A stretch of 13,866 nt of DNA from Candidatus Eiseniibacteriota bacterium (GTDB taxonomy: Bacteria; Eisenbacteria; RBG-16-71-46): NCBI GenBank assembly GCA_031370785.1, contig JANMQY010000020.1:1-13866 (forward strand), given 5' to 3'. The position numbers and the translations under genes are program-made. The notes beneath the pieces are model-generated. The model was not told the origin of the DNA, did not search any database, and saw nothing but the letters and a program-made list of their open reading frames with translations. This document shows positions 1 to 13,866 of this stretch, piece after piece. Position 1 is the stretch's first letter. Each line of letters starts with the position of its first letter.

Positions 1-1
1 C

Positions 2-190
2 GTGGCCGCCGAGCGCCCGAAGATCCTGCCGCGGCGCGACGCCATGTGCGTGAACATCGCGCGCGCCCTGCGCGTGGGCGTCGACCAGGTCTCGGTCAAA
101 GCCACGACCAACGAAGGTCTGGGCGCGGTCGGCCGCGACGAGGGCATTGCCGCGTGGGCGGTGGCGCTGGTCGAGGTTGATCAGGACTAA
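2..190 (+). CDS. ispF: 2-C-methyl-D-erythritol 2,4-cyclodiphosphate synthase, 3' end only (could be an IspDF fusion)
   Basis: Translation ERPKI...VSVKATTNEGLGAVGRDEGIAAWAVALV matches the IspF C-terminal signature (KATT-E-LG--GR-EGIAA). It is truncated by the window start. TAA at 188-190. Confidence 0.92.
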   Translation: MAAERPKILPRRDAMCVNIARALRVGVDQVSVKATTNEGLGAVGRDEGIAAWAVALVEVDQD

Positions 191-335
191 AGTCGCCACC
201 GCGGGACGACCCCCTATAGGTGCTAAAGAGGGCGAGGCACTGCCCGTCTGTGTGGCGAACCCGACTGGCGCCCACGAAAAGCGAGGATTTTCCAGCCTAT
301 CGGGGTGTAGCCTTGATACGTCGCAAGCGAGGGAG

Positions 336-367
336 TCTATCGCTGATATGACGTGAGCGGGTTCAAC
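336..367 (+). repeat. Direct repeat copy 1 (TCTATCGCTGATATGACGTGAGCGGGTTCAAC), upstream of NHL gene 1
   Basis: 29/32 identical to 1359-1390; first 15 nt identical to 2401-2415; contains inverted half-sites TATC-GCT-GATA. Confidence 0.9.
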
Positions 368-382
368 TAAGGGATGGCCACC

Positions 383-1369
383 ATGAATTCACCGCTTCGA
401 CGCATCGCACAAACACTCGCACTCTTCGGCCTCGCATCAATCCTGCCTGCGGCCGTCGGAGCGCAACCTCCCGCCTACATCCTGCAGTGGGGTTCGACCG
501 GCAGCGGTAACAGCCAGTTCATCAATCCCGTTGGAGTCGCGACGAACGCCACTGGCGACGTCTACGTCAGCGATCGAAACAACTCCCGCATTCAGAAGTT
601 CACCGGCGCGGGCGCCTATCTGGCTCAGTGGGGCTCGCCGGGCAGCGGACCCGGGCAGTTCCAGAATCCCTACGGATTGGCGACGGATGCCGCCGGCAAC
701 GTCTACGTCGTGGACCAGACCAACAATCGCATCCAGAAATTCGACGCGACCGGCGCCTACCTCACCCAGTGGGGCGCGTCGGGGAGCGGCGTCGGGCAAT
801 TCAATGGTCCGTTCGCGGTCGCGACCGACGTCGCGGGCGATGTGTATGTCGCGGACGTGGGCAACCAGCGCATCGAGAAGTTCTCGAACACCGGAACCTA
901 CATCACCCAGTGGGGCTCGTTCGGCAGCGGCAATGGGCAGTTCTACAATCCCTTCGGAGTGGCGACCGACGCCGCCGGCAACGTCTACGTCGTGGACGAG
1001 GGCAACCAGCGCATCCAGAAGTTTACGGGCACCGGCACCTATCTCGCCCAATGGGGCTCATTCGGCAGCGGCGACGGACAGTTCCAGTATCCGTACGGTG
1101 TGGCGACGGACGCGGCGGGTAACGTCTACGTCTCAGACCGGCTCAATCACCGGATTCAGAAGTTCACCTCGGCCGGCGCCTACCTCACTCAATGGGGCTC
1201 GAGCGGCAGTGGCAATGGCCAGTTCGAGTTCGCTTTCGGAGTGGCGACGGACGCTGCCGGCAACATCTACGTCGCCGACAGCGACCTCAATCGAATTCAG
1301 AAGTTCGGCCCGACGCCCACTCCCACGAAGGCCACGAGCTGGGGACGCCTCAAGAGCCTCTATCGCTGA
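383..1369 (+). CDS. Secreted NHL-repeat (6-bladed beta-propeller) protein with C-terminal TSWGRLKSLYR tail
   Basis: Sec-type signal peptide (MNSPLRRIAQTLALFGLASILPAAVGA). Six 47-aa repeats YLxQWGSxGSGxGQFxxPxGVATDAAGNVYVxDxxNxRIQKF, then a Pro/Thr linker and the tail. ATG 383 is preferred over 374 on spacing from AAGGG (369-373). Confidence 0.9.
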   Translation: MNSPLRRIAQTLALFGLASILPAAVGAQPPAYILQWGSTGSGNSQFINPVGVATNATGDVYVSDRNNSRIQKFTGAGAYLAQWGSPGSGPGQFQNPYGLATDAAGNVYVVDQTNNRIQKFDATGAYLTQWGASGSGVGQFNGPFAVATDVAGDVYVADVGNQRIEKFSNTGTYITQWGSFGSGNGQFYNPFGVATDAAGNVYVVDEGNQRIQKFTGTGTYLAQWGSFGSGDGQFQYPYGVATDAAGNVYVSDRLNHRIQKFTSAGAYLTQWGSSGSGNGQFEFAFGVATDAAGNIYVADSDLNRIQKFGPTPTPTKATSWGRLKSLYR

Positions 1370-1390
1370 TATGAGATGACCGGGTTCAAC
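1359..1390 (+). repeat. Direct repeat copy 2 (TCTATCGCTGATATGAGATGACCGGGTTCAAC), overlapping the stop codon of NHL gene 1
   Basis: 29/32 identity to 336-367; 22/25 identity to 2401-2425. Confidence 0.9.
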
Positions 1391-1421
1391 CCACTTCATC
1401 TTGCAGAAGGGCATGGCCGCC

Positions 1422-2411
1422 ATGAGTTCGCATCTTGGACGCTTCGCACACGCTCTCGCACTCCTCTGCCTTGCATTCGCGCTGCCGGCGACCGCCGGAG
1501 CACAGATCTATCTCTTGCAGTGGGGCTCCTACGGCAGCGGCAGCGGGCAGTTCGACTTTCCCAACAAGGTGGCGACGGACGCCGCCGGCAATGTGTACGT
1601 CACGGACTTCCTCAACAACCGCGTCCAGAAATTCACAGGCAATGGCGTCTATCTCACCCGGTGGGGCACGGCGGGCAGCGGCAACGGGGAGTTTCACAAT
1701 CCCTTCGGAGTGGCAACGGACGCGACGGGTGACGTCTACGTCTCGGATTACGGCTACAACCGCATCCAGAAGTTCACAGCTACGGGCACGTACCTCACGC
1801 AGTGGGGCTCGCCGGATGGTTCGTACGGCAGCGGCAACGGACGGTTCCTCGTTCCGCGTGGCGTAGCCACCGACGCCACCGGCAACGTCTACGTCGCCGA
1901 CACCGGCAACAACCGCATCCAGAAGTTCAGCGACACGGGCATCTACCTCACTCAATGGGGTTCGTTGGGCAGCGGCAACGGGCAGTTTGACTCGCCCCAC
2001 GGTGTAGCCGCGGACGGTGTCGGCAACGTCTACGTCGCGGACTATTTCAACAATCGCATCCAGAAATTCACCGACACCGGCGGCTACGTCACTCAATGGG
2101 GCTCGTTGGGTAGCGGCGATGGGCAGCTCTACCGCCCCCTGGACGTCACTACGGACGCCGCCGGGAATGTCTACGTTGCGGACTTCAACCAGCGCATCCA
2201 GAAGTTCACCGGCACGGGCACCTATCTCACCCAGTGGGGCTCACCCGGAAGCGGCGACGGGCAGTTCAATGCTCCCTTTGGAGTAGCCACGGACGCCGCC
2301 GGCAACGTCTACGTCGCGGACGCAGGCAATAACCGCATTCAGAAGTTCGGTCCAGAGTCGACTCCGACGAAACGCACGAGCTGGGGACGTCTCAAGAGCC
2401 TCTATCGCTGA
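1422..2411 (+). CDS. Secreted NHL-repeat (6-bladed beta-propeller) protein, paralogue of 383-1369, same TSWGRLKSLYR tail
   Basis: Signal peptide MSSHLGRFAHALALLCLAFALPATAGA; six NHL repeats (4-aa insertion in repeat 3, 1-aa deletion in repeat 5). Start chosen by homology to gene 1 (alternative ATG at 1413). Confidence 0.9.
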   Translation: MSSHLGRFAHALALLCLAFALPATAGAQIYLLQWGSYGSGSGQFDFPNKVATDAAGNVYVTDFLNNRVQKFTGNGVYLTRWGTAGSGNGEFHNPFGVATDATGDVYVSDYGYNRIQKFTATGTYLTQWGSPDGSYGSGNGRFLVPRGVATDATGNVYVADTGNNRIQKFSDTGIYLTQWGSLGSGNGQFDSPHGVAADGVGNVYVADYFNNRIQKFTDTGGYVTQWGSLGSGDGQLYRPLDVTTDAAGNVYVADFNQRIQKFTGTGTYLTQWGSPGSGDGQFNAPFGVATDAAGNVYVADAGNNRIQKFGPESTPTKRTSWGRLKSLYR

Positions 2412-2425
2412 TATGGAGTGACCGG
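2401..2425 (+). repeat. Direct repeat copy 3 (TCTATCGCTGATATGGAGTGACCGG), overlapping the stop codon of NHL gene 2
   Basis: 22/25 identity to copy 2; homology stops after 2425. Confidence 0.85.
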
Positions 2426-2441
2426 CATCCGCACCTCGTTT

Positions 2442-2481
2442 GTGCCGCGGCCATCCTCGACCATGGGGATGGCCGCGGCGC
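2442..2481. terminator. Strong GC-rich stem-loop after the NHL pair (terminator or mRNA-stabilising hairpin)
   Basis: GTGCCGCGGCCATCCTCG (2442-2459) pairs with TGGGGATGGCCGCGGCGC (2464-2481), 18 bp including G-U pairs, with a 4-nt loop. There is no clear U-tract, so terminator function is uncertain. Confidence 0.5.
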
Positions 2482-2650
2482 TTGATGTGGCCATCGACTA
2501 GCCCAGAGCGCGCTCATTCGCAAGCCCGGCGCCGCTCCGCGCTTGCGCCGTGCCACGCGGAAAGAGTTAAATCCGCGCTTCGCATCCTGCCGATGAAGCC
2601 GCCGGCCCCGGCCGCGCGGAAATCCGCGATCGCCTCTGAGGAGACACCCG

Positions 2651-3661
2651 ATGAAGGTTGCCGTGCTCATGGGCGGCCGGTCCGCCGAGCGCGAGATCTC
2701 GCTGCGCACGGGCCGGGGTGTCGCGCAGGCACTGCGCAATCTCGGGCACGAAGTGACCGCGGTGGACGCGGCCAACGGCCGCCTGCTCCCGGCCGGGGAG
2801 GAAGAGCGCGCCGCGCTGCCCTCGACCGCGCTCGAGCCGGCGGGCGAGGCGGCACTGGTGCGTCCCGAGGTGCTGGCGGGCGCCGACGTCGTGTTCCTCG
2901 CGCTGCATGGCGCCGCCGGCGAGAACGGCACGCTCCAGGCGCTCCTCGATCTGACCGGCAGGCCCTACACCGGCTCGGGCATGCTCGCGAGCGCGCTCGC
3001 CATGAACAAGGCGATGGCGAAGAAGATCTTCGTACAGGAGGGAATTCCGACGCCGCGCTGGCAACTGGTCGCCGCGAACGCCACCGCCGCGGATGTCGAC
3101 GTCGCTTCGGTCGGCGGTTTTCCGCTGGTGGTCAAGCCGAACGAAGAGGGCTCGAGCGTCGGCCTCACCATCGTCGAGGCTGCTGCGGGACTGCCCGCGG
3201 CGCTGCGCCTCGCCGGCCAGCAGGATCAGGAGATCCTGGTCGAGGAGTTCATTCCCGGACGCGAGCTGACCGTCTCGGTGCTGGGCGATGAAGTGCTGCC
3301 GATCGTCGAGATCCGCCCGAAGAGCGGGCTCTACGACTACGAGTCCAAGTACACTGCGGGGCGCAGCGAGTATTTCTGCCCGGCCGATCTGCCCGCGCCT
3401 GTCGCAAAACGGGTGAACGATCTCGGCCTTCGCGTCGCGAAGGCGCTGGGCTGCCGCGGCGCGAGCCGCACCGATTTTCGACTCGACGCCGCGGGCAAGG
3501 CGTGGTGTCTCGAGCTGAACACGATTCCGGGCATGACCCCGACCAGTCTGGTGCCGATGGCCGCGAAGGCGCGCGGCATGAGCTACGACCAGCTGGTGGG
3601 ACGCATGCTCGAGCTGGCGATCGCCGATTCGCGGCGCCGCGGGGCGAACACGCCGCGGTGA
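2651..3661 (+). CDS. ddl: D-alanine--D-alanine ligase
   Basis: Motifs VAVLMGGRSAEREISL, LHGAAGENG, VVKPNEEGSSVG, YDYESKY and ELNTIPGMTPTSLVP; RBS GAGGAG upstream. Confidence 0.96.
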   Translation: MKVAVLMGGRSAEREISLRTGRGVAQALRNLGHEVTAVDAANGRLLPAGEEERAALPSTALEPAGEAALVRPEVLAGADVVFLALHGAAGENGTLQALLDLTGRPYTGSGMLASALAMNKAMAKKIFVQEGIPTPRWQLVAANATAADVDVASVGGFPLVVKPNEEGSSVGLTIVEAAAGLPAALRLAGQQDQEILVEEFIPGRELTVSVLGDEVLPIVEIRPKSGLYDYESKYTAGRSEYFCPADLPAPVAKRVNDLGLRVAKALGCRGASRTDFRLDAAGKAWCLELNTIPGMTPTSLVPMAAKARGMSYDQLVGRMLELAIADSRRRGANTPR

Positions 3662-3688
3662 GCCGTTGACCTTTCTCGAGGAGAACAC

Positions 3689-4750
3689 ATGGATGCCACT
3701 CAGAAATTCCTGAAGGAGCTGGTGGAGGCGCAGGGCGCCCCCGGCTTCGAGGGCGACGTCGCCAAGGTGATGGAGAGCTTCCTCAAGGGCGTCGGCCCGA
3801 TCTCGCGTGATCGCCTCGGCAGTTTCATCTGCGAGAAGAAGGGCAGCACCGCCACTCCGCGCATCATGCTCGCCGGCCACCTCGACGAGGTCGGATTCCT
3901 GGTCAAGTCGGTCACCAAGGAAGGGTTCGTCAAGTTCCTGCCGCTCGGCGGATGGTGGGGACACGTGGTGCTGGGCCAGCGCCTCGTGATCAAGACCCGC
4001 AAGGGTGACGTGCTCGGCGTGGTGGGCTCCAAGCCGCCGCACGAACTGCGCGATGAGGACCGCAAGAAGGTGCTCGAGATCAAGGACATGTACATCGACG
4101 TCGGCGCGGCCGCGGACTGGGACGTGCGCACCAAGCTCGACATCCGTCCCGGGGACGCGATCCTTCCGGTCTCGGACTTCACGCTGCTCGCGAACAAGAA
4201 CCTGATGCTGGCCAAAGCGTGGGACAACCGGATCGGCTGCGCGCTCGCCGCGCAGACCGCGAAAGAGCTCAAGGGCGTGGCGCATCCCAACACGGTGTTC
4301 GCGGTGGCCACGGCGCAGGAGGAAGTCGGACTGCGCGGCGCGCAGACTTCCGCGTTCAAGGTGCAGCCCGATGTCGGCATTGCGCTCGACGTCGGCATCG
4401 CGCACGACACGCCCGGCACCGAAGGTGACGAGAAGCTCGGCGGCGGCCCGCTGGTGGTGGTGTACGACGCGACCTCGATTCCGAATCGCGGCTTGCTCGA
4501 CCTGGTGACCGACACCGCGAAGAAGCTGAAGATCCCCCTCCAGTTCGAATCGGTGGAGCGCGGGGGAACCGATGCCGGCCGCATCCACATGACCGGCCAG
4601 GGCGTGCCGTCGATCTCGATGGGCGTGGCCGCGCGCTACATCCACAGCCATGTGAGCATCATCGATCGCCGCGACTTCGACATGACGGTCAAGCTGCTGG
4701 TCGCGCTGGTGAAGCGGCTCGACCGCAAGACCGTGGATCGGCTGATCTAG
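3689..4750 (+). CDS. M42 family metallopeptidase (TET-like aminopeptidase)
   Basis: Metal-binding and catalytic motifs GHLDEVG, KAWDNR, QEEVGLRGA, ALDV, GGTDAG and RYIHS; RBS GAGGAG. Confidence 0.93.
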   Translation: MDATQKFLKELVEAQGAPGFEGDVAKVMESFLKGVGPISRDRLGSFICEKKGSTATPRIMLAGHLDEVGFLVKSVTKEGFVKFLPLGGWWGHVVLGQRLVIKTRKGDVLGVVGSKPPHELRDEDRKKVLEIKDMYIDVGAAADWDVRTKLDIRPGDAILPVSDFTLLANKNLMLAKAWDNRIGCALAAQTAKELKGVAHPNTVFAVATAQEEVGLRGAQTSAFKVQPDVGIALDVGIAHDTPGTEGDEKLGGGPLVVVYDATSIPNRGLLDLVTDTAKKLKIPLQFESVERGGTDAGRIHMTGQGVPSISMGVAARYIHSHVSIIDRRDFDMTVKLLVALVKRLDRKTVDRLI

Positions 4751-4810
4751 CTTCGCGCCGCGCCGCCGGAGCGGACCCGGTTGGCCGCGGTGCGATGGGG
4801 AGCCGCCCTG

Positions 4811-5716
4811 ATGCTGCTCGTCACGCAGACGCCGCTGAGCTTTCCCGAAGGGGAGAGGCTGCTCGAGATCGGCGCGCGCATCGCCATCACGCTGCTGATG
4901 GCATGGCTCGCCCAGCGCGGACTGTTCCTGCTGATCGCACGCTTCGAGAACCTGCCGCTGCGCCGCGGGGACCTGAGCGTGCACGCGCAGCAGCGCGCGC
5001 ACACACTCGGGCAGATCGTGCGCAGCATGGTCGTGGTGCTGGTCGGCGCGATCGCGTTCGTGCACATCCTCGATGTGTGCGGCTGGGACGTGAAGCCGCT
5101 GCTCGCGGGCGCGGGCATTCTCGGAGTTGCGCTCGGATTCGGCGCCCAATGGCTGATCCGCGACGTGATCGCCGGTGTGTTCATCCTGCTCGAGGACCAG
5201 TTCGCGGTCGGGGATCTCATCGAGATGGACGGGCGCGCCGCGACGGTCGAGGAGATCTCGGTGCGCTCGACGCGGCTGCGCGACTTCAACGGCTACGTCC
5301 ACTTCGTGCCCAACGGCTCGATGAAGACGGTGACGAATCGCAGCCGCGGATGGAACCGGCTCGCGGTCGACGTGCCGATCGATCCCAATGACGACGCCGA
5401 GCGTGCGCTCGAAGCGTGCCGCCACGTGGCGGAGGAGATGAATGCCGATCCGGCGTGGAAGGATCGGCTGCTCGAGCCGGTCCAGCTGTGGGGCATCGAA
5501 CAGCTCGACCCCACCTACCTGCAGATCCGGCTCGCGCTGCGCGCCCGGCCCGGAGCCGACACCGCGGACGCCGCGCGCGAGCTGAGGCGGCGCGTGCACC
5601 GCGCGCTGACCGCGGCCGGCGCGCGCCTCGCGGGCGGAGTGCCGCGCGCGCTGTCGCAGGCGGTGAGACCGCAGGAAGCGCTGGACGAACCCGACGCCCT
5701 GGAGAGGCCCTCGTGA
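4811..5716 (+). CDS. Small-conductance mechanosensitive channel (MscS family, YbiO-like)
   Basis: N-terminal hydrophobic helices; LLAGAGILGVALGFGAQWLIRDVIAG..ILLEDQFAVGD; VEEISVRSTRLRD..G.VHFVPNG. ATG 4811 follows GGGGAG (alternative TTG at 4781). Confidence 0.92.
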   Translation: MLLVTQTPLSFPEGERLLEIGARIAITLLMAWLAQRGLFLLIARFENLPLRRGDLSVHAQQRAHTLGQIVRSMVVVLVGAIAFVHILDVCGWDVKPLLAGAGILGVALGFGAQWLIRDVIAGVFILLEDQFAVGDLIEMDGRAATVEEISVRSTRLRDFNGYVHFVPNGSMKTVTNRSRGWNRLAVDVPIDPNDDAERALEACRHVAEEMNADPAWKDRLLEPVQLWGIEQLDPTYLQIRLALRARPGADTADAARELRRRVHRALTAAGARLAGGVPRALSQAVRPQEALDEPDALERPS

Positions 5717-7104
5717 CCCTGCGCGTCTACGACACGCTGAGCCGCGAAAAGCGCGAGTTCGTTCCGGTCCGCCCGGGACACGCGGGCATGTACGTGTGCG
5801 GGATGACGGTTCAGGACCGGCCGCACGTGGGACACATCCGCGCCTCGCTCTCGGGCGAGCTGATGCGCCGCTACCTCGAGCACCTCGGATACGAGGTGAC
5901 CTACGTCTACAACTTCACCGACGTCGACGACAAGATCATCGAGCGCGCCAACAAGGAAGGCACCGACTACACCTCGGTGAGTGAGCGGAACATCGACGCG
6001 TACCTGCGCTTCGCCGACCTGCACAACATCAAGCGCGCGACGGTCTACCCGCGCGCGACCCGCCACATCCCGGAGATCATCGATCTGATCCGCAAGCTGA
6101 TCGAGAAGGGCAACGCCTACGCCGCCAACGGCGACGTGTACTTCGACGTTCGCAGCAGGCCCGACTACGGGAAGCTTTCGGGGCGGCGCGTGGACGAGTT
6201 GCGCGAGGGCTACCGGATCGAACCCGGCGAGGCCAAGCGCGACCCGCTCGACTTCGCGCTGTGGAAGGGCGCCAAGCCCGGGGAACCGGCGTGGGAGAGC
6301 CCGTGGGGTCCGGGGCGCCCCGGCTGGCACATTGAGTGCTCGGCGATGAGCATGAAATACCTCGGCGAGCACTTCGACATCCATGGCGGCGGGCAGGACC
6401 TGATCTTCCCGCACCACGAAAACGAGATCGCCCAGTCCGAGGCCGCCACCGGCAAGCCGTTCGCGAACTTCTGGACCGAGAACGGGATGGTGAACCTGGG
6501 CGGCGAGAAGATGTCGAAGAGCACGGGCAAACTGTTCTTCATCGAGGACATCGCAGCCCAGACAGACCCCGAAGTGGTGCGCTACTACCTGCTCTCCACC
6601 CACTATCGCAGTCCGATCGACTTCACCCTGGAGCGCCTGACCGAGGCCGGGGTCGCCTATCAGCGCCTGCGCTCGCCGCTCGAGCGGGCCGAAGCCTGGA
6701 CCGCGCCCGACGGGCCCGATCCGGGGGGCGAGATGGGCGAGCACATGGCCGAGGCCGACGGGCTGTTCCATGAGTCCATGGACGACGACTTCAACAGCGC
6801 CAAGGCGATCGGGCACCTGTTCGACCTGTCCCGACGGGTGAACCGAGGGCTGGACGAGGGGCTGGGCACCGCCGCCCGCTCGGCCGCCCGCCGCCTCCTC
6901 AAGCTCGGCGAGGTGCTCGGCATGTTCTGGAAGACGCCCACCAGCGAGAGCTGGCCTCCCGCGATTCTGGCGCTGGCCGAGGCCCGGGAGCAGGCGCGCA
7001 AGTCCAAGAACTGGGCGGAGGCGGATCGCCTCCGCGGGCAGCTCCTCGAGCAGGGCGTCATCGTCGAGGACGGTCCCTCCGGACCCCGGCTCAAGCGACG
7101 CTGA
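5713..7104 (+). CDS. cysS: Cysteine--tRNA ligase
   Basis: YDTLSREKREF..MYVCGMTV..HVGH (HIGH variant), NFTDVDDKII, DFALWK, SPWGPGRPGWHIECSAM, DIHGGGQDLIFPHHENEIAQ and KMSKS. The GTG start overlaps the mscS TGA (GTGA), with RBS GGAGAGG. The 5416 start in the ORF track is too long. Confidence 0.97.
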   Translation: MTLRVYDTLSREKREFVPVRPGHAGMYVCGMTVQDRPHVGHIRASLSGELMRRYLEHLGYEVTYVYNFTDVDDKIIERANKEGTDYTSVSERNIDAYLRFADLHNIKRATVYPRATRHIPEIIDLIRKLIEKGNAYAANGDVYFDVRSRPDYGKLSGRRVDELREGYRIEPGEAKRDPLDFALWKGAKPGEPAWESPWGPGRPGWHIECSAMSMKYLGEHFDIHGGGQDLIFPHHENEIAQSEAATGKPFANFWTENGMVNLGGEKMSKSTGKLFFIEDIAAQTDPEVVRYYLLSTHYRSPIDFTLERLTEAGVAYQRLRSPLERAEAWTAPDGPDPGGEMGEHMAEADGLFHESMDDDFNSAKAIGHLFDLSRRVNRGLDEGLGTAARSAARRLLKLGEVLGMFWKTPTSESWPPAILALAEAREQARKSKNWAEADRLRGQLLEQGVIVEDGPSGPRLKRR

Positions 7105-7154
7105 ACGGGGGCCCGTCCGGACCCCCACCCGGAACCCCCAGATCAAACAATGGC

Positions 7155-7184
7155 TTGACCCGCCCAAACTCAGAGGACTAGCCT
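7155..7184 (+). promoter_or_regulatory. Candidate sigma70-type promoter for the small secreted protein/TPR activator operon
   Basis: TTGACC (7155-7160), 18-nt spacer, TAGCCT (7179-7184), in the intergenic space after cysS. Confidence 0.5.
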
Positions 7185-7333
7185 GAATGTGCACTTCCGG
7201 GGCGTATACGTCTTCGCGGGGGGCTCACCCGTATCCTTCCCACCCTCCCACTTCCCGCGAATCGGCTGACAGGTAGTGCAGTCGGACCGGCGCTTCGTCG
7301 GTCCAAGTGGACCAGGGAACAGGAAAGGGCTTC

Positions 7334-7663
7334 ATGCTTCGATTCGCGAAGAATCGTGGGTGGACCTTCATCCTCGCGCTGAGCCTCATCTTCGCATCCG
7401 CTGGCACGCTGTCTTCCCGCGCCTTTGCTGATGGCGGGTCGATCCTGCCAGGTGAACCCGCGCCAGGTGGCACGCCCGGAACCGGAATCGGTGACCCCGA
7501 CAATCCGACCGGAAAGTCGCTGCGGCCTCGCGGACGGATGCAGGCTGAGAGCTCAACGTACCGTTCGCGCGCCGTGGGTGACGGTAGCGGTTCGGGAAGC
7601 GTGTGGATGTTGCGTCTCCAGGTCGTGCTTCAGGCCCTGCGGTGGATGACCATCCGCTTCTAG
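7334..7663 (+). CDS. Small secreted hypothetical protein (109 aa), candidate signalling-peptide precursor
   Basis: Purine-rich RBS AGGAAAGGG before ATG 7334. Signal peptide with basic n-region, hydrophobic core and AFA cleavage motif (MLRFAKNRGWTFILALSLIFASAGTLSSRAFA). Gly/Pro-rich mature part with GIGDPDNP, and a hydrophobic/amphipathic C-terminus WMLRLQVVLQALRWMTIRF. Confidence 0.75.
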   Translation: MLRFAKNRGWTFILALSLIFASAGTLSSRAFADGGSILPGEPAPGGTPGTGIGDPDNPTGKSLRPRGRMQAESSTYRSRAVGDGSGSGSVWMLRLQVVLQALRWMTIRF

Positions 7664-7703
7664 GCTTTGAAGTCGCGACATCGTCTATGACCGGAGTTTC
7701 GGC

Positions 7704-10106
7704 GTGTCGAAAGACGACCGGAATGTAATCGCACATCTTGAGGAGCGGCTGGCGCAGAGCCCGGATCCGTCCGGCGACGCGCTTGCCGAGCTCGAGATGC
7801 TTGCGGATCTCTATATCCAGGCGGACAGCCACCTGCCCGCGCTGGAGACGATCGACCGTCTGCTCTCGTTGCCTGCCGCGCGGACCCTGTCCGTAACCCG
7901 CCGTGCGGCGCTCGAGAGCAAGGCGATTTCGTGCCGCATCGCACAGGGCCAGGTTCAGGCCGCACTGGCCCAGGTTCGCGAAGTGCTTCAGCGCGAGTCC
8001 ACGATCGAGTCGCCGCAGGTGCGCTCGCGCCTGCATCTGCAGTGCTCGGCCGCTCTGTTCCAGCTCGGTCGGCTCGTCGAGAGCCGCGAGAGCGCGAGCC
8101 AGGCGCTTGGTCTCGCCGACGTCTGCGGGGACCTGGCGCTCTCGGCCCAGGCCATCAACTATCAGGGCCGCACGCTGTATCGCGAGGGTGATCTGGCCGG
8201 GGCGCGCGATCACTACGAGCACGCGCTCGCGCTGTATCGCCGGGTGGGCGACGAGGCCAGCAGCGCGCACCTGCGCAACAACCTCGGTCTCATCCACAAG
8301 AATCTGTGCGAGTGGGAAACGGCGGCCGCGCATCTCACCGCGGCGCTCGAGATCCATCGCGCGGCGTCGCGATTCGGCGAGGCCGGCTACCCGCTGATGC
8401 ACCTCGGGATCGTCTACCAGAAGAGCGGCGACTGGACCCGCGCTCAGGAACACTACGTCGAGGCGGAGCGGGTGTTCTCGCAGGTCGGAGATCAGCTGGG
8501 TCTCGTCCGGACCGGGATCGGCCTTGGCAACATTGCGAGGCTGCAGCGCCGATTCAGCGACGCCGAGACCCTGCTGCTCGCCGCCCTCGAACGCGCACGA
8601 GTGTGCGGCGCACGGCGCGAAGAGGTGCTGGCCATGGAGTTCCTCGGCGAGGTCGACTTCGACCGCGGTCGGGCCCCTCATGCAATCACGCGCTACGACG
8701 AAGCGCTGCCGATGGCCGAGCGCATCGCGCCCGAGGGCGACCTGGTGGTCGAGCTCGAGCGCCGTCGCGCCGAGGCCCTGCTCGCGACCGGGCGGCTCGA
8801 CGATGCGGAAGTGGCGTGCGCGCGCGCGCTGCGGCTGGCGCGTGCGACCGATGATCGGCTCGAGCACGCCGTGGCGCACCGGGTGGCGGGCGACATCGCC
8901 GCGGGGCGCGGTCGACGCGAAGAGTCGACCGAGCTGTGGAGGTCCGCGGCGCTGCTTCTGACGCAGTGCCGCGAACGTCTGGAGCTGGGCCGCACCTATC
9001 TTGCGCTCGGTCGCGCGACCGAGGATCCGCGCGAGGCGCGGCGTCACCTGTACCTGGCTGGCGGGCTGTTCTCCGAGCTGGGAAGCGCCCACTGGCTCGA
9101 ACAGTCCGAGTCCGAGCTGCAGCGCCTGCTCGGTCCGACGGACCCCGCGCCGATGCGTCCCGCATCACTGCTCGGCCGGCGCCACCGTGCGCCGAGCCTG
9201 GTGGCCTGCTCGGGCGCGATGTACCGGGTCGAGAGCCTGGCGCGCCGGGCGGCGATGACCGAGCTGTCGGTGCTGATCACCGGCGAAACCGGGACCGGCA
9301 AGGAGCTGGTGGCGCGCACCATTCACTCGCTGTCGACGCGCGCCCAGCGGCCGTTCCTCGCGATCAACTGCGGCGCGCTGCGCGCAGACCTCGCGCTCTC
9401 TCAGCTGTTCGGGCACCGCAAGGGCGCGTTCACCGGGGCGCACGCCGAGGGCATCGGTCTGGTCGAGGCCGCGCACGGCGGCACGCTGTTCCTCGACGAG
9501 GTCGGAGAGCTTCCGCACGACGTCCAGGTGACGCTGCTGCGCTTCCTCGAGAGCGGCGAATACCTGCGCCTCGGCGAGACCCAGGTGCGGCGCGCGGACG
9601 TGCGCATGATCGCGGCCACCAACCGCGAGCTGCGCGGGGACGCCGGTGAGCGCGTGTTCCGCCGCGACCTGCTGTTCCGCCTGAACGAGATCGAGATCCT
9701 GGTGCCGACGCTCGCCGATCGGCTCGACGACGTGGTGCCGCTGGCGCGCCACTTCCTCGCGTTTTACGGCGGGATCGATGGCCCGCGCCTCGCCGCCGAC
9801 GCCGAGGCCGTGCTCACCTCCTATGCGTGGCCCGGTAACGTTCGAGAGCTCGAGAACGTCATGAAGCGCGTGGCCGCTCTGCACTCGGGCGACAGCCTGG
9901 TGGACGCAGATGCCCTGCTGCCGTTCCTGGCGCATCCGCCGCTGCGCACCAACGGCGACGTGGCGCTGGCGAGCGACGAGCGAAGCGCCATCCTCTCGGC
10001 GTACCGCGAGGCGCACGGCAACAAGAGCCGGGTAGCCGAGCTGCTGGGAGTGAGCCGCAAGACGCTCTATGCGCGCATCCGCCGGCTCAACATCGATCTG
10101 CACTAG
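7704..10106 (+). CDS. Sigma54-dependent enhancer-binding protein with long N-terminal TPR region, AAA+ domain and Fis-type HTH
   Basis: About 480 aa of TPR-like helical repeats (e.g. [54 protein letters not shown]). Walker A GETGTGKE, intact GAFTGA, Walker B FLDEVG and [11 protein letters not shown]-terminal [24 protein letters not shown]. No receiver or GAF domain is recognisable. GTG start after GGAG. Confidence 0.93.
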
Positions 10107-10132
10107 CCGCGCGAACCCAGGCACATCCAGTC

Positions 10133-10167
10133 GACGGGCGGAAAGTTCCTCCGCCCGTTTTCTTTTT
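10133..10167 (+). terminator. Rho-independent terminator of the activator operon
   Basis: GACGGGCGGA (10133-10142), 7-nt loop, TCCGCCCGTT (10150-10159), followed by TTCTTTTT. Confidence 0.85.
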
Positions 10168-10199
10168 CCGCGCGCGCGTCCGATCGAGCCGGCGAGGAG

Positions 10200-10300
10200 T
10201 GTCACCCTGTCACCCTGCGGGTAACACTGTCACACCTTGCGCTGGCCCTGCGCGTTGCCGCATCTCGCCGGGCGCGCGAGTGTTACCTGCGATGGTGACA
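10200..10300. promoter_or_regulatory. Candidate enhancer (UAS) sites for the adjacent sigma54 activator
   Basis: Inverted repeats TGTCACC-N5-GGTAACA (10208-10226) and TGTTACC-N6-GGTGACA (10281-10300), plus extra TGTCAC half-sites at 10200 and 10228. They lie about 120-220 bp upstream of the -24 element. Confidence 0.7.
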
Positions 10301-10366
10301 ACCCCCTGACGAGATGCCGCGCCCGTCGGCCTGCGCGAACCCGCCGACACGCGATTCGACCAATGA

Positions 10367-10379
10367 AATCAGTGGTCTG
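10367..10379 (+). promoter_or_regulatory. IHF-like site between enhancer and sigma54 promoter
   Basis: AATCAG-TGGT-CTG is a one-mismatch match to WATCAR-N4-TTR, at the position typical of sigma54 promoters. Confidence 0.4.
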
Positions 10380-10418
10380 CAGCACATCGCGAGCGCCATT
10401 CATTCGCCGCCATCGCGC

Positions 10419-10434
10419 TGGCACGCCGCCTGCT
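10419..10434 (+). promoter_or_regulatory. Sigma54 (RpoN) -24/-12 promoter
   Basis: TGGCACG-CCGC-CTGCT, with GG (10420-10421) and GC (10432-10433) separated by exactly 10 nt. Predicted transcription start is near 10445. Confidence 0.88.
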
Positions 10435-10444
10435 CTAGTGACGA

Positions 10445-10934
10445 TCCGGATACGGGAATCGGCTGACTGCGACAGGGAAGGCCGATTCAGATGGTCGAGG
10501 TTCTCCTGGGGGAGGAGGACCTTGAAACTCGGGCGATCAAGGCGTAGATCGGCACCTCCATCGGCGCCTCTGGTCGCCCGAGAGAATTTTCAGGCTGAGT
10601 CAAGGACTGAAGTGCACGGCATGCCGTGCGGGGCTCGTACCCTCACAGTCAGTCGAGTTTGGAATCGGAAACGGGCAGTCGTCTTGCCCCAGCTCGTGCC
10701 TCCGGCAGCGTCGAGAAGCGTCGGCGCATCAATGCGAAAGGGGTGAGAGCAACTCCAGTTCATCAGCCAGTGCAGTCTGGTGAGTAGTGGTTCGCAAACC
10801 AAAAAAACCAAATACGCCCGGTCAACGAAGCCGGGAGCACAGTGGGGTTCATCCCGGTCACTCCCTGTGCTCTCGGGAGAAGGCAGCCAGAGTTCCGAGC
10901 CCGATGGGCTCACGAATCTCTTGGCTGCCTTTTC
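10445..10934 (+). ncRNA. Putative large structured non-coding RNA (or very long structured leader) transcribed from the sigma54 promoter
   Basis: Back-to-back stems at 10456-10488, 10495-10525, 10528-10582, 10614-10629, 10673-10689, 10760-10783, 10789-10800, 10833-10874 and 10877-10934, several with G-U pairs favouring the + strand. No ORF with credible codon usage. I do not recognise the family. Confidence 0.6.
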
Positions 10935-11014
10935 AATTGATGAGCGCGACCGGGGCGAACCCTGATAACCTGTGGCCACCGTCGCCCCCTGGACCCGGTT
11001 ACGAAGGAGCCACC

Positions 11015-11518
11015 ATGAAATCCGCTCGCCCTGTCGCCAAGTTCGCCGCACTGCTGGTATCGGTCACGCTGGTCTATGCTGCGTTCACCGCCTGCTCCAA
11101 GAAGGCCGAGCCGCCCGCGGACACGAGCGGATCATCGACAACGACCACAACCACGACCACGACGCCTCCGTCTTCCGACGCGACCCCGCCCGCGGGCACG
11201 GGCACATCGGGCACGTCCGGCTCGACCGATGCGAGCGCGGTCACCGCGAATCTTGAGCTGGGCGAGCAGGTATACAAGCAGCGCTGCGCGCTCTGCCACG
11301 GTCCGGACGGCCATGGCAATGGCCCCGGCGCGGCGGCGCTCAATCCCAAGCCGAGGAATTACCACGACGCCAAGTACATGAGCACGAAGACCGACGCGGA
11401 GCTGCTCGCCGTCATCCACAACGGCAAGGGCGCGATGCCAGCGTGGAAGGCTATCCTCAACGAGACGCAGATGAAGTCGGTGCTGATGTACGAGAGGACG
11501 TTCGCGGGCAAGCCTTGA
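11015..11518 (+). CDS. Monohaem class I cytochrome c lipoprotein with Thr/Ser/Pro-rich linker
   Basis: RBS GAAGGAG before ATG 11015; lipoprotein signal ending FTA-C; low-complexity STTTTTTTTPPS linker; haem motif CALCH; distal Met in GAMPAW. The 10787 start in the ORF track is too long. Confidence 0.9.
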   Translation: MKSARPVAKFAALLVSVTLVYAAFTACSKKAEPPADTSGSSTTTTTTTTTPPSSDATPPAGTGTSGTSGSTDASAVTANLELGEQVYKQRCALCHGPDGHGNGPGAAALNPKPRNYHDAKYMSTKTDAELLAVIHNGKGAMPAWKAILNETQMKSVLMYERTFAGKP

Positions 11519-11563
11519 GTGGATCACGCTTCTGGCATCGCCAGACCCGCGCCGCGGGGGTGA

Positions 11564-11605
11564 CCCGCATCGGGGCAGGCCCGTATCGGGGCAGCCCGCA
11601 TCGGG
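11564..11605. repeat. Three tandem short palindromic units CCCG(C/T)ATCGGG
   Basis: CCCGCATCGGGGCAGG (11564-11579), CCCGTATCGGGGCAG (11580-11594) and CCCGCATCGGG (11595-11605). Confidence 0.75.
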
Positions 11606-11691
11606 ACCCGCGTCCTGGGGTCGGTTGCGCGGGGAGTGAGTCGAGCGCGGCCGGAGTGGCGCGGAAGGCGGGCCGTGCGGGGGCGCCGATC

Positions 11692-11720
11692 TTGACACCC
11701 CAGTGAGCGATGACTATCTT
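11692..11720 (+). promoter_or_regulatory. Sigma70 promoter of the tRNA-tuf operon
   Basis: TTGACA, 17-nt spacer, TATCTT, followed by a GC-rich discriminator, 32 nt before tRNA-Thr. Confidence 0.85.
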
Positions 11721-11752
11721 GCCGGGGCCCTGATTCACACGGCTCACGGTCC

Positions 11753-11825
11753 GCTGGCGTAGCTCAATTGGTAGAGCATCTCATTTGTAATGAGGTGGTT
11801 GGGGGTTCGAGTCCCTTCGCCAGCT
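11753..11825 (+). tRNA. tRNA-Thr(TGT), CCA not encoded
   Basis: Acceptor stem GCTGGCG/CGCCAGC, D arm AGCTCAATTGGTAGAGC, anticodon loop TT-TGT-AA, T loop GTTCGAG. Confidence 0.95.
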
Positions 11826-11870
11826 ATGATTGCCCGCTGTCGGCCGCCCCGTCGCGGCACTCGAACGGTA

Positions 11871-11956
<86 letters not shown>

Positions 11957-11980
11957 TCCTTTTGCGCAGTATTGATTTGA

Positions 11981-12056
11981 GCGGGAATAGCTCAGTGGCT
12001 AGAGCGTCAGCCTTCCAAGCTGAGGGTCGCGGGTTCGAATCCCGTTTCCCGCTCCA
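11981..12056 (+). tRNA. tRNA-Gly(TCC)
   Basis: GCGGGAA/TTCCCGC acceptor stem, TCAGC-CT-TCC-AA-GCTGA anticodon arm, GGTTCGAATCC, ends TCCA. Confidence 0.97.
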
Positions 12057-12185
12057 TTTTCATCTGTCCCGGGCCCGATTGGCGCGGCTGCCATGCGGAT
12101 CGATGCTCCGGGGAATCCGGCGGGCCGGATCCCTGAAAGCAAGTGTCAGGCCCGCCTTAAATCCGCGCGATAGAAGATTTTCCCG

Positions 12186-12214
12186 TTGACACCCCTCGAA
12201 CCGAGCCATAGATT
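12186..12214 (+). promoter_or_regulatory. Internal sigma70 promoter for tRNA-Thr(GGT) and tuf
   Basis: TTGACA, 17-nt spacer, TAGATT, then the GC-rich discriminator CCCGGG. Confidence 0.8.
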
Positions 12215-12382
12215 CCCGGGCTCGCACCCAGCCCCGACGACCTTCGCAGTGTGAAAGTCGCCTCGGGGTAGTGCGTCTTGAGACCTCAGGACGCTGAGCC
12301 ACGTCTTCAAAGTCCGGTGCAGTACTCCAACACTGCGCGCCATCCGAGCAGTGCTGCCCACCTGGACGTCCCGGATGTCAAA

Positions 12383-12458
12383 GCCCACGTAGCTCAGTCG
12401 GTAGAGCATCTCCATGGTAAGGAGAAGGTCATCGGTTCGATTCCGATCGTGGGCTCCA
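12383..12458 (+). tRNA. tRNA-Thr(GGT)
   Basis: GCCCACG/CGTGGGC acceptor stem, TCTCC-AT-GGT-AA-GGAGA anticodon arm, GGTTCGATTCC, ends TCCA. Confidence 0.97.
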
Positions 12459-12671
12459 GTGTGCGCGCGCGCGCGGATGCACCAGGCGCAAGACGGTGCC
12501 ACTCGGTTCAGGCTGGAGACGGCGCGCGTGTGACGCGACGCGGCCTGAGACTCGTGAACAGGTAGAAGAACAGGCTGGAACGCACCGAACCGGGCCTTGC
12601 GCCCGGCCCTCGAAGGCGATGAAACCGGAAGCATTGAAACCGAAAGCACGCAAAAACAGGAGCCTCAGGAA

Positions 12672-13865
<1,194 letters not shown>

Positions 13866-13866
13866 C

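Follow-up and report, generated by a model that had tools for sequence, protein, structure and literature searches.

A sigma-54 activator with a TPR superhelix and a structured non-coding RNA in a putative regulatory unit of Candidatus Eisenbacteria

The RRNPP receptors of Bacillota (Rap, NprR, PlcR, PrgX) sense through a cytoplasmic TPR domain, and their genes adjoin a gene for a small pro-protein with a signal peptide. LuxO has a receiver domain and is phosphorylated, and the Qrr RNAs are about 100 nt long and Hfq-dependent; CrcZ carries A-rich repeats. LuxO of Vibrio is described as a sigma-54 enhancer-binding protein (EBP) whose main direct targets are genes for small regulatory RNAs (PMC4878744, PMC10162802). 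CbrB of Pseudomonas is presented as the response regulator of a two-component system and has many further targets, amounting to 61 genes (PMC6296734). In the account given for QseE/QseG/QseF, the lipoprotein QseG targets the kinase QseE at its periplasmic loop, QseE phosphorylates QseF, and the exported protein governs the activity of the activator (PMC6075780).

Here, we examined a locus within a 13,866-nt stretch of DNA (the window) from an uncultured soil bacterium of Candidatus Eisenbacteria. An exported-protein gene is followed by the gene for a TPR/sigma-54 activator, a terminator, palindromes, an IHF-like spot, a −24/−12 promoter, and a folded RNA (Table 1). The initial annotation had listed these elements, and all were recovered where it had placed them, with the IHF-like site recovered in part. 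Judged from sequence, the locus is probably a self-contained sigma-54 regulatory unit with one non-coding RNA as its only direct output. RpoN is encoded in the host genome (one Sigma54_DBD match, E 7.3e-63). No Hfq was detected in this genome, which is rated 100% complete, and one CsrA gene is present.

Table 1. Predicted features of the locus, numbered from the first nucleotide of the window
Feature	Coordinates	Strand	Basis or detail
Small exported protein gene, 109 aa	7334..7663	+	sequence, alignment, AF2 model
TGACCGGAG with likely ribosome-binding site, just upstream of activator GTG	7688..7696	+	locus comparison, duplex energy
Sigma-54 enhancer-binding protein, 800 aa, GTG start	7704..10106	+	Pfam, alignment, AF2 model
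Intrinsic terminator-like hairpin and T-run, ends activator operon	10133..10159	+	10 pairs (7 G-C), then TTCTTTTTCC
Distal palindromic UAS, TGTCAC-N7-GTAACA	10208..10226		position across loci; genome scan
Proximal palindromic UAS, TGTTAC-N8-GTGACA	10281..10300		position across loci; genome scan
IHF-like site	10367..10379	+	two mismatches to WATCAANNNNTTR; AT-rich bump at −70 to −40
Sigma-54 −24/−12 promoter TGGCACgccgcCTGCT (TGGCAC-N5-CTGC)	10419..10434	+	conserved across loci
Structured non-coding RNA, about 490 nt	10445..10934	+	5′ end placed from the promoter; 3′ end, conserved terminator
Helix P1, 5′ strand GGAUACGGG	10448..10456	+	pairs with CUCGUACC at 10634-10641; closes 5′ domain
Conserved loop GCACCUCCAUC, tip of long covarying hairpin	10552..10562	+	anti-Shine-Dalgarno-like core CCUCC
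Single-stranded segment S1, AA(U)ACGCCCGGUCAACGAAG	10811..10830	+	A-rich run just before; invariant in homologues
Core hairpin, long covarying stem and 13-nt loop UUCAUCCCGGUCA	10831..10877	+	second CCCGGUC copy in loop
RNA terminator hairpin GGCAGCC...GGCUGCC, then UUUUC	10882..10934	+	helix 4 covariation

Related loci were retrieved by RNA motif (L021–L091, n = 71) or by protein (L001–L020, n = 20), giving 91 loci with duplicates included and 73 distinct RNA homologues. The 71 loci from the motif search are nearly all from Eisenbacteria, and every one of them carries an orthologous TPR activator directly upstream of the RNA motif. In 56 of 61 loci, the activator is preceded by a small signal-peptide ORF that includes the GDPD motif; among distant paralogous TPR activators, a small ORF is upstream in 10/10, nine of them with GDPD. 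The pairing of small gene and activator persists to 33–38% activator identity, across paralogues and multi-copy genomes. Synteny of the small gene, the activator, and the promoter/RNA had been proposed as a test of the locus, and the three do form a conserved unit across related loci. In a covariance-model search, 35 of the 39 family f1 genomes and all four of family f3 contained the RNA, with only one weak match (E 2e-4) in the other families searched; the RNA is confined to the two families with an orthologous activator. It occurs once per genome, except in G012, which has two copies.

The activator combines an N-terminal TPR superhelix of ~12 repeats, an AAA+ domain with a GAFTGA motif, and a C-terminal Fis-type HTH. 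Pfam places TPR_12/TPR_2 over the N-terminal part and Sigma54_activat (PF00158) at residues 501–665 (E 9.7e-61), followed by AAA_lid_14 and HTH_8 (759–794), with no receiver, GAF, or PAS among the Pfam domains of the protein. Walker A, GAFTGA, and Walker B residues are invariant in alignment A2 (40 sequences), and G527, T529, G530, G532, K533, G574-A575-(F576)-T577-G578-A579, and D598-E599 show no or almost no variation across 40 activator orthologues. With an AAA+ motor, an HTH with predicted cognate sites, and RpoN together with a −24/−12 promoter, the protein qualifies as a predicted sigma-54 EBP.

The AF2 model of residues 1–485 comprises 25 helices at a pLDDT of 94.1. By sequence, the best solved relatives of this region are Pins/LGN (E 2e-12), while RapH reaches only E 0.84. 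Foldseek searches with the model returned LGN/Pins and OGT superhelices in the lead, along with other eukaryotic superhelices, and the best matches are complexes with extended peptides in the groove. No RRNPP receptor appeared among the 40 fold matches listed, which reach rank 50. The RRNPP-like peptide sensing that the initial annotation inferred for the locus was not borne out by the sequence or the listed fold matches of the TPR region, and the analogy appears to be one of gene layout only.

Both palindromes hold fixed positions relative to TGGCAC across loci, the distal at about −210 and the proximal at about −139; the distal copy has additional half-sites at 10200 and 10229. Of the 91 loci (duplicates included), 73 have one or more strict palindromes, and the others have half-sites at the same positions. 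The pattern has two matches in the whole 3.44-Mb assembly, both at this promoter. The strict promoter is found in 20/20 family loci and 70/71 motif-retrieved loci, the 71st reading CGGCAC. By these counts, the predicted promoter and palindromes exceed chance. The IHF-like site fared less clearly: the AT-rich bump is conserved, with an AT content of 0.46–0.51 versus about 0.3, but the site here departs from the consensus at two positions. A version with at most one mismatch was found in 13 of 73 unique loci, mostly at −51/−52 or −64.

The RNA has a predicted minimum free energy of −237.8 kcal/mol (z = −6.58), and none of 100 shuffled sequences folds as well. Its homologues span 295–528 nt, and no match at E <= 1 to any of 4227 Rfam models was detected between 10100 and 11000. 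In agreement with the earlier remark that the region holds no credible ORF, no conserved ORF covers the invariant core in any frame of the 73 sequences; ORFs of at least 40 aa occur over the core in 13–25 of 73 sequences per frame, with a median of 0. Housekeeping RNAs (6S, RNase P, tmRNA, SRP) were rejected, as no Rfam match was obtained here; ARAGORN detected no tmRNA, and 6S RNA was found elsewhere in the genome (contig C125, 75.5 bits).

Covariation is strong in the 3′ core, where 95.1% of cells are paired, compared with 39.5–52.9% for slid partners, and 117 cells are changed on both sides, compared with 14–46; 0/500 shuffles match. Within it, the core hairpin (helices 2 and 3) has 11 pairs, 10 of them changed on both sides, with ~92% of cells paired, and helix 4 of the terminator has eight pairs, five changed on both sides, with 98.4% of cells paired and a conserved T-run. 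The hairpins of the 5′ domain covary too. Helix P1 (8 pairs, 87–100% canonical) is nearly invariant by RNAalifold of 61 long-form sequences, whereas in the short-form clade its 5′ bases make a local hairpin instead. The CCUCC loop is restricted to long-form RNAs, being missing from the short-form clade and from L021. Segment S1 is invariant in 73/73 sequences except for the bracketed U (90% or more), with 17 of its bases having been required by the retrieval pattern for L021–L091; the protein-retrieved loci L001–L020 all carry these 17 bases. No covariation is visible in P1 and the invariant segments because they never vary.

RNA-library contigs from two studies fall within 10496–10867, a slight hint that the RNA is transcribed; we infer the transcription start, the strand of these contigs, and the dependence on RpoN. 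Neither exact-complement scans for an mRNA target nor the ranking of duplexes across 4506 start regions rose above chance. The start region of the activator itself offers one faint lead. TGACCGGAG has seven bases complementary to the CCGGUCA motif of the RNA, and the duplex of this region with S1 is calculated at −20.7 kcal/mol, which places it only 178th among the 4506. GACCGG occurs at about −15 of the activator start in 36 of 62 loci and is variable in the others, while the RNA motif is invariant.

We propose that the Fis-type HTH of the activator would bind both TGTYAC-N-GTRACA palindromes, which precede the promoter by about 210 and 139 nt, with the AT-rich IHF-like stretch probably aiding DNA looping. 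The AAA+/GAFTGA motor would then open the RpoN-bound TGGCAC-N5-CTGC promoter, and transcription would proceed for ~490 nt to the conserved intrinsic terminator. The expected product is a folded RNA consisting of P1, an optional inserted domain tipped by the CCUCC loop, an A-rich linker, a 20-nt single strand that hardly varies, the covarying hairpin with the second CCCGGUC in its loop, and the terminator. The comparative data support these predicted steps from binding to RNA product, and the activator likely drives the RNA. The RNA, in turn, would act in trans via its C-rich single-stranded segments, most likely by pairing with G-rich mRNA translation-start regions without Hfq, with protein titration less likely; we lean towards such a trans-acting role. 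Upstream, a protein or peptide partner, not phosphorylation, would switch the activator through its TPR superhelix. Among possible partners, the exported GDPD protein encoded next to the activator ranks first, either as a fragment or as unexported precursor, although direct action of this protein on the TPR domain is put forward only tentatively.

Two other readings of the RNA merit consideration. The 490 nt could be a cis-acting leader, such as a riboswitch or attenuator, of downstream cytochrome c or tRNA-tuf genes, and a lipoprotein cytochrome c gene (11015–11518) does lie directly downstream in the window, with a cytochrome c match next in about half of the related loci (36/71 by row count). 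However, the downstream gene differs by locus, being tRNA-Thr elsewhere, and in this window tRNA-Thr has its own sigma-70-like promoter (11692–11720). In related sequences, a conserved covarying hairpin with a U-run terminates the RNA, and conservation ends at this terminator, making a leader highly improbable. Alternatively, the RNA could serve mainly as a decoy that titrates a protein, like CsrB/RsmZ or CrcZ, instead of pairing with mRNA. A length of 295–528 nt is long for a bacterial regulatory RNA and would suit a decoy, as would the two invariant CCCGGUC copies (the first in a single strand and the second in the loop of a hairpin), the single CsrA gene, and the fact that no mRNA target stood out. 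Conversely, by our own count and estimate, the roughly ten GGA triplets per 490 nt are close to the expectation from base composition, GGA loops are not among the conserved motifs, the 5′ GGA is replaced in the short form, and no candidate binding protein was identified. We consider titration as the main function unlikely and favor a regulator that pairs in trans.

The small protein consists of a signal peptide, a disordered Gly/Pro/Asp-rich middle with the GDPD motif, and an amphipathic helix at the C-terminus, whose last residues are RF. Its N-terminus forms a helix (residues 3–23) followed by a −3/−1 A-x-A site, which precedes the mature start in alignment A3 (40 small-protein orthologues); G53, D54, P55, and D56 are invariant in the same alignment. 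The AF2 model (mean pLDDT 64) predicts helices at 3–23 and 87–108, with the remainder disordered. No Pfam or NCBIfam family matched the protein, and its nearest Atlas clusters contain Eisenbacteria hypothetical proteins only. The gene ends 40 nt before the activator GTG (7704). Given its cleavable standard signal peptide, the mature protein should reside outside the cytoplasm; since the activator has no membrane segment, direct contact would require re-import or sensing of the precursor.

Re-import is the basis of one explanation, in which the small protein is exported, cut, and taken up again as a peptide that binds the TPR groove, making the unit an RRNPP-type quorum sensor whose output is an RNA. 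A signal-peptide pro-protein gene precedes the TPR sensor gene in nearly all loci and in distant paralogues, the flanks of the small protein diverge fast (31% mean column identity versus 64% for the TPR domain), and the TPR fold resembles peptide-binding superhelices. Nevertheless, the sequence matches, like the 40 fold matches listed to rank 50, include no RRNPP receptor, the effector is a C-terminal AAA+ domain, not an N-terminal HTH or phosphatase, and peptide importer genes are absent from the window. The GDPD motif, common to all paralogues, suggests a processing or docking site, not a determinant of specificity. On this evidence, we rate such a quorum sensor as quite unlikely. Alternatively, the small protein may share no more than a transcript with the activator, being perhaps an envelope protein or something that the circuit regulates, with the TPR domain sensing some other protein or a metabolite. 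The topology agrees with this, as the activator is expected in the cytoplasm and the mature protein in the periplasm or outside the cell; TPR superhelices also accept many types of partner, and the exported protein of QseE/QseG/QseF is described as working via a membrane kinase, not on the activator (PMC6075780). Yet a pairing kept down to 33–38% activator identity, in paralogues and multi-copy genomes, would be unusual without a functional tie, and in the window neither a kinase gene nor any other gene for a membrane sensor separates or flanks the pair. A bystander role is possible, if somewhat improbable, and the co-encoded protein is retained as the best candidate partner.

The arrangement of a small signal-peptide gene adjoining a TPR sensor gene is shared with RRNPP systems, but no sequence or top-ranked fold relationship is detectable, the output here is an AAA+ sigma-54 motor, and the host is probably a two-membrane bacterium, unlike RRNPP hosts. 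The best structural match of the TPR region is that of LGN/Pins (3ro2, 5a6c, 4a1s; TM-score normalized to the target up to 0.82), which binds NuMA, Inscuteable, Afadin, or Frmpd peptides, long and extended, in its inner groove. LGN/Pins are eukaryotic polarity proteins with about 8 repeats, whereas the present protein joins ~12 repeats to a bacterial AAA+ activator, and the likeness is limited to fold and, possibly, binding mode.

As in LuxO–Qrr, an EBP would drive an RNA from a −24/−12 promoter with upstream activator sites; the sensor here, however, is a TPR superhelix, the 295–528-nt RNA is unrelated (no Rfam match), and the genome yielded no Hfq. The layout described for CbrB–CrcZ is the same, with an activator gene followed on the same strand by enhancers, a sigma-54 promoter, and a non-coding RNA of several hundred nucleotides (PMC6296734, PMC8871633). 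The present locus differs in having no kinase or receiver and a palindrome unique to one promoter, and A-rich repeats like those of CrcZ are not the conserved motifs of its RNA. The initial annotation had considered the combination undescribed. The literature searched contained no instance of it, but QseE/QseG/QseF–glmY of Enterobacteriaceae, as described, joins three analogous parts in one locus: a small exported envelope protein, a sigma-54 activator, and a sigma-54-dependent sRNA gene (PMC6075780). Here, there is no kinase, a TPR domain takes the place of the receiver, and the small protein differs by its SPase I-type site and GDPD motif. Although the RNA is without homology to described RNA families (Rfam, E <= 1), it shares with Qrr, CrcZ, and GlmY the organization of a non-coding unit bounded by a predicted sigma-54 promoter and a terminator, beside the gene of its putative activator.

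The module formed by the small exported GDPD protein gene, the TPR/sigma-54 activator gene and the RNA that follows them is real and conserved. Orthologous loci were gathered in two independent ways, by the activator protein and by an invariant RNA motif. The protein search returned 20 family loci, all 20 of which carry TGGCA[CT]G-N4-nTGC downstream of the activator. The RNA-motif scan, run across 185,579 species genomes, returned 71 loci, and an activator orthologue (46–81% identity) lies directly upstream on the same strand in 71 of 71. A strict promoter precedes the motif by 183–456 nt in 70 of these, with the remaining locus reading CGGCAC. Upstream of the activator, a crude ORF caller placed a GDPD-bearing ORF in 56 of the 61 loci that include the activator start, and in the other five it chose a longer wrong-frame or a truncated ORF. 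The synteny predicted by the initial annotation, with a small ORF before the activator and a −24/−12 promoter plus RNA after it, is thus borne out. Each element it listed was likewise found in place, although its IHF-like site is weak, with two mismatches in the window's own genome; the site sits inside an AT-rich stretch whose position is conserved. The homologous loci come nearly all from Candidatus Eisenbacteria.

Features of the window, in order of position
Feature	Position	Strand	Remarks
NHL-repeat beta-propeller gene	374–1369		Left end of window; six NHL repeats
NHL-repeat beta-propeller gene	1401–2411		In tandem with the preceding gene; six NHL repeats
ddl, M42 peptidase, MscS channel, cysS			In this order
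1010-codon open frame	2567–5599	−	Antisense to ddl, peptidase and MscS; no Pfam match
Small exported GDPD protein gene	7334–7663		
TPR/sigma-54 activator gene	7704–10106		
Gap after activator	10107–11014		908 nt
RNA	~10445–10934		5′ start as expected from promoter position; 3′ end is a conserved hairpin and U-run
GGGGUGA	10740–10746		In conserved block of RNA
UCAUCCC	10851–10857		Core-hairpin loop of RNA
Lipoprotein cytochrome c gene	11015–11518		
Sigma-70-like promoter	11692–11720		tRNA/tuf end of window
tRNA-Thr(TGT), Tyr, Gly, Thr(GGT)	11753–12458		
tuf	12597–13865		

The window DNA is GC-rich, and the 1010-codon frame is almost certainly an artefact of this high GC content. Many related contigs stop about 1.3–1.9 kb past the RNA motif, perhaps at the tuf gene.

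Two palindromes of the form TGTYAC-N6-9-GTRACA lie at about −210 and −139 relative to TGGCAC. At least one strict palindrome is present in 73 of 91 loci (duplicates included), and the remaining loci carry half-sites at the same offsets. The 3.44-Mb assembly is rated 100% complete, and in all of it the pattern matches twice, both times at this promoter. RpoN is present in the same genome, which contains 182 strict −24/−12-like matches. Because the palindrome occurs nowhere else in the assembly, the activator looks, on sequence grounds, dedicated to the single promoter upstream of the RNA. Read by eye, the region upstream of the small gene (7105–7333) contained no correctly spaced −24/−12 element.

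The RNA folds far above shuffled sequences (z −6.58) and had no match at E ≤ 1 among 4227 Rfam families. The 91 loci yielded 73 distinct RNAs of 295–528 nt, after removal of 16 exact duplicates and of L045 and L084, two loci whose terminator was missed by our script. RNAalifold places 21 pairs in the 3′ core, 15 of them with compensatory changes. In the covariation count, 95.1% of cells are paired, compared with 39.5–52.9% when partners are slid, and 117 cells are changed on both sides, compared with 14–46 in the slid controls; none of 500 shuffles matched any observed measure. In 61 long-form sequences, the 5′ domain is closed by a nearly invariant helix, P1, in which GGAUACGGG at the 5′ end pairs with CUCGUACC about 190 nt downstream, enclosing covarying hairpins, one with the loop GCACCUCCAUC at its tip. 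The short form belongs to a clade with an activator about 47% identical; here the inserted domain is absent and the 5′ bases that make P1 in the long form fold into a local hairpin, which suggests that the extra 5′ domain was inserted into the P1 loop. A 20-base stretch, AA(U)ACGCCCGGUCAACGAAG, is invariant in 73 of 73 RNAs save for the bracketed U (at least 90%), as is the loop CCCGGUC (73/73); 24 of the invariant bases were fixed beforehand by the retrieval pattern in the motif-retrieved loci, and the 20 protein-retrieved loci are equally invariant. At 295–528 nt, with strong covariation and 20 almost invariant single-stranded bases, the RNA could readily be proposed as a new RNA family.

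By eye, we noticed that GGGGUGA is complementary to UCAUCCC. The two segments could form a pseudoknot, both sides being too conserved for a covariation test. A coding role was rejected, as no conserved reading frame runs over the core, and so was identity with 6S RNA, which in this genome sits on contig C125.

A covariance model search of 151 genomes of the class matched 35 of 39 genomes in family f1 and 4 of 4 in f3 (3 of 3 without the unpublished genome G026), with 0 of 3 in f2 and, among the other families, none except one match at E 2e-4. The range of the RNA is that of the full-length orthologous activator. Genomes with the RNA carry a single copy; only G012 has a second, and both of its copies adjoin an activator. 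Both G012 loci are full modules with small protein, activator and RNA (contig C3, ~1223600–1227276; contig C6, ~891226–894850), and in one of them the activator match is broken into two pieces.

Pfam assigns the activator TPR_12/TPR_2 repeats, Sigma54_activat (E 9.7e-61), an AAA lid and HTH_8, with no receiver, GAF or PAS domain. NCBIfam matches are confined to the AAA+/HTH part and fall far under every equivalog cut-off. An alignment of 40 orthologues shows no or almost no variation in Walker A, GAFTGA and Walker B, so the AAA+ motor should be active. Residues 1–485 are predicted with a pLDDT of 94.1 and a pTM of 0.88 and comprise 25 helices, or about 12 TPR repeats. The closest solved relatives of this region are Pins/LGN by sequence, and by fold LGN/Pins and OGT superhelices rank on top (TM to target up to 0.82); going by entry titles, several of the matched LGN/Pins structures are complexes with peptide partners. 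The activator query gave 19 matches in the window's own genome, the majority of which are probably other enhancer-binding proteins.

The N-terminus of the small protein has a positive charge followed by a hydrophobic helix (residues 3–23 of the predicted model), and nearly all of 40 aligned orthologues carry an A-x-A site before the mature start; together these features amount to a standard cleavable Sec signal. Disorder is predicted for the mature part, save for a C-terminal amphipathic, Trp/Arg-rich helix (87–108) whose last residues are usually RF or HF. Across the 40 orthologues, only G53, D54, P55 and D56 are invariant. Neither Pfam nor NCBIfam holds a family for this protein, and its nearest Atlas clusters are Eisenbacteria hypothetical proteins. 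When positions were compared, strong matches to its profile fell only next to orthologous activators, with many weak ones next to paralogous activators. The window's own genome has a second, weak match on contig C74 (45021–45323, minus strand; E 0.008). A small signal-peptide ORF also precedes each of ten distant TPR activators (33–38% identity) from six genomes belonging to other families; it bears a G[DG]PD motif in nine, and four of the ten have TGGCACG-N4-ATGC 137–262 nt downstream. Because the pairing extends to such distant paralogues, the small protein and the TPR activator have been kept together through gene duplication and deep divergence. At three f2 loci with paralogous TPR activators (L096, L098 and L100), TGGCACG-N4-ATGC lies about 250–260 nt past the activator stop and is followed by a shared, conserved RNA-like stretch unlike the RNA studied here, which may represent a second sigma-54-driven RNA family.

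The comparative evidence supports a mechanism in which the activator, together with RpoN, the two enhancers and a DNA-bending stretch, drives one terminated non-coding RNA. The TPR superhelix would take the control role that a receiver usually has and would bind an extended peptide or protein, most plausibly the GDPD protein with which it is inherited. The predicted signal peptide puts the mature GDPD protein outside the cytoplasm, so contact would need either re-import, as in the RRNPP-like peptide sensing proposed by the initial annotation, or sensing of the precursor before its export. RapH is the sole RRNPP protein listed in the sequence search of the TPR region (E 0.84), and no RRNPP receptor is among the 40 fold matches listed, to rank 50, for the TPR model. 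The GDPD protein may also work indirectly or have no effect on the activator. At its broadest, the proposal would have a two-membrane bacterium using Gram-positive-style logic: exported GDPD pro-proteins would supply peptides or un-exported precursors, read in the cytoplasm by the grooves of co-diversifying TPR sigma-54 activators, each of which would control a single structured RNA of its own and nothing else, in a peptide- or secretion-state-sensing family with several paralogous channels per Eisenbacteria genome. We regard this full picture as rather unlikely.

How the RNA would act is suggested by its conserved single-stranded segments, which are C-rich (CCUCC, GCCCGG, UCCCGG). In this they resemble RNAs with C-rich loops such as mycobacterial 6C (PMC6486639), and the analogy suggests pairing with G-rich translation-start regions without a chaperone. 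Hfq was not found in the genome, and CsrA has one gene. Exact complements of at least 11 nt to four conserved segments number 10–110 per segment genome-wide (longest, 14 nt), with no credible start site among them. When three or four segments were compared by RNAduplex with 4506 start regions, no start region stood out; these regions derive from crude gene calls (a GC3 filter and the first start with an SD-like motif), by which a real target may be missed. The ribosome-binding region of the activator mRNA has a 7-bp match to the RNA (rank 178 of 4506), and 36 of 62 loci carry this mRNA element; RNA feedback on the activator mRNA is a weak possibility. Pairing with degP/htrA leaders was not supported in this genome (ranks 767 to 3102 of 4506). 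Since the scans gave nothing above chance, the RNA may instead be a protein decoy, and that role remains a candidate. A CsrA sponge was rejected: GGA triplets are not enriched, as estimated from the sequence, and none of the conserved motifs is a GGA loop.

Word matches to 9900–11300 occur in seven metatranscriptome runs, and four of the runs were aligned to the stretch. Two of these (X1 and X2, one study) contain contigs of about 11–12 kb from a relative about 92% alike that cover the entire stretch and are uninformative on transcription. In a second study, an rRNA-depleted rhizosphere run yielded eight short contigs, none of which extends beyond 10496–10867, and one run from a third study has a single contig, 10660–10819. 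Such contigs carry no strand or ends, DNA may be present in these libraries, and uncovered parts of the stretch in runs X3 and X5 do not mean silence; the short contigs give at most a weak hint that the RNA is the abundant product of the region.

In the full-text literature, with subscription journals outside coverage, we found neither a TPR-type enhancer-binding protein acting as a peptide sensor nor an Eisenbacteria RNA. The fusion of a TPR sensor to a sigma-54 motor, the GDPD family of exported partner proteins and the RNA without described relatives are new, and the one-promoter regulon is apparently so. Since the enhancer motif occurs nowhere else in the genome, the circuit looks closed, with one sensor, one promoter and one RNA, and rebuilding it in E. 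coli should be unusually easy. Should the TPR domain indeed be a target of the exported protein, this would establish a new link from the envelope or extracellular space to sigma-54 transcription, and the list of sensor domains of enhancer-binding proteins would grow.

A few Proteobacteria are known to have sigma-54 activators that drive a neighboring regulatory RNA; among these, LuxO, CbrB and QseF are receiver-domain phosphorelay proteins. The output of the Eisenbacteria module is designed like those of LuxO–Qrr, CbrB–CrcZ and QseF–GlmY, whereas its input is a long TPR superhelix partnered with a small exported protein rather than a receiver. The QseE/QseG/QseF–glmY system (PMC6075780) includes an exported protein that acts through a kinase. 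With the Eisenbacteria module, the design in which a sigma-54 activator controls a neighboring RNA is now seen in an uncultured phylum, with a different input.

Follow-up and report, generated by a model that had tools for sequence, protein, structure and literature searches.

A structured non-coding RNA gene of uncultured Candidatus Eisenbacteria, apparently under the control of the sigma-54 activator encoded next to it

What lies in the roughly 490 nt behind a sigma-54 activator gene of an uncultured member of Candidatus Eisenbacteria, and what could it do for the cell? The window analysed here is a stretch of DNA of 13,866 nucleotides. A preliminary description, made from its letters alone, proposed that positions 10445-10934 of the + strand encode a densely base-paired RNA that begins at a predicted sigma-54 start site and may represent a new class of large non-coding RNA. 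Judged from the sequence and its homologues, this region is a real, folded non-coding RNA gene of uncultured Candidatus Eisenbacteria, with the predicted start at one end and the U-tract of its own terminator at the other, and it is absent from public catalogues. The minimum free energy (MFE) structure of the + strand has -234.4 kcal/mol, as compared to -188.96 ± 6.07 kcal/mol for 100 dinucleotide shuffles (z = -7.49), and none of the shuffles folds as well. The dense pairing claimed for these 490 nt is thereby confirmed. The - strand of the same region gives a fold z of -3.45.

Large, well-folded bacterial RNAs without a known family are rare. Rfam 15 (4227 models) covers tmRNA, RNase P, 6S, SRP, CsrB/RsmZ, CrcZ, Qrr, and GlmY/GlmZ, and, where curated, OLE, GOLLD, ROOL, HEARO, and raiA. 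At the gathering score, the window yields only four tRNAs from this set and no match for the RNA; at E up to 10, the region 10100-11100 gives four noise matches with E ≥ 3.1 and at most 16.1 bits. ARAGORN detects no tmRNA in the window. The supposition that the RNA is not tmRNA, RNase P RNA or 6S RNA turned out to be right, since the genome carries all three on other contigs: C129 (181.7 bits), C73 (272.1 bits), and C125 (75.5 bits), respectively. In the Eisenbacteria literature searched, no RNA motif is described, and the sigma-related papers, to go by their titles and the openings of their abstracts, belong to microbial ecology, none of them dealing with RNA or sigma-54. With respect to the public catalogues and the literature searched, the proposal of a new class holds.

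The RNA gene is restricted to a narrow group. With blastn it is matched in 32 of 41 related genomes (G000 included), and an exact pattern search with its conserved core returned 76 loci, of which almost all bear the label Candidatus Eisenbacteria. Searched with a covariance model built on the core, 51 of 59 genomes of family f1 and all six of family f3 give a match, and none of 85 genomes from 15 other families of the same phylum does. The gene is kept in two families of one order. It is single-copy in all but one genome according to the same model, and the homologues range from about 293 to 539 nt.

Comparison of the homologues reveals compensatory changes in four helices, in line with the covariation anticipated for a genuine structured RNA. 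Hairpin H2 (10495-10525, +), with the conserved loop UGGGGGA, and the long hairpin H3 (10528-10582, +), with the conserved apical motif GGCACCUCCAUCGG at 10551-10564, were both read correctly from the letters. The 13-bp stem of H2 is present in the MFE structure and shows compensatory changes at 12/12 pairs; the helix of H3, including the inner stem AGGCGT/GCGCCT, is also in the MFE structure and is compensatory at 20 of 21 pairs. Two further helices lie at the 3′ end. One is a covarying hairpin at 10831-10876 (+), whose loop UUCAUCCCGGUCA repeats the core heptamer CCCGGUC, and the other is the terminator hairpin with CUUUUC behind it (10877-10934, +). In these two helices 90.3% of cells are paired, a share that drops to 49-61% if the partner is displaced by sliding; compensatory changes are seen at 19 of 28 pairs, and none of 500 shuffles reaches the observed values. 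The stem GGGAGCACAG/CTGTGCTCTC appears in the MFE structure and covaries, though it is really a part of the longer helix 10831-10876, and the long closing hairpin at 10877-10934 likewise folds in the MFE structure and covaries.

The remaining stems of the preliminary description fared unevenly. TCATCAG/CTGGTGA is present in the MFE structure of the window. The segments GAATCGGC/GCCGATTC (10456-10488) are indeed complementary, but the MFE structure instead pairs 10459-10469 with 10646-10656, and although 48 of 50 homologues have some local hairpin at this position, it is weak (mean z -1.16). GGGCAG/TTGCCC is missing from the MFE structure of the window, yet it belongs to the RNAalifold consensus of 51 homologues, where its sequences differ. 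The palindrome at 10613-10630 (+) does form in the MFE structure; however, it is located in about 100 nt in the middle of the RNA (roughly 10590-10690, +) that constitute a genus-specific insertion, shared only with a genome of the same genus and also containing a second copy of GCUCGUACCC. The GGTT/AACC stem is replaced by a shifted pairing in the MFE structure and is not conserved. Another conserved element, AAAGGGGUGAGAG (10737-10749, +), and GCUCGU(A/G)CC(U/C)C at 10691-10702 probably form the closing pairs of a variable hairpin.

The DNA upstream of the RNA suggests how it might be expressed. A sigma-54 promoter motif, TGGCAC-GCCGC-CTGCT, with GG at -24 and GC at -12, is found at 10419-10434 (+) and places the RNA start near 10445, in agreement with the start proposed earlier. 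The window carries the motif [CT]GGCA[CT]-N5-nTGC, and so do all 29 loci from blastn and 74 of the 76 from the pattern search (104/106 in total); the genome contains rpoN. The gene directly upstream (7704-10106, +) encodes a sigma-54 enhancer-binding protein with an N-terminal TPR region (TPR_12), an AAA+ Sigma54_activat domain (PF00158, E 9.7e-61), and a Fis-type HTH (HTH_8). Such a TPR/AAA+ activator gene directly precedes the RNA on the same strand in all 71 homologous loci. It is followed by an intrinsic terminator (10133-10159, +) and, further on, by two palindromes that are candidate enhancer sites: TGTCACC-N5-GGTAACA (10208-10226, +), 211 nt upstream of the promoter, and TGTTACC-N6-GGTGACA (10281-10300, +), 138 nt upstream of it. 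Of 72 loci, 52 have palindromes of this kind at about -210 and/or -138, and none of the 72 RNA bodies contains one. The locus thus combines the features of sigma-54-dependent regulatory RNAs, namely a -24/-12 promoter, a linked enhancer-binding protein gene, and upstream palindromes as candidate sites. The RNA is apparently switched on by the activator encoded next door.

Since the RNA stands directly upstream of the cytochrome c gene and the tRNA-tuf operon on the same strand, it might be taken for a cis-acting 5′ leader, or for a processed piece, of the transcript of either. We regard this as very unlikely. Among the 71 loci, a cytochrome c gene comes next in 33, a tRNA-Thr gene or tRNA operon follows directly in 27, and neither is found in 11, the RNA ends with a covarying terminator hairpin and a U-tract, and the tRNA operon has a promoter-like site of its own at 11692-11720. 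The constant downstream gene and the lack of an independent terminator that typify riboswitches and cis-leaders are therefore not seen here. As the cytochrome c gene is next in only 33/71 loci, the RNA is not its leader, and the worry that it is merely an unconserved 5′ UTR of that gene can be set aside.

RNA libraries were consulted as contigs, which cannot show a transcript, its ends or its strand. Short contigs from two RNA libraries of two studies lie inside 10496-10867, a weak hint of expression. In the libraries X17 and X18, the intervals 10200-10478 and 10882-11100 are without cover, which is not evidence of RNA ends. The libraries X11 and X12 contain 11-kb contigs over the whole stretch that may be DNA and are uninformative on transcription.

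A candidate target of the RNA was found in the messenger of its own activator. The activator gene belongs to an operon whose first gene (7334-7663, +) codes for a small protein; its 109 aa include a Sec-type signal peptide (...LSSRAFA/DGG) and match no Pfam family. By tblastn, 16 of 27 relatives likewise have this protein ahead of the activator, the window not counted. A sigma-70-type promoter-like sequence recognised in the letters, TTGACC-18 nt-TAGCCT (7155-7184, +), would start the operon near 7191, and the TTGAC...TAGCCT arrangement also precedes the leader in the relatives compared. The leader contains a hairpin (7214-7260, +) whose loop carries CCCGUAUCC (7228-7236), the exact complement of the 5′ seed of the RNA, GGAUACGGG (10448-10456, +). 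The first 20 nt of the RNA were compared with the region upstream of the activator in 28 genomes, with the antisense strand as a control. At least nine perfect Watson-Crick pairs are formed with the sense strand in 21 of the 27 genomes that could be evaluated, and the leader site is the same every time; for the antisense strand the count is 0 of 28 genomes. Three more genomes have 7-8 pairs at this leader site. The match that the 5′ end of the RNA makes with a hairpin loop in the activator's messenger suggests a feedback loop.

The two partners have changed together four times. Most of f1 has the seed/loop combination GGAUACGGG/CCCGUAUCC, f3 and, separately, L012 of f1 have GGGUACGGG/CCCGUACCC, L024 has GGGCACGGGG/CCCCGUGCCC, and L018 shows a register shift to GGGAUACGG/CCGUAUCCC. 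The target motif sits in a hairpin loop closed by at least five pairs in 24 of 24 leaders, with stems that differ in sequence and a mean z of -2.86 vs. shuffled flanks. The C-rich run of the leaders, which makes the 3′ arm of this hairpin, is variable. RNAalifold gives no consensus pairs for the 24 leader segments because their loop lengths differ, for which reason the hairpin was assessed in each leader individually. Not every genome shows the seed-loop pairing: L021 and L028 have no seed-leader match, L019 has one mismatch, and five genomes picked for their divergent RNA 5′ ends reach complements of only 6-7 nt, the same as their controls. For the seed, the predicted unpaired probability is no higher than elsewhere in the RNA (0.33 vs. 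0.34), and the internal CCCGGUC of the core accounts for about a quarter of the seed's pairing. A second pairing site, between the core and the 5′ part of the leader, was considered and dropped: 11 of 24 genomes have at least 7 nt there vs. 9% of control windows, several of these matches fall in promoter boxes, and seven genomes have none, so that the site is not conserved.

Joint change of two copies would also be expected of co-evolving DNA operators, and the motif adjoins both promoters. One DNA-binding regulator might then recognise both GGATACGGGG, where the RNA gene begins, and the inverted copy of this motif in the transcribed leader, and the function of the RNA itself would lie elsewhere. 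Such an explanation seems unlikely to us. Display of the leader copy in a hairpin loop in 24/24 leaders, on stems of unrelated sequence, argues for an element that acts at the RNA level. In L015, the leader sequence CCCCGUAUUC keeps a G-U pair with the RNA, yet the DNA copies differ. Moreover, the palindromes that precede the sigma-54 promoter do not resemble this motif.

We therefore lean, with somewhat better than even confidence, towards a clade-specific, sigma-54-dependent RNA that would act in trans and feed back on its own activator by means of its 5′ end. As the conserved DNA signals suggest, the TPR-type enhancer-binding protein (7704-10106) would bind the palindromes at -211 and -138, and sigma-54 RNA polymerase would then transcribe the RNA from the promoter at 10419-10434 up to the RNA's own terminator. 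The 5′ end, GGAUACGGG(G), would pair with the loop of the leader hairpin, a step to which the conserved complementarity and the compensatory changes point. Given that the leader belongs to the operon of the small exported protein and the same activator, the pairing would set a feedback on the amount of the RNA's own activator. In f1, 100-130 nt separate the target from the first start codon downstream of it, which excludes simple masking of the ribosome-binding site.

The closest parallel to this proposal comes from Vibrio. Qrr1-5 are RNAs of about 100 nt, Hfq-dependent and multi-copy, and LuxO is a phosphorylated response regulator. Qrr RNAs are made by way of LuxO and sigma-54 and repress luxO; by pairing with the messenger of its activator, a Qrr RNA controls its own level (PMC3730234). 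The present system is alike in that an enhancer-binding protein and sigma-54 would drive an RNA proposed to pair with the mRNA of its own activator. Conserved complementarity of this type between RNA and activator mRNA is found in 21 of 27 evaluable genomes and lacking in three of 27. Membership of the Qrr family proper is another matter, as the length of about 100 nt, the Hfq-dependence, and the Qrr sequence are not found here: the RNAs of the new family measure 293-539 nt, and are single-copy save in one genome; the genome analysed has no detectable Hfq, and its RNA matches no Rfam model. Unlike LuxO, the activator has a TPR sensor region, and unlike the Qrr targets, the site proposed for this RNA is the loop of a hairpin at a long distance before the start codon.

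The proposed feedback concerns the 5′ end, and the best-conserved part of the RNA, a core of 30 nt, falls outside what that mechanism explains. The core (10800-10830, +) consists of a near-invariant A-run with AAUACGCCCGGUCAACGAAG, invariant over at least 17 columns in 70 sequences, and its heptamer CCCGGUC occurs twice in the RNA. The core and the CCCGGUC hairpin loop are predicted to be mostly unpaired, with probabilities of 0.63 and 0.70, respectively. In the 76 pattern loci, the invariance of the core is imposed by the search pattern, and only the 29 blastn loci are free of this bias. The core together with the twin CCCGGUC motifs may bind further mRNAs or a protein. Another reading, compatible with feedback pairing, makes the RNA mainly a scaffold or decoy: the A-run with AAUACGCCCGGUCAACGAAG and the CCCGGUC loop would be two sites for a perhaps dimeric RNA-binding protein, and the leader match would be secondary. 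In its favour, the sites are invariant and predicted to be largely unpaired, the size and the number of conserved loops exceed the needs of a seed-type small RNA, and the genome holds no long complementary target of the core. The known candidates for the protein do not fit well, however, for Hfq is not found in a genome rated 100% complete, and CsrA is present but its GGA motif is not enriched in the RNA; part of the apparent invariance, moreover, is the search bias just mentioned. We consider this reading possible, at clearly less than even chances.

Antisense targets elsewhere were also sought. For a 19-nt core, none exists in the genome at up to three mismatches except the gene itself, and the 14-nt loop gives only scattered, coding-looking matches. 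The 9-mer CCCGTATCC has 18 copies in the genome (about 44 are expected from composition), mostly within long open frames. On contig C43, one copy precedes a zf-HC2 anti-sigma gene by 54 nt and has its complementarity extended to 11 nt. As a general target this gene was rejected, since its orthologues keep at least 8 nt in only 4 of 25 genomes (G000 included) and the controls reach 8.

CrcZ, with a size of about 400 nt, antagonises Hfq/Crc through repeated A-rich, Hfq-binding motifs (AANAANAA), and sponges of the CsrB/RsmZ type carry many GGA motifs, mostly in loops. In Pseudomonas, the CrcZ/CrcY gene lies just downstream of a sigma-54 activator gene (that of CbrB) and has its own RpoN-dependent promoter (PMC5113210). 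The RNA gene described here likewise stands right after the activator gene, with its own sigma-54 promoter, and is of a similar size class; here, however, a terminator stands between the two genes, and there is no sequence or structure match to CrcZ. The order of genes, as with crcZ behind cbrB (PMC5113210), the size of about 300-540 nt, the one A-run, and the presence of CsrA in the genome could be taken to indicate an RNA that sequesters CsrA or Hfq in the manner of CsrB/RsmZ or CrcZ. This appears extremely unlikely. GGA is found 10.3 times per RNA on average vs. 10.8 in dinucleotide shuffles (mean z -0.24), with z > 2 in none of 72 sequences, which speaks against a CsrA sponge. Pfam detects no Hfq gene, which speaks against an Hfq sponge, and in place of several AANAANAA motifs there is a single A-rich stretch. 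None of these families is matched in Rfam. In the literature searched, work on sRNA in Eisenbacteria deals with CsrA variation.

Receptors of the RRNPP type sense peptides. A more far-reaching, and rather doubtful, extension of the feedback proposal would be a quorum-sensing-like module, in which the small secreted protein (7334-7663), directly or after processing, would be sensed by the TPR region of the activator, the activator would drive the RNA, and the RNA would both feed back on the leader by way of its 5′ end and, with the core and the twin CCCGGUC, serve as a ribonucleoprotein or as a regulator of several targets. If this were true, a circuit with a 300-540 nt RNA as its output would exist in an uncultured phylum, of a kind not described before.

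OLE, GOLLD, ROOL, HEARO, and raiA are large structured bacterial RNAs whose function is unknown or was found recently. The present RNA resembles them in its several hundred nt, many covarying helices, conserved loops, and narrow range; it matches none of them in Rfam, and, unlike them, it evidently comes with a promoter and a regulator of its own, besides a candidate target. The wiring of this RNA is unusually complete and testable. It comprises a known type of promoter, a dedicated activator with candidate enhancer sites, a terminator, and a candidate target, the pairing with which has been altered on both sides four times. The invariant core suggests a second function. If the feedback proposal is true, the Vibrio design, in which a sigma-54 activator drives an RNA that feeds back on the activator, reaches the uncultured phylum Eisenbacteria, where the RNA would be three to five times as large and would work in the absence of Hfq. 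To our knowledge, this phylum has no cultured member. The parts are so few that they could be reassembled in a laboratory host, and regulation in Eisenbacteria would thereby become approachable for the first time.

The stretch 10445-10934 (+), which the preliminary description had proposed as a structured non-coding RNA outside the known families, appears from its fold, an empty Rfam search, covariation and homologues to be a conserved RNA gene of the sigma-54 type, and we consider it very probable that this gene is real. A -24/-12 promoter motif, TGGCAC-GCCGC-CTGCT at 10419-10434 (+), predicts a start near 10445 and fits the sigma-54 start that had been placed there. The MFE of the + strand is -234.4 kcal/mol, compared with -188.96 ± 6.07 for 100 dinucleotide-preserving shuffles (z -7.49), none of which reaches it; the RNA thus folds better than shuffled sequence, as had been anticipated. 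The reverse complement has a z of only -3.45, a difference that selection on the + strand RNA would produce. The MFE structure contains the majority of the stems read by eye, namely 10495-10525 (H2), 10528-10582 (H3) with its inner stem, the palindrome 10613-10630, 10760-10783, 10831-10876 and the closing hairpin 10877-10934. In the first of the listed stems, 10456-10488, the arms are complementary in sequence, and the MFE puts long-range pairing in its place. The GGTT/AACC stem did not hold, its pairing being shifted and not conserved.

The covariation looked for among homologues was found. In 72 sequences, 90.3% of the cells of the 10831-10876 hairpin and the terminator stem are paired, and displacing the 3' partners by 1-3 columns lowers this share to 49-61%. 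Changes on both sides affect 19 of 28 pairs, and none of 500 shuffles matches any of five covariation measures. For H2 and H3, studied in the 51 sequences bearing the motif GCACCUCCAUC, the figures are 73.4% vs. 40-49%, where alignment error contributes to the unpaired cells, the alignment being plain MAFFT and not structure-fitted; 33 of 36 pairs are compensatory, and no shuffle of 500 does as well. The 72 distinct sequences derive from 97 RNAs whose 3' end was recognised by pattern; seven loci without a recognised terminator (L020, L065, L074, L101, L107, L111 and L114) were left out. The unpublished genome G026, of family f3, supplies one of the 72 rows of alignment A1 and one genome in the tallies, and no claim is based on it alone.

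The RNA appears confined to a part of the phylum. Counting the genome of the window itself, blastn was positive in 32 of 41 related genomes: 22/24 in family f1, 9/10 in f3, 0/3 in f2 and 0/3 in three other families. A covariance model built on the core (106 positions) found it in 51/59 f1 and 6/6 f3 genomes and in none of 85 genomes from 15 other families in this phylum. All carriers but one have a single copy. The exception, G012, has two copies (loci L016/L071 and L105), each preceded by its own activator gene and neither adjoining the tRNA cluster, so the entire RNA-activator module appears to be duplicated. An exact pattern from the best conserved part gave 76 loci (one genome per species), nearly all labelled Candidatus Eisenbacteria. 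The window, all 29 blastn loci and 74 of these 76 have the sigma-54 promoter motif; the two without it are the two proteobacterial loci, which have longer spacing and look like chance. Among homologous loci the promoter and the core are 183-456 nt apart, and the RNAs measure about 293-539 nt. The f3 RNAs, of about 295-325 nt, lack H3, and the segment ~10590-10690 is an insertion shared only with a genome of the same genus. GCUCGU(A/G)CC(U/C)C occurs twice in this genus, at 10632-10643 and 10691-10702 (+); the first copy lies inside the insertion, which suggests that the insertion arose via local duplication.

The gene order is likewise informative. Cysteinyl-tRNA synthetase (5416-7104) precedes a small ORF (7334-7663, +) and the activator gene (7704-10106), whose 800-aa product combines TPR repeats, a Sigma54_activat AAA+ domain and a Fis-type HTH; an intrinsic terminator (10133-10159) closes this gene. 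A c-type cytochrome gene (11015-11518) lies 3' of the RNA, followed by tRNA-Thr/Tyr/Gly/Thr (11753-12458) and the EF-Tu gene. The activator gene is upstream on the same strand at all 71 distinct loci. The 3' neighbour is cytochrome c at just 33 of the 71, tRNA-Thr directly at 27 and neither in the available flank at 11. The RNA therefore goes with the activator, which does not agree with its being a mere 5' UTR of the cytochrome gene, the reading that the preliminary description had weighed against its own. TGTnACC-N-GGTnACA palindromes are found ~210 and ~138 nt upstream of the promoter at 52/72 loci (both at 30; 10208-10226 and 10281-10300 in the window) and in none of 72 RNA bodies; they are the likely enhancer sites, at which binding would occur. 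In most genomes the module stands at the head of the tRNA-tuf cluster, which in the window has a consensus-like sigma-70 promoter of its own, TTGACA-17-TATCTT (11692-11720, +). Elsewhere, 374-1369 and 1401-2411 (+) encode two adjacent paralogous NHL-repeat beta-propeller proteins.

Known families do not account for the RNA. At gathering scores, Rfam 15 reports only the four tRNAs at 11753-12458 in the whole window, hence no match for 10445-10934, and a permissive search of 10100-11100 yields four chance-level matches (all E ≥3.1, ≤16.1 bits). ARAGORN finds no tmRNA in the window, and the tmRNA, RNase P RNA and 6S RNA of the genome map to other contigs, in line with the earlier reading that the RNA is none of these. 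CsrA and rpoN are present in the genome. A role as a CsrA sponge is unlikely, since GGA motifs are no more frequent than in shuffles (10.3 per RNA vs. 10.8), with a z above 2 in none of 72 sequences. The genome contains no long antisense partner of the core.

The conserved unpaired elements (+) are the 5' end CGGAUACGGG, the H2 loop UGGGGGA (10508-10514), an apical GGCACCUCCAUCGG, GGGGCUCGUACCC and AAAGGGGUGAGAG on either side of a variable hairpin, GGUGAGUAGUGGUUCG, an A-run followed by invariant AAUACGCCCGGUCAACGAAG, and the loop UUCAUCCCGGUCA with the second occurrence of the heptamer CCCGGUC. The H3 apical loop (10551-10564, +) contains CACCUCC, the anti-Shine-Dalgarno core, to which UGGGGGA and a conserved GGGGUGA (10740-10747, +) are complementary; all three are nearly invariant. 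Their complementarity could reflect a tertiary kissing contact or mimicry of ribosome-binding sites. As to expression, contigs from relatives (likeness ≥85%) were available: two RNA libraries give 11-kb contigs across the whole stretch, uninformative on transcription, while contigs of 31-340 nt inside 10496-10867 in a third and one of 159 nt at 10660-10819 in a fourth, each from a different study, are a weak hint of transcription as such, not of where the RNA starts or stops.

The RNA 5' end would pair with a loop in the leader of the activator's operon and thereby feed back on that operon. The leader, which is ~140 nt long and follows a promoter-like TTGACC-18-TAGCCT, carries CCCGTATCC (7228-7236), the exact complement of GGAUACGGG in the RNA (10448-10456, the seed). 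In this genome and 27 relatives, the first 20 nt of the RNA were compared with the genome's own region upstream of the activator. The longest perfect complement on the sense strand is at least 9 nt in 21/28 genomes, vs. 0/28 for the antisense-strand control, and its position in the leader is the same each time; in f1 this site precedes the first start codon by 100-130 nt. Three further genomes (L006, L010, L015) have 7-8 nt there and L019 a single mismatch; L021 and L028 lack a leader complement, and the L029 region is too short to judge. Both sides change jointly: most of f1 combines GGAUACGGG with CCCGUAUCC, f3 and, as a separate case, the f1 member L012 combine GGGUACGGG with CCCGUACCC, L024 has GGGCACGGGG with CCCCGUGCCC, and L018 shows a one-base register shift. 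Such agreement might also arise if the motif were a DNA operator shared by both sites. The leader motif, however, is displayed in a hairpin loop (11-27 nt, at least 5 closing pairs) in 24/24 leaders with the site, which argues for RNA-RNA pairing and makes such an operator less likely. The hairpin has a mean z of -2.86 vs. shuffled flanks and 14.9 enclosing pairs vs. 8.8; its stem sequences vary, and RNAalifold gives no consensus for the leader segments because registers differ.

The proposed feedback pairing is not universal. Five genomes, picked because their RNA 5' ends diverge, have no above-control complement in the 760 nt that precede the activator gene, so seed and target are missing together. 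The predicted openness of the seed is 0.33, vs. 0.34 for the whole RNA, and the CCCGGUC inside the core takes up ~26% of its predicted pairing probability; this contact could be auto-inhibitory or serve as a closing helix. Leader pairing may act on stability, processing or translation. A second contact, of the core with the start of the leader, was rejected as inconsistent among genomes. By eye, two directly oriented copies of the 12-mer GAATCGGCTGAC can be seen, one just after the leader hairpin (7259-7270, +) and one just after the seed (10456-10467, +). On another contig of the same genome, a gene for an 81-aa zf-HC2 (anti-sigma-type) protein lies just 3' of tRNA-Lys (contig C43:21077-21373, -; L156); its leader contains CTCACCCGTATCCGG, with 11 nt complementary to the RNA 5' end and 13 nt in common with the operon leader; this second copy reaches at least 8 nt in 4/25 and is unconserved among relatives. 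The small ORF, co-transcribed with the activator gene and found by tblastn in 16/27 relatives, encodes a 109-aa protein that combines a typical Sec signal peptide (MLRFAKNRGWTFILALSLIFASAGTLSSRAFA/DGG) with a Gly/Pro-rich body and belongs to no Pfam family; this product could be a signal, or partner, sensed by the TPR region.

The wiring is similar to that of LuxO-sigma-54-Qrr, where, according to PMC3730234, Qrr RNAs also repress luxO, and the gene order resembles cbrB-crcZ as described in PMC5113210. The RNA stands apart from both in sequence, size and structure, and also in that no Hfq was found in this genome, whose completeness is rated at 100%. No papers linking Eisenbacteria with an RNA motif, sRNA or sigma-54 were found in the literature outside subscription journals; the RNA is new to public knowledge. 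The present analysis adds covariation statistics, phylogenetic limits, enhancer palindromes and a covarying pairing between 5' end and leader loop, with its exceptions. In general, feedback via pairing with the leader of the activator operon is the best-supported mechanism, and we hold it with moderate confidence.
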